Positions 1 through 64,000 are shown, counted from the first letter of the stretch. The stretch: DNA of 64,000 nt from Treponemataceae bacterium (GCA_963667725.2 CAXXHO010000003.1:576001-640000); one strand, 5' to 3'. The notes: generated from the sequence alone by a model not told the origin. Numbers and translations: made by a program.

Positions 1-2
1 CG

Positions 3-638
3 GGCTGCTCCGGCCCAAGCGACATGGAAGCCGCTATGGAACTGGGCCTCGACGTGGTCAAATTCTTCCCGGCCGAGCAGGCTGGCGGCGTGGAGTACCT
101 CAAGGCCGTCGCGGGACCCTATCCCAACCTAAAATTCATGCCCACGGGCGGCATCAATGCCCAGAACCTCAACGACTACCTCTCGCTCAAGAACGTACTG
201 GCCTGCGGCGGCTCGTGGATGGTAAAAGCCGACCTCGTCGCCGCGGGAGACTTCGCCGCGATCGTCGAACTCACGAAGCAGGCCGTGAGCAGCATGCTCG
301 GATTCGGCCTCCTCCACATCGGCGTCAACGCTTTAAGCGAGGAAAGCGCCGCGGAAATCGCCGGAGTCTACAGGGACAGGTTCAACATGAGCTACCGGGC
401 GGGAAAGAGCTCCATATTCGCCGGCGAAATCCTGGAAGTGATGAAAAAACCCGGGGCCGGAAAGCTCGGCCACATCGGCATCACCACCAACTACATCGAG
501 CGCGCCATAGCCCATTTCAAGCTCCGAGGCATAGCCCTGGACGAAAATTCCAGGAAGTACAACGACGCGGGCAAGCTGGTAGCCATTTTCTTCACCGACG
601 AACCGGGTGGATTCGCCATCCACCTCACCCAAGTCTAG
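3..638 (+). CDS. eda: KDPG/KHG aldolase with a C-terminal VOC-like extension; 5'-partial
   Basis: Motifs VKFFPA, FMPTGGI, ACGGSW; frame is open to the window edge; extra ~110 aa C-terminal domain (HIGVN...HIGI...GFAIHL). Confidence 0.85.
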   Translation, partial: GCSGPSDMEAAMELGLDVVKFFPAEQAGGVEYLKAVAGPYPNLKFMPTGGINAQNLNDYLSLKNVLACGGSWMVKADLVAAGDFAAIVELTKQAVSSMLGFGLLHIGVNALSEESAAEIAGVYRDRFNMSYRAGKSSIFAGEILEVMKKPGAGKLGHIGITTNYIERAIAHFKLRGIALDENSRKYNDAGKLVAIFFTDEPGGFAIHLTQV

Positions 639-668
639 CGAAAAACTCGAGTCCAGCCTCCCTCGACG

Positions 669-706
669 AAGCCCGTTTCATTTAATGAAACGGGCTTTCA
701 TTTTTT
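669..706 (+). terminator. Intrinsic terminator
   Basis: Inverted repeat AAGCCCGTTTCATT/AATGAAACGGGCTT followed by a T-run. Confidence 0.8.
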
Positions 707-718
707 CACAAAACACTC

Positions 719-746
719 TTGTCAAATTTTGAAACAATGGTATACT
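719..746 (+). promoter_or_regulatory. Sigma70-like promoter of the buk operon
   Basis: TTGTCA-16 nt-TATACT, with TG just upstream (extended -10). Confidence 0.55.
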
Positions 747-776
747 CTGGTGAAACGACACGAAGGAAGGAATAAG

Positions 777-1850
777 ATGGCCCAATCCGTTCTCGTGATA
801 AACCCAGGCTCCACCTCCACCAAGATCGCCTTGTTTGAAGGCAACGCGAGGATCTTCGATCATTCGCTGAGCCATTCCTCAGAAGAACTGAAGCCTTTTC
901 CCACCATCGCCTCCCAATACGAATTCCGCAAGAAGGCCATCCTGGAAGTCCTCGCGGCCAAGGGCTTCGATATAGGCCAGCTCGTCGCCATCGTGGGCAG
1001 GGGAGGGGTCCTCCATCCCATCCCGAGCGGCGTCTACCGCGTCAACGAAGCGATGAAAGCCGATATCCTCGCGGCCAAATACGGCGAACACGCGTCCAAC
1101 CTGGGCGCGCTCATCGCCGACGACATAGCCGCCGAACTCGGAATTCCGGCTTATATCGCCGACCCGGTGGTCGTGGACGAACTCTCCGACGTCGCGAGGA
1201 TTTCGGGCCACAAGCTCTTCCGGAGAATTTCCATATTCCATGCCCTGAACCAGAAAGCCGTGGCCAGGCGTTATGCCGCCGAGCAAGGCAAGAATTATGA
1301 AGCGCTGAACCTCATCGTCGTCCATATGGGCGGAGGCGTCTCGATCGGACTGCATAGACAGGGCCTTGTCGAGGACGTCAACCAGGCATTGAGCGGCGAA
1401 GGCCCCTTCAGCCCGGAACGCTCGGGCACCCTTCCCGTGAACCAGCTGGCTAAACTCTGCTTTTCAGGCCAATACAGCGAGAAGGAAGTCATGAAGATGA
1501 TTTCCGGAGCTGGCGGCATGGTGAGCTTCCTCGGCACCAACGACATGAGGGAGGTTGAAAAACTGCGGCTCGCGGGCGATCCGGCCGCCACCCTCTATTT
1601 CAGCGCCTTCGTCTACCAGGTCGGAAAGACCATCGGCGCCATGGCCGCCGCCGCGAAGGGCAAGGTGGACGCCATCATCCTCACCGGCGGCATCGCCTAC
1701 GATAAGGACGTCGTCGCCGGCCTGAAGGAAATGTGTTCCTTCATCGCTCCCTTCACCGTCTATCCCGGCGAGGGCGAGCTCGAGGCCCTGGCCCAGGCTG
1801 GCCTGGGCGCCATCAACGGCACGAGGCCGGTCTTGGAGTATAAAGCATGA
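777..1850 (+). CDS. buk: Butyrate kinase
   Basis: VINPGSTSTKIA, GRGG, HASNLG, HALNQKAVAR, GPFSPERSG; ATG at 777 follows a GGAAGGA RBS. Confidence 0.95.
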   Translation: MAQSVLVINPGSTSTKIALFEGNARIFDHSLSHSSEELKPFPTIASQYEFRKKAILEVLAAKGFDIGQLVAIVGRGGVLHPIPSGVYRVNEAMKADILAAKYGEHASNLGALIADDIAAELGIPAYIADPVVVDELSDVARISGHKLFRRISIFHALNQKAVARRYAAEQGKNYEALNLIVVHMGGGVSIGLHRQGLVEDVNQALSGEGPFSPERSGTLPVNQLAKLCFSGQYSEKEVMKMISGAGGMVSFLGTNDMREVEKLRLAGDPAATLYFSAFVYQVGKTIGAMAAAAKGKVDAIILTGGIAYDKDVVAGLKEMCSFIAPFTVYPGEGELEALAQAGLGAINGTRPVLEYKA

Positions 1851-2767
1851 AATACATTTCTGAACTGCTGCAGGCCGCCGCGTCAGCCGGGCGGATGAAA
1901 CTGGCCGTTGCCTCGGCGCAGGAAGCCTCAGTCCTGGAGGCTGTCGTGGACGCCTACGCGGCGGGCATAGCCGAACCGATCCTCGTCGGCGATCCCGAGG
2001 CCATCGCGGCCGCTGCGGCCGAGGCCAGGGGCGGCAAGGGCGTGGACATTTCGGCCTTCGAGATAGTACCCGTCAAGGATATCTACGCTTCAGCCGCCAA
2101 GGCCGTGGAACTGGTCAAGACGGGCAGGGCGGGATTCCTCATGAAAGGCATCATCGATACGGCCCCCCTTCTCAAGGCGGTGCTCAACAAGGAAACTGGA
2201 ATCAACGCCGGGCATCTCGCCAGCCACGTGGCCGTCATGGAAGTGCCCACCTACCACAAACTCCTCGTCATCACCGACGCGGCCATCAACATCGCCCCTG
2301 ATCTTCCCGGGTTCATCGACATCATCAACTCGGCCGTCACCGTCTCGCGGGCTCTCGGTACGGAACTGCCCAAGGTGGCCATCCTCGCGGCCGTGGAAAA
2401 GGTGAACGCCGAGAAAATGCCCTGCACGGTGACCGCCGCCATTCTTACCCAAATGAATCGACGAGGCCAGATCAAGAACTGCCTCGTCGACGGACCTCTC
2501 GCCCTGGACAACGCGATCAGCGCCGAAAGCGTGCGGATCAAGAAGATAGTCTCCGACGTGGCGGGCGACGCCGATATCCTCGTCGTCCCGGATATCGAAG
2601 CCGGCAACATCCTGTACAAATGCCTGCTCGACCTGGCTCAGGCCAAGGGCGCGGGCATCATAATGGGCGCCGCCAAGCCCGTCGTCCTCACCAGCCGCGC
2701 CGACACCGCGGAAACCAAACTCGCCTCCATAGCGCTCGCCGCCCTCACCGGCCGTCGGGCAAGCTAG
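1847..2767 (+). CDS. ptb: Phosphate butyryltransferase / phosphate acyltransferase
   Basis: LMKG, DAAINIAP, DGPLALDNAIS, PDIEAGNILYK, LTSRAD; ATGA overlap with buk. Confidence 0.9.
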   Translation: MKYISELLQAAASAGRMKLAVASAQEASVLEAVVDAYAAGIAEPILVGDPEAIAAAAAEARGGKGVDISAFEIVPVKDIYASAAKAVELVKTGRAGFLMKGIIDTAPLLKAVLNKETGINAGHLASHVAVMEVPTYHKLLVITDAAINIAPDLPGFIDIINSAVTVSRALGTELPKVAILAAVEKVNAEKMPCTVTAAILTQMNRRGQIKNCLVDGPLALDNAISAESVRIKKIVSDVAGDADILVVPDIEAGNILYKCLLDLAQAKGAGIIMGAAKPVVLTSRADTAETKLASIALAALTGRRAS

Positions 2768-2789
2768 AAGGCGCGACAAGGAGTCCTCT

Positions 2790-3005
2790 ATGGCCAACAA
2801 GGGTAAACCGGTCATCGACAGGGAACGATGCAAAGGCTGTCTGCTTTGCGTCCGCGCCTGTCCCGTGAAAGTGCTTGGGCCTGATTCGACGCCCAATTCC
2901 TGGGGCTACTATCCTTCCTCGGTTCTGGCCCCGGAAAAATGCATAGCTTGCGGCAACTGCTACCAGGTCTGTCCCGACGTAGCCGTCACCGTCTATAAAC
3001 TGTGA
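2790..3005 (+). CDS. 2x[4Fe-4S] ferredoxin; delta subunit of 2-oxoacid:ferredoxin oxidoreductase
   Basis: Two CxxCxxCxxxCP motifs; operon position. Confidence 0.9.
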   Translation: MANKGKPVIDRERCKGCLLCVRACPVKVLGPDSTPNSWGYYPSSVLAPEKCIACGNCYQVCPDVAVTVYKL

Positions 3006-3016
3006 AGGAGAAGCCA

Positions 3017-4120
3017 ATGTCCGAAGACATTCGCCTGATGAAAGGCAACGAGGCCATCGGCGAAGCCGCCGTGCGCGCCGGCTGCAAAGCCTATTTCGGG
3101 TATCCGATCACGCCCCAGAACGAACTCACGGCCTATATGGCTGTGCATATGCTCGCCAAGGGTAGGACCTTCATCCAGGCCGAGAGCGAAGTGTCGGCCA
3201 TCAATATGGTCTACGGAGCCGCCGCCACGGGCGTTCGCGCCATGACCAGTTCCTCCAGCCCCGGCGTTTCCCTCAAGCAGGAAGGCATCTCCTACCTCTG
3301 CGGCGCCGATTTGCCCGCCGTCATAGTCAACGTGGCCCGCTCCGGCCCCGGCCTCGGCGGCATCTCGCCCAGCCAGGGAGACTATTTCCAGTCCACCCGC
3401 GGCGGCGGCCACGGCGACTATTACACGATCGTCCTCGCCCCCAAGGGTGTGCAGGACGCTGCCGACCTCACCTACGAAGCCTTTGCCATCACCGAAAAAT
3501 ACAGGATTCCCGTTCTCATCCTTGCCGACGGGCTCATCGGCCAGATGATGGAGGGCGTCGTCCTCCCGCAACCTCTCGATCCCGAGGGCTTTCCCCGCAA
3601 GGCCTGGGCTGCCGGCCATCAGGAAGAGATGAAACGCGATCCCAACCACGTCACCAGCATCCATCTCGTGCCCGAGGAACTGGAGCCCACTATCCTGGAA
3701 CGCTTCAAGCGCTACGATCAGGTGAAGAAAGAGCTCTGCCGCTTCGAGGAAGTCCAGGTGGAGGAGGCCGATCTTGTGCTCGTGGCCTACGGCACCTCGG
3801 CGCGCGTAAGCCTGGGCGCCCTGCAGGCTGCCCGCAAGCTCGGGCTCAAGGTGGGGCTTTTCCGCCCCATTACCCTCTGGCCCTTCCCCTCAGACAGGCT
3901 CTCCGAACTCGCGCGGAAGGGCAAGCGCTTCCTCGCGGTGGAAATGAGCATGGGGCAGATGGTGGAAGACGTTCGATTGGCCGTCAACGGCCAGACGCCC
4001 GTCGATTTCTACGGCAGGTGCGGCGGGATAGTCCCCAGCGAGGAAGAAGTGCTCGCCGAAATCCAGCGGATTCTCGCCCAGCGGATTCTCGCTAAGCGCC
4101 TTCCCGCCGGTCAGGCATAA
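3017..4120 (+). CDS. vorB: 2-oxoacid:ferredoxin oxidoreductase alpha subunit (VorB-like)
   Basis: MKGNEA, FGYPITPQ, QAESEV, TSSSSPG, RPITLWPFP. Confidence 0.9.
   Translation: MSEDIRLMKGNEAIGEAAVRAGCKAYFGYPITPQNELTAYMAVHMLAKGRTFIQAESEVSAINMVYGAAATGVRAMTSSSSPGVSLKQEGISYLCGADLPAVIVNVARSGPGLGGISPSQGDYFQSTRGGGHGDYYTIVLAPKGVQDAADLTYEAFAITEKYRIPVLILADGLIGQMMEGVVLPQPLDPEGFPRKAWAAGHQEEMKRDPNHVTSIHLVPEELEPTILERFKRYDQVKKELCRFEEVQVEEADLVLVAYGTSARVSLGALQAARKLGLKVGLFRPITLWPFPSDRLSELARKGKRFLAVEMSMGQMVEDVRLAVNGQTPVDFYGRCGGIVPSEEEVLAEIQRILAQRILAKRLPAGQA
4063..4092 (+). repeat. Perfect 15-nt in-frame tandem duplication (QRILA x2)
   Basis: CCAGCGGATTCTCGC occurs twice in tandem. Confidence 0.95.
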
Positions 4121-4130
4121 GGAGTTCATC

Positions 4131-4898
4131 ATGGAACTAGCATTCGGCCATCCCAAAAGCCTTAAACCCATTCAGACCAAGTATTGCCCCGGCTGCGGTC
4201 ATGGAGTCATTCACCGACTTATAGCGGAGGTCATCGACGAGATGGGCCTCCAGCTGAAGTCCGTCATCACGAACCCCGTCGGCTGCTCAATCTGGGCCGA
4301 CCTCTATTTCGATTTCGACTCGGTGCAGCCAGCGCACGGCAGGACCCCCGCGGCTGCCACCGCCGTCAAGCGCATGCTCCCTGACCACCTCGTCATCTGC
4401 TATCAGGGCGACGGCGACCTCGCCGCCATAGGCACGGCTGAAATCATCCACGCCGCGAACCGCGGGGAAAAGTTCACGACGATTTTCGTGAACAACGCGA
4501 TCTACGGAATGACGGGCGGCCAGATGGCGCCGACAACCCTCGTCGGCCAGTACGCGACCACGGCCCCGAACGGACGCGATCCCATCGGCGCCGGCATGGG
4601 CTATCCCATCAAGGTCTGCGAGCTTCTCGCCACGCTCGGCGGCACCAAATATCTCGCTCGCGGCTCCGTGAACAACCCGGCCAACGTGAAAAAGACGAAA
4701 AAATACATCAGGACCGCTTTCGAGGCCCAGATGAGGGGCGAAGGTTTCACCATGGTGGAAATACTCTCCCAGTGCCCGACCAACTGGAAAATGAGCCCAG
4801 CCGAATCGGTGGGCTGGCTCGAGCAGAACATGATTCCCTTCTACCCCCTCGGTGAGATCAAGAATACTTTGCCCGCCGAGAAGGAGGCCCAGGCATGA
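4131..4898 (+). CDS. 2-oxoacid:ferredoxin oxidoreductase beta (TPP-binding) subunit
   Basis: YCPGCGHG, GDGD, NNAIYGMTGGQ, CPTNW. Confidence 0.92.
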   Translation: MELAFGHPKSLKPIQTKYCPGCGHGVIHRLIAEVIDEMGLQLKSVITNPVGCSIWADLYFDFDSVQPAHGRTPAAATAVKRMLPDHLVICYQGDGDLAAIGTAEIIHAANRGEKFTTIFVNNAIYGMTGGQMAPTTLVGQYATTAPNGRDPIGAGMGYPIKVCELLATLGGTKYLARGSVNNPANVKKTKKYIRTAFEAQMRGEGFTMVEILSQCPTNWKMSPAESVGWLEQNMIPFYPLGEIKNTLPAEKEAQA

Positions 4899-5428
4899 CG
4901 GAAAAAACCTATATGGCAGGTTTCGGCGGCCAGGGAGTCATATCCCTTGGACAGATGTGGGTCTACTGCGCGATGAAGGAAGGCCTTCAGATCACCTTCT
5001 TTCCCTATTACGGAGCCGAAAAGCGGGGAGGCATCGCCCGCGCCTCGGTAATCGTCAGCGACCACGAGATAGCGAGCCCTCTCGTCACCAAGGCCCACTC
5101 GGTCGTCGTGATGAATCAGGATTCAGTGCCCATCGCCGAGGAAGTCTGCGCCGAAGGCGGCACCATCCTCGTCAACTCAAGCCTCGTGAAGACCGATCCC
5201 AAAAGACCGGACGCCAGGATTATCCACGTTCCCTGCAACGAAATAGCCGAAAAGATCGGCGATGGCCGAATCGCGAACATGGTGATGTTGGGAGCGCTCA
5301 GCGCCGCCACCGGCGCGATCCAGCTGAAATCCTTCGAGACCGTGCTGAAATCCTTCTTCCCGCCCGCGAAGCACCACTTGATTCCGATGAACATCGCCGC
5401 CGTGGAGGAAGGCAAAAAGGCCGTCTAA
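4895..5428 (+). CDS. 2-oxoacid:ferredoxin oxidoreductase gamma subunit
   Basis: AGFGGQG, YGAEKRGG, NMVMLGA. Confidence 0.92.
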   Translation: MTEKTYMAGFGGQGVISLGQMWVYCAMKEGLQITFFPYYGAEKRGGIARASVIVSDHEIASPLVTKAHSVVVMNQDSVPIAEEVCAEGGTILVNSSLVKTDPKRPDARIIHVPCNEIAEKIGDGRIANMVMLGALSAATGAIQLKSFETVLKSFFPPAKHHLIPMNIAAVEEGKKAV

Positions 5429-5474
5429 GATTTCCGGCGGTCTTTTCAGCCGTCCCATTCCACGCAGTACGTAC

Positions 5475-5511
5475 AAAAGCGCTCGATACACTGTACCGAG
5501 CGTTCTTTTTT
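5475..5511 (+). terminator. Probable intrinsic terminator
   Basis: CGCTCG...CGAGCG stem followed by TTCTTTTTT. Confidence 0.6.
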
Positions 5512-5531
5512 CGACTATACTCCATCGTGGA

Positions 5532-6599
5532 ATGAGTCCGACTAAATCCGAATTACGACGACGGCTGGACGGCGCTCGAGCCGCCAGAGCCGCTCGAGCC
5601 GCGCGCATCGCCCGAGCCGCGCGCGGCCGCAAACCCCTCAGCTTGAAAAGAGTCGCGGCATTCATCCTCAAGCTCGCGCTCATCGTCCATATCGCCTATA
5701 TCTTCCTTACAAGCGTCTTTATCATATCCTATAAATTCAACAATCCCGTCTTTACGATCCTCATGCCCTACCGATCGATCGGCTATGGATGGAAGCTTCA
5801 GAAGCCCATCCCCATCAAGCTCAAACAGGTGCCGGCCTACGTGCGGAACATGTTGGTGTCGGTAGAGGACGGCAAGTTCTATACCCACCACGGCATCGAC
5901 ATGGAAGCCTTCAAGCGCGCCAAGGAGATAAACGACAGGCTGGGCAAGCCCCTCTACGGCGGCTCGACACTGACGATGCAGCTGGCGAGGACGCTCTTCC
6001 TCGTGCCGGAAAAAAGCTACGTGAGAAAATATTTCGAGGTTATAGCGGCGCTCGAGCTGGAGCTCTTCCTCTCGAAAGACAGGATCCTGGAGCTTTATTT
6101 CGGCTACGCCGAGTGGGGAAAGGGCATTTTCGGCATAGAGGCGGCGGCGAGACACTGGTACGGAAAGGGCGTCGCCTCGCTCACGAGGGACCAGTCGGCC
6201 AGGCTCATCGCCCTCCTGTCCTCGCCCATCAAGTACTCGCCCACGACGCTGAACAAGTCGGCCATCCTGCGCGAGCGATACGCTTACCTGACGCGCCGCT
6301 ACGTTTCGCCCAGCCAGGCAACCTCGCCCGATCAGTCGCCAGCCCTCGCGCCGCCTCCCGGCGACGTCGTGCCCGGCGCCGACGATGCCGCGCCCTCCGA
6401 CACCCTCGCTCCGACCGATGCCCAAGCGCCCGTCGACGCTCTTGGGTCGCCCGATGAAGTCACCCCTCCCGGCGAAGTCGTGTCTGACGACGCTAGCCCG
6501 ACGAGCGATGCCCAGTCGGGCGGACAGGACAGCGCGGCAACCACGACGCTCCCCGCCGCCGACACCACGGCTCAGGGCGTCACAGGCGCCGTTCCTTAA
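5532..6599 (+). CDS. mtgA: Monofunctional peptidoglycan transglycosylase (GT51); start uncertain
   Basis: EDGKFYTHHG, GGSTLTMQLAR, RKYFE, SKDRILELY, GIFGIEAAA; one TM helix; low-complexity termini. Confidence 0.85.
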   Translation: MSPTKSELRRRLDGARAARAARAARIARAARGRKPLSLKRVAAFILKLALIVHIAYIFLTSVFIISYKFNNPVFTILMPYRSIGYGWKLQKPIPIKLKQVPAYVRNMLVSVEDGKFYTHHGIDMEAFKRAKEINDRLGKPLYGGSTLTMQLARTLFLVPEKSYVRKYFEVIAALELELFLSKDRILELYFGYAEWGKGIFGIEAAARHWYGKGVASLTRDQSARLIALLSSPIKYSPTTLNKSAILRERYAYLTRRYVSPSQATSPDQSPALAPPPGDVVPGADDAAPSDTLAPTDAQAPVDALGSPDEVTPPGEVVSDDASPTSDAQSGGQDSAATTTLPAADTTAQGVTGAVP

Positions 6600-6608
6600 T
6601 AGTTTTTT

Positions 6609-7124
6609 CTAGATGATATCCATGATATTGCTGTAATCGTTCTCGACCTTCAGCTCCTCGAGGTAGAGGGAGATCATGCCCCTGTGGTGCGTCTGGTGGT
6701 TGAAGACATGAAGGACGACGAGCCCGAACTCCTGGTTGTGCTCGTCGTCGTGTGAATCTTTGTACTTCAAGCTCCGGCCGAGATCATCCTCGCGGACTTC
6801 GGCGGCGAATCGCCTGAAATACCCGTCCAGAGCCGCCCGCAGCGCGAAGTATTCTTCCTTCGACTCGAAGGTATGCATGCCGTAGCGGAGCTCCCGCGCG
6901 AAGAAGTCGTCCCTTATGTACTCGAAGGGGCGCAGCAGCGAAAACCGCTTGAGCCAGTTGAAGTCGCATACGCACAGATGGTCGCAGAGCGATCGTATCG
7001 AGTCGAAATACCCGCCGAACTTCGCCGTCCACTGTTCTTCGGTGAGGTTCGCGATCAAGGCATCCATCTGCTCGTTGACAGTCTTATTGTAGTCCGCCAG
7101 AAAAGCTATAGTCGCAAGGTCCAT
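6609..7124 (-). CDS. DinB family protein
   Basis: HVFNHQTHHRG motif; F-x-SI-xxx-DH; ATG after a GGAG RBS. Confidence 0.85.
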   Translation of the reverse strand: MDLATIAFLADYNKTVNEQMDALIANLTEEQWTAKFGGYFDSIRSLCDHLCVCDFNWLKRFSLLRPFEYIRDDFFARELRYGMHTFESKEEYFALRAALDGYFRRFAAEVREDDLGRSLKYKDSHDDEHNQEFGLVVLHVFNHQTHHRGMISLYLEELKVENDYSNIMDII

Positions 7125-7220
7125 AGGTGCTCCTTGTTTCCGCAGTATACGCATTTATAGTCTTGGCGGCGCCCGAAGGCAAGCGACACGAAGTATCCTC
7201 GGTATCCTTTAACGCGACCC

Positions 7221-9200
7221 TTAGCCGAAAACCCCCAGATTTTTCGGGACCCATGACGGATAGCCAACGAGAAGGGCGCCCACCATAGCCCATAGTCTTC
7301 TTCGATCCGTCCACTCCAGCCCGCGCCTCTCGCAGGAACGGCGGCCGGCCCTGAGCGCGGCCGGAATCTCGGGGGCATGGAGTCCCTCGATGGCGGCGAA
7401 AATGCCGAGCCAGCCTGGCCACGCGATGCCTGCCACAGGTCCCGAGGCAGAAGAGATAAGGGCGAAGACCAGAGGGCTCAACGTGATGGAAGTCGTCGCC
7501 GCTGCCTTTAAAATCCAAAGCAATTTTTCCTTCACCCTGAAAACGAGCATGCCGCGAAGGCCAGCGAGCGCCGCGTCATCCTCGAAGCCCAGCAGCCTCT
7601 GGGTTTCCTCCGCCCCAAGGGGAGGAAGCGGCCACTCGATCCAGTCGCGTTCCGATTCCGCGAGGGTAAGGGGGCGCACTTCGACCTTCCCTTCCTCGAG
7701 ACGCAGGGGAACATCGAGCCTCTGACCTTCCAGAAGGAGCCTTCGGCGAGCCGCCCGCTGTCCCAAGATGGCCAGCAGCATAGGGAAAAGGTTGCGGTTT
7801 TTGAGGGACATGACCCTGCAGGACCGGCCGCCGAGTTCGTGGAGTATCATGTGAGGGGCGTTGGGCATGGGCATGCAGCCGACGATGTAGCGATCGACAA
7901 AGAGCGCGAGGATTTTCGAGCAGGAACCGATGGCCATTTTCCTGCCCGGGAGGGTCTTGATGGCCTCCATGTCATAGGCCTTACCTTCAAAGTCGTACCA
8001 ATTCAGGCGTTCGCCCGCCTTTACCCCGGAGCCGACGATCATGACGATTTTTCGCTTGAGCGAGATTCCCTCGGCTTCGAGCATGGAAAAAGCGAAGCGC
8101 GTGGTGGCGATACAGCCTCCCCTGCACGAGGCCTCGAGCGCCGAAACGGCCGATGGCTCTATGCCGCCTGCCGCGAGGCTATTCCCTTCCTGGTTTTTGT
8201 CGATGCCGACCAGCACCCTGACCGTCGGGAAAGCCCGGCGCACCCGATCGGAGATGAGGGAAGCGTCGGCGGGGCGGAAGGCGAGGGGACTTGGATCGCC
8301 GAGGACTTCGACATTGCAAGGATCGCCGAAGCCCAGCTCGTCGGCCACTTTCATGAGGGCGATCGTCCTGGGGTCGAAACCCATGAGCCTCGTCGCCACG
8401 CGGTCGGTTTCCACCGGATGGTCGCCCGCGATGATCATCCTGGAATCCACGGGATCGACCGGCGCCGGACATTCACCTTCAGCGCCCACGACGCCATCGA
8501 TGAGGACAAGGTCGGGCTTGAAGAGGTAGAGCATTTCGACGAGCTTTCGGTCGATGTGGTAGTGGTGATCCCGCTGGCGCAGATTGTAGGGGATCGTGCC
8601 CATGGCGTTCTTGAAACCGAGGGTGACCTTCGTGTAGAGGTTGGTCTTGAGTTTGGGAACGGAGACGTAGGCCGCTTCCCCGCGCACCACCCGGGAGAAG
8701 ATCCGCGGCACCAGGATCTCGCGCTGAACCTTCGCTTTGGGCAGGATATAGCGATCCACAGGCTCCTCATCGAGGGCGACGAGGCCGCAGCCTCGATGCC
8801 TGGCCAGACGATCCAGCCCCGATACCTTGAAGGAACCGCGCGTGGGAGCGCCTCGTCCCGATGATTCAACGATGATGACCTCCGGCGAGCGCTTCGAAAG
8901 CCAGAGCACGACGGCATCCAGAACGCGCGGATCGGTCGTTTCTGGATAGTCGCGCCTCAGTAGCCCCATGTCGTGGTAGACGGTGACGAGGTTGGGCTTG
9001 ACGAGAACGGGGCGATCGCGGAACGTGGCCCCTATGCCGGTCTGAGCATCCAGGGAGTCCAGGGCGGCGAAGACCGCTTTCCTGATCGCCTTCACTTCGG
9101 GACGGTTTTCCCAGGACGCGCTGCCATAGTCGCCTGTGAGCGCGACGCAGTCCTCCCCGTAATCGCCGGGCGGGAGACGTTCGATGATGACCAGTGCCAT
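7221..9200 (-). CDS. DUF362 domain Fe-S protein with C-terminal membrane helices
   Basis: VLVKPNLV, TTDPRV, VPKLKT, TLGFKN, IDGVVGAEGECP, DPVETD; Cys motifs CRGGC, GSC, GCMP; hydrophobic C-terminus. Confidence 0.75.
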   Translation of the reverse strand: MALVIIERLPPGDYGEDCVALTGDYGSASWENRPEVKAIRKAVFAALDSLDAQTGIGATFRDRPVLVKPNLVTVYHDMGLLRRDYPETTDPRVLDAVVLWLSKRSPEVIIVESSGRGAPTRGSFKVSGLDRLARHRGCGLVALDEEPVDRYILPKAKVQREILVPRIFSRVVRGEAAYVSVPKLKTNLYTKVTLGFKNAMGTIPYNLRQRDHHYHIDRKLVEMLYLFKPDLVLIDGVVGAEGECPAPVDPVDSRMIIAGDHPVETDRVATRLMGFDPRTIALMKVADELGFGDPCNVEVLGDPSPLAFRPADASLISDRVRRAFPTVRVLVGIDKNQEGNSLAAGGIEPSAVSALEASCRGGCIATTRFAFSMLEAEGISLKRKIVMIVGSGVKAGERLNWYDFEGKAYDMEAIKTLPGRKMAIGSCSKILALFVDRYIVGCMPMPNAPHMILHELGGRSCRVMSLKNRNLFPMLLAILGQRAARRRLLLEGQRLDVPLRLEEGKVEVRPLTLAESERDWIEWPLPPLGAEETQRLLGFEDDAALAGLRGMLVFRVKEKLLWILKAAATTSITLSPLVFALISSASGPVAGIAWPGWLGIFAAIEGLHAPEIPAALRAGRRSCERRGLEWTDRRRLWAMVGALLVGYPSWVPKNLGVFG

Positions 9201-9241
9201 ATCCTAAAGAGTAGGCGAACTTTCAGCAAAGCGCAAGCAAT

Positions 9242-9264
9242 ATTATTTGCAGTATGCACATTAT
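9242..9264. promoter_or_regulatory. Imperfect palindrome between divergent genes; candidate MarR operator
   Basis: ATTTGCAGTATGCACAT dyad in the short divergent intergenic region. Confidence 0.4.
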
Positions 9265-9313
9265 CGAGGTATGATGATCCGGGTCGGCTGAACGCCGATA
9301 GAAAGGAGGCATC

Positions 9314-10449
9314 ATGGACGACAGGAATGGCTACATGCTCAAGGGCAAGCTGGCTCGCCGCGGTTATGACTGGTGGTGGCACTCCCTCGTGGGTGTCAGC
9401 GAAAAAACGGGCGAAAAACAGCCGTTCTTCATCGAATACTACGTCATCAACCCCGCGTTGGGCGGCACCAAAGCTCAGCTCGGCCAATTGCCCGCCAATA
9501 AGAAGAAAGGCATCCGCCCTTCCTACGCGATGGTCAAGGCGGGACGCTGGGGCAGCCCCGACGCCTCCGGCGAAAAGCATATGGCGCAGCTGCACAATTT
9601 CTACCCTATAAGCCAGTTTTCCGCCGATCCCGATAGCATGAATGTCAAAATTGGCAAACACACGGCCACGGAAACGCGACTCGTCGGCTCCGTCGGCTCA
9701 GCTCCGAGGAGGCGCTCGCCCATCCCGAGTATATGTCCGACTCGGGGGAGATGAGCTGGGACCTGAAAGCGAAGAAGATCCTTCCCTACAGCGTGGGGTT
9801 CGGCACGAGCCCCTTCTTCCGAAACATCAATGCCTTTCAGATGTACTGGCACGCGGCAGGCATGCTCACGGAGTACGAAGGCCGCATAACCTTCAACGGC
9901 GAGGAGTATCGCGTCGAGCCAGAGACCAGCGCGGGATATCAGGACAAGAACTGGGGCTGCGATTATACGAGTCCTTGGGTATGGCTCAATTGCAATAACT
10001 TCAAAAGCGGGATAACAAGAAATCGCCTAACGCGAACGAGCCTGGATGTCGGCGGCGCGCAACCTGTCGTGTTCGGCGTCTCGTTACCCAGGCGCCTTCT
10101 CGTCGCCTTCTATCATGAGGGCGAACTCCACGAGTTCAATTTCTCGAAGTTCTGGACAGGATCCACGCAGCGGTTCGACTGCCCCGTGACCGACGAGAAG
10201 GTGGAATGGAATATCGACGCCTGGACGAGGAAGGCTAAAATCGAGATCCGGTTCTCTTGCCCGCGATCGACCATGCTCAACGTGAACTACGAAAATCCCG
10301 ACGGAGACAAACGCCATAACGCCCTCTGGAACGGCGGTTTCGCCTCGGGCTACGTGAAGCTCTCCAGGAAAACGGCTTCAGGCTGGGAGGAGATCGATAC
10401 CTTCGACGGCGAATTGGGAGGCTGCGAATATGGGGAATACGATCGCTGA
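9314..10449 (+). pseudogene. Tocopherol cyclase family protein with a one-base frameshift near 9695 (pseudogene or sequence error)
   Basis: N-half GYDWWW, PFFIEYY, PSYAMVKAG; C-half YQDKNWG, WVWLNC, GGCEYGEY; joining the frames gives continuous ...GSV-x-LSSEEALAHPEYMSD. Confidence 0.75.
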
Positions 10450-10475
10450 TTCCATCCGGCAATCAGCCGGAAATG

Positions 10476-10943
10476 TTATTCGGGTTTCCTGACCGTCTCG
10501 AGAGCGCGGTCCGATACGCCGAGAATCTTATCCAGGTTCTCGGCTACCATGACGAACCCCGCGAGTTCCGATTCGGAAAGCCCCGACGCGTAGGCTTTTA
10601 CAAGTTGATAACTTCTGTCCTCGATGTCCTTGATGAGTCCCAACGCTTTCGAGGAGAGGGATAACAGGACGGCGCGCCGGTCGGCCGGATCGGAGACGCG
10701 AGCCACGAGATCCTCCACCTCCAGGTGCTGAACGAGCCGCGTGGCCGAGAAATGAGGGAGTTCGAGGACGGAAGCGACCTTGCCCACCCGCAGACCCGGA
10801 TTGCGCCTCAAGAGCTGGAGCAGGCAAATCTCCTTGTAGCCCAGGCCGAAATGAGTATAGAGGTCGCACTCGAAATGGTGGATCGCGCGAAGCGTGGCGT
10901 AGAGGGCCGCGTCGACGCGATCGCGTTCCGGAACCTTGGTCAG
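10476..10943 (-). CDS. MarR family transcriptional regulator; start uncertain (CTG 10943 proposed)
   Basis: wHTH signature ATRLVQHLE...DPADRRAVLLSLS; GGAGG 6 nt upstream of the CTG. Confidence 0.8.
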   Translation of the reverse strand: MTKVPERDRVDAALYATLRAIHHFECDLYTHFGLGYKEICLLQLLRRNPGLRVGKVASVLELPHFSATRLVQHLEVEDLVARVSDPADRRAVLLSLSSKALGLIKDIEDRSYQLVKAYASGLSESELAGFVMVAENLDKILGVSDRALETVRKPE

Positions 10944-11419
10944 ATACTGCCTCCGAGCTTGACTTGACCATGCCGAATTTTTACCACTACCTTCCTGACC
11001 TCGCTTTTTCCGCTTAGGTCGCATGAAGGCATATGGGCGTCATGCGGAAAGAAAATCGCGAAATTATCCGGCTTGAGGGGAAAAGATCCGCCCTCGCGTC
11101 CTTCATAAAAACCGATATCTTTTTCTTCGCTGAAGGATCCTGACGCGACAAGAGCATCGAGGGGCGCGTAGTAGCATCTTTCCTCGCCCCTAATGAGGAT
11201 CTGTATGTCGATATATTTTCTATGGGCTTCAAAGGCCGCCTCGGGCAGCGATTTCGTTACGTACGACATGACGTTGACGATAACATCGTCTCCGTCGATA
11301 GGGTAGCTGCCGTCAGCCAGGACAGAAATATCGTTATCGAGAAGATAATCGATGGCAAAATCGATGTTCTTAGAAATTCCTTTGTAAAGTCTCAGCTTAT
11401 CCAACTGGTCGAAGATCAT
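10940..11419 (-). CDS. YhcH/YjgK/YiaL (NanQ-like) family protein
   Basis: MIFD start, FEAHRKYIDIQ, FFPHDAHMP, RKVVVK. Confidence 0.9.
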   Translation of the reverse strand: MIFDQLDKLRLYKGISKNIDFAIDYLLDNDISVLADGSYPIDGDDVIVNVMSYVTKSLPEAAFEAHRKYIDIQILIRGEERCYYAPLDALVASGSFSEEKDIGFYEGREGGSFPLKPDNFAIFFPHDAHMPSCDLSGKSEVRKVVVKIRHGQVKLGGSI

Positions 11420-11486
11420 CGTAAACCCCATAAAGTATCAAGATAGAATGATTATACTATATTCTCCGGAATCTTTTCGCTTTTAA

Positions 11487-12197
11487 TTATTTCGTGTCGT
11501 GAATTTTCAGATAATTCCGCGTCGAAACCTGCAGATGCTCGCGCATAACTCGTTCGGCTTCGTCGCCATCGTTGTTTCGAAGTATTCCGAGCAGCTGTTT
11601 ATGGAATTCAACGCCGCTTAAGTGACCTTCGGAAGGTATCAGCGCTTCGCGGATAATCGGTTTCAGCAAGCCAGTCATGGATTGAACGAAGGTGGCCAAG
11701 ATCGGGTTCTCGGAATACTGAGCGATGAGCGTATGAAACTGCAGGTCGTAGAAAATTCGTTCCTCGGTGTTGTGCTGATTTTCTATCATCTTGACGATTG
11801 TTTCCTCGAGCGTACCGAGCTGCTCCGCGCTCAGGCGATGCTGCGCCGCGAGACGGCAGGCATAGGGCTCGAGGAGCAAGCGCATATTGAACACATGCGT
11901 GTAATCGATGCAGTCCATCTGTATCATTCGCTTGATCACATCGATGAGGTTTTGGGTGCCGGGCTTGCAGGTATAGGTGCCGCCGCCTGTGTGGGACTCG
12001 ATCAGCTGCCTTTCCTTCAGGAGCTTCAGCGCCTCGCGTATCACCGGTCTGCTCACGCCGAAGTTGAGCGCGAGATCCTTTTCGGCCGGCAGCTTCTGGC
12101 CGGATTGGGCGGCGTTCTGGATGATATAGTTTTCAATTTTCGCGGCGACATCTTCGTAGAGATTTCTCTTTTCAACCCTATAATCTATTTTATCCAT
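11487..12197 (-). CDS. GntR/FadR family regulator
   Basis: KLPAEKDLA...GVSRPVIREAL HTH; FCD domain DLQFH, MREHL. Confidence 0.92.
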   Translation of the reverse strand: MDKIDYRVEKRNLYEDVAAKIENYIIQNAAQSGQKLPAEKDLALNFGVSRPVIREALKLLKERQLIESHTGGGTYTCKPGTQNLIDVIKRMIQMDCIDYTHVFNMRLLLEPYACRLAAQHRLSAEQLGTLEETIVKMIENQHNTEERIFYDLQFHTLIAQYSENPILATFVQSMTGLLKPIIREALIPSEGHLSGVEFHKQLLGILRNNDGDEAERVMREHLQVSTRNYLKIHDTK

Positions 12198-12230
12198 TAT
12201 TAAACCTCATTTTTCCTATAGCGTACAACA

Positions 12231-13520
12231 CTACATTTTGCCAAGCAACCGCGGAACCCAAAGCACGACGTCGGGAATGTAGGTAACTACGAGCAAGACC
12301 GCGACTTCGGCGATTATCATAGGAGCGACCTCCTTTATGATAACCTTCATCTTTTCGCCGGAAATGCCGGTGACGACGAACAGGAGCATTCCGTAGGGAG
12401 GAGTGCACAGCCCGATCATCGTATTGAGCGTGAAAATCACGCCGAAGTGCACCATGTCGATGCCGAGCTGACGGGCGATGGGAACGAGAATCGGCAGGAG
12501 CACCAGCTGAAGCACGGCGGAGTCGACAAACATTCCCAATATGAAAAGTACGACATTGGTGAGGAGGAGGAAAGATACCTTCGTTGACGCGATGGAAATG
12601 ATGAGCTGGCCCGCGAGCTGCGGAAGCCTTTCCACGGAAATGATGTAGGAAAATACATAGGCCGAACCGAGGACGAGGCCGATTTGGCCCGTGGATTTTA
12701 CGGTGTCTTTCAGCACACGCAACATCTGGCGCGGACCCAGGGTCTTGTAGAACGCCACGGCGGTGATCATCGCGTAGAAACCGGCCACGGCGGCGGCTTC
12801 GGTGGCTGTCATCACTCCGGTATAGATTCCCACGAGAAGGATCACGGGCGTCAGCAGCGCGGGAAAGGCGCTGAATATCATTCCGAAAAACTGGCCGATG
12901 GTGTATTTGATACCCTTCGGATAATTACGCTTCCGCGCGATGTAAGCGACGTATACGCAGAGCGCGACGGCGAGCAGTATCCCGGGCACCATGCCGGCCA
13001 AGAAGAGACTACCGATCGATGCCCCCGCGATCACGCCGTAAATGACGAGCGGAATCGAAGGCGGAAAAATCGGCCCGATGACGGCTGAAGCCGCGGTGAT
13101 AGCGGCGCTGAAACCATCGTCGTAGCCTTCCTTGCGCATGGCTTCGATTTCCATGATACCGAGCCCCGATGCGTCGGCGACGGCCGAACCGCTCATGCCG
13201 CTGAAAATCAAGGACGCGAGCACGTTGACGTGCCCCAGGCCGCCTCTCCATCTGCCGACGAGGACATTGGCGAATCCGAAGATCTTGTCGGTGATCTTCG
13301 ATGAATTCATGAGGTTGGCGGCGAAGATGAACAGCGGGACGGCTATGAGGATAAAGTTGTTGAACATCTTGGCCGAGAAGATTTCCACCACGATGCTCAT
13401 GTCCATGCCTTTGAACAGCAGATAGGAAGTCGCGCTGATGAGCATGCCTATTCCGATCGGCATCTTGACGACGAAGGCGATCACCAGAAGCGAAAGCGCG
13501 ATGATTATCTGATAGCTCAT
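12231..13520 (-). CDS. dctM: TRAP transporter large permease
   Basis: AVPLFI, GMSGSAVAD, IFPPSIP, TPPYG. Confidence 0.93.
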   Translation of the reverse strand: MSYQIIIALSLLVIAFVVKMPIGIGMLISATSYLLFKGMDMSIVVEIFSAKMFNNFILIAVPLFIFAANLMNSSKITDKIFGFANVLVGRWRGGLGHVNVLASLIFSGMSGSAVADASGLGIMEIEAMRKEGYDDGFSAAITAASAVIGPIFPPSIPLVIYGVIAGASIGSLFLAGMVPGILLAVALCVYVAYIARKRNYPKGIKYTIGQFFGMIFSAFPALLTPVILLVGIYTGVMTATEAAAVAGFYAMITAVAFYKTLGPRQMLRVLKDTVKSTGQIGLVLGSAYVFSYIISVERLPQLAGQLIISIASTKVSFLLLTNVVLFILGMFVDSAVLQLVLLPILVPIARQLGIDMVHFGVIFTLNTMIGLCTPPYGMLLFVVTGISGEKMKVIIKEVAPMIIAEVAVLLVVTYIPDVVLWVPRLLGKM

Positions 13521-14026
13521 ACCTGTGCCTCCACGTCTCTTTTTTCTATTGGGTTCGTTTTAAGGCACTTAACGAGCCTGTAAACGCTACGGCATATAGT
13601 GATGACGACGAAGGGGACAAAAGCGAAATAGATTATGCCCAGCGGGAAATTGAATACAGCGCTGTAGCGCGTCATGTAGAATTTGTAGAAAGCGATGGTC
13701 GCAGGTATCGGAATGCAGAAGAAAACGATGGTGAGTGAATAATTGATTATGTCGAAGGCCTTCCTGACTTTAGGCGATGCCGACTCATGGGCTATGGAAA
13801 ACACGATGTGATCGTCGGTGCGGGACGCGTAGCAGGCGCCAAGCAATATCGTCCAGAGGTAGCCGAACTGCGAAAGTTCGTAGGGCCATACCAGCGGATG
13901 CCTGAATACATAGCGCGATACGATCTGCAGTATGAAGGAAAGGAATAGCGCGACGAACGCGGCTACTGGAATATATACTTCCACGATATCCAGAAACACT
14001 TGGAAAATTTTCTTGGGTTTTGCCAT
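13517..14026 (-). CDS. dctQ: TRAP transporter small permease
   Basis: Four TM helices, QIVSRY..P..W..EL motif; lies between dctP and dctM. Confidence 0.88.
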   Translation of the reverse strand: MAKPKKIFQVFLDIVEVYIPVAAFVALFLSFILQIVSRYVFRHPLVWPYELSQFGYLWTILLGACYASRTDDHIVFSIAHESASPKVRKAFDIINYSLTIVFFCIPIPATIAFYKFYMTRYSAVFNFPLGIIYFAFVPFVVITICRSVYRLVKCLKTNPIEKRDVEAQV

Positions 14027-14044
14027 TCTACGCTCCTCGAGAAG

Positions 14045-14070
14045 GGGAGAGCCGGAAACCCGGCCCTCCG
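14045..14070 (-). terminator. Hairpin after dctP (mRNA stabiliser or attenuator)
   Basis: GGAGGGCCGG-GTTT-CCGGCTCTCC on the minus strand. Confidence 0.5.
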
Positions 14071-14082
14071 TAAATGTTCAGT

Positions 14083-15087
14083 TCAGTATTCGAGATTCTT
14101 GATTTTGTTGTAGAGATCCAGGTCCCAGTCTTTGATCATCTGCTTGTTGCCCAGGTAGGCTTTTTCCGTCGCCGTCATAAAAGCCTTGACGTCGGGAGTG
14201 ATGATCTTCAGGCCTTTCGAGCGGAAGAATTCCAGATCGTTCTTTTCGCTTTCAAGGTTGGCGGCATCGTTCCATGCCGTGATTTCCTTGATCGCCTTCG
14301 TTATTATCTGGCGCTGTTCGGCCGTGAGCGACTGCCATTTTTTCTCATTGATGGCCACGCACATCGGTTCGATCACGTGACCCGTCAGGACGATGGAACT
14401 CGTGACTTCGTACCATTTCTGGGCTCTCGTCGTCGGGAGGGGGTTGTCCTGTCCATCGATGGCGCCGGTCTGGAGCCCCTGATACACTTCGGCGAAAGCC
14501 ATGGGGGTGGGGTTGGCGCCGAGGGCGCGGCCCATGAACAGCCAGGCCGCCGAATTGGGCATTCGAAGATTTACGCCCGCCAGATCGGCCGGCGTCTTGA
14601 TATCGCGCCCGATATTGCGCATGTCGAGATTCCTGGAACCGCAGTAGAGCGCAGTGAGCCATCGGACATTAAGTTTCTTGGCTACGTCCTCGGCCACCGT
14701 CTGTCCGATCGGTCCATCCATCACGGCGCGCATATGCTTCTGGTTTTTGAAGATGTATGCCGCGGTGAACATATTGAGGTAGGGAAGCTGGTTCGAAATA
14801 AGGAAAGGCGAGCTGAACATCATATCGAGCGTGCCGCGCGCCACGGCGTCCACTTCCCCTTCCTGGGTCATCAGGCTGCCGTTGTCGTGAATTTCCAGCA
14901 GTAAGCTGCCTTTGGAAGCGCTCTCCACTTTTTCCTTGAGCATATACATCGCCTTGACATAGTTTACATCGGCCGACGCTTGCGTGGAGAAAACAATTTT
15001 CGTGGGCTGATTCCCCGCGGCGAACGCGGGCATCGCCATCAACGCGGCGGCGAATACGCAGATCAGAACCTTGCTGATTTTTCTCAT
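14083..15087 (-). CDS. dctP: TRAP substrate-binding protein (DctP/SiaP-like)
   Basis: Signal peptide; LRMP, GANPTPMAFAEVY, DGQDNP. Confidence 0.93.
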   Translation of the reverse strand: MRKISKVLICVFAAALMAMPAFAAGNQPTKIVFSTQASADVNYVKAMYMLKEKVESASKGSLLLEIHDNGSLMTQEGEVDAVARGTLDMMFSSPFLISNQLPYLNMFTAAYIFKNQKHMRAVMDGPIGQTVAEDVAKKLNVRWLTALYCGSRNLDMRNIGRDIKTPADLAGVNLRMPNSAAWLFMGRALGANPTPMAFAEVYQGLQTGAIDGQDNPLPTTRAQKWYEVTSSIVLTGHVIEPMCVAINEKKWQSLTAEQRQIITKAIKEITAWNDAANLESEKNDLEFFRSKGLKIITPDVKAFMTATEKAYLGNKQMIKDWDLDLYNKIKNLEY

Positions 15088-15109
15088 AGGTAATTCCTCC
15101 CCTATTATT

Positions 15110-15892
15110 TCAGAGCCTATGGCCCTGTATTTCCCTTAAAATGCCGCGGACCTTGCGAGCTCCGCTCATTATGTGCAGATAGTCCGTTCCGGCGCTGATG
15201 ACGTTGATTCCCTTGTCGTGCCAGTAGCGGAGTACTTCGGGATCGTCGCTTCCGGTCGATATGCCCACCGATTTTCCGGCTTTCTTCAATATCGCGACGG
15301 CGCGATCGATCAGATCGCTCGTGTTCGGATCGAACACCTTGTTGAGTTCGCCGATAGAGCCCGAGAGGTCGCAGGGGCCGAATATGAAGCAGTCGATCCA
15401 GGGGTTCTTCGCCATTTCCTCGAGATTGTCGACCGCGAGCTTGCTCTCGATCTGAACGCACCTGACCATGTCGAGGCTGCCTTTGCGAATGTATTCGTCG
15501 GCATCGTCGAAGCCGTAGCGTACGGCCCTCATCGGGCCAAATCCGCGGTTTCCGTTCGGAGGATAGAGCGTGCTTTTCATGGCCTTGTCGAGTTCCTCGG
15601 CGCTGTTCACGACGGGGAATATCAGTCCGGTCGGGCCCATCTCCAGGACTCTTTTCGCCAGGATCGCGTCGTTCCAGGGAATGCGGACAAGGGAGTTCAC
15701 CCCCGCCGCCTTTGCCGCGATAATATGCTCGAGAAGAATATGATAGTCGATTGCCGCATGTTCCGTATCAATCCAGATGAAGTCATAATCGGCGTATCCG
15801 CAGAGCTCGGTTATGCAGCTATCCGCGAGCGATACATGCATGCCGGCCAAAGGTTCGCGCTTTCTGAGCTGCTCTTTTAGCTGCGTCATCAA
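15110..15892 (-). CDS. HpcH/HpaI class II pyruvate aldolase
   Basis: WIDTEH, VRIP, YPPNGNRG, VQIES, FGPCDLS. Confidence 0.9.
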   Translation of the reverse strand: MMTQLKEQLRKREPLAGMHVSLADSCITELCGYADYDFIWIDTEHAAIDYHILLEHIIAAKAAGVNSLVRIPWNDAILAKRVLEMGPTGLIFPVVNSAEELDKAMKSTLYPPNGNRGFGPMRAVRYGFDDADEYIRKGSLDMVRCVQIESKLAVDNLEEMAKNPWIDCFIFGPCDLSGSIGELNKVFDPNTSDLIDRAVAILKKAGKSVGISTGSDDPEVLRYWHDKGINVISAGTDYLHIMSGARKVRGILREIQGHRL

Positions 15893-15920
15893 TAGTCTCT
15901 CCTTTCCAAACTGAGTGAAA

Positions 15921-15976
15921 AGCTGTAAAGCTGTATTACAGGTTTGATTGTAATACCCATTTTTGAATTCTGTAAA
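15921..15976 (-). promoter_or_regulatory. Candidate promoter and FadR-type operator of the aldolase-TRAP operon
   Basis: Minus strand TTTACA-18 nt-TACAAT; palindrome CTGTATTACAG at 15931-15941 just downstream. Confidence 0.4.
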
Positions 15977-16009
15977 GGGAAAATCGTAATTTTTTCGGCA
16001 GCGAACCCG

Positions 16010-16630
16010 TCAGGCTTGGTTATGAGGCAGGATTTTGGCGTACAGGAACTCAACGCAGACGATAGAAAGGCCGGCGCCCAAGGCTCCCGCTACCATTCCC
16101 CCCAGGATATCAGAAGGATAGTGCACCATCAGGTAGCAGCGGGAGAGGCCCATGAGGATGACTATTCCGAAGAAAAGCCAGCTCACTTTCCTGTTTCCCT
16201 TGAAGAAGAGGACGGTCATCGCCGCCATTGTCGCGGTGGCGTGGCCCGAGGGGAAGGAGAATCCGTCCTCGGCGGGCGAGCCGACGAAGATCCACCATTC
16301 GCGGTAGAGGGAGCCCGCCGCGTCGAGGAAGGGCCTGGAGCGGCCGATCATATCCTTCAATAGAATATTGGTCACGAGGGCGCCGAATACGACAGCGCCG
16401 AAAACGCAGGCCCCCGTTTTCCTCGTCTTCTTGAAGCCGAAGAGAACAATCCCCAGAAGAAACATGCCGGCGCCCTTTTCCGCGACCATGCTTACCGTCT
16501 CAAAGAAGCCGGTAAACCTCCCGCCGGTCATTTGGGCGAAGTCGTGAAGCGCGCGAAGAATGCCGCCATCGAAACCCGAAAACGCGTCTTTGAGCCATTG
16601 AGCGATGCCAGATCCATCCATACAATCCAT
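16010..16630 (-). CDS. PAP2 family membrane phosphatase
   Basis: KxxxxRSRP, SFPSGH, SRCYLMVHYPSD. Confidence 0.9.
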   Translation of the reverse strand: MDCMDGSGIAQWLKDAFSGFDGGILRALHDFAQMTGGRFTGFFETVSMVAEKGAGMFLLGIVLFGFKKTRKTGACVFGAVVFGALVTNILLKDMIGRSRPFLDAAGSLYREWWIFVGSPAEDGFSFPSGHATATMAAMTVLFFKGNRKVSWLFFGIVILMGLSRCYLMVHYPSDILGGMVAGALGAGLSIVCVEFLYAKILPHNQA

Positions 16631-16786
16631 CCTTTCTCGAAACCGAAATTGCGGCTTTCCGGAAGCCGGACAGAGTATGGCTCTTGCTCGGCCTCGATTT
16701 CGAGAAACGATTCGTCACCTTGGGCGATAGGAGAGGCTTTCTTGCGACACTTTTCGTGTCATCGGCGTTTCTCGCCCCGAGTTCCG

Positions 16787-17398
16787 CTATTTTTTCAGGG
16801 ATTTCCTGAAAAGCAGGAGGATTTTCGACAAAAGGAGGACGAGGGAGAAGAAGGTTACGTAGGGTTCCCGGGTGAGGGAGAAAAAGAGGACGGCGACCGA
16901 GTGCCACAGTATGGAGAGGAGCCTGGCGGTCGAGAGCGCTTTTTTGTTGTCGAAAAACTGGACGAGCATCTCGATCACGCCGAGCGCGGCGAGGGTTGTC
17001 AGCAGGATAAAATGCACGACGCGGACATCGGAGACTTCGTTATAATGGAGCAGGTTGACCGACCGTATATGCCCGCCAACTTCCTGCCCGTACAGCGGAA
17101 GGAATATGAAGGCCAACGAAAGAAGATCGAGGACGCCGAAATTCAGGCTGTACGCTTTATCCACGTTGGCGGCGTTATCGCGCTCCGCGATCGTTATAAG
17201 CTCATCCCCTGAGAGAAGGTCGTCAATGGGAACCTGAAAAACCTTGGAGATGTTCTTGAGCGCCTCTATGTTGGGGAATCCCCTGCCGCTCTCCCATTTC
17301 GACACGGCGGTCCTGGATATATTGAGTTTTTCGGCCAGTTGTTCCTGAGTCAAGCCGCTCTTTTTTCTGAAGAACTGCAGTTTTTCGTTGAATTCCAC
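16787..17398 (-). CDS. XRE-family HTH regulator with C-terminal membrane domain
   Basis: GLTQEQLAEKL...AVSKWESG..PNIE, then ~4 TM helices; GTG after a GGAGGA RBS. Confidence 0.85.
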   Translation of the reverse strand: MEFNEKLQFFRKKSGLTQEQLAEKLNISRTAVSKWESGRGFPNIEALKNISKVFQVPIDDLLSGDELITIAERDNAANVDKAYSLNFGVLDLLSLAFIFLPLYGQEVGGHIRSVNLLHYNEVSDVRVVHFILLTTLAALGVIEMLVQFFDNKKALSTARLLSILWHSVAVLFFSLTREPYVTFFSLVLLLSKILLLFRKSLKK

Positions 17399-17520
17399 GC
17401 TTCCTCCGCTCCGCGCACTCACGGACTTTCATTCTACCAAAACTATAGCGCTGGGGCGAGCCTCACTGGAATTTTTCCGGAAGAAGCCCAAGAGGAGCAC
17501 TATTGTTGAATTTTTACGAT

Positions 17521-17577
17521 TTTCCGCAGCATCCTGCGGATTTTCTTGATATTTCCGCAGCATAGTTGCGGATTTTC
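17521..17577. promoter_or_regulatory. Two tandem palindromic boxes TCCGCA-N6/7-TGCGGA; probable XRE operators
   Basis: TTTCCGCAGCATCCTGCGGATTTTC and TTTCCGCAGCATAGTTGCGGATTTTC between divergent genes. Confidence 0.65.
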
Positions 17578-17637
17578 TAGATTTTACCCATGAAAATCCC
17601 TATTGAGATCGCGCATTTTGCTGTCGATGTTTTCTCT

Positions 17638-18069
17638 ATGAAAATACTCAAGATCGCGGTGATAGCGCTGCACTTTTTTGTCGGCATGTTAGGCTTGCTG
17701 GGCGGATACGCGGCGGTATCGACGCCGGCGGGACCGTTTGGCATTTCGACGGATATCTTGCGGAATGGCCCATTCAGCGATTTCTTCATTCCCGGTTTGA
17801 CCCTCCTCATTGTGATAGGGATCGGGCAAATAGCGACGGGAATAATCGTCTGGAAAAATGCGCGATTCTCTCCCTACGTTCAGGGAGCGATGGCCGCCGT
17901 TACGCTTGGCTGGATCGTCATCCAATGCTGGGTAATGGAAGAGATAAACGCCATGCATATCACGATATTCGCTATTGGAGCGGCGCAGGGCTTGTACGCC
18001 TTGTCCGTCGTCATGAAGCGGAAGATTTTCCCCGCGAACATAATTCTGAAGATGCTAGGGAAAGCCTAA
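17638..18069 (+). CDS. Hypothetical 4-TM membrane protein
   Basis: Hydrophobic helices with an LxxxPFxDFFIPGLxL motif; divergent from the XRE gene. Confidence 0.75.
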   Translation: MKILKIAVIALHFFVGMLGLLGGYAAVSTPAGPFGISTDILRNGPFSDFFIPGLTLLIVIGIGQIATGIIVWKNARFSPYVQGAMAAVTLGWIVIQCWVMEEINAMHITIFAIGAAQGLYALSVVMKRKIFPANIILKMLGKA

Positions 18070-18075
18070 GCGAAA

Positions 18076-18669
18076 TTATTTTCTTCGAATACCCGCGTCG
18101 AGATCGTACATCAGCCTTTCGAGGCGATTTCCCGTTCCGGGATTCCTCGCGGGCATATGGAGAAGAATTTCCCGCGCTTCTTGCGGGACGCGCTCTATAG
18201 CCCAGCTGATCTCCCGATCGCCTATATCCGTATCCTCGGGATGGCTGAATTCCAGGGCGAGGGCAGCGTAGGCCGCGGGTCCGAGAATGTGCTTTGTCTG
18301 CTGGATATCTGCCAGGGGATGGGTGTAGGCGCTCGAGGCCGCGAGGCATGCCGCATTGGCGGCGGCCGATGCAGCCGGATCGCTCGATTCCCTGGCCGCG
18401 GCATAAGCTGACAGGGCGAGGGTGCGCAGTTTAGCGGTCCTGGCGCCCCCGGCGGCAAATGCCCTTATTCCCTTTATGGCTTCGCGAGGGCGCTGATCCT
18501 CGCCCGAATACGCTTCGTATACGCCCAATGCCCTCTCCGCGCAGTCCGCGACCCAGCCGCCGAGCGCTCGCAGGGAATCGAGGCTCAAGGGGAAGTATTT
18601 GGATTCGGGTGAGATGGGCGTCATTTTTCCGCTTACCTTGATGCTTTCTATAGTACCCGGCATATTCAT
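18076..18669 (-). CDS. Imm5-like putative immunity protein; start uncertain
   Basis: WxADCAERAL..E....D.RPREAI motif and Ala-rich helices. Confidence 0.7.
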   Translation of the reverse strand: MNMPGTIESIKVSGKMTPISPESKYFPLSLDSLRALGGWVADCAERALGVYEAYSGEDQRPREAIKGIRAFAAGGARTAKLRTLALSAYAAARESSDPAASAAANAACLAASSAYTHPLADIQQTKHILGPAAYAALALEFSHPEDTDIGDREISWAIERVPQEAREILLHMPARNPGTGNRLERLMYDLDAGIRRK

Positions 18670-18737
18670 TCACTTCAACATCTTGGGCGAGCGGGACGCG
18701 AAGCGCGTGCGGAACTTCCTTTTTTCAATAATTACTA

Positions 18738-18789
18738 TTGACAGTCAAGCTAATAAGTATTACTGTGTAGTGGTAGTCAGTGATACTGA
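18738..18789 (+). promoter_or_regulatory. Sigma70 promoter with a downstream palindrome (PadR operator candidate)
   Basis: TTGACA-17 nt-TACTGT; TCAGT-GAT-ACTGA dyad at 18777-18789. Confidence 0.6.
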
Positions 18790-18813
18790 ATATACGTCAT
18801 ACCGAATAGCGAG

Positions 18814-19149
18814 GTGATCGTGCTGGAAAACTTGACGGAAATGCTGAAAGGCGTGCTGGAGGGCTGCGTTCTTGAAATCATAAGCCGGGGAGAAACCTAC
18901 GGTTATGAAATCACGCGGCGGCTGAACGCTCTCGGCTTTACCGATGTCGTAGAAGGAACGGTCTATACGATTTTGGTGCGGCTAGAGAAGAATGAGCTCG
19001 TGGACATGGAAAAAAGACCATCCGATATGGGGCCGCCGCGCAAGTTTTTCGCGCTGAACGACGCGGGGCGCAAAGAACTGCGGAAGTTCTGGGAAAAATG
19101 GGAGTTCTTGTCATCGAAATTGGGCGAACTGAAGGAGAGTAAATTATGA
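18814..19149 (+). CDS. PadR family regulator
   Basis: MLKGVLEGCVL, YGYEI, EGTVY..L.RLEK, GPPRK. Confidence 0.92.
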   Translation: MIVLENLTEMLKGVLEGCVLEIISRGETYGYEITRRLNALGFTDVVEGTVYTILVRLEKNELVDMEKRPSDMGPPRKFFALNDAGRKELRKFWEKWEFLSSKLGELKESKL

Positions 19150-19493
19150 ATTTTTGGGAAAAAATCACCGGCAGCGACATGGATAAAGCGTTGAAGGCTT
19201 TTGAGTCGCGAGCCCAAAAACTGCCCGCCGATTATCAGGCGGCATGGGTAAAAATAAAAGCCAATCTGTGGCCGCGTTCGGATTTCACCGGGCGCAACCT
19301 CATGCCCATCATCGACGGCGTGTTGGGCCTGCTCGAAGAAACGGCGGCGGAGGGGCAGAGTGTCCAAGAGGTGTTGGGCGACGATATCCAAGGCTTCTGT
19401 TCAGCGCTTGTCGGCGAAGAAGGGGCCAAGTCTTTCCAGGACAAGTGGCGAGCGCAACTCAACCACGCTATCGCCAAAAAATTAGGCAAATAG
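19146..19493 (+). CDS. DUF1048 family protein
   Basis: RAQKLPADY, LLEETAAEG.SV.EV.G.DI..FC. Confidence 0.85.
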   Translation: MNFWEKITGSDMDKALKAFESRAQKLPADYQAAWVKIKANLWPRSDFTGRNLMPIIDGVLGLLEETAAEGQSVQEVLGDDIQGFCSALVGEEGAKSFQDKWRAQLNHAIAKKLGK

Positions 19494-19502
19494 GAGAATA
19501 CA

Positions 19503-19853
19503 ATGAGCATGCGCGATATCATCGAAGGGAAAAAAGAGTGGCGAGCCCATGTGGCGCGCGTCAAAGCGCTTCCGAAAGACTATCGGATCGTCTATAAGGA
19601 AATTCAAAAATATCTCTTCAAGGTCGGCCCTGTAGAGTTGGCCGAAGGGACGAATTTACTTTCGGGGATCATGGATCTTTTTGAGGAGGGCGCGGCTTCG
19701 GGCAAGGGCGTGCTTGAAGTGACGGGTTGCGACGTGGCGGCTTTCTGCGACGATCTGATCAAGGGCTTGAAAACCTACGCCGAGATTTATCAGGAATCTA
19801 TCGACCAGGACGTGAACAAGGTCATGAAAAAAACAATGGATAAAACAGAATAA
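19503..19853 (+). CDS. DUF1048 family protein
   Basis: RVKALPKDY, DLFEEGAASGK.VLEVTG.DVAAFCD. Confidence 0.85.
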   Translation: MSMRDIIEGKKEWRAHVARVKALPKDYRIVYKEIQKYLFKVGPVELAEGTNLLSGIMDLFEEGAASGKGVLEVTGCDVAAFCDDLIKGLKTYAEIYQESIDQDVNKVMKKTMDKTE

Positions 19854-19896
19854 AAGAGGGATATCAGATTACATGCTTCTTTTACATCTGTAAAAT

Positions 19897-19930
19897 AAAA
19901 GAGGCCGCCCAACTTTTTGGACAGCCTTTT
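19897..19930. terminator. Probable bidirectional terminator between convergent operons
   Basis: A-run, GAGGCCGCCC...GGACAGCCT stem, T-run. Confidence 0.6.
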
Positions 19931-19949
19931 GATTTATAGGATTACAATT

Positions 19950-20720
19950 TTATGATAACGAACCTGCTGCCCACCTGCTCATCCGCTGCCAAAACTCCGC
20001 GTAAGCCGGCCACTCCAGGAAACTTCCTGCCCAATGTGGTCCGACATCGGTAGCGCATATTATTGAGCGCCCTTTGCCAACTTTTCTTGTGGCGATTTGG
20101 GGATCTCCTCTATAGGAAGCAACAAGGTGTGCATCGTTTCGAAGGTGTGTTTTATTATACCCGAGGAACATATATGGTTTATCCCAAGGCAAACCTTTTA
20201 CGATCGGATGCTCTGGGTCATCGAGTTGAAACTGATATCCCTGGGTGATCTCCATTCGATCATCCACGCCACGAGGTTCGCAAGTGACAGGCATGATTTC
20301 TTCTATTTTAGTGCCGCCCCACAACCCTTTGCCTTGGATGCCAGAAAAACTCATCCAACCTCCAATCATCATGAAGCCTCCGCCTTGGATGACGTAATCG
20401 TGGAGTCCTTGAATACGATCTGGCCCCATTGGAATCTTAAGGGCACCAGTATTCCCAGGTTGAAAGTTGACGCTATTGAATCCGAGATCACTTAGAATCA
20501 CACAATCATACTTCTTGAATTCGTCGACTGTGGATGGTATATCCCTGGTTGCTTCACTCGACCTGATATGTTCTAACTTAATGTCTGGAGCGACATTTAG
20601 TGCATCCCTCAGGTAGTGTGCCGAGTCGCTATAATATGTGAATGTCCAGCTGTCGATTCCCTTACTCGACGTTTGCACGTTCACCTGAGTGTCGCCAATG
20701 TACAAAACCTTGATACTCAC
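19950..20720 (-). CDS. Glutamine amidotransferase-like protein (GATase1-like/DUF1355)
   Basis: YDCVILSD, GGGFMMIGGWMSFSG, HPIV.GL, FLGYN, DVGPHW; GTG after GGAGGT. Confidence 0.8.
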   Translation of the reverse strand: MSIKVLYIGDTQVNVQTSSKGIDSWTFTYYSDSAHYLRDALNVAPDIKLEHIRSSEATRDIPSTVDEFKKYDCVILSDLGFNSVNFQPGNTGALKIPMGPDRIQGLHDYVIQGGGFMMIGGWMSFSGIQGKGLWGGTKIEEIMPVTCEPRGVDDRMEITQGYQFQLDDPEHPIVKGLPWDKPYMFLGYNKTHLRNDAHLVASYRGDPQIATRKVGKGRSIICATDVGPHWAGSFLEWPAYAEFWQRMSRWAAGSLS

Positions 20721-20790
20721 TTCACACCTCCCTATGCAATTTAGATAACATGAATACCTATTTCGCCAACGCAAAAAGATTTATAAGCAA

Positions 20791-21567
20791 TTAGAGCACT
20801 GAGGACAGAAACGCTTTTGTACGCGCATTAACTGGATTAGCAAGCATAGCTTTAGGTTTTCCCTGCTCCGCGATGATTCCTTCATCCATGAAAACCAAAG
20901 TGTCCCCGACTTCTCTCGCAAAACCTATCTCATGAGTGACTACTATCATGGTCATGCCATCAACAGCGAGATCATGCATGACTTGCAGTACTTCTCCCAC
21001 AAGTTCTGGGTCTAGGGCTGAAGTGGCTTCGTCGAAGAGCATGATTTCCGGTTCCATCGCTAGAGCTCTCGCTATCGCTACCCTTTGCTGCTGCCCTCCT
21101 GAGAGCTGAAGAGGGTAGGAGTTGAATTTCTCAGCAAGGCCAACCTTAGCTAGAAGAGTATGCGCCCGAGCCAATGCTTTATCTTGAAGTTCACCTTTCA
21201 CTATATGTGGTCCAATCGCGACATTCTCAGCTGCCGTCATATGCGGGTATAGATTAAAATGTTGAAACACCATACCGACTTTAACACGAAACGCAGCTGC
21301 TTCTTTTTCGTCCCATTCCTTGAGTTTGTTCCCATGTTCCGCATACCCTACAAGCTGACCTTTGAACAGCAATGCTCCGCTGTCAATCTTCTCAAGAAAA
21401 TTGACGCAACGCAGAAAAGTGCTCTTCCCTCCCCCTGAAGGACCGATAATACAGACTGTTTCGCCTTCTTTAACCGTAAGGTTAAGCCCCTTTAGAACTT
21501 TTAATGGACCAAAACTCTTGCTAACATTTCTCGCCTCGAGAAGCGGTTTTTCACCCACGAATCTCAC
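20791..21567 (-). CDS. Polar amino acid ABC transporter ATP-binding protein
   Basis: [38 protein letters not shown]. Confidence 0.93.
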
Positions 21568-22507
21568 TCTCCTTTTTCAAGTGCTCCAGCGCACTCTGTG
21601 CCCTCGAGGAGCTGAACACATGCTCGCGAATAAAATCGGATAACTTTACCCCCGAGGATGAAGACCCTGCGCCGAATTTTTTCTCTATAAAATACTGTCC
21701 TATGCTCGCCACAGAAGTTCCAACCAAGTACCATAGACTGGCGACGATCAATAATTCGACTACAAGGAATGTTTTCGCATAGATATTTTCTGTGACGGTA
21801 AGCAGGTCTTGCGCCGCGATTACAGAAGCAATTGAAGTTGTTTTAAGCATGCCAATCGCTTGGTTACCCGTTGGTGGAAGTATCACGCGTAACGCTTGGG
21901 GAATAATGATATACCTCATGGCCTGCCTACGAGTTAGCCCTGTAGCGAGTGCGGCATCCATTTGTCCGTGCGATACGGAGAGTATCCCGCCTCGTACAAT
22001 CTCAGCCATGTAGGCACCTTCATTCAGTCCCAGGGCGAGAATCGCTGCGCCGAATGTAGTGATTAGTTTGTTCGTATCAACACTGAATGCTCCAATGCCG
22101 ATCCGCGGGAATATAAGCGCCATGTTATACCAAAAAATTAGCTGTACAAGCACTGGTGTTCCACGAAATGCCCAAATATATACGCCACTCGTTGTTCTAA
22201 GGACAGTATTAGGCGAAAGTCTCATGAGCGCTAGAATAACGCCCAGCGCCATACCGATTACCATTGCCAACACAGTGAGTTCAAGAGTTACACCAAGCCC
22301 CCTTAAAACGGCGCTATCAAAAATGTAGACGCCCATTTTTGACCACTTGATGTTGGGGTTTGAGGCAACCATACCTAACAAGCACACTCCAAACAGAAGG
22401 ACTATCGCCGCAGCGATCCAACTCCCCCATGGTTTGGTTCGTACGTACTTCAACTGTGACTTATCTTTTAAAAGCTCTTTATCCTCAGAGTTCATTGGAG
22501 CTGCCAT
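21551..22507 (-). CDS. Polar amino acid ABC transporter permease
   Basis: [25 protein letters not shown]. Confidence 0.92.
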
Positions 22508-22631
22508 GATGAATCCTTTTCACGCACACGTCATCGGCCTCTTCTCTACTTGAGGTCAGTCTTTTCTAATCCGTTGCCATCCGAGCCTCAAGCAGTAGAT
22601 GCATATGCACCCCTGCTTGAGCCAGATAAAC

Positions 22632-23108
22632 TTACATTCTTTGAACGCGTAACATTTTTGGGCCGTCATCTGACCTAATTCGCGCACACTGTTCCGCAAA
22701 CGCCTCAAGACCTTCAATAATATGAGCCCAAACAGTGATAGGGCGTATACCAAGCGATGAATCGAAAGTCACTTCTCGACCGTAGACGAAAGCAAAATCC
22801 CACACCTCATCGCGCTTTCCTCTTTCGTCATGAGGTGGGCAATATAACCAGCCGATGTCCCCAGCAGACGGATAAGCTGTTGCGTTTTCTCGTGGGAGAA
22901 CTTTAGGATTAAAAGTACGATTCACCATAGGGAAGTTTGGGATGAAAACTTCTCTACCCGCATACATCGCATGTATCGCCTTTGCTTCAAGCGGTACAGC
23001 GAGCGCGCCCCATAATGCCTCACATGTTTGGGGGGCATCCTCGTCCTCAAGTTCTGCGATGGCCTTTACTTTCGTTCCAAGGACCTCGATGGAAATTCGG
23101 CGACTCAT
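22632..23108 (-). CDS. DUF3830 family (cyclophilin-like fold) protein
   Basis: APQTCEALW..L, HAMYAGREV, ENATAYPSAGD, FVYGR. Confidence 0.7.
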   Translation of the reverse strand: MSRRISIEVLGTKVKAIAELEDEDAPQTCEALWGALAVPLEAKAIHAMYAGREVFIPNFPMVNRTFNPKVLPRENATAYPSAGDIGWLYCPPHDERGKRDEVWDFAFVYGREVTFDSSLGIRPITVWAHIIEGLEAFAEQCARIRSDDGPKMLRVQRM

Positions 23109-23173
23109 TATTACTCCTTTCGTATACATGATGTTCATTAATCTCAATTACAAAATCACTTTATCCTTTTCCG

Positions 23174-23201
23174 AGCCCCGCAGTTTAGGGACTGCGGGGC
23201 T
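23174..23201. other. Perfect 11-bp hairpin downstream of the SBP gene
   Basis: AGCCCCGCAGT-TTAGGG-ACTGCGGGGCT. Confidence 0.75.
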
Positions 23202-23220
23202 TCATAGCTTTAGAGTCGTT

Positions 23221-24102
23221 CTAGCCATTCGGCTGAGCGTACTTCGCGCCGTCATTGACCCACGGAACAGCGATCATCCCACCTTCCAAACCCCACTTTG
23301 TGAGGATCTGCTCATAGGCTCCACTAGCCATCAGACGTTGCATAGCCTGTTCAATACAAAGTAGTAATGCAGGATTGTTTTTCGATATGCCAATGGCATT
23401 ATAACCCGCGCCATAAAGTGTCTTCAGAAGAACTGTAAGTCCTGTGTCCGCGTTGTGCTTTACATAGTAGTTCGACGTACCAGCCATGCTTAATGTCGCT
23501 TCCGCACGTCCTGATCTCACCGCAAGGTTCGCTTCATTCTGATTCGGGTAGACCTGAATGTCGATTTTCTTCACGTTCTTTTGATTGCGCTGTTCGACCA
23601 GCCCCTGCATAACACTTCCGCGGAGCACCGCTACTGAACGGCCATCAAGATCTTCAATCGTCTGGATATTCTTCGGATTACCCTCTTTGACAACGACCGC
23701 ATTGCCCTCAACTGAGTAGTTTACAAAGTTGATTTGTTGCTCACGAGCAGGAGTATCTCCCATACTTGAAATGGACATGTCAAAACGGCCCGCCAGGATA
23801 GCTGGGATGATTCCAGGAAAAGCTATGGCGGTAAATTCAACTTTGAGTCCGAGTACCTGGCCGATCCCAAGAGCCAAATCGATGTCTCCACCCGTAATCG
23901 TTTTATTGTCCTCTGCATACATCGTGTAGGGAGGCGATCCTGCACTGGTCGCTACTTTGAGGACTCCTGATTTCTGCAAGTCGGTAGGGAGTAGATCATG
24001 GAGGGCTTGATTAAACTTGACCTCGATAGCAGGGGTTGGAGCGGCGAACAAAAAAGCGTTCGCTACTACCATAAGCAGCATTACCATCACCACTCTTTTC
24101 AT
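23221..24102 (-). CDS. Polar amino acid ABC substrate-binding protein (SBP_bac_3)
   Basis: Signal peptide, PPY, G.DIDL, DT.AR, G.Y.QIL.KWG. Confidence 0.9.
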   Translation of the reverse strand: MKRVVMVMLLMVVANAFLFAAPTPAIEVKFNQALHDLLPTDLQKSGVLKVATSAGSPPYTMYAEDNKTITGGDIDLALGIGQVLGLKVEFTAIAFPGIIPAILAGRFDMSISSMGDTPAREQQINFVNYSVEGNAVVVKEGNPKNIQTIEDLDGRSVAVLRGSVMQGLVEQRNQKNVKKIDIQVYPNQNEANLAVRSGRAEATLSMAGTSNYYVKHNADTGLTVLLKTLYGAGYNAIGISKNNPALLLCIEQAMQRLMASGAYEQILTKWGLEGGMIAVPWVNDGAKYAQPNG

Positions 24103-24301
24103 GTCAAACCTCCTTAAATACGGAATACATTGTTTCTCTACGCTCCCTTTCTACTTGAGCGATAAACCCTGTATAAATCATGATTATCTATCTGTCAAGT
24201 ACAAAAAGTAGTTATTTTGCATTCAATTATCTTTTATTATTGCATACATCATACTTATATATTGCCTTTAATCTAAATTTATAGTATATAAACTAAAGAG
24301 T

Positions 24302-24988
24302 ATGGAAAAAATTAATGAAGCGGATTCGTCTAATCAACCTCTCACCAACAAGGCATACTTGTGTATAAAAGACCTAATCATGTCATACGCGCTCAAGCCT
24401 GGTGAGGTGCTCTCCGAGATCGAATTGGCACGGAAGCTTAAAATGAGCCGAACTCCAATCCATCAAGCATTGCTTCATCTTAAAAGAGATGGGTTTTTGG
24501 AAGATTCACCAGGAGTCGGATGGAAGGTCTACTCGTTATCGATTGCGGATATACGGGAAATTTTTGCCGCTAAAATCGCAATCGAAAATATCATCATGGA
24601 AGAGGCTGCTTTAAACAAGGACGCAAACAAGGAAGGTGTTCGGCATTGCTTGGAGCGGATGCAAGAGGCAGCCTCAGATAGAGACATCGACAGATGGATT
24701 AAACTCGATCACGAACTTCATGATAACATCAATGCATTGGCCAGCAATTCAAGAGCGGTCAGGATATCTGAAGGCCTGAGCGAGCAACTGTATCGGTTTC
24801 AAAGCCGATTCCCCCCGTTGGACTTGGCACAGCGTCAACGAGAGCATGTCACCATAGTCGACTGCATCTGCTCAGGGGATGCTGAAGGAGCGAAATTTAA
24901 CCATGCGAACAATCTCATTCAATTGTGTGAGGAGATAGAGTACATCCTTCGTAAGATGGTTTTTCCGTTGACAAATGACCTCGTATAA
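24302..24988 (+). CDS. GntR family regulator
   Basis: LKPGE.LSE.ELA...MSRTP HTH and FCD domain; divergent from the ABC operon. Confidence 0.9.
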   Translation: MEKINEADSSNQPLTNKAYLCIKDLIMSYALKPGEVLSEIELARKLKMSRTPIHQALLHLKRDGFLEDSPGVGWKVYSLSIADIREIFAAKIAIENIIMEEAALNKDANKEGVRHCLERMQEAASDRDIDRWIKLDHELHDNINALASNSRAVRISEGLSEQLYRFQSRFPPLDLAQRQREHVTIVDCICSGDAEGAKFNHANNLIQLCEEIEYILRKMVFPLTNDLV

Positions 24989-25097
24989 AGGTTTAGGTAT
25001 ATGGAGTTATGAAATAAATCCGATCTCTGGCTACTAGAGAATCAGCTAAATACAAAATTTTACATAAAATGTCTACTTAAGGCATGGCGGCTTGACG

Positions 25098-26144
25098 TTA
25101 TCGGGCATTTTTAATGGTTCCGATATTTATCTTGAATATCATGTTCCTTAAAAAAGAATTGTAGATAAAGAGTCCCTTGATGTTTTTCATGAAGATATTT
25201 ATCCGAAGGCCGAGGATGCCTCTGTCGTACTTCTTGATATCGAAGGCGGAGGCCTCTTGCAGCGTTTTGGCCAGCGTATAGGCGCTTCGATAGGCGTAGC
25301 TCAATCCTTCCGACGAGCTTGGGCTGATAAGTCCGGCGGCTTCGCCTATCAACGCGACGCCGCCCTGGCCGGTTTTTATGTCCCTCAATCGCGGGCGCAG
25401 CAGATAGCATGCGTCCAGCCTTACTGGATCCCCCAAGCTATAGCCGTATGAAACCACTTCCTCGATCAATTTTTTGTACTTCTGTTTGGCGTTATTCCTT
25501 TCGTCAAAGGCGCCTCCGACCAGAACGGTGTCGCCCTTCGGTATCAGCCAAGAGTAAAAATCGCTTATGCCCCGGTCGAAAAACACGGCATAGTGGTTGA
25601 TGGATGTTTCCAGCTTATATTCTCCCTGAATTGCCAGATACTTTCTTATTTTGTGAAAATCGTCGTAGAGAGCTTTCCTCACCGATGAATGGGCGCCATC
25701 GGCGCCCACCAGGACGCTGCATGAATGTTCCGCCACTTCTCCGTTTTGTCGTATGGATACGATGATTTCGCCATTCTCTTGCCTATGCCCTAAATACTGC
25801 CCCCCGGCCATGTGCTTCACGTTGCTGGGCAATTTCTTGATAAGGTATTGATCGAGAAGCCTTCTGTTTATATTGGTGTAATGTCTTTGGTATTTGCCCT
25901 CGCGATTGGTCTCAAGGTCGATGGACCTGACGTAGAAGAGCTGTGGATCGGATATTATTTCCTTGGGAATGCCAAGGTCGAAGCGCGCGAGCATTTTCTG
26001 CGCGTCGGGCGCCACAAGACCACCGCAGCATTTTTCACGATCCGTGCTTTTTTCCACGAGAAGTATATTTAGGTGTCGTTCCGCCAATCGCGCGAAAGTC
26101 GCGCCGGCAGGACCCGCGCCAATAATGATAATATCAAACATCAT
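25098..26144 (-). CDS. FAD-dependent oxidoreductase (CbrA/geranylgeranyl reductase family)
   Basis: IIGAGPAG, KCCGGL.APDAQK, VGADGAHSSVR, YSWLIPK, IGEAAGLISPSS.EG.SYA. Confidence 0.85.
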   Translation of the reverse strand: MMFDIIIIGAGPAGATFARLAERHLNILLVEKSTDREKCCGGLVAPDAQKMLARFDLGIPKEIISDPQLFYVRSIDLETNREGKYQRHYTNINRRLLDQYLIKKLPSNVKHMAGGQYLGHRQENGEIIVSIRQNGEVAEHSCSVLVGADGAHSSVRKALYDDFHKIRKYLAIQGEYKLETSINHYAVFFDRGISDFYSWLIPKGDTVLVGGAFDERNNAKQKYKKLIEEVVSYGYSLGDPVRLDACYLLRPRLRDIKTGQGGVALIGEAAGLISPSSSEGLSYAYRSAYTLAKTLQEASAFDIKKYDRGILGLRINIFMKNIKGLFIYNSFLRNMIFKINIGTIKNAR

Positions 26145-27508
26145 TTCAAGTACTCTATCGCCTTCTCATATACGGGATCGGTTCCGCTTTTCAGGTCCTC
26201 GATTGTTTCATAAACCCTGATATTGGGCAATATCGAAGCGCCTTCCTTGGCGAGCATTTCTTTATTGGCTCTTGCCCAGATATAGTGGGTTGTCGCGAAC
26301 TTTATTTTCGTATACGGCAAGGTGATAGGATCGGACATGAAACCATAGCGTATGGAACCGTTACCCACTTGATCGCCTATGATGATTCCCAAATCATTGT
26401 CTTTGATCGCGACGACGAAAAAAGTAGCCGAGCTGAATGTTTGACGACTCGTCAAAACCACGATTTTCCCCGTAAAGGAAAGTTCGCTGTTTTTAGGCAC
26501 CATAGGCCAAAGCCCTTTGGAAACTTGAACATTTCCATGCGGATAATTGGATTTCCAGCCATCGTAGACATAGAGATCCCTAGGCTTATCGATGATATAC
26601 GAAAGAAATTCATTGCACCAGAAGCTGTTTCCTCCGGAATTATTCCTTAGATCAAGAATAAGGGAGGCTGCTTTATTCTTTTGCGCGAAAGCGAATGCTT
26701 CATGCCAAAACTCAACATAGCCTGATTGAGGCAAAGAATTAAGCTGCACATACAAACTGTTCGAATCTGGAATAATGGCATACGTATTTCCGGGCTTTAT
26801 TTCAGTGGTATCGTTTCGGAATCTTGCCGGAATAGCGTATGCGCTTGAGGCAGAAGGGAAGGTACACCCTAAGGTAATATTCCTTTTCTCACCATTTTGC
26901 ACCACAGTAAGCTCAACTTCCTCTCTCTCGTTCATCAAGCCCAAGTGAAGAAGAAGGAAATTGGATAGCATCAGGTCAGGGCTATACATTTTCTTATAGT
27001 CATCCTGGCCTATATCCGCGGCTATAAACTGATTGGCGACTTTTTCGATATCTCCCACTAGCTTGCCGGATATGGCTACAATTTCTGAATACAGAATATC
27101 GGCGGCTGAGGGATCGGTAATAGAAGTAATCACAAGCTTTTTATTGAACCACCAAGCGCCAATACCCATAGATTTTCCAACCGATGTATTAATTCTCGTG
27201 TGTCCGTCTTGCAATGAAGTGATGAATGGAGCGATTTCGTAATAGAAATCAGAGGCATTACTGATATTCTTAAGCTTTTGCGCAGTCGTAGCGACTAGCT
27301 CGTCATAATCATGAAATGAAGTAGTCTGCAAGGGAGTCTTGTAAAAACCGGCATGGTTTTTACGAATGTAATCAGCAAGAATCAAGAAATCCTTCTGGTA
27401 AGGGTTTTCTGCATCAATTTCTTTTACGACATATGGATTTGACTTACAGGAAGATAAAATAACAAGCAGGACTATTAGAGAAAGAGTGATCCTTGATTGC
27501 ATTGGCAT
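26141..27508 (-). CDS. S41 family peptidase, lipoprotein
   Basis: Lipobox ILSSC, DGHT, LDLRNNSGG, TFSSA; GGAGGA RBS. Confidence 0.85.
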   Translation of the reverse strand: MPMQSRITLSLIVLLVILSSCKSNPYVVKEIDAENPYQKDFLILADYIRKNHAGFYKTPLQTTSFHDYDELVATTAQKLKNISNASDFYYEIAPFITSLQDGHTRINTSVGKSMGIGAWWFNKKLVITSITDPSAADILYSEIVAISGKLVGDIEKVANQFIAADIGQDDYKKMYSPDLMLSNFLLLHLGLMNEREEVELTVVQNGEKRNITLGCTFPSASSAYAIPARFRNDTTEIKPGNTYAIIPDSNSLYVQLNSLPQSGYVEFWHEAFAFAQKNKAASLILDLRNNSGGNSFWCNEFLSYIIDKPRDLYVYDGWKSNYPHGNVQVSKGLWPMVPKNSELSFTGKIVVLTSRQTFSSATFFVVAIKDNDLGIIIGDQVGNGSIRYGFMSDPITLPYTKIKFATTHYIWARANKEMLAKEGASILPNIRVYETIEDLKSGTDPVYEKAIEYLK

Positions 27509-27522
27509 TATTCCTCCAATTT

Positions 27523-27582
27523 TCTTAGCTACTATTTAACCTGCGAAGCTACAGACTGAGTTAGGTTAAGTCATGGTTAGGC
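27523..27582 (-). mobile_element. Degenerate short attC site (60 bp)
   Basis: Minus strand GCCTAAC-CATGA-CTTAACC...GCAGGTTAAA-TAGTA-GCTAAGA; shares TTAACCTGCGAAGC with the long attC. Confidence 0.7.
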
Positions 27583-27884
27583 TGCTCAAGATAATCAACC
27601 GATTTACCCATGCGAAGTGCATAATCAATCTCGCTTCTTGTTGACGATCCAATATACCCACCGACGTTTATAACGAAAACACCGTCAGCCATGTCGATTT
27701 TACGCTTATGCATATCATCAAGCATGATCTTTTGTTCGTCATTTATTGTGTCGCCGGAGTGCCCGAAAAGTCCGACAGACACAACTATGACACCGTCAAG
27801 CGTTAATCTCTTCTGTTGTTCAATAAATTGTTCTTTAAAGCGTGTACTTCCGCAAAGCGTTATGATTTTATATTTTCCAATCAT
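27561..27884 (-). CDS. Small cassette protein, probable nucleoside deoxyribosyltransferase-like fold
   Basis: ITLCGSTRF, H.RKIDMAD...VINVGGYIGSST.SEI.YA; bounded by GTTAGGC and GCCTAAC. Confidence 0.7.
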   Translation of the reverse strand: MIGKYKIITLCGSTRFKEQFIEQQKRLTLDGVIVVSVGLFGHSGDTINDEQKIMLDDMHKRKIDMADGVFVINVGGYIGSSTRSEIDYALRMGKSVDYLEQPNHDLT

Positions 27885-27943
27885 TTTTTTTCCTTTACGA
27901 GTTATCCGAGCTTTTGCTGTATGCGAAACGTGGCAGAGCGTCC

Positions 27944-28056
27944 GCCTAACATTGGCTTAACCTGCGAAGCGTAATGGCGCGATTCTTGCCGAGGAGCGTA
28001 GCGACGACTAACAAGAATCGTGACATAGCTGAGTCAGGTTGAAGCAGTTGTTAGAA
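27944..28056 (-). mobile_element. Integron attC site (113 bp)
   Basis: Minus strand R'' TTCTAAC, L'' CTTCAACC (extra base), stem CGATTCTTG/CAAGAATCG, L' GGTTAAG, R' GTTAGGC; begins a few nt after the upstream stop codon. Confidence 0.9.
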
Positions 28057-28059
28057 AGA

Positions 28060-29862
28060 TCATACTATTTTCATAAATAATTGTAAAATATCTAACGAAA
28101 GATGCTCTGGGAAATCGTTAATTACAGTATCAATAATATAATTTTTTAATATATTGTCCTCAGTTTTCCCTTTTTTAATTCTATTCAATTCTGGTATTTT
28201 TGTAACAATATATTCTTCTAAATCATGACCTTTCATAGAAAACCATTGACTAGGAACACTATAACTAGAGTGGTTTATTGTTTCATATCTAGTCATATCC
28301 TTTATATCGATATTTATAGTCGTCATTAAATAATTAATGGCATTTTGCATATCTTCTACTGCGATTCTTTTGCAATCAACATAATTATTTATATTCGATA
28401 ATCCAAAATCTGATGGCTTTTTAATATTTTCTCTAAGAAGTAATAAAAAAAGATATATTGGATCAAAAATATAATTTTCGATCGAATATCTATTATTTTC
28501 TCCTAAGACTTTAATATAAACGCTTTCAGTATTTTTTAAATCCCAATCAATTATACCGTATATTAAATCATTTCCTAATTCCCTAAGTTTTGTTACAATA
28601 TCTATAACATCTGTACAATTCGTTCCCAATCGGCTATGCGGTGGAATAAATTGCAGATGGACACTAGTATCACTTTTAACGATTCTGTATATCTTTTCAT
28701 AATATTCTACGTCATAATTATTCTCAACAAATATCTGGCGTCTTCTCTCAATATTAATACGCAGGTTTCTGATCTCACTAGTTAATATCCTAATTGCATT
28801 TTCATGATTAGATTTTATTGGTTTCTTAAGCGACTTATCCATTTCATAAATATATATACCATCTGCTACTGCAACGGTTGTTGGTGAATGTGTTGTAATA
28901 ATAACACTTACACCAGCACGTTTATATATATATTCATTTAATGATTCTATCAGTAATCTTGAAAACTCTGGATGCAAACCGGCATCTGGTTCATCAAGTA
29001 AAAGTAAATCTAATTTTGCTCCTGTCTCCGTAGCATTGTATATTGCCAGCGCTAAGGACATTAAAACTTTTTCTCCCGTTGATAAGTCATTTACTTGAAT
29101 TGATAATCCGGATTCTGGGTTGTTAAGCTTCAAGGTAAATTCCGACTCTTTATTTTGTGATAGAGGATCATTAACAATATAAGGAAGTTTTGCATTTCTT
29201 AATATTTCATTTATTAGATCCCATGGTTTAGGTCCATAAATTACAATAAACTCCTCATCCGATAATACATTATTTGTTTCGCCATATTCTTTATTCTTAA
29301 ACAATTGATATCTATTGTCTTCAAGTCGCGTGTGATATGCTTTGAAAACTGTAGCAAATTGACTTGCAAACATTTCTTCTGGAACAAGAGTATTAAAATC
29401 AAAATATTTACGGAATAAGTCTTCTGTCTGCTCTTCTACTGATAAATGTGATTTTTCTAAAACAGCTTTTATTGCTCTTTTATGATTTGCATCGCCTATA
29501 TGGTTCATCAGCCACTCTATCTCATTTTGCCCTTGTGGAAGCTGTCCTTGTTTCTTTTTCAGTAAATAACTATCTCTTACTGGACTAAACTGATTCCATA
29601 TATTTTTTACATGATTAATGATTGTGTTATATTCACATTTTGAATCAACATTTGGATTCAATCCATTAAATGGTATATACTTAATTTTGCTTGCTTTCTT
29701 CCCATCGACAATCACAGTTGTTTTACTTTCTTGTACTAGTGATTCTAATAAATGGCTTTTGCCCGCACCGTTCTTTCCTGTTAAGATACAAAAGTTTGGT
29801 AATTGAACATCCACACCTACTGGAATAGACTTATGTTCTTTTTTAACAATAATATTTATCAT
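28060..29862 (-). CDS. ABC-type ATPase fused to a TOPRIM-like domain (OLD-like), cassette-borne
   Basis: Walker A GKNGAGKS, signature LSTGEK, Walker B LLLLDEPD, TTHS; C-terminal IFVE...D, GIIDWD, SIENY; very AT-rich. Confidence 0.85.
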   Translation of the reverse strand: MINIIVKKEHKSIPVGVDVQLPNFCILTGKNGAGKSHLLESLVQESKTTVIVDGKKASKIKYIPFNGLNPNVDSKCEYNTIINHVKNIWNQFSPVRDSYLLKKKQGQLPQGQNEIEWLMNHIGDANHKRAIKAVLEKSHLSVEEQTEDLFRKYFDFNTLVPEEMFASQFATVFKAYHTRLEDNRYQLFKNKEYGETNNVLSDEEFIVIYGPKPWDLINEILRNAKLPYIVNDPLSQNKESEFTLKLNNPESGLSIQVNDLSTGEKVLMSLALAIYNATETGAKLDLLLLDEPDAGLHPEFSRLLIESLNEYIYKRAGVSVIITTHSPTTVAVADGIYIYEMDKSLKKPIKSNHENAIRILTSEIRNLRINIERRRQIFVENNYDVEYYEKIYRIVKSDTSVHLQFIPPHSRLGTNCTDVIDIVTKLRELGNDLIYGIIDWDLKNTESVYIKVLGENNRYSIENYIFDPIYLFLLLLRENIKKPSDFGLSNINNYVDCKRIAVEDMQNAINYLMTTINIDIKDMTRYETINHSSYSVPSQWFSMKGHDLEEYIVTKIPELNRIKKGKTEDNILKNYIIDTVINDFPEHLSLDILQLFMKIV

Positions 29863-29882
29863 AAAACTTCTCCCGTTTTGAT

Positions 29883-29903
29883 TCTTTCTAACAATAGTTA
29901 TAA
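29883..29903 (-). mobile_element. Cassette 5' core site, attI-like or secondary site
   Basis: Minus strand TTATAAC-TATT-GTTAGAAAGA; GTTAGAAAGA is the exact complement of the cassette's R'' end TCTTTCTAAC. Confidence 0.65.
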
Positions 29904-29920
29904 AGGTCTATCCTATAAGT

Positions 29921-30385
29921 TCATCTTCTTAATCCTTGATCCATATTCTTTAGCATCACCAGCGCCCTATCCAACCCATCTGCAAACAGTTTAGTTTCTT
30001 TGACCGTCCTATGTGACCCTTTTGGTGAAGATGGCACAATGCCCAAAAATCGAAGCTCTTCAGCTGCATCCCGTAGCGAACGGCGTTCGGAGGCGTTTTC
30101 TTTGGTGTAGAGCTCGCCGCGGTCGTTGATTACGGCAATGCCGGATTCCGCGAGGCGCTCGGCGAAGGGAATGTCGCGGGTGACGACGAGGTCGCCCAAC
30201 GCGGCATTCGCTTCGATAAAATGGTCGGCGGCGTCGGGTCCCGCTGGTACGAGGGTTGCGAGAGCGGGGGGCACGTCGGGAAGCTTGCGGGCAGAGACGA
30301 AGCGCACGGGGATGTTTGCGCCACGGCGCACGAGGATAGGGCGGATGTCGCGCGGGGCGCTGTCCCCATCCACCCAGATCGTCAT
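29921..30385 (-). CDS. yaiI: YaiI/YqxD (DUF188) family protein
   Basis: IWVDGD..P, DAADHFI, GDLVVTRDIPFA, RGELYT. Confidence 0.85.
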   Translation of the reverse strand: MTIWVDGDSAPRDIRPILVRRGANIPVRFVSARKLPDVPPALATLVPAGPDAADHFIEANAALGDLVVTRDIPFAERLAESGIAVINDRGELYTKENASERRSLRDAAEELRFLGIVPSSPKGSHRTVKETKLFADGLDRALVMLKNMDQGLRR

Positions 30386-31638
30386 GGCGCCGCCTCGGGA
30401 TCTAAATGAGAGGAAGCGAGGGAGCCTACGCGAGCGCGATAGACCGTGCACGGACCGCGCAGGGAATAGGATTTGCAGGCCGCGCCTACGAAGACGGATT
30501 CGCCTCGCTTGAGGGCGATGGATGGATTGGCGCCGGAAGCGCAGTCGATGGTGGCCTGGCCCGCGGTGCAAAGAAGAATTTCGGGGCCGGAAGGCTTCAC
30601 TTCGGCGTGTTTCTGGTCGGAAAGATCGAAACGAGAGAGGGCGAATTCGCGAGCCGGCGTAGGCCAGAAAACCTCGCGCGCGCCGGAAATACCGGCGACG
30701 GGCTCGATGAGCGTAGGCTCGGCCTTGAAATCGAGGGTGCCGAGGAGATCGTCAACATCGACATGCTTGTGTGTGAGCCCGCCCCGGATCACGTTGTCTG
30801 AAGTGGCCATAATCTCGAGAATCGTGCCCTTCAGATACGCGTGCATGACGCCCGCGGGAATATAGATGCCCTGCCCGGGCTCGAGAAAAAGCACGTTCAT
30901 GAAAAGCGGGGAAATCGCCCCCGGATCGTGTGGATAGTGCTGAAAGCACATAAGGACGGTTTGTCCGGCGATCCTCGCGCCCTCGTCCTCACTCTTCGCG
31001 AGATCCCGCGCGCGGGAAGTCGCTTTGATTTCGAGCAACGTCCTTTCCTTATCGCGCAGGGCGAGGGCCTTCCCCAGAAGCCCGCGCAGCGAGGCCTCAG
31101 AGTCGAGGGCAGAAAAACCGAAATACCCGCAAAGCTCGGGACCCAGCATTTCCGCGGCCTCGCCCGCGCTCCTAAAACCGCAGAGCGCCGAAAAGGGCGA
31201 GAGGGCGACCGCCAGCTCGGGCTTGTGGTTCCTGTCCTTGTAGTCGCGCTCGGGCGCCGATCGCGGCAGGCCGCGTTTTTCCTCGCGCTCGAAACCGATC
31301 GCGGCGCGCGCCTTGTCAGGATGCACCTGAATGGAGAGGGGCATCGAGGCGGAAAGCGCCTTGAAAAGGAAGGGCAGGTCGTCGAACTCGGCGAAAACCT
31401 CCTCGCCGAGACTCTTCATCGGATTGTCGTGGATGTACTTCGGGAGGGGGAGAGCCTTGCCGTCGGGCAGTAGCAGAGAGGAGGGAGCGTCCGGATGCGA
31501 GCCCATCCAGCATTCGGCCGAAGGCTTCCCTGAGTCGGTGACGACGCCGGCGTAGAGGGAAAGTCCGTTATAGCTCCCCCACGCGTAGTTGCGTATCGTG
31601 TTTTCGAGCTTGAAAACGGGGGCCGAGGTATCTTTCAT
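30382..31638 (-). CDS. manA: Mannose-6-phosphate isomerase, class I
   Basis: YAWGS, AECWMGSHP, PLSIQVHP, YKD.NHKPE, HAYL.G, SDNVIRGGLT.KH. Confidence 0.95.
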   Translation of the reverse strand: MKDTSAPVFKLENTIRNYAWGSYNGLSLYAGVVTDSGKPSAECWMGSHPDAPSSLLLPDGKALPLPKYIHDNPMKSLGEEVFAEFDDLPFLFKALSASMPLSIQVHPDKARAAIGFEREEKRGLPRSAPERDYKDRNHKPELAVALSPFSALCGFRSAGEAAEMLGPELCGYFGFSALDSEASLRGLLGKALALRDKERTLLEIKATSRARDLAKSEDEGARIAGQTVLMCFQHYPHDPGAISPLFMNVLFLEPGQGIYIPAGVMHAYLKGTILEIMATSDNVIRGGLTHKHVDVDDLLGTLDFKAEPTLIEPVAGISGAREVFWPTPAREFALSRFDLSDQKHAEVKPSGPEILLCTAGQATIDCASGANPSIALKRGESVFVGAACKSYSLRGPCTVYRARVGSLASSHLDPEAAP

Positions 31639-31705
31639 AATGTCGATTTTCCTTGCATCGCCTCGCATTGTACCAGCGCTGTCGAGATGGGGCAAGGAAA
31701 AAGCG

Positions 31706-34168
31706 TCAAGCGTCCAGGAATCGCTCCACTTCGACGGCTATCGTCTCGATGCCCTCGGTGATCAGCTTGCATTTCGGGAGACTTTCTATGAAAAGCTGGC
31801 CGTATCGGGCCGTGGCGAGACGTTGGTCGAGAACGACCGCCACGCCCCTGTCGTCGGAGTGGCGGATGAGCCTGCCGAAACCCTGCTTGAACTTGATGAT
31901 GGCCTCAGGAACGCTGATTTCCATGAAGGAATTGCCGCCGCGCTTCTCGACGGCCTCCGCGCGGGCCTGCTGGATGGGGTCGTTGGGAACCTTGAAGGGC
32001 AGCTTGGTGATGACGACCATCGAAAGCGTCTCCCCTGGCGCGTCGACGCCTTCCCAGAAGGAATCGGTGGCGAAGAGGACCGACGAGATGTCGTTCCTGA
32101 ACATGGTGAGGAGCCGAGAGCGGTCGTCCATGCCCTGCCTGAAGCAGGTGATGCCGGCCTTCTCCATGACGGGCTTGGCCTTCTCGAAGGTGGCCGAAAG
32201 GATGTCGTAGCTCGTGAAGAGGACCAGGGCTCGCCCCCTGGATGCCGTGAGGAGGCGGACGACGGCGTCGCCCACGTAGCTCTTGAAAGCCTCCTTGGCC
32301 TTCTGCGGGCTGGGCGCCTGAGCGTCTACGGCCAGGATGGCGTTCGAGGAAAAGGGGAAAGGCGAGGGGTAGTGCTTCGTCTCCACGTCCTCGCGCTGCT
32401 TGGAAATGCCGATCCGCTTCATCCAGAAATCGAAGCTGCCGCCCACCGACAAGGTGGCCGAGGTGCAGACGACTGTCCTCACCTTCTCGAAGACCGAGCG
32501 CTCGAGGATGGCCGCCACCTCGAGGGGCGTGGCGTTGAACGATATGAAGATGTCCTTCTGCGAGGTGCGCGATTTTTCGAGCCAGAAGATCGTGTCCGGA
32601 TTCGCGTCGAAATCCTTGAGCCTCGCGATGAGATCGGCCAACTCGTTGAGGCCCCTGGCTATGATCCGCGCCTCGAAGGCGGAAGGGTCCTGGGCGCGCG
32701 ACTCAGGCAAGGCTTCCAGAATGTCGGCGATGATCTTCGTGAGGGCGAGAATGGAGCGCTGGAGCCTGCCCGCCGGTTCGCAGACCGAGGAGACGATCTC
32801 CTGGTTTTTCTCCATGAGCCGCAGGGTCGTCTCGGTCGATAAAAGGCGGATGGCGGCGGCTTCTAGGTCCGACATCGAGGCCTGGATTTCCTTCACGGCC
32901 GGCTCGAAGGACTTGAGGAGGGATTTACCGATCGCGGGGATGACGGAGAGCTTCGCGAGGGCGCCGAACTGTCCCGTCCTGTTCTTGCGCCAGAGCCGGG
33001 AGAGTTTCTTGACGACGGAAAAGCGCGTGAAACTCTCGGTGAAGAGACTCGTCGCGCTCGCTTCTATCGAGTGGGCTTCGTCCAGGATCAAGGATGAATA
33101 GGCCGGGAGGATGGAGGTCTGCTCGAGGCCGGAACCCCGCTGGCGGGAGGCCAGGTCGGCGAAAAGCAGGTGGTGGTTGACGACGATGATCTGGGCGTCA
33201 GCCGCGTTTTTCCTGACCGAGATCACGTGGCAGCGCTCCCTGCTCGGACAGCGTATCGAAATGCAGGCGTCCGCCTCGGAACAGACCTTGTTCCACACCT
33301 GGTCCTCGACGCGGAAGGGCAGGTCTGCCCTGTCGCCGGAGCCGCCCGATTCGTCCCAGGCGAGAATTCGCTTTAGAGGGCTTTCGTCGTCCAGGAGAAG
33401 GCCTTCCTCCTCGATGGCTTCGCCCAATCTTCGCTTGCAGACATAGTTGGACCTGCCCTTGACGAGGACGGCCTTCAGCTTCTTCTTGAAAATGGAGGCG
33501 ACGAGGGGTATGTCCTTGGAGAAGAGCTGGTCCTGGAGGTTTATCGTGGCGGTGGAGATGACGACTCTTTCCTCGTTGCCCTGAGCCCAGGCCATGGCCG
33601 GCACGAGGTAGGCGAAGGATTTTCCGACGCCGGTGCCGGCTTCGGCGGCGAGGATGCCCCCCTGGTTGAAGAGGGAGGCCACGTCTGAGGTCATGGCGAT
33701 CTGCGAGGCGCGGGGTTCGAAGGCGGGCATTTTCTGGGAAAGTTTGCCGCCCTGGTCGAGGGCGCCGGAGAGGCCTTCCTCGTCCAGCATTCGGTAGGAT
33801 TTCCTGCGCGCCGGCTCGGCCACGATGTAGAGTTCCGTGACCGCGTTGTTGACGATATAGCTGCCGACTCCGTAGGTGCCCGCGTCGGCCGCTATGGCGA
33901 CGTCGGCCTCGGAGGGCTGGAGGTAGCCCGAAGGATGATTATGGATGAGGACGGAGCCTTTCTCGAAGTAGGGGCCGAGGGCGGGAACGGTATCGATGGT
34001 CCCGCGGGCGACGATTTCCACTTCGCGGACGAGGCCGGCCTCGTCGAGGCTGCCGATGGCGAATACTTCGATGCCGCCGGCCGACTCGATGGCTTGCACG
34101 AGTTCTGTGCAGATTTGCGGCGTCAGTCTTTGGCCGGCCTCGACGAGGGCGCTGTGCTGCGTGGACAT
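31706..34168 (-). CDS. dinG: DinG/YoaA family helicase with an N-terminal JAB/MPN domain
   Basis: HNHPSG...PSEAD; EAGTGVGKS, KGRSNYVC, DEAH, FWEGVD, QGFGRLIR. Confidence 0.9.
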   Translation of the reverse strand: MSTQHSALVEAGQRLTPQICTELVQAIESAGGIEVFAIGSLDEAGLVREVEIVARGTIDTVPALGPYFEKGSVLIHNHPSGYLQPSEADVAIAADAGTYGVGSYIVNNAVTELYIVAEPARRKSYRMLDEEGLSGALDQGGKLSQKMPAFEPRASQIAMTSDVASLFNQGGILAAEAGTGVGKSFAYLVPAMAWAQGNEERVVISTATINLQDQLFSKDIPLVASIFKKKLKAVLVKGRSNYVCKRRLGEAIEEEGLLLDDESPLKRILAWDESGGSGDRADLPFRVEDQVWNKVCSEADACISIRCPSRERCHVISVRKNAADAQIIVVNHHLLFADLASRQRGSGLEQTSILPAYSSLILDEAHSIEASATSLFTESFTRFSVVKKLSRLWRKNRTGQFGALAKLSVIPAIGKSLLKSFEPAVKEIQASMSDLEAAAIRLLSTETTLRLMEKNQEIVSSVCEPAGRLQRSILALTKIIADILEALPESRAQDPSAFEARIIARGLNELADLIARLKDFDANPDTIFWLEKSRTSQKDIFISFNATPLEVAAILERSVFEKVRTVVCTSATLSVGGSFDFWMKRIGISKQREDVETKHYPSPFPFSSNAILAVDAQAPSPQKAKEAFKSYVGDAVVRLLTASRGRALVLFTSYDILSATFEKAKPVMEKAGITCFRQGMDDRSRLLTMFRNDISSVLFATDSFWEGVDAPGETLSMVVITKLPFKVPNDPIQQARAEAVEKRGGNSFMEISVPEAIIKFKQGFGRLIRHSDDRGVAVVLDQRLATARYGQLFIESLPKCKLITEGIETIAVEVERFLDA

Positions 34169-37152
34169 CAGTAGGTCACTCCCATGCCAAAATCCAGGTG
34201 CAGGGTCTGTCCCCCCGACAGCGTGGAGGAGAAGGCCCAGGAAGCTTCAATGTTTAACGCAATGTGCGCTTCCGCCGCAAGTCCCGCCAGGACCGCTATG
34301 TCGGTTTCCATGCGCGCGAAGGCCGAATAGGGCAGGACGGGGAGGCCGGCCTGTTCGAGGAGAGCCGCGCGCAGTCCGCCCCAGAAGGAAACGCGGCGGA
34401 TGGCCCAGGAGGGGAGGAAGGGCATTGGAATGGGGCCTATGGCTTCCCATAGCTCGAAGGTGGCAATGCGCGCGGCGAGCTCGCCGAAGCCGTACCAGGA
34501 CGAGCCTGCGCCCATGAGGGCATATTCCTTATAGTCGGGGTAGGGAGCCGAGAGCGCCGACGAATAGTAGGCCCCGCCGACCGCGTAGTAGCGTCCCATG
34601 GGATGGAAGAGCAGTTCGTTCGAGGGTGTCCAGGCGCCGTAGAGCGAGAGCTTGGCGGCGGGCCGGGGGATGGCGAAGGACAGGGCGCCCGAGAAGGAAA
34701 AGGCCGAAACCGTGCCCGGAAGGACTTCGTAATCGCCGCTGCCTGAGAGGGCGATGCCCTGGCGATCGAAGGGGGCGAAAGGAAGGGAGCGCATCGAGGA
34801 GTATCCGGCCGCGACGGAGCCGCCCGCCGAACGGTAGTCAAAATCGGGGAAGATGTAATCGGCGACGGTGTAGCCTTCGTCGAGGCCGGCGAAGCTCGCG
34901 GTGGCGCTCGTCCAGAACCTTCGGTTGACGGGCAAAAGGTAGTGATTGTAGCGGTAGCCCATGGCGGCGCCTATCATGCGGGTTGGGGTGATGATGCCCG
35001 CCGAGCTGGAGTCGGTGGAATCGATCGCCGCGATGGCCAGGTAATGTTCATCGACGGCAAGTCCCATCGTGAATGATGTTTCGGGCACGTTCGCTACATA
35101 ATCCCATCCCGCCGAGGCTTCCCAGGACAGCCTTTCGGTGAGGTCGGAGCCTATGAAGGTCAGGCCGGCCGATTCGCTGTCCACGAAGGGGTAGAGGCTC
35201 GCTGAAAGGAGGCGGGGAAAGAGGGTGGGCTTGAGCCGCTCATGGATCTTCTCTGTCGTCTCCGTGGAAGCGGAAGCCGGGGCCGATCGCGCCGAGAGCG
35301 AGGCTCTTGTTGTCTCGAGCGGCTTCCAGGCGACGTCGGAGGGCCCGGCGTATGAAGCGATGGTCGATTCGTCGAATCGCGCGACGCGCAATTCCTGTTC
35401 GCCGTCCCCGAGCGCGGCTTTGTATATCAGCCGCTTCCTGCCCGCGAAAACCGGGGAAAAAGCGCCGCCTTCGGGCGCCGTTTTCTGCAGATAAAGCTTC
35501 CATCCCTCGGCCGTTTCCGCGAGGACAGCGATTCGGGAAAGCCCGCCTTCGGAAGCCGCGCTCATGGCGATGAGCTGCCCGAAGCCGTCGCTTTGTCCCA
35601 GAGAAGGGCTGCCCGCCAAAGCCAGGGAGCGGACGAAAAGGAGGGGGCTGTCCAGGATTTCCATGGCGCCGTCGGCTGATTGGCGCGCGGGCATTACGCG
35701 GGTGCCCATCCTGACGAGTCCGTATCGATAGCCCGTAGATGAATCGAGCCTTGGCTTGTGCAGGAAGGGAAGCGGGGCTCCCGGCTCCTGGTTGGCCATG
35801 GCGGCGCCGGATTTTTCGACTTCGCGCTCCTGGGGCTGGCTCATGGTTTTGTCGTTTAAGTTATAGAAATACCTGGCGGGCTCTATTCGGCCGCCAGTTC
35901 CTATCCTTATCCAATCTATGCCTAGCGAGCCGCCGTCGGCCGAAATCCACAAATCCTCGATGTAGCCGTCGCCCGGAAATAGCTTGAGCGGTTTAGCCTG
36001 CCCGGATTCCAGGTCCAGCGCGAAGACGTTCCGTCTTTCCTGGTCGAGGTAATAGAAGCGTTTTTCGTCGGCTTGGAAGGCGCCTATGCGCCTGCCCGCC
36101 GCGGCGATCGCGGTGTCCTGCGGGCCTGCCGTTTCCTCTGCCCGGCTCCCGAGCCAATCCAGGAACTCGTTCCAGAGCGCGGCGGGCTGCCGTCCGCTGT
36201 ACTTCCCCAGGAGGCCTCGCGTGCCGAAAGTGCCGTCGAAGCCCGTGAAAAGGTTGCCCCGCGCGGCCAGGCGCCAGAGGTCCCGGATGCTTTCGCCGCC
36301 ATAGCGCTCTTCCATGAAACTCGCGAAGAGGGCGCCGTAATAGTAGGGCATGCCTCCTGAGCCCGGATAGTCGGCTACGCCCGACACGTCCCATAAGCCC
36401 CGCCGCCTGCCCTGCAGAATATCCAGGTAAACGGGCTCGAGGGCGGCGGGGTCATGCAGCCTTCCCGTCCGCGGCAGCGCCGACTCCGGCGCCGCCGACT
36501 TTGGCGCCGAGCCTTCCCGAAGCGCCTCAGGCACCCCATACCTGCTCTCCACCCATACGGCCGTCCCTTCGACGAGAGCCTCGGGCATGATCCAGGAGAC
36601 GGGCGCCACGAAATCGCCGCCGATCGCGGCCAGCGCCGCCCAGAAGTGAGAGCGCATATTGACGGTTATCGTATGGGTAAGTTCGTGGATGAAAACCGAA
36701 CGCAGTTCGTCCTCCAGCGAGGCCAGTTCGCCAGAGGGGCCGGCCGACGAAACGTAGAGGACGATCCTGTTGGATGGATAGGCCGTCGAGTAGCCGTTCA
36801 GGTCGGGTTCGACATCGCTCAAAAGGACAGCGATCCTGCCGCTGGGAAAGGAAATCCCGGAGGCGGCGGAATTTTTGCCCCCGGCGGTCGCGCCGAAGAA
36901 TCCCAGGAGATCCGCCATTGTTTCGTCCGCGAAAGCGGCAAGTCTCTGCCCCTGGGCCTCGAGGGAAGGAGGGAAATATATATCGAAGGAATCCGTGCGG
37001 ATATGCTCCATGAGGGAGAAAGATCGTACGGCTTGGCCCTCCGCGCGGCCGGGCAGGGCGAAAAGGAAAAGGATCAGGGCGGAAAAAGCTGCTTTTATAA
37101 AAAAATCCCGGAATTGGCGGGATGGTCTGATGATCGCGTCATGTTTCACCAT
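34168..37152 (-). CDS. Exported protein with a gluzincin-like domain and probable C-terminal beta-barrel
   Basis: Signal peptide; HELTH followed by EGTAVW; alternating strands ending LDFGMGVTY. Confidence 0.65.
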   Translation of the reverse strand: MVKHDAIIRPSRQFRDFFIKAAFSALILFLFALPGRAEGQAVRSFSLMEHIRTDSFDIYFPPSLEAQGQRLAAFADETMADLLGFFGATAGGKNSAASGISFPSGRIAVLLSDVEPDLNGYSTAYPSNRIVLYVSSAGPSGELASLEDELRSVFIHELTHTITVNMRSHFWAALAAIGGDFVAPVSWIMPEALVEGTAVWVESRYGVPEALREGSAPKSAAPESALPRTGRLHDPAALEPVYLDILQGRRRGLWDVSGVADYPGSGGMPYYYGALFASFMEERYGGESIRDLWRLAARGNLFTGFDGTFGTRGLLGKYSGRQPAALWNEFLDWLGSRAEETAGPQDTAIAAAGRRIGAFQADEKRFYYLDQERRNVFALDLESGQAKPLKLFPGDGYIEDLWISADGGSLGIDWIRIGTGGRIEPARYFYNLNDKTMSQPQEREVEKSGAAMANQEPGAPLPFLHKPRLDSSTGYRYGLVRMGTRVMPARQSADGAMEILDSPLLFVRSLALAGSPSLGQSDGFGQLIAMSAASEGGLSRIAVLAETAEGWKLYLQKTAPEGGAFSPVFAGRKRLIYKAALGDGEQELRVARFDESTIASYAGPSDVAWKPLETTRASLSARSAPASASTETTEKIHERLKPTLFPRLLSASLYPFVDSESAGLTFIGSDLTERLSWEASAGWDYVANVPETSFTMGLAVDEHYLAIAAIDSTDSSSAGIITPTRMIGAAMGYRYNHYLLPVNRRFWTSATASFAGLDEGYTVADYIFPDFDYRSAGGSVAAGYSSMRSLPFAPFDRQGIALSGSGDYEVLPGTVSAFSFSGALSFAIPRPAAKLSLYGAWTPSNELLFHPMGRYYAVGGAYYSSALSAPYPDYKEYALMGAGSSWYGFGELAARIATFELWEAIGPIPMPFLPSWAIRRVSFWGGLRAALLEQAGLPVLPYSAFARMETDIAVLAGLAAEAHIALNIEASWAFSSTLSGGQTLHLDFGMGVTY

Positions 37153-37257
37153 TTCAATGTACCACTTTTACGGCGAATACGAAACCGCGCCGGCTCTGTG
37201 AAGCTCTCCGGGGTATGGCGCTCGATACGAATTCGCGGTATCTTATCTCCCATAGTC

Positions 37258-37563
37258 ATGAAATCAGAACCAGAAACCATCCAGGGCGCTTTTTCCCCCG
37301 GCGCGCGGCGATATGCCGCGGCGGCGCTCAGGGAAACGAAGGCTTCGGGCTTTTTCGGCGCCGCGAAGCAGTCGCCCCGGGAGAGCTTCGCCCGCGCGAT
37401 CCGCGAGCTGTCGACCGAAGACGAAGAATTGCCCCTCCCCGACGAACAGAGCCCCATCGTCTTCAAGGATGGAATATTCCAGATTGATGTTACCAACGCG
37501 GGAGCTCCCTCCACTATTGATCCAGCCTTGAAGGGACTCATCGATTCAATTCTGGGAACCTGA
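37258..37563 (+). CDS. Hypothetical protein
   Basis: 101-aa ORF filling the gap and ending just before the xth RBS. Confidence 0.5.
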   Translation: MKSEPETIQGAFSPGARRYAAAALRETKASGFFGAAKQSPRESFARAIRELSTEDEELPLPDEQSPIVFKDGIFQIDVTNAGAPSTIDPALKGLIDSILGT

Positions 37564-37577
37564 ACGAAGGAAAACGC

Positions 37578-38360
37578 ATGAAGAAGCTTTTATCGTGGAA
37601 CGTGAACGGAATACGCTCCTGCTCGGGCAAGGGTTTTCTCGATTGGCTCAAGGCTGAGGACGCCGATTTCGTCTGTCTTCAGGAGACCAAAGCCCATCCC
37701 GACCAGCTTACCCTCGAACTCCAGAACCCCCTCAGGGGAGACGGCAAACCATATGCCGTCTACTGGTCCAGCTCCAAACGCAGAGGCTATTCCGGCACCG
37801 CCATCTTCTCCAAGAGGGAAGCCAGTTCCGTCTCCACCCTGGGCATCCCCGAATTCGACGACGAAGGCCGCGCCGTCATCGCCGATTACGACGATTTCGT
37901 CCTCGTCTCCGCCTATTTTCCCAACAGCCAGGATGCGGGAGTCAGGATCGACTACAAGCTGCGCTTCTGCGACGCTATCCTCGCCTATTGCGATGGACTG
38001 CGGGCCAAGGGACGCCATGTCGTCGTCGCGGGCGACTACAACATAGCCCACAGGCCCATCGATCTCGCGAGGCCCGACCAGAACGTGGGCAATCCCGGCT
38101 ACTTGCCCGAAGAGCGGGCCTGGATGGACAAATACACGAGCGCCGGCTATATAGACACGTTCCGCCATCTCTGTCCCGAGCCCAGGCATTACAGTTGGTG
38201 GACCTATAGGGTTCCCCAGGCCAGGGTCAACAACGTGGGCTGGCGCCTGGACTACCACTGCATCGATCCGGAATTCCTCCCGGCGCTCGCGGGCGCCGGC
38301 ATCCAGTCGGAGGTCATGGGTTCGGATCACTGCCCCGTTTCGCTTGCCCTCGATATTTGA
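37578..38360 (+). CDS. xth: Exodeoxyribonuclease III
   Basis: SWNVNGIR, CLQETK, GYSG, GDYNIAH, WRLDY, GSDHCP. Confidence 0.95.
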   Translation: MKKLLSWNVNGIRSCSGKGFLDWLKAEDADFVCLQETKAHPDQLTLELQNPLRGDGKPYAVYWSSSKRRGYSGTAIFSKREASSVSTLGIPEFDDEGRAVIADYDDFVLVSAYFPNSQDAGVRIDYKLRFCDAILAYCDGLRAKGRHVVVAGDYNIAHRPIDLARPDQNVGNPGYLPEERAWMDKYTSAGYIDTFRHLCPEPRHYSWWTYRVPQARVNNVGWRLDYHCIDPEFLPALAGAGIQSEVMGSDHCPVSLALDI

Positions 38361-38417
38361 GGTCATCGCTTCCATCGCCACGATAACCGGATCGAAATTC
38401 CGGAGAGGAGGATCGCT

Positions 38418-38981
38418 ATGAGGATTCGCTACAACGCGCCAGTGACGCTCACCTTCACCTTTCTTTCGGCCATCGTCCTCATCCTTTCCATTACCATATT
38501 GCCCTCGCTTACGTCCAATTGGTTTTCCACGCCGGCCCCCTTCAGGACCAATGTTTTCACGGACTATCTGAAGCTTTTTACCTATATTTTCGGCCACGGT
38601 TCGGTTCAGCACTACATGGGCAATTTCACGATGATCCTCCTCCTGGGTCCCATTCTGGAGATGGCCTATGGATCGGGATTCATCCTCCTCAGCATCATAG
38701 TCGCGGCGGCGACCACGGGGCTCTTGAACGTGCTTATTTTCCCGAACACGGTGCTTCTGGGCGCCTCGGGCATCGTCTTCATGATGATCATCCTCGCCTC
38801 CATAACGAACTTCAACAAGGGCGAAATACCGCTCACCTTCATTCTCGTCATGATCGTCTACCTGGGCGGCCAGGTATGGGACGCTCTCGCGAAGCAGGAC
38901 AATATCTCGCAGTTCGCCCACATAGCGGGCGGGCTCGCGGGAAGTCTCATGGGCTTTTTCCGCGCGCGGCCGCGGTCCTGA
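38418..38981 (+). CDS. Rhomboid family intramembrane protease
   Basis: FGH...H..GN, GASG, AHIAGG. Confidence 0.88.
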
Positions 38982-39049
38982 AAGGCGAATCCCTAGAAGG
39001 CGGGCCAGGAAGGCCGCGAAGCCGCGGTCCTGAAATTTGGGAGGAATCG

Positions 39050-40285
39050 ATGTACGGTTTGATCAAGGAAGAGCTTAGGCAGAAGCTTTCGGCCATCAGG
39101 ACGGAAGGTCTCTACAAGGATGAACGCGTCATAGCGACGCCTCAGGACGCGGCGATCAGGGTCGTAGGCGGCAAGGAAGTCCTCAATTTCTGCGCCAACA
39201 ACTATCTCGGCCTCGCGAACAACGCCGAAATCCGGGCGGCGGCCAAAGCGGCCATGGAGGAATGGGGTTACGGAATGGCTTCCGTCCGCTTCATCTGCGG
39301 CACCCAGAGTCCCCATAAGCTTCTTGAACGCAGGGTCGCGGAGTTCCTCGGCACCGAGGACGCCATTCTCTTCTCATCCTGCTTCGACTCCAATGGCGCC
39401 GTCTTCGAGCCTCTGCTGGACGAGAACTGCGCTATCATAACCGACAGCCTCAACCATGCCTCCATCATCGACGGCGTCAGGCTCTGCAAGGCCAAACGTT
39501 TTGTTTTCAAGCATGCCGACATGCGCGATATCGAAGAAACCGACCCCGACACCGGCAAGGTAGCCAAGGGTCTCGAGCACTGTCTGAAAGAGGCGTCCGA
39601 CGCGAGGATCCGCATGATCGCCACGGACGGCGTCTTCTCCATGGACGGCGACATAGCCGATCTCAAATCCATCTGCGCGCTCGCCGAGAAATATGACGCC
39701 CTCGTCATGGTGGACGATTCTCACGCTACCGGATTCACCGGGGCGACGGGGCGCGGCACCTGGGAACATTGCGGCGTGAAGGGAAGGGTGGACATCATCA
39801 CCACCACCTTCGGCAAGGCGCTGGGCGGGGCTTCCGGCGGCGTGATCGCCTCCAGGAAGGAAATTGTCGAGTACATGAGGCAGAAGGCCAGGCCCTATCT
39901 CTTCTCCAACACCGTGGCGCCCTCCATCGTGGGAGGCACGCTGAAGGCTCTCGAGCTTCTCAGCGCGTCAACCGCCCTGAGGGACAAGCTCGAGGCGAAT
40001 ACCAGGCGGTTCAGGGAGAAGATGACGGCGGCGGGCTTCGACATCAGGCCTGGCGTCCATCCTATTTGCCCTGTCATGCTTTACAACGAAAAACTGGCCC
40101 ACGACATGGCCGATGCCCTTCTCGAGGAAGGCATCTATGTCATCGGATTCTCTTTCCCCGTCGTGCCGAGGGGCAAGGCCCGCATCAGGGTGCAGATTTC
40201 CGCCGCCCATGAACCGGGGCAGATCGACTTCGCCGTGGAGGCGTTTACCAAGGTGGGAAGAGGGCTGGGCGTGATCAAGGCATGA
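39050..40285 (+). CDS. kbl: Glycine C-acetyltransferase (2-amino-3-ketobutyrate CoA ligase)
   Basis: [44 protein letters not shown] after GGAGGA. Confidence 0.95.
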
Positions 40286-40384
40286 GGGAACTTTCCCGCG
40301 CCTACTTTACGTTCCGGAAGGTTTTCGCTATATTTTCTATTCGAACCAACATTTCATCATTTCGCAAGACCGAGGTTAATTCTA

Positions 40385-40645
40385 ATGCCTACGTATGAGT
40401 ATGAATGCCGAGAGTGCAAGCTTACTTTCGAAAAGTTCCAGTCCATGTCAGAGGATCCTGTCAAGGTCTGCCCCAAGTGCGGCGGAGCCGTCAGGCGTCT
40501 GATCGGCGGCGGAACCGGCGTCATCTTCAAGGGCAGTGGTTTCTATATCACCGACTCCAAGAAGGCGGGCAGCGCGTCCACGAAGAGCGCCGCCAAGAGC
40601 TGCGAGACCTGTCCGGCGAGCACTACCAAGAAGGAGAGCGCCTAG
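40385..40645 (+). CDS. FmdB family zinc-ribbon protein
   Basis: MPTYEYECxxC...CPKCG...FKGSGFY.TD. Confidence 0.9.
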   Translation: MPTYEYECRECKLTFEKFQSMSEDPVKVCPKCGGAVRRLIGGGTGVIFKGSGFYITDSKKAGSASTKSAAKSCETCPASTTKKESA

Positions 40646-40648
40646 AGC

Positions 40649-41539
40649 CTATACGCCTTTCTCCAGCTGGGTTTTGGCCTCTTCCAGGGGCATGTCGAGC
40701 AGTTCGGGATTGGCGATGAGTCTGTAGAAGACCGAGGCCGAGCGTGCGAAGTAGAGGCCGTCGGAAATCCTTTCGTCCACCGTTACCTTGAAATTTATGA
40801 AGTGGTGTTTCGTGCCGAAGGGGCCGTGGTGGCTGTCCTTCTGCGTGAGTTTGCCCATTACCACGAAGAAGCTGATGGTGCCCCATTCGTAGAGATGGTG
40901 GAAGGGCGCATCGAGTCCGATGCTACCCAGATTCGCGAAGAAGAGGGTGGCGTAGAAGGGGTCCACCTCGATGAGGCCTTTCGGGGCAAGATTGATGCGG
41001 TCGAGAATCCTGTAGAGGCCGATAAGCAGAGCCTTGGCGCCGGGAATGCTGTGGGCGAGCTTGGCTATCTTCTCGCCGTCCCCGCCTTCCCCAACCTCCC
41101 GCACATAGTTGATAGCCTTGTTAACCTTCAGCGTCACCTCGTCGAGATCGTCCTCGGGCTTGAAAACAACCTTGGCGCTTCCTTCCGGGGCTTCTTCCGT
41201 CATTTTCTGCTTCACGATGAAGGACATGGTTATGTCGTTGTGCTCGTAGAGGGCCTTGCCGTGTATGAAACGGTTTAGTTCAGGCCTGATCGCCACGGTC
41301 CGCACCATAGCAGCCAGGACGAGGGAAAACAATGAATATCGATCCTGGCCCGAATTCTCGCTCTGATTCTTCAGTCCCGAGTTTCTCGCCCTCACGAAGC
41401 GCAGGATATTCTCGACATCCACGTCCTTCTCATAGTACACGGCCGATTGATTGCGTCCGCGCATCATGTAGGGCATAAGCGCGTTGAGCGCATGGGCTTG
41501 TCGGACTTTTTTGCCGTCTGGTCTGTCGATGAAAAGCAT
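40649..41539 (-). CDS. Stand-alone 2-oxoacid dehydrogenase E2-like catalytic domain
   Basis: P.LNRF, NLGSIG, VDERISDG; no lipoyl domain. Confidence 0.75.
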   Translation of the reverse strand: MLFIDRPDGKKVRQAHALNALMPYMMRGRNQSAVYYEKDVDVENILRFVRARNSGLKNQSENSGQDRYSLFSLVLAAMVRTVAIRPELNRFIHGKALYEHNDITMSFIVKQKMTEEAPEGSAKVVFKPEDDLDEVTLKVNKAINYVREVGEGGDGEKIAKLAHSIPGAKALLIGLYRILDRINLAPKGLIEVDPFYATLFFANLGSIGLDAPFHHLYEWGTISFFVVMGKLTQKDSHHGPFGTKHHFINFKVTVDERISDGLYFARSASVFYRLIANPELLDMPLEEAKTQLEKGV

Positions 41540-41695
41540 GGAATGAACTATATAGCAGCGATACGCTTAGGTAAAGTATCGAAAGGCGCCGCGTCCCCGG
41601 GCTGGAAAATTTGGTTTTTTTCGCTCGCGCGGGGATTTTTTTCGGTTTTCCTGTGTTAAACTCAATATATCTCTTTTTTCAGGAGGCACCACGTT

Positions 41696-42754
41696 TTGGA
41701 TGATGCGCCGAAAAACGCTAGATCCTTAAGAGTATTGATTCTTTATTCCCGTTCTTCCAATCCCACAGTGGCCATGGCCGATGATCGGCGCTTCGGCCGG
41801 TTCGCCTCGATCCTTGCCGACGGCGGATTCACCGCCAGGCTGGCATCCCCCGACTCCATCGCTATGCTTGACGCCCTCATCGCCGAATTCGGCCCCGACC
41901 TTGTTTTCAGCGCTCCCGATCATTTGCCCGAGTCCTCCCCGATGCCCGCCGGCGTCACCTTCCCGGCGAACGCCAGGATAAACGTGCACGGATGGCTGGA
42001 GGGAAGGGGAATCCCCTATGTGGGCTCTCCTCCCGATATCATCGAGCTCGCTCTTTCCAAGACGGCGCTCAAGGAAAAGTGGGTAAAGAACGGGATTTCC
42101 ACGCCCGAGTTCCTTTCCTTGAATTCGGGTTCCGATCTTTCCGCCGTGGACAGATCCTCGATTCCCCCCTTTCCCTGCATCGTGAAGCCGTCGGACGCGG
42201 GCAATTCCCGCGGCATCACGAAGGATTCTGTCGTTTTCGACATGAAAGGCTTGGCCTCCCTCGTCGCCAGCCTGGGCAGGGATTTCAGGCATATCCTCAT
42301 TGAGCATTACCTGGGGCTCTACCCCGATTTCCGCGAAATCACCTGCGCCTGCATAGGCAACGGCGAGGAGAGGCTTCTCCTGCCCGTGGAAATTGTCTTT
42401 ATCAACCCCCCCGGCATTCATGTGGTCACGACAGAGGACAAGGACGGCAGCAGGACGGAAGCCCGGCCGATAGCTGACGGCTCCTTGCGCGAGGCGGCCC
42501 AAGCCTTCGCGGCCGCGGCTTTTTCTTCGGCGGGCGATATCAGGGATTATTCCCGCTGCGACATGATTTTCGCCGGCGGGAAATTCTGGGCCATCGAAAT
42601 AAACGGCCAGCCCATGATTCCCGACGCGTGGTTCGAAGCCTGCGCGCGGCAGGCTCATCTCTCGGAGAAGCAATATATCCTGGCTATCATCGAGGCTGCC
42701 CTCAGCCGTTCGATCCGGGCTTATCAGCCTTTGAGGAGGCGATACGATGTTTAA
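41696..42754 (+). CDS. ATP-grasp ligase (D-Ala-D-Ala ligase-like); start uncertain
   Basis: GIPYVGS, PCIVKP..AGNSRGI, LIEHYL..REIT, SRCD, IEINGQP. Confidence 0.8.
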   Translation: MDDAPKNARSLRVLILYSRSSNPTVAMADDRRFGRFASILADGGFTARLASPDSIAMLDALIAEFGPDLVFSAPDHLPESSPMPAGVTFPANARINVHGWLEGRGIPYVGSPPDIIELALSKTALKEKWVKNGISTPEFLSLNSGSDLSAVDRSSIPPFPCIVKPSDAGNSRGITKDSVVFDMKGLASLVASLGRDFRHILIEHYLGLYPDFREITCACIGNGEERLLLPVEIVFINPPGIHVVTTEDKDGSRTEARPIADGSLREAAQAFAAAAFSSAGDIRDYSRCDMIFAGGKFWAIEINGQPMIPDAWFEACARQAHLSEKQYILAIIEAALSRSIRAYQPLRRRYDV

Positions 42755-44636
42755 AATTTCCAGCCATGACGTTTTCGGCCTCATTCATCCTTCCATAGAC
42801 GTGCATACCCTCGGGATGCTTTCCTTCTCCCAGGTTCTGGAGGACTGCGGCATAGAATCCTGCATCGCCGACGCCGACGTAGGCGGCGATATCGAGTCCC
42901 TTTCCAGGCATGAGGGCGGCACCGTGCTTCGCGCCTGGCTTCGCAACAGGAGGATTTCGGTGCTCGGCTTCAGCTACAGGCTGGACCCTGCCGATGCCCT
43001 CCATCTTTTCGAAGTCCTGTATGAATTCCTCCACCGCGAGAAGATGCTTCTTTCGGACGGCGGTCCTGTCAGAGGGCTGTTTTTCGCCGGGCTTCCGGAG
43101 GCCTGCGAGGCGGTTCTCGCCAGGCACCACGATCTGACGGGCGTCTTCCGGGGCGATGAAGCGCCCCACGAGACCATGCGTATTCTCGGCATCGATGAGG
43201 ACATGATGCCTCAAACCCTCTCCGAAGGGCTTAAGTACGATGCCGCGAGGATGGCCTTCGGCGAGTCTCTCGTGAAGGAAGGCAGCTACAACGCGGTGAA
43301 GCCCGTCAACAGATCAGACTCTCCGGGATTCGGCTCATGGGGCGACAGGCTGACGGCGAGGATTGCCCACGGTACGGCACGAAAGCTTCCGCCCCTCATG
43401 CGCGTCCATGCCGGCCCCTACCTGCCCGACAGGAAGGAAGCGGTCAGGCTTTTTACCGAGTGGGTGAAGCGGCTGGCCTCGGGCGGCTATCTGGATATTC
43501 TCTCGATAGGCACTTCCCAGCTCAGCCAATCCAATTTCGGGGAAGACTGGGAAGGCAAGATCAATGGCGGCGGCGTTCCCATCGCCAGCGCCGCCGAGTT
43601 CGCGGCCGTATGGAAGGTGGCGCGCCCCATGCTGGTGCGTACCTACGCGGGCACCAAGGATGTGCCTGCCCTCGCCAGGATGTACGAGGAAACGATCGAT
43701 ATTGCCTGGCACGCGCTTTCCCTGTGGTGGTTCTGCAAGCTGGACGGAAGAGGCCCCAATTCGGTGCTCGATAACCTGGGCGAGCATTTTCAGGCCATGC
43801 GCTATATAGCCTCGACGGGCAAACCGCTCGAGATGAACGTGCCGCATCACTTCGCTTTCAGGGGCACCGACGACCTTGGCTATATCGTATCGGGCTATAT
43901 CGCGGCCAAGGCCGCCAAGCTTCAGGGCATACAGAATCTCGTGCTGCAGATAATGTTCAATACGCCTAAATACCTCTGGGGCATCCAGGACCTCGCCAAG
44001 GCCAGGGTTCTTCTCAGGCTGGTAAAGGGGCTCGAGGACGGGAATTTTAGGGTCTTCCTCCAGCCGCGGGGGGGCTTGGATTATTTCTCGCCCGAACCCG
44101 AGCGGGCCAAGGCCCAGCTGGCCGCGGTGACCGCCATGATGGACGACATCGAGCCTTACGACGAGACCAGCCCTCAGATCATCCATGTGGTGAGCTATTC
44201 TGAAGCCTATAAGCTGGCCGATCCGCCTGTCATCGAGGAGAGCATCAGGATAACGCGCCATGCGCTGCGGGAGTACCGGCGCCTCAGGCGCGAAGGCGGC
44301 GTGGACGACATGGCGTCGAGCGCCGAGGTGGCCGCGCGAGAGAAGATTCTCCTGGACGATGCCTTGCGGATGATACGGGCCGCGGAAAGGCTCATTCCCG
44401 ACACCTATTCTCCTTATGGGCTCTACACGATGCTTTCTTCAGGTTTCTTCGCCCTTCCGTGGCTGACTTCCTGCCGCGAGGAATTCCCGGCCGCGAATAT
44501 TGGAACCCGACTCTTGAACGGGGGAATGCATGCCGTCGACGTGGAAGGATCGCCTCTTTCCGTGGAAGCGAGGATCGAGATGGCGAGAACCCATCTGGCA
44601 AAAACCAGCGGCGGAGGAGATCGTTATGGCGCCTGA
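42747..44636 (+). CDS. Cobalamin-binding-domain protein with a mutase-like barrel
   Basis: DVHTLG (DxHxxG), GFSYRL, FFAG; C-terminal IIHVVSYSEA. Confidence 0.7.
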   Translation: MFKISSHDVFGLIHPSIDVHTLGMLSFSQVLEDCGIESCIADADVGGDIESLSRHEGGTVLRAWLRNRRISVLGFSYRLDPADALHLFEVLYEFLHREKMLLSDGGPVRGLFFAGLPEACEAVLARHHDLTGVFRGDEAPHETMRILGIDEDMMPQTLSEGLKYDAARMAFGESLVKEGSYNAVKPVNRSDSPGFGSWGDRLTARIAHGTARKLPPLMRVHAGPYLPDRKEAVRLFTEWVKRLASGGYLDILSIGTSQLSQSNFGEDWEGKINGGGVPIASAAEFAAVWKVARPMLVRTYAGTKDVPALARMYEETIDIAWHALSLWWFCKLDGRGPNSVLDNLGEHFQAMRYIASTGKPLEMNVPHHFAFRGTDDLGYIVSGYIAAKAAKLQGIQNLVLQIMFNTPKYLWGIQDLAKARVLLRLVKGLEDGNFRVFLQPRGGLDYFSPEPERAKAQLAAVTAMMDDIEPYDETSPQIIHVVSYSEAYKLADPPVIEESIRITRHALREYRRLRREGGVDDMASSAEVAAREKILLDDALRMIRAAERLIPDTYSPYGLYTMLSSGFFALPWLTSCREEFPAANIGTRLLNGGMHAVDVEGSPLSVEARIEMARTHLAKTSGGGDRYGA

Positions 44637-45777
44637 CAAAAGCTGGCAGCAAGTCTGCGATATCCTGAAGGATGTGAAGGCTAAGGGGAAAAAAGCCCTC
44701 TGGTGCGTGGTGGGCGCCGGCAACGGAGGAATTTCCATGGCCGGCCATCTGGGATTCATGGGCTTCCAGGTCCGTCTTTACAACAGGACGGACGAGCACC
44801 TCAACGCCGTGCGCTGGTATGGAGGCATAGAGCTCGAAGGCGCGGTGGAGGGATTCGGTCCAGTCAGTCTGGCCACCTCATCCATCCAGGCCGCGGTCGA
44901 GGGTGCCGACGTCGTAATGATCGTCACGCCTTCCACGGCCCATTATTCCCTGGCCGCTGCCATGGCTCCCTTCCTCCATGACGGGCAGGTTGTCGTCCTG
45001 AATCCCGGTAGGACGGGAGGGGCCCTGGAATTCCGCGCCGTGCTGAAGCAGTCGGAATCGCGTGCCAGGCCGATCATCGTGGAGGCGCAGACCTTCATCT
45101 ATGCATCGCGGGCCGTCAGCCGCCACAAAGGCCACATCTATAAGATCAAGAACGGCGTCCCCGCGAGCGCCCTGCCTTCGCACATGACGCCCGACGCTCT
45201 CGCCGTGCTGAATCAAGCCTTTCCCGAGTTCACCGCCGGATCCAACGTGCTGGCGACGAGTCTCGAGAATATAGGCGCTGTCTTCCATCCCGCCCTCACC
45301 CTGCTCAACGCGGGCTGGATAGAATCGACTGAGGGGAATTTCGAGTATTACATTCAGGGCATGTCGCCCGCGGTCGCGAAGGTTCTCGAGAAGATTGACG
45401 ACGAAAGGCTGGCGGTGGCGAGAGCCCTGGGCATACGCACCGTCTCGGCCAGGGAATGGCTTTACCTCACCTATGACTCGTCGGGCGACACCCTCTGCGC
45501 GGCGATAAAGGCCACCACGGGCTATTTCGGGATAAAGGCGCCGCCTACGATCAACCATCGCTATATATGGGAAGACGTGCCCATGAGCCTCGTGCCGATG
45601 TCATCCATAGGAGCGATGCTCGGGATACCGACACCCACCATAGACATGATCATCACGCTGGCCGAGCTGATGAACGGCAGCGACTACAGGGCCGTCGGAA
45701 GGACGGTCGAAACGCTGGGCATCAAGGGAATGAGCGTCGAGCAGATACACCGACTCGTCACCGAAGGCGACGAGTGA
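44626..45777 (+). CDS. NAD(P)-dependent opine (octopine/nopaline) dehydrogenase family protein
   Basis: VVGAGNGG, LNPGRTGGALEF, N.GAVFHP, HRYIWEDVP; GGAGGAG RBS. Confidence 0.88.
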   Translation: MAPDKSWQQVCDILKDVKAKGKKALWCVVGAGNGGISMAGHLGFMGFQVRLYNRTDEHLNAVRWYGGIELEGAVEGFGPVSLATSSIQAAVEGADVVMIVTPSTAHYSLAAAMAPFLHDGQVVVLNPGRTGGALEFRAVLKQSESRARPIIVEAQTFIYASRAVSRHKGHIYKIKNGVPASALPSHMTPDALAVLNQAFPEFTAGSNVLATSLENIGAVFHPALTLLNAGWIESTEGNFEYYIQGMSPAVAKVLEKIDDERLAVARALGIRTVSAREWLYLTYDSSGDTLCAAIKATTGYFGIKAPPTINHRYIWEDVPMSLVPMSSIGAMLGIPTPTIDMIITLAELMNGSDYRAVGRTVETLGIKGMSVEQIHRLVTEGDE

Positions 45778-45787
45778 GGAGGAGCCT

Positions 45788-46480
45788 ATGAATTTTACCG
45801 ATATTTCCAATTCCATCGCATCGTTTTTCAATACGCTGCCGCCCATAGCCGGCGCCTTTCTGACCTTTCTCTTGGGCTGGCTCGTCGCCCGATTCGCCCG
45901 CTTCTTCACGCCTAAACTGATGACGCTCCTGCGCTTCGACCGCTTCAGCGAAAAGACGGGGATCAACGGTTTCCTGAAAAAGGGGAATGTCCACTATACG
46001 CCGTCGAAGCTGCTGGGGATTCTCGTCTATTGGTTTTTGATGATCCTGACGCTTTCGAACACGGTGGCGAGACTCGACAAGGGGGCGGCTTCGTCCATAC
46101 AGGTATGGATCAGCTCTGCCCTGCCCATACTGATAGCCACGGGCATAATCGTGGTGATAGGCATGGTCGTCGTCACCTTCCTGTCGAATTTCTTCATCAC
46201 GATAGCCAAGAACGGCGCCGTCCACAATCCCGTCCTGATAGGCAAGGCGATCAAGTATATAGGATTCATCGTCGTGGCGACGATGGCCCTCGACCAGCTC
46301 GGCTTCGGTCAGACCATCGTGAGCACCATCTTCATACTCCTGTTCGCCGCGATAGCTCTCGGCCTGGCCCTTGCCTTCGGCCTTGGCTGCAAGGACATGG
46401 CGAGAAAACTGATGGAAGACTTCATAAGAAATATCCAGGAGAAGGAGAGGATCAAGCACGGCACGGATCTGGAAGGCTAG
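45788..46480 (+). CDS. Membrane protein with TM-helix repeats (mechanosensitive-channel-associated family)
   Basis: Two LP.I..A..I..IG..VA-type repeats; ALDQLG...LALAFGLG.KD.A. Confidence 0.75.
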   Translation: MNFTDISNSIASFFNTLPPIAGAFLTFLLGWLVARFARFFTPKLMTLLRFDRFSEKTGINGFLKKGNVHYTPSKLLGILVYWFLMILTLSNTVARLDKGAASSIQVWISSALPILIATGIIVVIGMVVVTFLSNFFITIAKNGAVHNPVLIGKAIKYIGFIVVATMALDQLGFGQTIVSTIFILLFAAIALGLALAFGLGCKDMARKLMEDFIRNIQEKERIKHGTDLEG

Positions 46481-47175
46481 GCTCTCGCTTCGGCGATGAG
46501 GGCCTTGGCCAGCAAGGTCATGGGATCGACGAGGGGGACCTTGAGAAGTTCCTGCGAGAGGACGAGGGGCACTTCGGTGCAGCCGGCCACGATGGCGTCG
46601 GCGCCTGCCCGCACGAGCTTTTCGGCCGCCTGGATGAGAAGGGAGCGCGGATAGTCTCCCCTGTTTCCCGCTTTTATGCCGTTTTTCCCGTAAATGGCTT
46701 CCATGACGAGATTGGTCTGGGCTTCGTCGTCGGGCCATAGGATCGAATACTCGGCAAGGGAAGTCTCATAGAGCCTGGCGGCCTTCGATCCCGCCGTAGC
46801 GAGGATTCCCAGCCTGCGCGCCTCGGGGTAACTGGCCCGCATCGCCGCGGCCGTGGTCTCGAGGGCCGAGATGAATCGGAGACCTGAGAGCTGCCTCAAT
46901 CGCGGAAGGAAGTTGTGCGCCGTCATGCAGGTTATGCCGACGATGTCGGCTCCGGCCGCCTCGAGCCTCCTGAGCGAAGCGAGCATGGCGGGGACGGGAT
47001 CGGGACCCTTGCCCAGTATGTTCGCCGTTCTGTCGGGGATGGAAGGATCGCATTCGATGATGATATGCGCGTGATCCTGATCCCTCTCGGCCTTGTCGAA
47101 AGAGAGCAGTTTTACGAAAAAGTCCGATGTGGCTTCGGGGCCCATGCCGCCGAGAATCCCGATGGTTTTCATCAT
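46477..47175 (-). CDS. Aspartate/glutamate racemase
   Basis: IGILGGMGPEAT, IPDRT, CMTAH, AGCTEVP (two catalytic Cys). Confidence 0.9.
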   Translation of the reverse strand: MMKTIGILGGMGPEATSDFFVKLLSFDKAERDQDHAHIIIECDPSIPDRTANILGKGPDPVPAMLASLRRLEAAGADIVGITCMTAHNFLPRLRQLSGLRFISALETTAAAMRASYPEARRLGILATAGSKAARLYETSLAEYSILWPDDEAQTNLVMEAIYGKNGIKAGNRGDYPRSLLIQAAEKLVRAGADAIVAGCTEVPLVLSQELLKVPLVDPMTLLAKALIAEARA

Positions 47176-47365
47176 TCCTTCCTTATTTTGCTCAATGAAA
47201 ATGATTTTCATGCCCGCGCGTTCCCGAAGTGTACAGCATTCGCTGGCTCATGGGCAATAAATAATATTTGCGTTATTCGGCTTTTCAGTTTACCATTCAC
47301 TTTGGCGTTCGTCCCCGTTTCGCCGTCGGGCGAGCGCCTGTTCTAAACAACCAAGGAGGATTTTC

Positions 47366-48676
47366 ATGGCAGAAAAGAAGGAAAAGAAGGGCATTTTCGA
47401 TTGGTATTTCAAGACCAATCTTCTCGCCCGCATTCTTGTTGGCCTCATACTTGGTGCCGTCGTGGGCATCGTCCTGGGATTTTTCCCCGATTCGGTAAAG
47501 CCCTTTGTCGATAATTCGAAATTCTTCGGCGACCTCTTCATCCGACTGCTGAAGATGATCGTGGTGCCAGTCATCCTCTTCTCCCTGATCGCGGGAGCGG
47601 CAAGCATCGATCCCGGCCGCCTCGGCCGCGTCGGCGTCAAGATCATGGCCTATTATCTGTTCACGAGCGCCCTCGCTGTCGCCATCGGCCTGGTATTTGC
47701 CAATATCCTCCAGCCCGGAGCCGGCTTCAATATCGTCGGAGCGGCCGGAGTCCAGGGAAAGGCGGCCGCCTCGCTGCCGATCTCGCAGATACTCCTCAAT
47801 ATCGTCCCGACCAACCCCATCGATTCCCTCGCCAAGGGTGACGTTCTCCCGATCATCTTCTTCGCCGTGGTCTTCGGGATCGCCCTCTCCTATATCAAGG
47901 GCGCCGAGAACAAGAGCCTGGCCAAGGCGGGCGCGACCCTCCTGGACGTGGTGAACGCAGCCGCCGAAACCATGTATAAAGTGGTTTCCGGCATCATGCA
48001 GTACGCGCCGATCGGCGTATTCGTCCTCATCGCCCAGGTGTTCGCCCAGCAGGGACCCAAGGCCATCGGACCCCTTCTCATCGTCACCCTGACCGTTTAC
48101 ATCGGACTTCTCGTTCACCTCGTGGGCGTCTACGGCGGATTCCTGTCCATCTACAAGCTGGGCTTTCTCAAATTCCTCAAGGGAGCCAATGAGGCGATGA
48201 TTACGGCCTTTGTTACCCGATCCTCGGGCGGAACCCTTCCCATCACGATGCGCTGCGCGGAAGAAAAATTGGGCATCAACCGTTCGATCTGTTCCTTCAC
48301 CCTGCCCCTGGGCGCCACGATCAATATGGATGGAACGGCGATTTATCTGGGCGTCTGCGCCATCTTCATCGGCAACGCCATCGGTCAGCCGCTTACCATG
48401 AGCCAACAGGGCATGGTCGTACTGACCGCGACCCTCGCTTCCATCGGCACGGCGGGCGTACCGGGCGCCGGAGCCATCATGCTCCTCATGGTCCTTGAAT
48501 CGATCGGCCTGAAGGTCACCGAAGGCTCGGCGGTAGCCGCGGCTTATGCGATGATCCTCGGCATCGATGCCCTCCTCGACATGGGACGCACGAGCCTCAA
48601 CGTCACGGGCGACATCGCGGGTTCAGCCATTGTGGCCAAGACTGAAAAAGAACTGGACATGACAAACTGGAAATAA
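47366..48676 (+). CDS. Dicarboxylate/amino acid:cation symporter (DAACS, GltP-like)
   Basis: [44 protein letters not shown]. Confidence 0.93.
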
Positions 48677-48703
48677 GGGCCAGTCCCTGTTCCCATGATT
48701 GCC

Positions 48704-48741
48704 GGCCGGGCCGCCTCCGCGAGAGGTTGCCTGGCCTTTTT
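48704..48741 (+). terminator. Intrinsic terminator
   Basis: GGCCGGGC..CCTC/GAGG..GCCTGGCC stem followed by TTTTT. Confidence 0.75.
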
Positions 48742-48748
48742 ATTATTT

Positions 48749-48826
48749 CTGCATATATTATGCAAAAAATATGCATAATATGACGAAAACCCCTTGATTT
48801 ATTCTAAATATATGCATAATATGCTT
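48749..48826 (+). promoter_or_regulatory. argG promoter with ARG-box-like sites
   Basis: ATGCA-7 nt-TGCAT tandem; TTGATT-17 nt-TAATAT overlapped by a further TGCAT. Confidence 0.7.
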
Positions 48827-48829
48827 TTC

Positions 48830-48901
48830 ATGATGTTTAGATTCGAGTATTCTTCCTTTCTTCCTCAAACCCGCCTCGAGGCCCGCCTCCGTCGTCGCTG
48901 A
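48830..48901 (+). CDS. Candidate Arg-rich leader peptide MMFRFEYSSFLPQTRLEARLRRR
   Basis: 23 codons, 6 Arg, ends RLRRR-stop; starts 8 nt after the predicted -10. Confidence 0.55.
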   Translation: MMFRFEYSSFLPQTRLEARLRRR

Positions 48902-48968
48902 GCATTCATTTGGCCGACAGGGCGTTCAGCCGGAAAATCACTAGAAAATGTATTGCAAGGAGTAAGCC

Positions 48969-50246
48969 ATGAAAAAGAAAATCGTGCTCGCATATTCGGG
49001 CGGCCTCGACACTACCGTCATCGTTCCCTGGCTCAAGGAAAATTATGACTGCGACGTGGTCGCCGCCTGCGGGGATGTAGGACAGGAAGCCGACTGGGCG
49101 ACCATGGAAAAACGCGCCCTCGCTTCCGGCGCGATCAAGTTCATCAAGCTGGACCAGAAAGACGAATTCGTGAAAGACTACCTCTGGGCTCTCGTGAAGT
49201 CGGGAAGTCCCTACGAGAAGAAATATCTGCTTGGCACCTCGGCGGCGCGGCCCCTCCTCGCCAAGGGTCTAGCGCAGATCGCCATCGCCGAGAAAGCCGA
49301 CGCGATCGCCCATGGCTGCACGGGCAAGGGCAACGACCAGGTCCGCTTCGAGCTGGGCATTAAGGCTTTCGCGCCTGAGATGGAAGTGATAGCTCCCTGG
49401 AGAATATGGGACATCCAGAGCAGGGAAGAGGAGATCGAATACCTCGAGAAGCGGAATATCCCCGTGCCCATGAAGAAGTCCGACTCCTATTCCCGCGACG
49501 ACAATGTCTGGCACATCAGCCATGAGGGCCTCGATCTCGAGAATCCGGCCAACGAACCCAAGTTCGAAGGCATGCTTAAAATGTGCGTTCCCCCCGAACA
49601 GGCGCCCGACAAGGCCGAATACGTGACCATAGGCTTCGAGAAGGGCGTGCCAGTCTCGGTGAACGGCGAGAAGCTCGATCCCCTCTCCATCGTCAAGAAA
49701 CTCAACGTCATCGGCGGCAAGAACGGCGTGGGCGTCATCGATATGGTGGAAAACCGCGTGGTGGGCATGAAGTCCCGCGGCGTCTACGAGACCCCGGGCG
49801 GCACCATCATCATGGAAGCCCACGACAAGCTCGAACAGCTCTGCCTCGATAAGAAAACGCTCTCCTTCAAGCTCACGGTGGCCCAGCGCTTCGCCGAGAT
49901 ACTCTACGAAGGCGAGTGGTTCTCGCCCCTCTGCGCGGCTCTCAACGCCTTCATCGATTCAACCCAGGAAGTGGTGACGGGCAGCGTGACCGTAAAGCTC
50001 TACAAGGGTTCCATACTTTCGGCCGGCGCGACCTCGCCCTATTCGCTCTACGACGCGAGCCTCGCGAGCTTCACGACGGGACCGCTCTTCTCCCACAAGG
50101 ATTCCAGCGGCTTCATCAACCTCTTCGGCCTGCCCACCAAGGTGAGGGCGCGGCTCAACGCGCGCATCGCCGCCCACGGCACGGCTTCCGGCCCCGATGT
50201 GGTGAAACCGGGCTGTTCGGGCTATACTGCTCCAGCGGGCGACTGA
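48969..50246 (+). CDS. argG: Argininosuccinate synthase
   Basis: LAYSGGLDT, HGCTGKGNDQVRFE, ENRVVGMKSRGVYETPG. Confidence 0.97.
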   Translation: MKKKIVLAYSGGLDTTVIVPWLKENYDCDVVAACGDVGQEADWATMEKRALASGAIKFIKLDQKDEFVKDYLWALVKSGSPYEKKYLLGTSAARPLLAKGLAQIAIAEKADAIAHGCTGKGNDQVRFELGIKAFAPEMEVIAPWRIWDIQSREEEIEYLEKRNIPVPMKKSDSYSRDDNVWHISHEGLDLENPANEPKFEGMLKMCVPPEQAPDKAEYVTIGFEKGVPVSVNGEKLDPLSIVKKLNVIGGKNGVGVIDMVENRVVGMKSRGVYETPGGTIIMEAHDKLEQLCLDKKTLSFKLTVAQRFAEILYEGEWFSPLCAALNAFIDSTQEVVTGSVTVKLYKGSILSAGATSPYSLYDASLASFTTGPLFSHKDSSGFINLFGLPTKVRARLNARIAAHGTASGPDVVKPGCSGYTAPAGD

Positions 50247-50306
50247 TGTGACGATAAGCGCCGAACGTCGACGCGCCAAGGGCGCGGGAGGTTTGGCAAG
50301 GGTGAT

Positions 50307-50336
50307 AGGGGAGGCGCCGCGCCTCCCCTCATTTTT
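50307..50336 (+). terminator. Terminator-like hairpin between argG and argH
   Basis: AGGGGAGGCG-CCG-CGCCTCCCCT followed by CATTTTT. Confidence 0.6.
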
Positions 50337-50353
50337 ATAAGGATGGTGCTGAA

Positions 50354-51847
50354 GTGGCTAAACTGTGGCAGGCCGCCGCGGGCGGCGTGGGGCTCCACCC
50401 CGACGTGGAGGCCTTTCTTTCTTCTCTTTCGGTGGATTCGAGGCTTCTGGGCGAGGACATCGAGTGCTCGATAGCCCACGCGGCGATGCTGGGGAGGCAG
50501 GGCATTCTTCCGCCCGAGGAGTCGGCGTCGATATGCGCGGCTCTCGAGCTTATGCTGGCCGAGGCAGGAGAGGGAAAGCTCGCCGTAGATCCGGAGAGCG
50601 AGGACATCCATTCCTTTATCGAGGCCGAGCTGACGAAGAGGCTCGGCGAGGCGGGGAAGGCTGTCCATGCCGGGAGAAGCAGGAACGACCAGGTGGCTGT
50701 CGCCTTCAGGATGCATATTCTGCGGGCTTTCGACGCGACCGAGGGGGCGGCCTTGGGCGCGCTGAGAGCCTTGCTCGATCTGGCCGCGAATCACAGAGAA
50801 ACGATCATGCCGGGGTATACGCACTTGCAGCGCGCCCAGCCGGTGACGCTCGCGCACCACCTGCTTGCCTGGTGCGCCGCCCTCGAGCGCGACTGCGGCA
50901 GGTTGCGGGACGGACGCGCGCGGGCTGACGAATGTCCGCTGGGCTCAGGCGCCCTCGCGGGATCGGGTCTGCCCACCGACAGGGAATTCACGGCGGCCGC
51001 CTTAGGCTTCGCGCGTCCGTCCCGCAACACCATGGACGCCGTGGCCGATAGGGACGCATGTTTGGACTACGGGGCGGTCTGCTCCAGCATCATGGTCCAC
51101 CTCTCGCGCGCCTGCGAGGATATCGCCCTCTGGGTATCCACCGAATATTCATTCATGAGCCTGAGCGACGCTGCGAGCACCGGTTCGAGCATCATGCCCC
51201 AGAAGAGGAATCCCGATCCCGCCGAGCTCATCCGCGGAAAGACCGCGAGGGTTTTCGGGGCGCTCCAGGCCCTCCTCGTCATGCAGAAAGGCCTGCCCTA
51301 CGCCTACAACCGCGATCTCCAGGAAGACAAGGAAATGTTCTTCGACATCGAAGACACCGTGACTGGAGCCCTGCGCGCCTTTGCCGTCCTCGTCTCCTCG
51401 CTCCAGCCCAATGTCGAAAAGATGAGGAAAGCGGTGGACGAGGGTTTCCTCGAGGCTACCGACATAGCCGAATATCTCGTGCTGGAAGGCCTGCCTTTCA
51501 GGACCGCGTACCAGGCGGCCAAAGCCCTCGTGAAACTCAGTCTCTCCACCGGCAAGCGTTTCGCCGCGCTCTCCCTCGAGGAAATCCAGGCCAGCCATGA
51601 GGCTTTCGCTCGACCCGGCTTCGATAGGAAGGCCTTCATTGACTATCTTGAGCCCGCTTCCTGCGTGGCGAGGCGGAGGCAGACCGGCGGCCCCGCGCCC
51701 GAACGCACCGGCGAGGAGGTCCAGCGTCTGTCGGCCCTTGTCGCCGCGAGACAGGCAGCCTTGGCCGCTCAAACTGACGCTCAGATGGCTGCCCGGTTGA
51801 CCGCTCGGCGGGTTGCGAGGCAACCCGCCCGGAGCGCAGCCCCTTGA
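50354..51847 (+). CDS. argH: Argininosuccinate lyase
   Basis: EDIH, GRSRNDQV, MPGYTHLQRAQP, GSSIMPQKRNPD, YNRDLQEDK. Confidence 0.97.
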   Translation: MAKLWQAAAGGVGLHPDVEAFLSSLSVDSRLLGEDIECSIAHAAMLGRQGILPPEESASICAALELMLAEAGEGKLAVDPESEDIHSFIEAELTKRLGEAGKAVHAGRSRNDQVAVAFRMHILRAFDATEGAALGALRALLDLAANHRETIMPGYTHLQRAQPVTLAHHLLAWCAALERDCGRLRDGRARADECPLGSGALAGSGLPTDREFTAAALGFARPSRNTMDAVADRDACLDYGAVCSSIMVHLSRACEDIALWVSTEYSFMSLSDAASTGSSIMPQKRNPDPAELIRGKTARVFGALQALLVMQKGLPYAYNRDLQEDKEMFFDIEDTVTGALRAFAVLVSSLQPNVEKMRKAVDEGFLEATDIAEYLVLEGLPFRTAYQAAKALVKLSLSTGKRFAALSLEEIQASHEAFARPGFDRKAFIDYLEPASCVARRRQTGGPAPERTGEEVQRLSALVAARQAALAAQTDAQMAARLTARRVARQPARSAAP

Positions 51848-52641
51848 AGCCGGCCGAATCGGCGGCGCCCGCCGCGCTCGCAGAAACTGCCGCGCTCGCA
51901 GAGACTGCCGCGCTGCCCTGCATCCTCCTCGCCGCGGGCGCTAGCTCGCGGATGGGGCGGCCCAAACTGCTGCTGCCTATGGACGGCGAGCCCGTCGTTC
52001 GGAGGACAACCCGAATCGCCCTCGCTCATTGCCGACCGCTCATCATCGTCACCGGGTTCGGGCGCGAGAACATCGAGGCGGCCTTGGCCGGTCTCGACAA
52101 TATCGTCTTCGTCCACAATCCTGACTGGAAAGAGGGAAGGGTGACTTCAGTCCTCGCCGGCATAAAAGCCCTTCCTTCTGGCTGTCCCGGCTTCTTCCTC
52201 CACCACGCCGACATGCCCTTTGTCGACAAAACGGTTTTCGCCGCCCTGGGCCGCGCCGCATCGCTGCAGCTAGCCGACGCGGGACATCCCGGAGCCCCGG
52301 AGCATCCTGCCACCGCCGCGGGGCGCCCCAATGCCCCCGTCGCCCTCGTCGCGGGACGAAACGGGAAGGCTGGCCATCCCGTCTATTTCCCCGCTTCGTA
52401 TATTCCCGCCATCCAGGCCCAGCGGACCGGCGAAAGACTCATGGACATACTTTTAGCCTTGGGTTCCCTCATCGTCGAAACCGGATGCGACGGCGTCCTG
52501 GAGGACATGGACAGCCCCGAGGAATACGCCGCCCTGGCCGCGAAATATGGCCTGAGGCCGGAAGCGGACGCCACCCTGGGATCGGTTGCCGGCTCGGAGC
52601 CGCGCCCCAGCCCTGGGGATGTGGCCAAGATTAAAACATGA
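51844..52641 (+). CDS. MocA/MobA-like nucleotidyltransferase
   Basis: ILLAAGASSRMGRPKLLL, NPDW.EG..S, DMP, GHPV, DMDSPEEY. Confidence 0.85.
   Translation: MKPAESAAPAALAETAALAETAALPCILLAAGASSRMGRPKLLLPMDGEPVVRRTTRIALAHCRPLIIVTGFGRENIEAALAGLDNIVFVHNPDWKEGRVTSVLAGIKALPSGCPGFFLHHADMPFVDKTVFAALGRAASLQLADAGHPGAPEHPATAAGRPNAPVALVAGRNGKAGHPVYFPASYIPAIQAQRTGERLMDILLALGSLIVETGCDGVLEDMDSPEEYAALAAKYGLRPEADATLGSVAGSEPRPSPGDVAKIKT
51871..51914 (+). repeat. 18-nt in-frame tandem repeat (AALAET x~2.4)
   Basis: GCCGCGCTCGCAGA(A/G)ACT twice plus GCCGCGCT. Confidence 0.9.
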
Positions 52642-52657
52642 AGCTATAATGGCGGCC

Positions 52658-53149
52658 ATGACGCGGCAGGACGAAAAAAGCGGCGAAAAGACCAATGTGA
52701 TTCGGCTTCTTGAAGCCGCGAACCTCCCTTTCGAAATCCTTCATTATGAAGTGGATGAAGACCTCTCGGCGACCCACGCGGCGGAAAAGCTCGGGCTCGA
52801 TCCGGACCAGGTTTTCAAGACGATCGTCCTGTCGGGCGAACGGATGGGTCATTTCGTCTGTGTCATCCCCGGATCCTGCGAGATAGACCTGAAAAAAGCG
52901 GCCAAAGCCCTGGGCGACAAGAGCTGCTCCCTCCTCCCTCTCAAGGAGCTAGAACCCCTCACGGGCTATGTGAGGGGAGGCTGTTCGCCCATAGGCATGA
53001 AGAAGCGCTTCCCCACCTTCCTGGACGAGACAGCCTTCCTCTTCGAGAAGATTTCCGTGAGCGCGGGCAGGAGGGGCATGCAGGCGCTGATCAGCCCCCG
53101 GCTTCTGCTCGACATCGTGGGAGCCGCCACCGCCGATCTCATCGCCTGA
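52658..53149 (+). CDS. ybaK: Cys-tRNA(Pro) deacylase
   Basis: KTN..RLL, QVFKT, DLKKAAK, TGYVRGGCSPIG, SAGRRG. Confidence 0.92.
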   Translation: MTRQDEKSGEKTNVIRLLEAANLPFEILHYEVDEDLSATHAAEKLGLDPDQVFKTIVLSGERMGHFVCVIPGSCEIDLKKAAKALGDKSCSLLPLKELEPLTGYVRGGCSPIGMKKRFPTFLDETAFLFEKISVSAGRRGMQALISPRLLLDIVGAATADLIA

Positions 53150-53186
53150 TCCGCCCAAGCCGGAAGCTTCCAGGCGATCTTGCCGT

Positions 53187-53271
53187 ATTGGATAAATATG
53201 CAAAAAAATTACATAAATACGTAAAATTCTCGTAAAACCCCTTGATGCGACCCCTTCATCCCCGCTATTTT
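53187..53271 (+). promoter_or_regulatory. Tandem ARG boxes and the carA promoter
   Basis: ATTGGATAAATATGCAAA-3 nt-ATTACATAAATACGTAAA; TTGATG-18 nt-TATTTT. Confidence 0.7.
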
Positions 53272-53275
53272 AAAC

Positions 53276-53396
53276 CGACACCGCCGCACCTGCCAAAGGA
53301 CCTTCCAAAGGTTTACCCCGCGCACGGTATCCCTAGCATGGCGGTGTCGTACCGCCGCTGTTTTCGGAAGCCAGAAAGGAAAGCCGGCGGAAGGAG
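53276..53396 (+). ncRNA. Candidate structured cis-regulatory leader of carAB
   Basis: 10-bp stem CGACACCGCC/GGCGGTGTCG enclosing short hairpins; competing pairings next to the SD. Confidence 0.5.
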
Positions 53397-53402
53397 ACAG
53401 TC

Positions 53403-54515
53403 ATGCATTCCCGGAAAAAATCCGCTCGCCTCGTCCTCGAAGACGGCACCGAGTTCGCCGGAACGGCCTTTGGGGCCACACGTTCCCTGCGCGGCGAAGT
53501 CGTTTTTTCCACGGGCATGGTCGGCTATCCGCAATCCCTCACCGATCCCTCCTACAAAGGACAGATTCTCACGCTTACCTATCCGCTCGCCGGCAATTAC
53601 GGCGTTCCCGCGAGTTCGCTGGATCGCCACGGCATTCCGCGCGAGTTCGAATCCGAAAAAATACAAGTATCGGGGCTCGTCGTCGCCGAGCTCTGCGAAG
53701 AGCCGAGTCATTTCAGCTCGAGGCGCACCCTATCCGCGTGGATGGAAGGCGAGGGCATCCCCGGAATCTCCGGCATCGATACGCGCGCCCTCACCCAACT
53801 CCTGCGGGAGGAAGGCGTCATGAAGGGGCGCATCGTCGTGGACGGAAAGGAACCCGAGGCATCCAACGGAAGGGAGGACGAGAACCCCGTCGCCGAAGTG
53901 TCCTGCGGCGAATCGCGGACCTACAAGGGCGAGGCCGGGGGGCCGACGATAGCCGTCGTGGACTGCGGCGTGAAGGCCAACATCCTCAGGATCATCCTCG
54001 ATACGGGGGCGACTGTCGTGCGCATTCCCTGGGACAGCGACTTCCGCAAGATCGCCTGCGACGGCATATTCCTCTCCAACGGCCCCGGCGACCCCAAGGC
54101 CTGCACGAAGACCATAGCCTCGGTGCGGCGAGCCCTCGCCGACGAAAAGCCCATCTTCGGCATCTGCCTCGGCAACCAGATCCTCGCCCTCGCGGCCGGC
54201 GCCGACACCTATAAACTGCCTTACGGCCACCGGGGCCAGAACCAGCCGGCCCTGGAGGTCGGCACACGCCGCTGCTATATGACGAGCCAGAACCACGGCT
54301 ACGCGGTGCGAGCGGACAGCCTGCCCCACGGCTGGGAACCCTGGTTTGTCAACGTCAACGACGGGACGATCGAGGGCATACGCTCGACGCGAAAGCCCTT
54401 CCGCGCCGTGCAGTTCCATCCCGAAGGCTGCCCGGGACCGAGGGACACCCAGTTCCTTCTCGAACAGTTCATCGCCGACGCGAAGCTCTATGGAGAAAGC
54501 CATGAAAAAGCCTGA
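53403..54515 (+). CDS. carA: Carbamoyl-phosphate synthase small subunit
   Basis: [35 protein letters not shown]. Confidence 0.97.
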
Positions 54516-57500
54516 AAAAGTCCTCGTCCTCGGATCCGGCGGCCTCAAGATCGGGCAGGCCGGGGAGTTCGACTATTCCGGTTCGCAGGCGCTCAAGGCC
54601 CTGCGCGAGGAAGGCATCTCCACCGTCCTCATCAATCCGAACATCGCCACTATTCAGACGAGCGAAGGCATGGCCGATGCCACCTACTTCCTCCCCGTGA
54701 CGCCCGAGTTCGTGAAGAAGGTCATCGAGAAGGAGAGGCCCGACGGTATCCTACTCTCATTCGGCGGCCAGACAGCGCTGAACTGCGGCATCGCCCTCCA
54801 CGACGAAGGCATCCTCTACAAGTACGGCGTGGACGTCCTCGGGACGCCGGTCGAGGCGATCCGCCTCACCGAGGACAGGGACCTCTTCGCCCGCAGGCTC
54901 CACGAGATAGGGGCGGGAACGCCTCGCAGCTCGGCCGCTCTCTCCATAGAGGAAGCGATGGCCGCCGCCGCCGAGATCGGCTATCCGGTGATGGTGCGCG
55001 CCGCCTTCGCCTTGGGCGGGGCCGGCTCGGGCATCTGCAGGAACGAAAAGCAGCTTAAGGCGCGCTGCGAGAAGGCTTTTTCCCTCTCGCCCCAGGTTCT
55101 CGTCGAGGAATGGCTCGGCGGCTGGAAGGAGGTGGAGTACGAGGTCGTGCGCGACAAGTACGACAACTGCATCACCGTCTGCAACATGGAGAACTTCGAT
55201 CCCCTCGGCATACACACGGGCGAGAGCATCGTCGTCGCGCCCTCCCAGACCCTGACGGACCGCGAGTACCATATGCTCCGCGCCGTGGCCCTCAAGGTCA
55301 TCCGCTCCATCGGCATCGTGGGCGAGTGCAACATCCAGTACGCCCTCGATCCGAAGTCGGAGGAGTACAGGATCATCGAAGTGAACGCCAGGCTCTCGCG
55401 CAGCTCGGCGCTCGCTTCCAAGGCCACCGGCTATCCCCTCGCGTACGTGGCCGCGAAGCTCGCCCTCGGGGCCTCCCTCACCGAGATCAGCAACAAGATC
55501 ACCAAGGCCACCATGTCCTGTTTCGAGCCCGCGCTGGACTACTGCGTGGTCAAGATTCCGCGCTGGGACCTCACGAAATTCAAGGAAGTGGACACTCACC
55601 TCGGCAGCGAGATGAAGTCCGTGGGCGAGGTTATGTCCATCGGCCGAAGCTTCGAGGAAGCCCTCCAGAAAGCCGTGCGCATGACGGGCACGGGCGCCAT
55701 GGGGCTCTCCGACGACCCGAAACTGATGGGAAGGGAATTCACCTCCACGAAGGAAGCCCTCAGGCAGCCGACGGACAGGAGGCTTTTCGCCGTCTACCGC
55801 GCCCTCAGCGAAGGCTGGACCATCGACGCCATCCACAAGGAGACGAAGATCGACCGCTGGTTCCTGGAGGGCATCGCCTCTGTGCATCGCGTGGAGAAGG
55901 AACTGCGGGCGGCGGCGGAAAAGTGCCGCCCGGGCAAGTTCCCGCCGACTGACCTCATCCTCGCGGCAAAGCGGAAGGGCTTTTCAGACGAGGCACTGGC
56001 GCGGATGCTGAACGTCAAGGAAAGCGACTTCCGCGCCTTCCGCGAAGGGAAGGGCATCGTGCCCGTCGTCAAGCAGATCGACACCTTGGCCGCCGAATAC
56101 CCCGCCGAGACGAACTATCTCTACATCACCTACTCAGGCCTGAAGAACGACGTGACTCCCCTGGGGACGGGCGTCATGGTGCCAGGCTCGGGGCCCTACC
56201 GCATCGGATCGAGCGTCGAGTTCGACTGGTGCTGCGTCAACGCCATCCAGACGGCGAGGAACGTGGGCAGGAAAACCATAATGGTCAACTGCAACCCCGA
56301 AACCGTGAGCACCGACTATGACGCCTGCGACAGGCTCTATTTCGAGGAACTGAGCCTCGAGCGCGTTCTCGATATCTACGAATTCGAGCGGCCTGAGGGG
56401 ATGATCCTCTCCATGGGTGGCCAGATCCCGAACAACCTGGCCCTCAAGCTTTACGACGCGGGCGCCGTCATCCTGGGTACCTCGCCTGAGAACATCGACA
56501 GGGCCGAGGACCGGAACAAGTTTTCAGCCCTCCTCGACACCCTCGACGTGGACCAGCCCGAATGGAAGGACCTGACGATGGTGGCCGAAGCCCTGATCTT
56601 CGCCGAGAAGGTGGGCTATCCCGTCCTCGTCCGCCCCAGCTACGTGCTCTCGGGCGCAGCCATGAACGTGGCCTGGGACAAGGACAGTCTGACGAAGTTC
56701 CTGGGCATGGCCGCCGACGTTTCCAGGGAACATCCCGTCGTCATTTCCAAGTTCATCGAGAATTCCAAGGAAATAGAGATAGACGCCGTGGCCAAGCGGG
56801 GAAGGGTGATCTATCACGCCATCACGGAGCATATCGAAAACGCCGGCGTCCACTCGGGCGACGCCACCGTGGTGCTGCCTGCCCAGCGCCTGTATATCGA
56901 AACGATTCGTAAGATCAGGAAGATCACCGAGAAGATCGCGGAAGCCCTCGAGATCACGGGGCCCTTCAACATCCAGTTCATCGCCCAGCGCAACAAGATC
57001 AAGGTGATCGAATGTAATCTTCGCGCGAGCCGCAGCTTTCCCTTCTGCTCCAAGGTTTCGAGGGTGAACATGATCGACCTCGCCACGAAGGCCATCCTCG
57101 ACGAGGATACGGGCGTGATATCATCCTCGGCCCTCGACCTGCCCTGGGTGGGCGTAAAGGCCGCGCAGTTCAGCTTCTCGCGCCTCCATGGCGCCGACCC
57201 CATTCTGGGCGTCGAAATGGCTTCGACCGGCGAAGTGGGATGCATCGGCACCGACCTCGACGACGCCTTCCTCAAGGCCCTTCTTTCGGTTGGCTACAGC
57301 GTTCCGAAGAAGAATATCCTTCTATCGACAGGGCCCCTTGAGAACAAGCTGGAGTTCCTCGCGAGCGCCAAGAAGCTTTCCGAGATGGGCTTCTCCCTCT
57401 TCGCGACGGGCGGCACGGCCAAGTTCTTGGCCGTCAACAACGTGCCCTGCGCGCGTCTGCACTGGCCGCTCGAGAAGACTGAGCCGAACATCGCCACCAT

Positions 57501-57711
57501 GCTGCGCAACAGGGACTTCGATCTCGTCATCAATATTCCTAAGAACAACAACGAGCGGGAGCTCAAGAACGACTATCTCATTCGCCGCGCGGCCATAGAC
57601 TTCAACATTCCGCTCTTCACGAACATAAAGGTGGCCAAGCAGTTCATCGACGCTATCGAATCCCAGCGCGAAAAGGGTCTGGAGATCAAGGCCTGGGAGG
57701 AATACCGCTGA
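54502..57711 (+). CDS. carB: Carbamoyl-phosphate synthase large subunit
   Basis: [41 protein letters not shown] domain. Confidence 0.97.
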
Positions 57712-57735
57712 AGCGGCGGCCTGATTGTCGCTGAC

Positions 57736-57757
57736 GGCGGCGGCCGCGGCCGCCGCC
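57736..57757. repeat. Perfect 22-nt GC palindrome between convergent carB and the OsmC gene
   Basis: GGCGGCGGCCGCGGCCGCCGCC. Confidence 0.85.
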
Positions 57758-57758
57758 C

Positions 57759-58214
57759 TTATTCCGCGTCCTTCGCCAGGTCTATTTCAGCGCCGTTGAT
57801 GTAGGCGCGCGTCGTTATCGCGCAGAACTGCCGGTACATGATGGAAACGCAGCAGTATTTTTCCTTGGAAAGATGGATTGCCTTGAGGACCTGGGATTCG
57901 TGGCCCTCCAGTCCCTCGCCTTCGAGGCGGTAGTTGAGTTCTATGGACCTGAATATGTGGGGATCGTCGGGGGCGACGTCGGCGCTGGAATCCAGCGAAA
58001 TCCTGGCGACGGACACCCTCATTTTCTTGAGCAGGGAAGCGACATCCATGCCCGTGCAGCCCATTAGCCCCACGAGGAGCATGTGGGTCGGCTTCGGTCC
58101 GTGATTCTGTCCGCCGTACGCTTCAGGGGCGTCGGTCGTGACGAAATGATCTCCCGCGCGAATGCGGTATTCCATCCCGCCCTGCCATTCGGCGCTCGCT
58201 TCCAGTTTTCCCAT
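57759..58214 (-). CDS. OsmC/YhfA family protein
   Basis: GP.P...LL.GL.GCTGMDV...LKKMR, LS.EKYC.V; GGAGGAG RBS. Confidence 0.9.
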   Translation of the reverse strand: MGKLEASAEWQGGMEYRIRAGDHFVTTDAPEAYGGQNHGPKPTHMLLVGLMGCTGMDVASLLKKMRVSVARISLDSSADVAPDDPHIFRSIELNYRLEGEGLEGHESQVLKAIHLSKEKYCCVSIMYRQFCAITTRAYINGAEIDLAKDAE

Positions 58215-58366
58215 GAGTCTCCTCCAAAACGCTATCAGAATGTCCATCGAGTCTTATATGAAAAAGGCATGATGTCAATGAATGCGCACTTGCTTTTATG
58301 CGAAGTTCTGTTATTATAATGGTGCCGGCGCTGAGCTTTGCCGCGATGCGCCTCACGAGGTATACA

Positions 58367-58411
58367 ATGAATATGTTTGCCGCTAGAGCCTTTCTTAGGT
58401 CTCGACCCTAA
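58367..58411 (+). CDS. Candidate leader peptide MNMFAARAFLRSRP
   Basis: GAGGT SD 5 nt before the ATG; lies downstream of a TG-TATTAT/TATAAT -10 in a long leader. Confidence 0.45.
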   Translation: MNMFAARAFLRSRP

Positions 58412-58587
58412 ATCCATGACAAGGGAGACGAGCGTCTCCATGATCATCGATTGCCGGGTTTCTTCTTTGGAATAAAATCTGGGAAGAAAACTCCTTTACT
58501 GAATTCGCGCCGCCTTAAAAGGCATACGCGAGGTTTTCGCGCGCCGTCGCGTTATGCGAGGCCGCGCAAAATTCATGGGCAAACATT

Positions 58588-60330
58588 ATGGAATTCGGAA
58601 AAAACTATAAAAAGAAACTGGCTTCCTATATAGGACGCTATAAAAGCTACGCTATTCCCGGCCTTCTCGTCATGATTGTCATTTCCCTGGGAAGAGTCGT
58701 TCAACCTCTCATCCTGAAGGAAATCATCGACAAGGCCGTCCCGACGGGCGACAGCGCGCTCCTATTGCGTTATGCGCTCGCCTATCTCGCCGTCATCGTC
58801 GTCGTCGGCGGCCTTACGTATTTTGGCAATATCCTCATCTCGAAGTTAGGGCTCTCGATCGTCACCCGCATAAAAGAAGACCTGTTCGCCCATCTTCTCA
58901 CGCTGCCGGTAGCTTACTTCGACGCCCATCCCGTCGGCGAACTGATGTCGCGCACGGAAAACGACACGGAAAAGGTGAGGGATCTCTTCTCCAGCCTGGG
59001 CGTCACCTTCATCGTCAACATTCTCATGATGGGAGGAATGTTCGCCGTCACCTACTCCATAGCGCCGACCCTCGCCCTCATCATGCTCGCCGTCGTCGCC
59101 GTGATCCTTGCCCTCATGCTCGTCTTTTTCAGCAAGATTCTCGGTTTCTACGACCAGTCGAGAAATCTCTACGCGAAGGTACTCGCCAAGGTGACGGAAT
59201 TCATCCAGGGTATGGAAATCGTCAAGGTCTTCGACCGGAAAGCCTGGGCCGCCGCGTCCCTCGACGAGACCGCAAGGCAGCAGCAGCGCGTCAACGTGAA
59301 GGTCGCCCTGTTCGAGATCTCGGTTTTCTCAGCCCTCGAATCCATCGTGGGCCCCCTCTTCATCGTCGCCCTGATCCTGCTCTACGCGCCGCGCGTCATA
59401 GCCGGCGGTATGAGTCTGGGCACCCTCCTTCTCTTCTTCGAATACGGGGCCTCGCTCCTGCGCCCCGTGCTGGAGATAGCCGAGAGCATCAGGCGGATGC
59501 AGCAGGCGAAAGTATCGCTCAACCGCATACTGACGATCATGTCGCTGCCGGAAGAGCCGGGACGCGGGAACGCTATCGAGGCGCGCCTGGACAGGGAAAT
59601 CCGCTTCGAAAGCCTGTGGTTTGCCTATAAGGACGAAGAGTGGATCCTGAAAGACGTGAGCTTTTCGATTCCCAAGGGTTCTCTCACTGCCATCGTGGGT
59701 TCTTCCGGTTCGGGAAAATCCACGACCGTGAGCCTCCTCTGCGGATTCTACAGGCCGCAGAAAGGGCGCATAACCATCGACGGCGCGGACCTCGACAGCC
59801 TCAATCTCGCGAGCTGGAGAAAAAAGACCGGGCTCGTGCTGCAGGATGTCTACCTCTTTCCCGGTTCGGTGCTCGAAAATGTCCGCGTCTACAATGACGA
59901 TATTCCCGGCGAGCGCGTTGAGAAGGCTCTTGAAAATGTGTACGCGACCGACATGGTCAGCGGGCTGCCCTCGGGACTCCAGACCAACCTCTGGGAGCGC
60001 GGCGGCAACCTCTCGTCAGGGGAAAAGCAGCTTCTGGCCTTCGCCAGGGCGCTGGCGGCCAACCCTGAACTCGTCATCCTCGACGAGGCGACGAGCAACA
60101 TAGACATGGATACGGAGGAAAAGATCCGCTTGAGCCTCGATGTCCTTCTCGCCGGAAGGACGGCGCTCATCATCGCCCACCGGCTTTCGTCCATACTCCA
60201 CGCGGATCAGATTCTCTATTTCAGCGAGGGCAGGATAGTCGCCCGCGGCACGCACGCCGAACTCTTCGAAACCCTGCCCGAATACAGGCGCCTCGTGGAA
60301 CAGCAGTTCCTCGGCAAGGAGGCGAAATGA
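58588..60330 (+). CDS. ABC exporter subunit (TMD+NBD), heterodimer half
   Basis: TM domain; GSSGSGKS, LSSGEKQ, LDEATS, IAHRLS. Confidence 0.93.
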   Translation: MEFGKNYKKKLASYIGRYKSYAIPGLLVMIVISLGRVVQPLILKEIIDKAVPTGDSALLLRYALAYLAVIVVVGGLTYFGNILISKLGLSIVTRIKEDLFAHLLTLPVAYFDAHPVGELMSRTENDTEKVRDLFSSLGVTFIVNILMMGGMFAVTYSIAPTLALIMLAVVAVILALMLVFFSKILGFYDQSRNLYAKVLAKVTEFIQGMEIVKVFDRKAWAAASLDETARQQQRVNVKVALFEISVFSALESIVGPLFIVALILLYAPRVIAGGMSLGTLLLFFEYGASLLRPVLEIAESIRRMQQAKVSLNRILTIMSLPEEPGRGNAIEARLDREIRFESLWFAYKDEEWILKDVSFSIPKGSLTAIVGSSGSGKSTTVSLLCGFYRPQKGRITIDGADLDSLNLASWRKKTGLVLQDVYLFPGSVLENVRVYNDDIPGERVEKALENVYATDMVSGLPSGLQTNLWERGGNLSSGEKQLLAFARALAANPELVILDEATSNIDMDTEEKIRLSLDVLLAGRTALIIAHRLSSILHADQILYFSEGRIVARGTHAELFETLPEYRRLVEQQFLGKEAK

Positions 60331-62096
60331 AAAAGCCCAGAAACATACACCTAGCCTGGATATGGCATATCTGGAAGGAAAAGAAAGGGCTCATAGCCCT
60401 CCTTCTCTTCCTCACCCTGCTTTCGAGCCTCGTGGCCGTGGCCTTTCCCCTGCTCACGAAAGAGCTTTTCGATATGCTCGAGGGAATACTCTCCGGCAAA
60501 GGCGATTATCCCGACCCGCTGGCGGCGCTCAGGAAGGCGGCTCTCTTCTTTACCGCTCTCGGCGTGGCGGGCTTCATCTCGGGATTCTTCCCGGGCATAC
60601 GAGGAGCGCTCAACGTTGTTTTCGACTACATCATCCGCAAAAAGTATTTCGCCGAGCTGACGGAAAAGGATTATCGGTTCTTCGCCGAATTCTCGTCGGG
60701 AGACCTCGTAACGCGACTCACCTCGGATATCAATGATTTTCCCAAGCTCTCCTGGTTCCTCTGCTCGGGAATATTCAGGGCGGTCGAGTCGGCGAGCAAG
60801 GTAGTATTCTGCGCCATCGCGATGGTCGCTCTCGACTGGCGCCTCGCGCTCTTTTCCATCGCGTCCCTGCCTTTCATGCTCTATATCTTCTCGCGCACGC
60901 AGGACAGGATATACGACAAGGTGAAGAAGAACGAAGAGTCCATATCGCGCATAAACGAACAGCTCGAGCTGAGCTTCTCGGGCGCGAGAATCATCAAGGC
61001 CTTCGCCAGCGAGGCGAAGTACGAACGATTCTTCTCGGAAGCCCTCGAGCGGCGCTACAAGACAGAGATGGACGTAATAAAGCTCGATACGATTCTCAAC
61101 CTCATCTATCAGAATATCGATTATGTGGCCCAGATAGCCCTCATCTTCGCGGGCGGCCTCATGGTGGTGAAGGGAGAGATAACCATAGGGACGTTCTACG
61201 CCTTCTACAATTACCTGAACCTCCTCATCTATCCGATCCTCGACATCCCCCAGCTCTTCATCTTCGGCAAGCGGGCTTTCGTCAACATAGACCGGCTGGA
61301 GGAAATAGGCAGATTCCCGCGCGCACCGGAGACGGTGTCGCCCATCGCCATTTCTCGCTTCGAGAAACTTGAAGTCGAGCTGGCTTCCTTCGGGTACAAA
61401 GGAAGGGAGAAGCGCGCGGTTTTAGAGGTTTCCTTCGAGCTCGCGCGCGGCGAACGCCTCCTCGTCATAGGCCCGGTGGGCTGCGGCAAGACCAGCCTCG
61501 TGAAGATGATAGCCGGCCTCCTGCCCGCGCAGGAAGGCGGCATAGCGGTTAACGGGATTCCCCTTTCCGGACTCTCAAAGAGCGATTGGGCGGCGCTCGT
61601 CGGCTATGTCCCCCAGGAAGCCTTGCTTTTTTCGGGAACCATCGAGGAGAACGTGGCCTTCGGCGTCAGGCAGACTCCGCCTATACTCTCCTCCGAACGA
61701 TTCTGGGAGCTTGCGGAAACGGCCCAGATAGACGAAGAGATCCGTTCCTTCCCTCTCAGGGAAGAAACGCCGCTGGGCCAGCGCGGCGTGAGCGTCTCGG
61801 GAGGGCAGAAGCAGCGCATCGCGATAGCGAGGGCGCTCGCCCGCGAGCCCGAACTCCTTCTTCTGGACGATATGACGGCGAGTCTCGACACGAAAAACGA
61901 GGAGAGGCTCTGGAAGGCACTCGACAGGAGGGGCACGACGATCATCGCCGTTTCCCACCGGCTTTCGAGCATACAGTACGCGGACAAGGTGCTCTTCCTC
62001 AAGGAAGGTTCAGTGGCCGGATTCGGCAGCCACGAAGAGCTGATGGAGACGAACGGCGAATACAGGGCCTTCGTCGCCTCACATATTAGCGGATAG
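60327..62096 (+). CDS. ABC exporter subunit (TMD+NBD), heterodimer half with degenerate Walker B
   Basis: GPVGCGKT, VSGGQKQR, LLDD, SHRLS; ATGA overlap. Confidence 0.93.
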   Translation: MKKPRNIHLAWIWHIWKEKKGLIALLLFLTLLSSLVAVAFPLLTKELFDMLEGILSGKGDYPDPLAALRKAALFFTALGVAGFISGFFPGIRGALNVVFDYIIRKKYFAELTEKDYRFFAEFSSGDLVTRLTSDINDFPKLSWFLCSGIFRAVESASKVVFCAIAMVALDWRLALFSIASLPFMLYIFSRTQDRIYDKVKKNEESISRINEQLELSFSGARIIKAFASEAKYERFFSEALERRYKTEMDVIKLDTILNLIYQNIDYVAQIALIFAGGLMVVKGEITIGTFYAFYNYLNLLIYPILDIPQLFIFGKRAFVNIDRLEEIGRFPRAPETVSPIAISRFEKLEVELASFGYKGREKRAVLEVSFELARGERLLVIGPVGCGKTSLVKMIAGLLPAQEGGIAVNGIPLSGLSKSDWAALVGYVPQEALLFSGTIEENVAFGVRQTPPILSSERFWELAETAQIDEEIRSFPLREETPLGQRGVSVSGGQKQRIAIARALAREPELLLLDDMTASLDTKNEERLWKALDRRGTTIIAVSHRLSSIQYADKVLFLKEGSVAGFGSHEELMETNGEYRAFVASHISG

Positions 62097-62137
62097 TTCC
62101 ATTGACGTCAGGAAACGCGTGGAGTAGGCTGGAACGC

Positions 62138-63211
62138 ATGAAAACAAATAACTTTAAAAAGGCCGCCAGAGCGGCCATCGCGGCGTTTCTATTCTTTGTC
62201 GTGACGGCATCGCCTTTCGCCCAGCAGCGTCTCGTTCTCGGGGGAAAAGCGGTGATCATGGTTGCCGATGCCGTATATCTTTTCCCCGACGCCGGCAGGC
62301 GCGTCATCGCCGTGGCCGGAGCCGACCAGGGGCTCGGCGCCTTCCTTTCCGCCATCGACACCGATTTTTCTAAAAAACCGGTCATCGACAAGACCGCGGG
62401 CGTGGAGGTGTACGCCTCGCTAAAGCCCGACACGGTGATACTCAAAACCGCCATGAAGAAGAGCCTTGGGCCTTCGCTCGACGCGCTGGGTATCAAGCAG
62501 ATTTACCTGAACCTGGAAACGCCCGAGGACTACGAGGCCGATATCGCGAGGCTGGGCGATTTCCTGGGCCAGAAGGCGAGGGCCGACGAGATCGTTTCCT
62601 TCTATAAGAATGCGCTGGCCGAGGTTTCGAAGCGCGTGGCCGCGGCTCCGGGAGCCTCTGCAGCTCCGGGCGCCCCCGCGGCTCAGGGGGCCGGCAAGGC
62701 CGCGAAACCGAGGGTTCTTCTCGTCCAGGCGGCCAACCCGACCGAGGGCGTGTGGGAAGTGCCTCCCGCTTCGTGGATGCAGACAAGGCTCGTGGAGCTT
62801 GCCGGGGGCATCCCTGTCTGGATAGGCGCCAATCCCGGCTCGGGCTGGGGTAAGGTGAATCCCGAACAGATAGCGGCCTGGAATCCAGACGTTGTGTTCG
62901 TCGTCAACTACAGGGCGAACGCGGCTGGTTCGGCCAAGATTTTCTCATCCGACGCGAGGCTTTCCCGCATCGCCGCGGTGAAAAACGGTGCCGTCCACGG
63001 TTTCGCCCAGGATTTCTACTCCTGGGACCAGCCCGATACGCGCTGGATCCTCGGCCTCGAATGGATGGCGGGGAAGCTCTATCCAGCCCAGTTCGCCGAC
63101 AGGCCCATCCTCGCCGAAGCGAGGGCGTTTTTCTCGACCATGTACGGCATGGACAACGCTACCTTCGACGCCACGGTGGCGCCGAAACTCGCCGGCGACT
63201 TGGCCAAGTGA
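62138..63211 (+). CDS. Iron-chelate/cobalamin-type ABC substrate-binding protein
   Basis: Signal peptide; E...SLKPD.VI, VNPEQIAAWNPDVVF, AVKNGAVH, SWDQP. Confidence 0.85.
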   Translation: MKTNNFKKAARAAIAAFLFFVVTASPFAQQRLVLGGKAVIMVADAVYLFPDAGRRVIAVAGADQGLGAFLSAIDTDFSKKPVIDKTAGVEVYASLKPDTVILKTAMKKSLGPSLDALGIKQIYLNLETPEDYEADIARLGDFLGQKARADEIVSFYKNALAEVSKRVAAAPGASAAPGAPAAQGAGKAAKPRVLLVQAANPTEGVWEVPPASWMQTRLVELAGGIPVWIGANPGSGWGKVNPEQIAAWNPDVVFVVNYRANAAGSAKIFSSDARLSRIAAVKNGAVHGFAQDFYSWDQPDTRWILGLEWMAGKLYPAQFADRPILAEARAFFSTMYGMDNATFDATVAPKLAGDLAK

Positions 63212-63231
63212 AACCGGGAAATCTTTAACCG

Positions 63232-64000
63232 ATGAAAAGCCTCCGGTCGGTCCGCTTCGCCTTCGCCGCCGTTTTCGCGGCGGCCCTTTTGCTCTACCTG
63301 TTCGCGGGGCGGTATCCCGGGCCGGGATTCATGAAACCGAGTCTGCTTTTCTCCGACGAGACGGCGAGGCGTATTTTCCTCTCCATCAGGCTGCCGCGCG
63401 CCCTGGGAGCCATTCTGCTAGGGGCCGTCCTGGGCGGGTCGGGGGCGGCTTTCCAGACGATCTTCGGCAATCCTCTCGTGGACGCTGGCTTTCTCGGCGT
63501 CTCCCAGGGCGCGGCTTTCGGGGCGGCCATGGCTCTCGTGGCCGGATCCTGGCAGCCACTCAAGACCCTTCTCTCCGGGTTCGCACTCAACGCCTTCGTT
63601 TCGCTCTCTTCTTTCGCCATGGCGCTCACTGCGCTCGGAGCGAGCCTTGCCCTCTCGAAACGCTTCAGATTCGGCGGACAGGTGCTGCGCCTTATACTGG
63701 CGGGCCTGGCCGTCTCCGCCTTCTTCTCTTCCCTCCTCGCGGCCGTGAAGTATGTCGCCGACCCTCTGTCCCAGCTGCCCGACATCGTTTTCTGGACGAT
63801 GGGCTCGCTTACCGCCATGGGCTGGCAGCGGTTCTGGACGATAGCGCCCGTCTCCATATTCTCTCTCGGGTTTCTTTACCTCATGCGCTGGCGGACGACG
63901 CTTCTGTCCCTCGACGACGAAGTGAGCCGCTCGATGGGTCTGAGGCCGGAGATCGAGCGGGCGGCCATCGCCATGGTCGCCGCCACGGGCGTCGCCGCGG
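63232..64000 (+). CDS. FecCD/BtuC family ABC permease; 3'-partial
   Basis: Read manually: IRLPRALGA, Q.IFGNPLV, LG.SQGA, FWTMGSL; open to the window end. Confidence 0.88.
   Translation, partial: MKSLRSVRFAFAAVFAAALLLYLFAGRYPGPGFMKPSLLFSDETARRIFLSIRLPRALGAILLGAVLGGSGAAFQTIFGNPLVDAGFLGVSQGAAFGAAMALVAGSWQPLKTLLSGFALNAFVSLSSFAMALTALGASLALSKRFRFGGQVLRLILAGLAVSAFFSSLLAAVKYVADPLSQLPDIVFWTMGSLTAMGWQRFWTIAPVSIFSLGFLYLMRWRTTLLSLDDEVSRSMGLRPEIERAAIAMVAATGVAA

Follow-up and report, generated by a model that had tools for sequence, protein, structure and literature searches.

CALINs, cassette arrays without a nearby integrase gene, outnumber complete integrons. Whether such arrays are dead relics or still receive cassettes is a standing question, partly because attI is not searchable outside the clinical classes. 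The integron integrase, IntI, excises cassettes by attC x attC recombination and inserts them at attI between G and TT, and the first cassette is the best expressed, according to the available text of two papers (PMC4889954; 10.1101/2024.07.02.601686). Mobilisation of CALINs in trans is mentioned in the part available of a third (PMC9668308).

The surveys of CALINs and SALINs (PMC4889954; 10.1101/2022.09.11.507474) describe, in the text available, attC cassettes with no nearby intI in genomes which encode IntI elsewhere, and mobilisation in trans is proposed; a search for attI was possible there only within classes 1–3, and CALINs are treated mainly as remnants, donors or one-off insertions. 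In the accessible portion of Qi et al. 2023 (PMC9892861) the CALIN of Shewanella prophage M16-3 is an integrase-less array starting with a host-type attI; it is a single array in a cryptic prophage, with a complete integron next to it. CALINs of Xanthomonas by lamG, secF and recD (10.1101/2025.06.18.660453) occupy conserved chromosomal positions away from the intI locus and are regarded as vestiges of ancestral activity; the text available describes neither an attI head nor turnover at the first position. In Treponema-type chromosomal integrons intI points towards the array (Wu et al. 2013, PMC3607928, available text), as it does elsewhere in the genome studied here, and an earlier note on this DNA had named Treponema integrons as known. 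Darracq et al. (10.1101/2024.07.02.601686, available portion) report anti-phage systems as cassettes of sedentary integrons, working when first at attI.

The array which lies just after yaiI in a Treponemataceae genome shares with the surveyed CALINs its attC cassettes, the lack of a nearby intI and the presence of IntI elsewhere in the genome; it differs from them, as far as described, in a cognate attI-like head and in repeated gain at one base across strains. Unlike the M16-3 array it is chromosomal, is on a contig other than that of any intI, and is part of an allele series across the genus. Compared with the Treponema integrons it has neither intI nor the spacer of roughly 160–175 bp, and yaiI stands in the place of intI. 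In contrast to what Darracq et al. describe, the defence-like, longer cassettes are concentrated here in small integrase-less arrays and not in the sampled large ones. CALINs, one attI-headed prophage CALIN and the fixed-position CALINs of Xanthomonas are thus known; what appears to be less described, and this is well supported by comparison, is a conserved putative solo attI gaining new cassettes. The literature searched, mostly without subscription papers, held no description of an integrase-free chromosomal attI at which the first cassette changes from strain to strain. We suggest that the yaiI site is probably such a solo attI, a lasting additional loading point with no integrase in cis, often occupied by predicted anti-phage genes and repeatedly loaded in trans by IntI encoded elsewhere, an activity which we infer from sequence comparison.

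Organization of the locus

The window, that is, the whole 64-kb stretch of DNA analysed, is part of contig C3. The minus-strand order is dinG-like helicase, manA, yaiI, spacer, ATPase gene, attC1, 107-aa gene, attC2 and S41 peptidase gene, and the features of interest are as follows.

29921..30385, minus strand: yaiI/yqxD (DUF188) gene, the fixed upstream anchor and last of the dinG-manA-yaiI run (Pfam PF02639, E 1.8e-21)
29890..29908, minus strand: attI-like core of 19 bp, crossover G at 29892 (matrix score, likeness to integrase-linked attI, nine alleles)
27950..29891, minus strand: cassette 1, about 1.94 kb (10/10 complementary ends, precise absence in G001)
28060..29862, minus strand: gene for an ABC-type ATPase of 600 aa whose C-terminal region is predicted to be TOPRIM-like (Pfam AAA_21, AAA_15; PADLOC)
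27944..28056, minus strand: attC1, canonical, of the same family as the genome's large arrays (fold, covariance model)
27529..27949, minus strand: cassette 2, about 0.42 kb (complementary ends, leader motif, same cassette in relatives)
27561..27884, minus strand: 107-aa gene of no assigned family (74% identical paralogue in the C1 integron array)
27523..27582, minus strand: attC2, a decayed 60-bp site with an internal deletion and a changed R' (copies in relatives)
26141..27508, minus strand: S41 peptidase lipoprotein gene (PF03572)

The yaiI gene, present in 66 of 69 family genomes, has its stop at 29921, and a 29-nt spacer precedes GTTAGAAAGA, which starts at 29892. The G+C content is 59–62% in yaiI, manA and dinG, falling to 30% in the ATPase gene and 40% in the 107-aa gene, as expected from the sharp shift in base composition which the earlier note had claimed. 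Its claim that the window lacks a tyrosine recombinase also agrees with our search: no PF00589 match was found within the 64 kb, the nearest being at C3:532993, about 72 kb from the site, and no similarity to IntI was detected at E<=1 in the window or in 15 yaiI loci. The housekeeping context which had been described stands on the right side only. On the left, about 23 kb of the window are a variable island starting at the cassette site, since in more distant genomes yaiI is followed by other genes, in some by one for an NAD-epimerase and in others by the ancestral convergent neighbour (window 5532–6599). An Rfam scan of positions 24000–31000 gave no match.

attC sites and cassette boundaries

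A covariance model trained on 28 attC sites from the genome's own integrase-linked arrays found attC1 (86.7 bits, E 5.8e-18) and, at E 0.61, attC2, and nothing else across the whole window. The R'' box of attC1 begins 3 nt past the ATPase stop codon (28060). The site possesses R''/R' and L''/L' inverted boxes and an extra-helical base, and its folded bottom strand is a long hairpin whose L arm holds the unpaired base (-22.2 kcal/mol, z -3.17), which one of 200 shuffles equalled. The earlier note had read a canonical attC at 27944–28056, with R'' by the stop codon and extra unpaired bases in the left arm, and had named the lack of a covariance-model hit as evidence against its reading; a hit falls at exactly this position.

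The second site is far poorer. With 14.3 bits it has no extra base in L'', its R' is GCTAAGA, and its fold is no better than those of shuffles. The same short site is present in contigs C28 and C4 of G002, R' being intact (GTTAAGA) in C4 only, and by this comparison with relatives attC2 is shown to descend from an attC. CALINs are defined by at least two attC; here there are one strong and one decayed site with no intI nearby, and because attC2 is decayed a strict program might count only one. The idea that attC2 is a special invertible short symmetric site was dropped, decay being the best reading, with similar internal deletions in other terminal attC. Short attC2-like sites with the central stem deleted occur, mostly at array ends, at C3:2196016–2196071, C3:1635378 and L031 12111–12176. 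A separate observation is that the same insertion-sequence end interrupts several attC at a similar point (C3:522259, C5:399919, 432295, 458031 and 460060; L132).

The ends of cassette 1, GTTAGAAAGA (29892–29883) and TCTTTCTAAC (28059–28050), are complementary at 10 of 10 positions, and those of cassette 2 at 7/7 on the core and 8/10 overall, in keeping with the complementary ends (10 of 10 and GTTAGGC/GCCTAAC) noticed previously. Cassette 2 carries a leader motif which was seen, by eye and then by pattern, after 104 of the genome's 177 attC sites; the cassette itself is also found in G002 C28 and C4 and, truncated, in G001. The marks of integron gene cassettes are thus present: a single gene running from TTRRRY to attC, complementary ends, and precise presence or absence. 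A raw-read run had no reads covering the stretch, and rare excisions would not be visible in contigs; one run is probably the source of this DNA. Three read joints were listed; their sides are short, and the joints come from other attC copies.

Genes in and beside the cassettes

The cassette 1 product matches the PADLOC profiles ATPase-Toprim_I-B (E 1.5e-23) and AriAB (E 1.6e-22); its C-terminal part alone gives only a weak AriAB match (E 1.8e-5), while the acidic motif columns are invariant across 80 homologues. A single-sequence structure model (pLDDT 34) was unusable. The protein resembles PARIS AriAB and ATPase-Toprim defence proteins, and an anti-phage role is predicted. Neither it nor the seven cassette proteins of relatives which were tested had a match elsewhere in the genome.

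The 107-aa protein had no match in Pfam, NCBIfam, PADLOC or PHROGs and shows a weak likeness to small Rossmann proteins of the DUF4406/DUF1937 type, in atlas leads of good but not full confidence only. Its C1 paralogue was rejected as direct donor of cassette 2, the DNA being 71% identical and the flanks different. In contig C13 of G002 there is a full attC (86.9 bits) before the S41 gene and a remnant of an attC left arm after it, which suggests that the S41 gene is probably an older, domesticated cassette. In G002 C4 (L033 11681–18657) a 6.8-kb transporter/oxidoreductase block, bordered by a duplicated S41 3' end, lies between S41 and a gene for an FAD-dependent oxidoreductase.

The attI-like core after yaiI

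The array is headed by its own attI-like core just after yaiI, as matrix scoring shows; the earlier reading had missed it. Of 32 integrase loci, 21 allowed an attI call, 159–176 nt past the stop codon, and these gave 13 distinct 19-mers for a matrix; these 13 sequences are related, and the pattern used to choose them fixed part of the proximal half. The core in the window is identical to an integrase-linked attI at 15 of 19 positions and belongs to the top 0.05% of the genome's 156,227 GTW sites. It is among the weaker alleles, its score being 5.2 and about 76 genome sites scoring as well. All nine cores found after yaiI in this genome and its relatives rank within the top 0.003–0.13% of the GTW sites and the top 0.03–0.55% of the AT-rich ones; their identity to the nearest true attI is 13–18 of 19, one allele reaching 18. 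Over the eight distal positions, which were not used for choosing the training sites, all nine alleles are in the top 0.3–4.8% of AT-rich sites. There is, then, a core like the cognate integrase-linked attI with a G/TT crossover at the array head. It has no adjoining intI, unlike the attI of a complete sedentary integron. The roughly 150 bp upstream of true attI in three intI-attI spacers do not match the yaiI spacer, so accessory binding sites may be absent here.

Core position -9 is C in 13/13 integrase-linked attI and A in eight of the nine yaiI alleles. The A recurs in three other heads (C3:352231, L258 and L259) and gives a TATAAT-like hexamer, which matches at 5–6 of 6 positions in all nine alleles. 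No -35 or extended -10 accompanies this box, and a promoter scan gave no consensus promoter at the site; its promoter-like matches (19 against 10.6 expected) fall nearly all inside the AT-rich ATPase gene. No terminator-like site was detected between yaiI and the cassettes.

In two outgroup loci, L133 and L054, the spacers just after yaiI have in common a 12-bp stretch which resembles the left half of the core and lacks GTT. This may be either a decayed attI or a proto-site.

Alleles of the site in relatives

Forty-eight distinct yaiI loci at >=45% identity were compared, the core being judged by eye. An AT-rich core with GTT or GTA at its end, 24–48 nt past the yaiI stop and followed by unrelated DNA, is present in 8/8 loci at >=84% identity and in one of the 40 below this value, that of G017, from another genus. 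The nine alleles are those of the window, G001, three contigs of G002, three metagenome contigs and G017, the genomes G001 and G002 being congeneric with the window; they are not independent, as three come from one mixed assembly, G002, evidently a mixture of strains. Counted from the yaiI start, the crossover G lies 493 nt away in all seven genus alleles which include the start and 472 nt away in G017. The alleles are on average 75% identical over the 16 nt leading up to the G, 51% over the 16 nt preceding these and 33% beyond R', and 7 of 16 core positions are invariant compared with 0–1 of 16 just upstream.

These figures bear on the idea that the site is an ordinary attG hot spot, that is, an AT-rich GTT spacer hit by chance with no attI-type structure under selection. 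IntI inserts at many GWT sites, some used as efficiently as attI (10.1101/2022.09.11.507474, available text), and the yaiI site is AT-rich. However, attG sites are described in the same text as unlike attI, whereas the yaiI cores, besides having GTT and an attI-like left half, match cognate attI against an AT-rich background with the distal half included; the invariant core positions, too, would not be expected of a chance target. We consider the hot spot very unlikely.

A different first cassette is found in each of the nine alleles:

Window: ATPase-TOPRIM-like protein
Relatives, one allele each: a 371-aa protein with a TIR-type effector match; DUF4145; a 1086-aa NACHT protein; an unrelated 490-aa ATPase; a short gene-less cassette; a two-gene cassette
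G001: truncated cassette 2
G017: a cassette-type leader, the contig ending before any attC

In the six relatives with a visible first attC, R'' matches the cassette start at 7–9 of 10 positions. In G001 cassette 2 stands directly at the same G, cassette 1 being precisely absent. The earlier note had called for this comparison, holding that an identical gene arrangement across relatives would speak against its reading; no relative has the same arrangement as the window. An empty allele with GTT was not seen, and in all nine alleles cassette DNA takes up the right half of the site, where attG hot spots have a CRGM motif.

One might suppose that an attI fragment and the first cassettes were excised together from a large array, as a delta-attI-type unit, and dropped once after yaiI. 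Cassettes bounded by a truncated attI do recombine with IntI1 (PMC12901181, available part), and an extra attI-like head lies inside the C3:1635–1654k cluster. A single drop does not yield nine different first cassettes, though, and the sequence upstream of the core is, as noted above, unlike all three integrase-linked spacers. As an explanation this is highly improbable; such a transplant could still be how the core first arrived.

A more serious rival to a solo attI loaded in trans is that a complete integron after yaiI lost its intI long ago, leaving frozen ancient alleles which move by homologous recombination. Loss of intI is a recognised route to CALINs (PMC4889954, available text). The last 150 bp of yaiI and the spacer are only 71–81% identical among strains, most of manA being 91–100% identical, and this raised divergence fits the swapping of old alleles by homologous recombination as well as fresh insertion. 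Several arrays are decaying (that of G001 is truncated and attC2 of the window is broken), the distal island genes are common to another genus, and the outgroups L133 and G046 carry the look-alike of the left half of the core without GTT. Against this, no trace of intI is present near yaiI, nor is yaiI or manA within 1.5 kb of any of the 32 integrase loci, and conservation is higher in the core than immediately before it. Moreover, attC at the first position are near-intact (80–97 bits in four relatives, 87 in the window), the distal ones being mostly weak or broken, which is the pattern expected if cassettes enter, and are still arriving, at the yaiI end. We regard a fossil integron as rather unlikely, and a solo attI supplied from elsewhere as the better account.

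Integrases and large arrays in the genome

A profile search of the whole genome identified three IntI over the TIGR02249 cut-off, on contigs C1, C5 and C7, each gene preceding a large array with which it is co-oriented. With a strict attC pattern 177 sites were counted: 35 on C1, 111 on C5, 23 on C7 and eight on C3, the contig of the window. Integrases elsewhere in the genome and attC of the same family in this number support the earlier proposal that the cassettes were delivered in trans without a neighbouring integrase. IntI over the cut-off is encoded in 39 of 69 family genomes, G001 and G017 included; none was found in the G002 assembly, which is 92% complete.

In L001 (C7) and L002 (C1) the gene before intI is the same alcohol-dehydrogenase-like one, and the two intI genes have 93% identity across the catalytic part; as assembly contamination is 6.3% they may be strain haplotypes. 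Four further loci, L254–L257, encode divergent TIGR02249-positive integrases, about 48–51% identical to the C7 IntI; they gave no downstream attI call and have a conserved non-coding stretch in common.

Other integrase-less arrays and their defence content

Five other integrase-less array heads on C3 rank 4, 5, 7, 13 and 15 of the 156,227 sites, behind three true attI, and one decayed cluster near C3:503k has no attI-like head. Among five G002 regions, two heads score 10.2 and 7.4, one region is the orthologue of the headless cluster, and two are orthologues of C3:2195417, which score under 3 and have the same aligned core with different first cassettes. C3:2195417 is a second fixed site; together with L260 and L262 it presents three alleles with three different first cassettes. 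Its neighbours, named by eye, are a divergent DUF72-like gene on one side and an M48-like gene on the other.

The heads at C3:352231, 518927, 1641048 and 1654064 (L264, L265, L009 and L266) have a common 18-bp motif 250–450 bp upstream and are near other tyrosine recombinases, repressor-like genes or a type I restriction locus. These four arrays may be integrative elements with a common leader plus attI.

At PADLOC E<=1e-15, 17 of 43 genes of the other integrase-less arrays had matches compared with 3 of 83 genes of integrase-linked arrays (4/83 at 1e-10), the former set omitting one 89-aa ORF of 44 and the latter comprising all C1 and C7 ORFs which passed the filter and only 19 kb of about 150 kb on C5. 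Two matches in each set are to a generic methyltransferase. In the yaiI arrays three of 11 genes matched at 1e-15 and six at 1e-3, one being Shedu (E 1e-144). The genes of integrase-less arrays are longer (medians 257 and 298 vs 165 aa), and since in addition domain matches are not function and the genes are not independent, the contrast in defence content is only a tendency and its Fisher values are overstated. Multi-gene defence systems seen as cassettes (L264, L265, L258 and L259) comprise Hachiman HamAB, DUF4297-HerA, PDC-M19AB and a UG17 reverse transcriptase, and also a broken UG9 reverse transcriptase with a PolA-like partner.

Discussion

The solo attI which we favour would work as follows. 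IntI made at the large arrays would excise cassettes as circles and recombine their folded attC with the double-stranded yaiI core at G/TT. The new cassette would enter beside yaiI, pushing older ones away, and distal attC would decay by deletion, locking in genes such as that of the S41 peptidase. First cassettes, being promoterless, would be read through from the dinG-manA-yaiI transcript, as their co-orientation and the lack of a terminator-like site suggest. Read-through would make this an extra expression slot, and large, defence-like cassettes might be kept there for that reason. The core itself would be either a relic of an integrase lost long ago or the product of evolution from a secondary site.

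A broader and more tentative reading is that the integron is distributed in this genus, a few integrase-linked superintegrons serving as a silent store and integrase-free attI cores at fixed addresses as selected parallel expression slots, loaded in trans mostly with large anti-phage cassettes. Its addresses, held with the same reserve, would be the site after yaiI, the DUF72 locus and the integrative elements. To this reading also belongs the speculation, possible but doubtful, that the C-to-A shift which creates TATAAT from the left box of the core at many of these sites would let the docking site double as a promoter.

As to whether CALINs are remnants or recipients, the orthologous allele series, with one base, nine first cassettes and no integrase in cis, points to a live recipient. 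The method offered here, an attI matrix trained on the family's integrase-linked sites and then used for scoring the heads of CALINs, addresses the difficulty of finding attI beyond the clinical classes. If our reading is true, the integron has more than one first position, and solo attI sites would be compact hunting grounds for new defence genes, the unassigned cassettes included.
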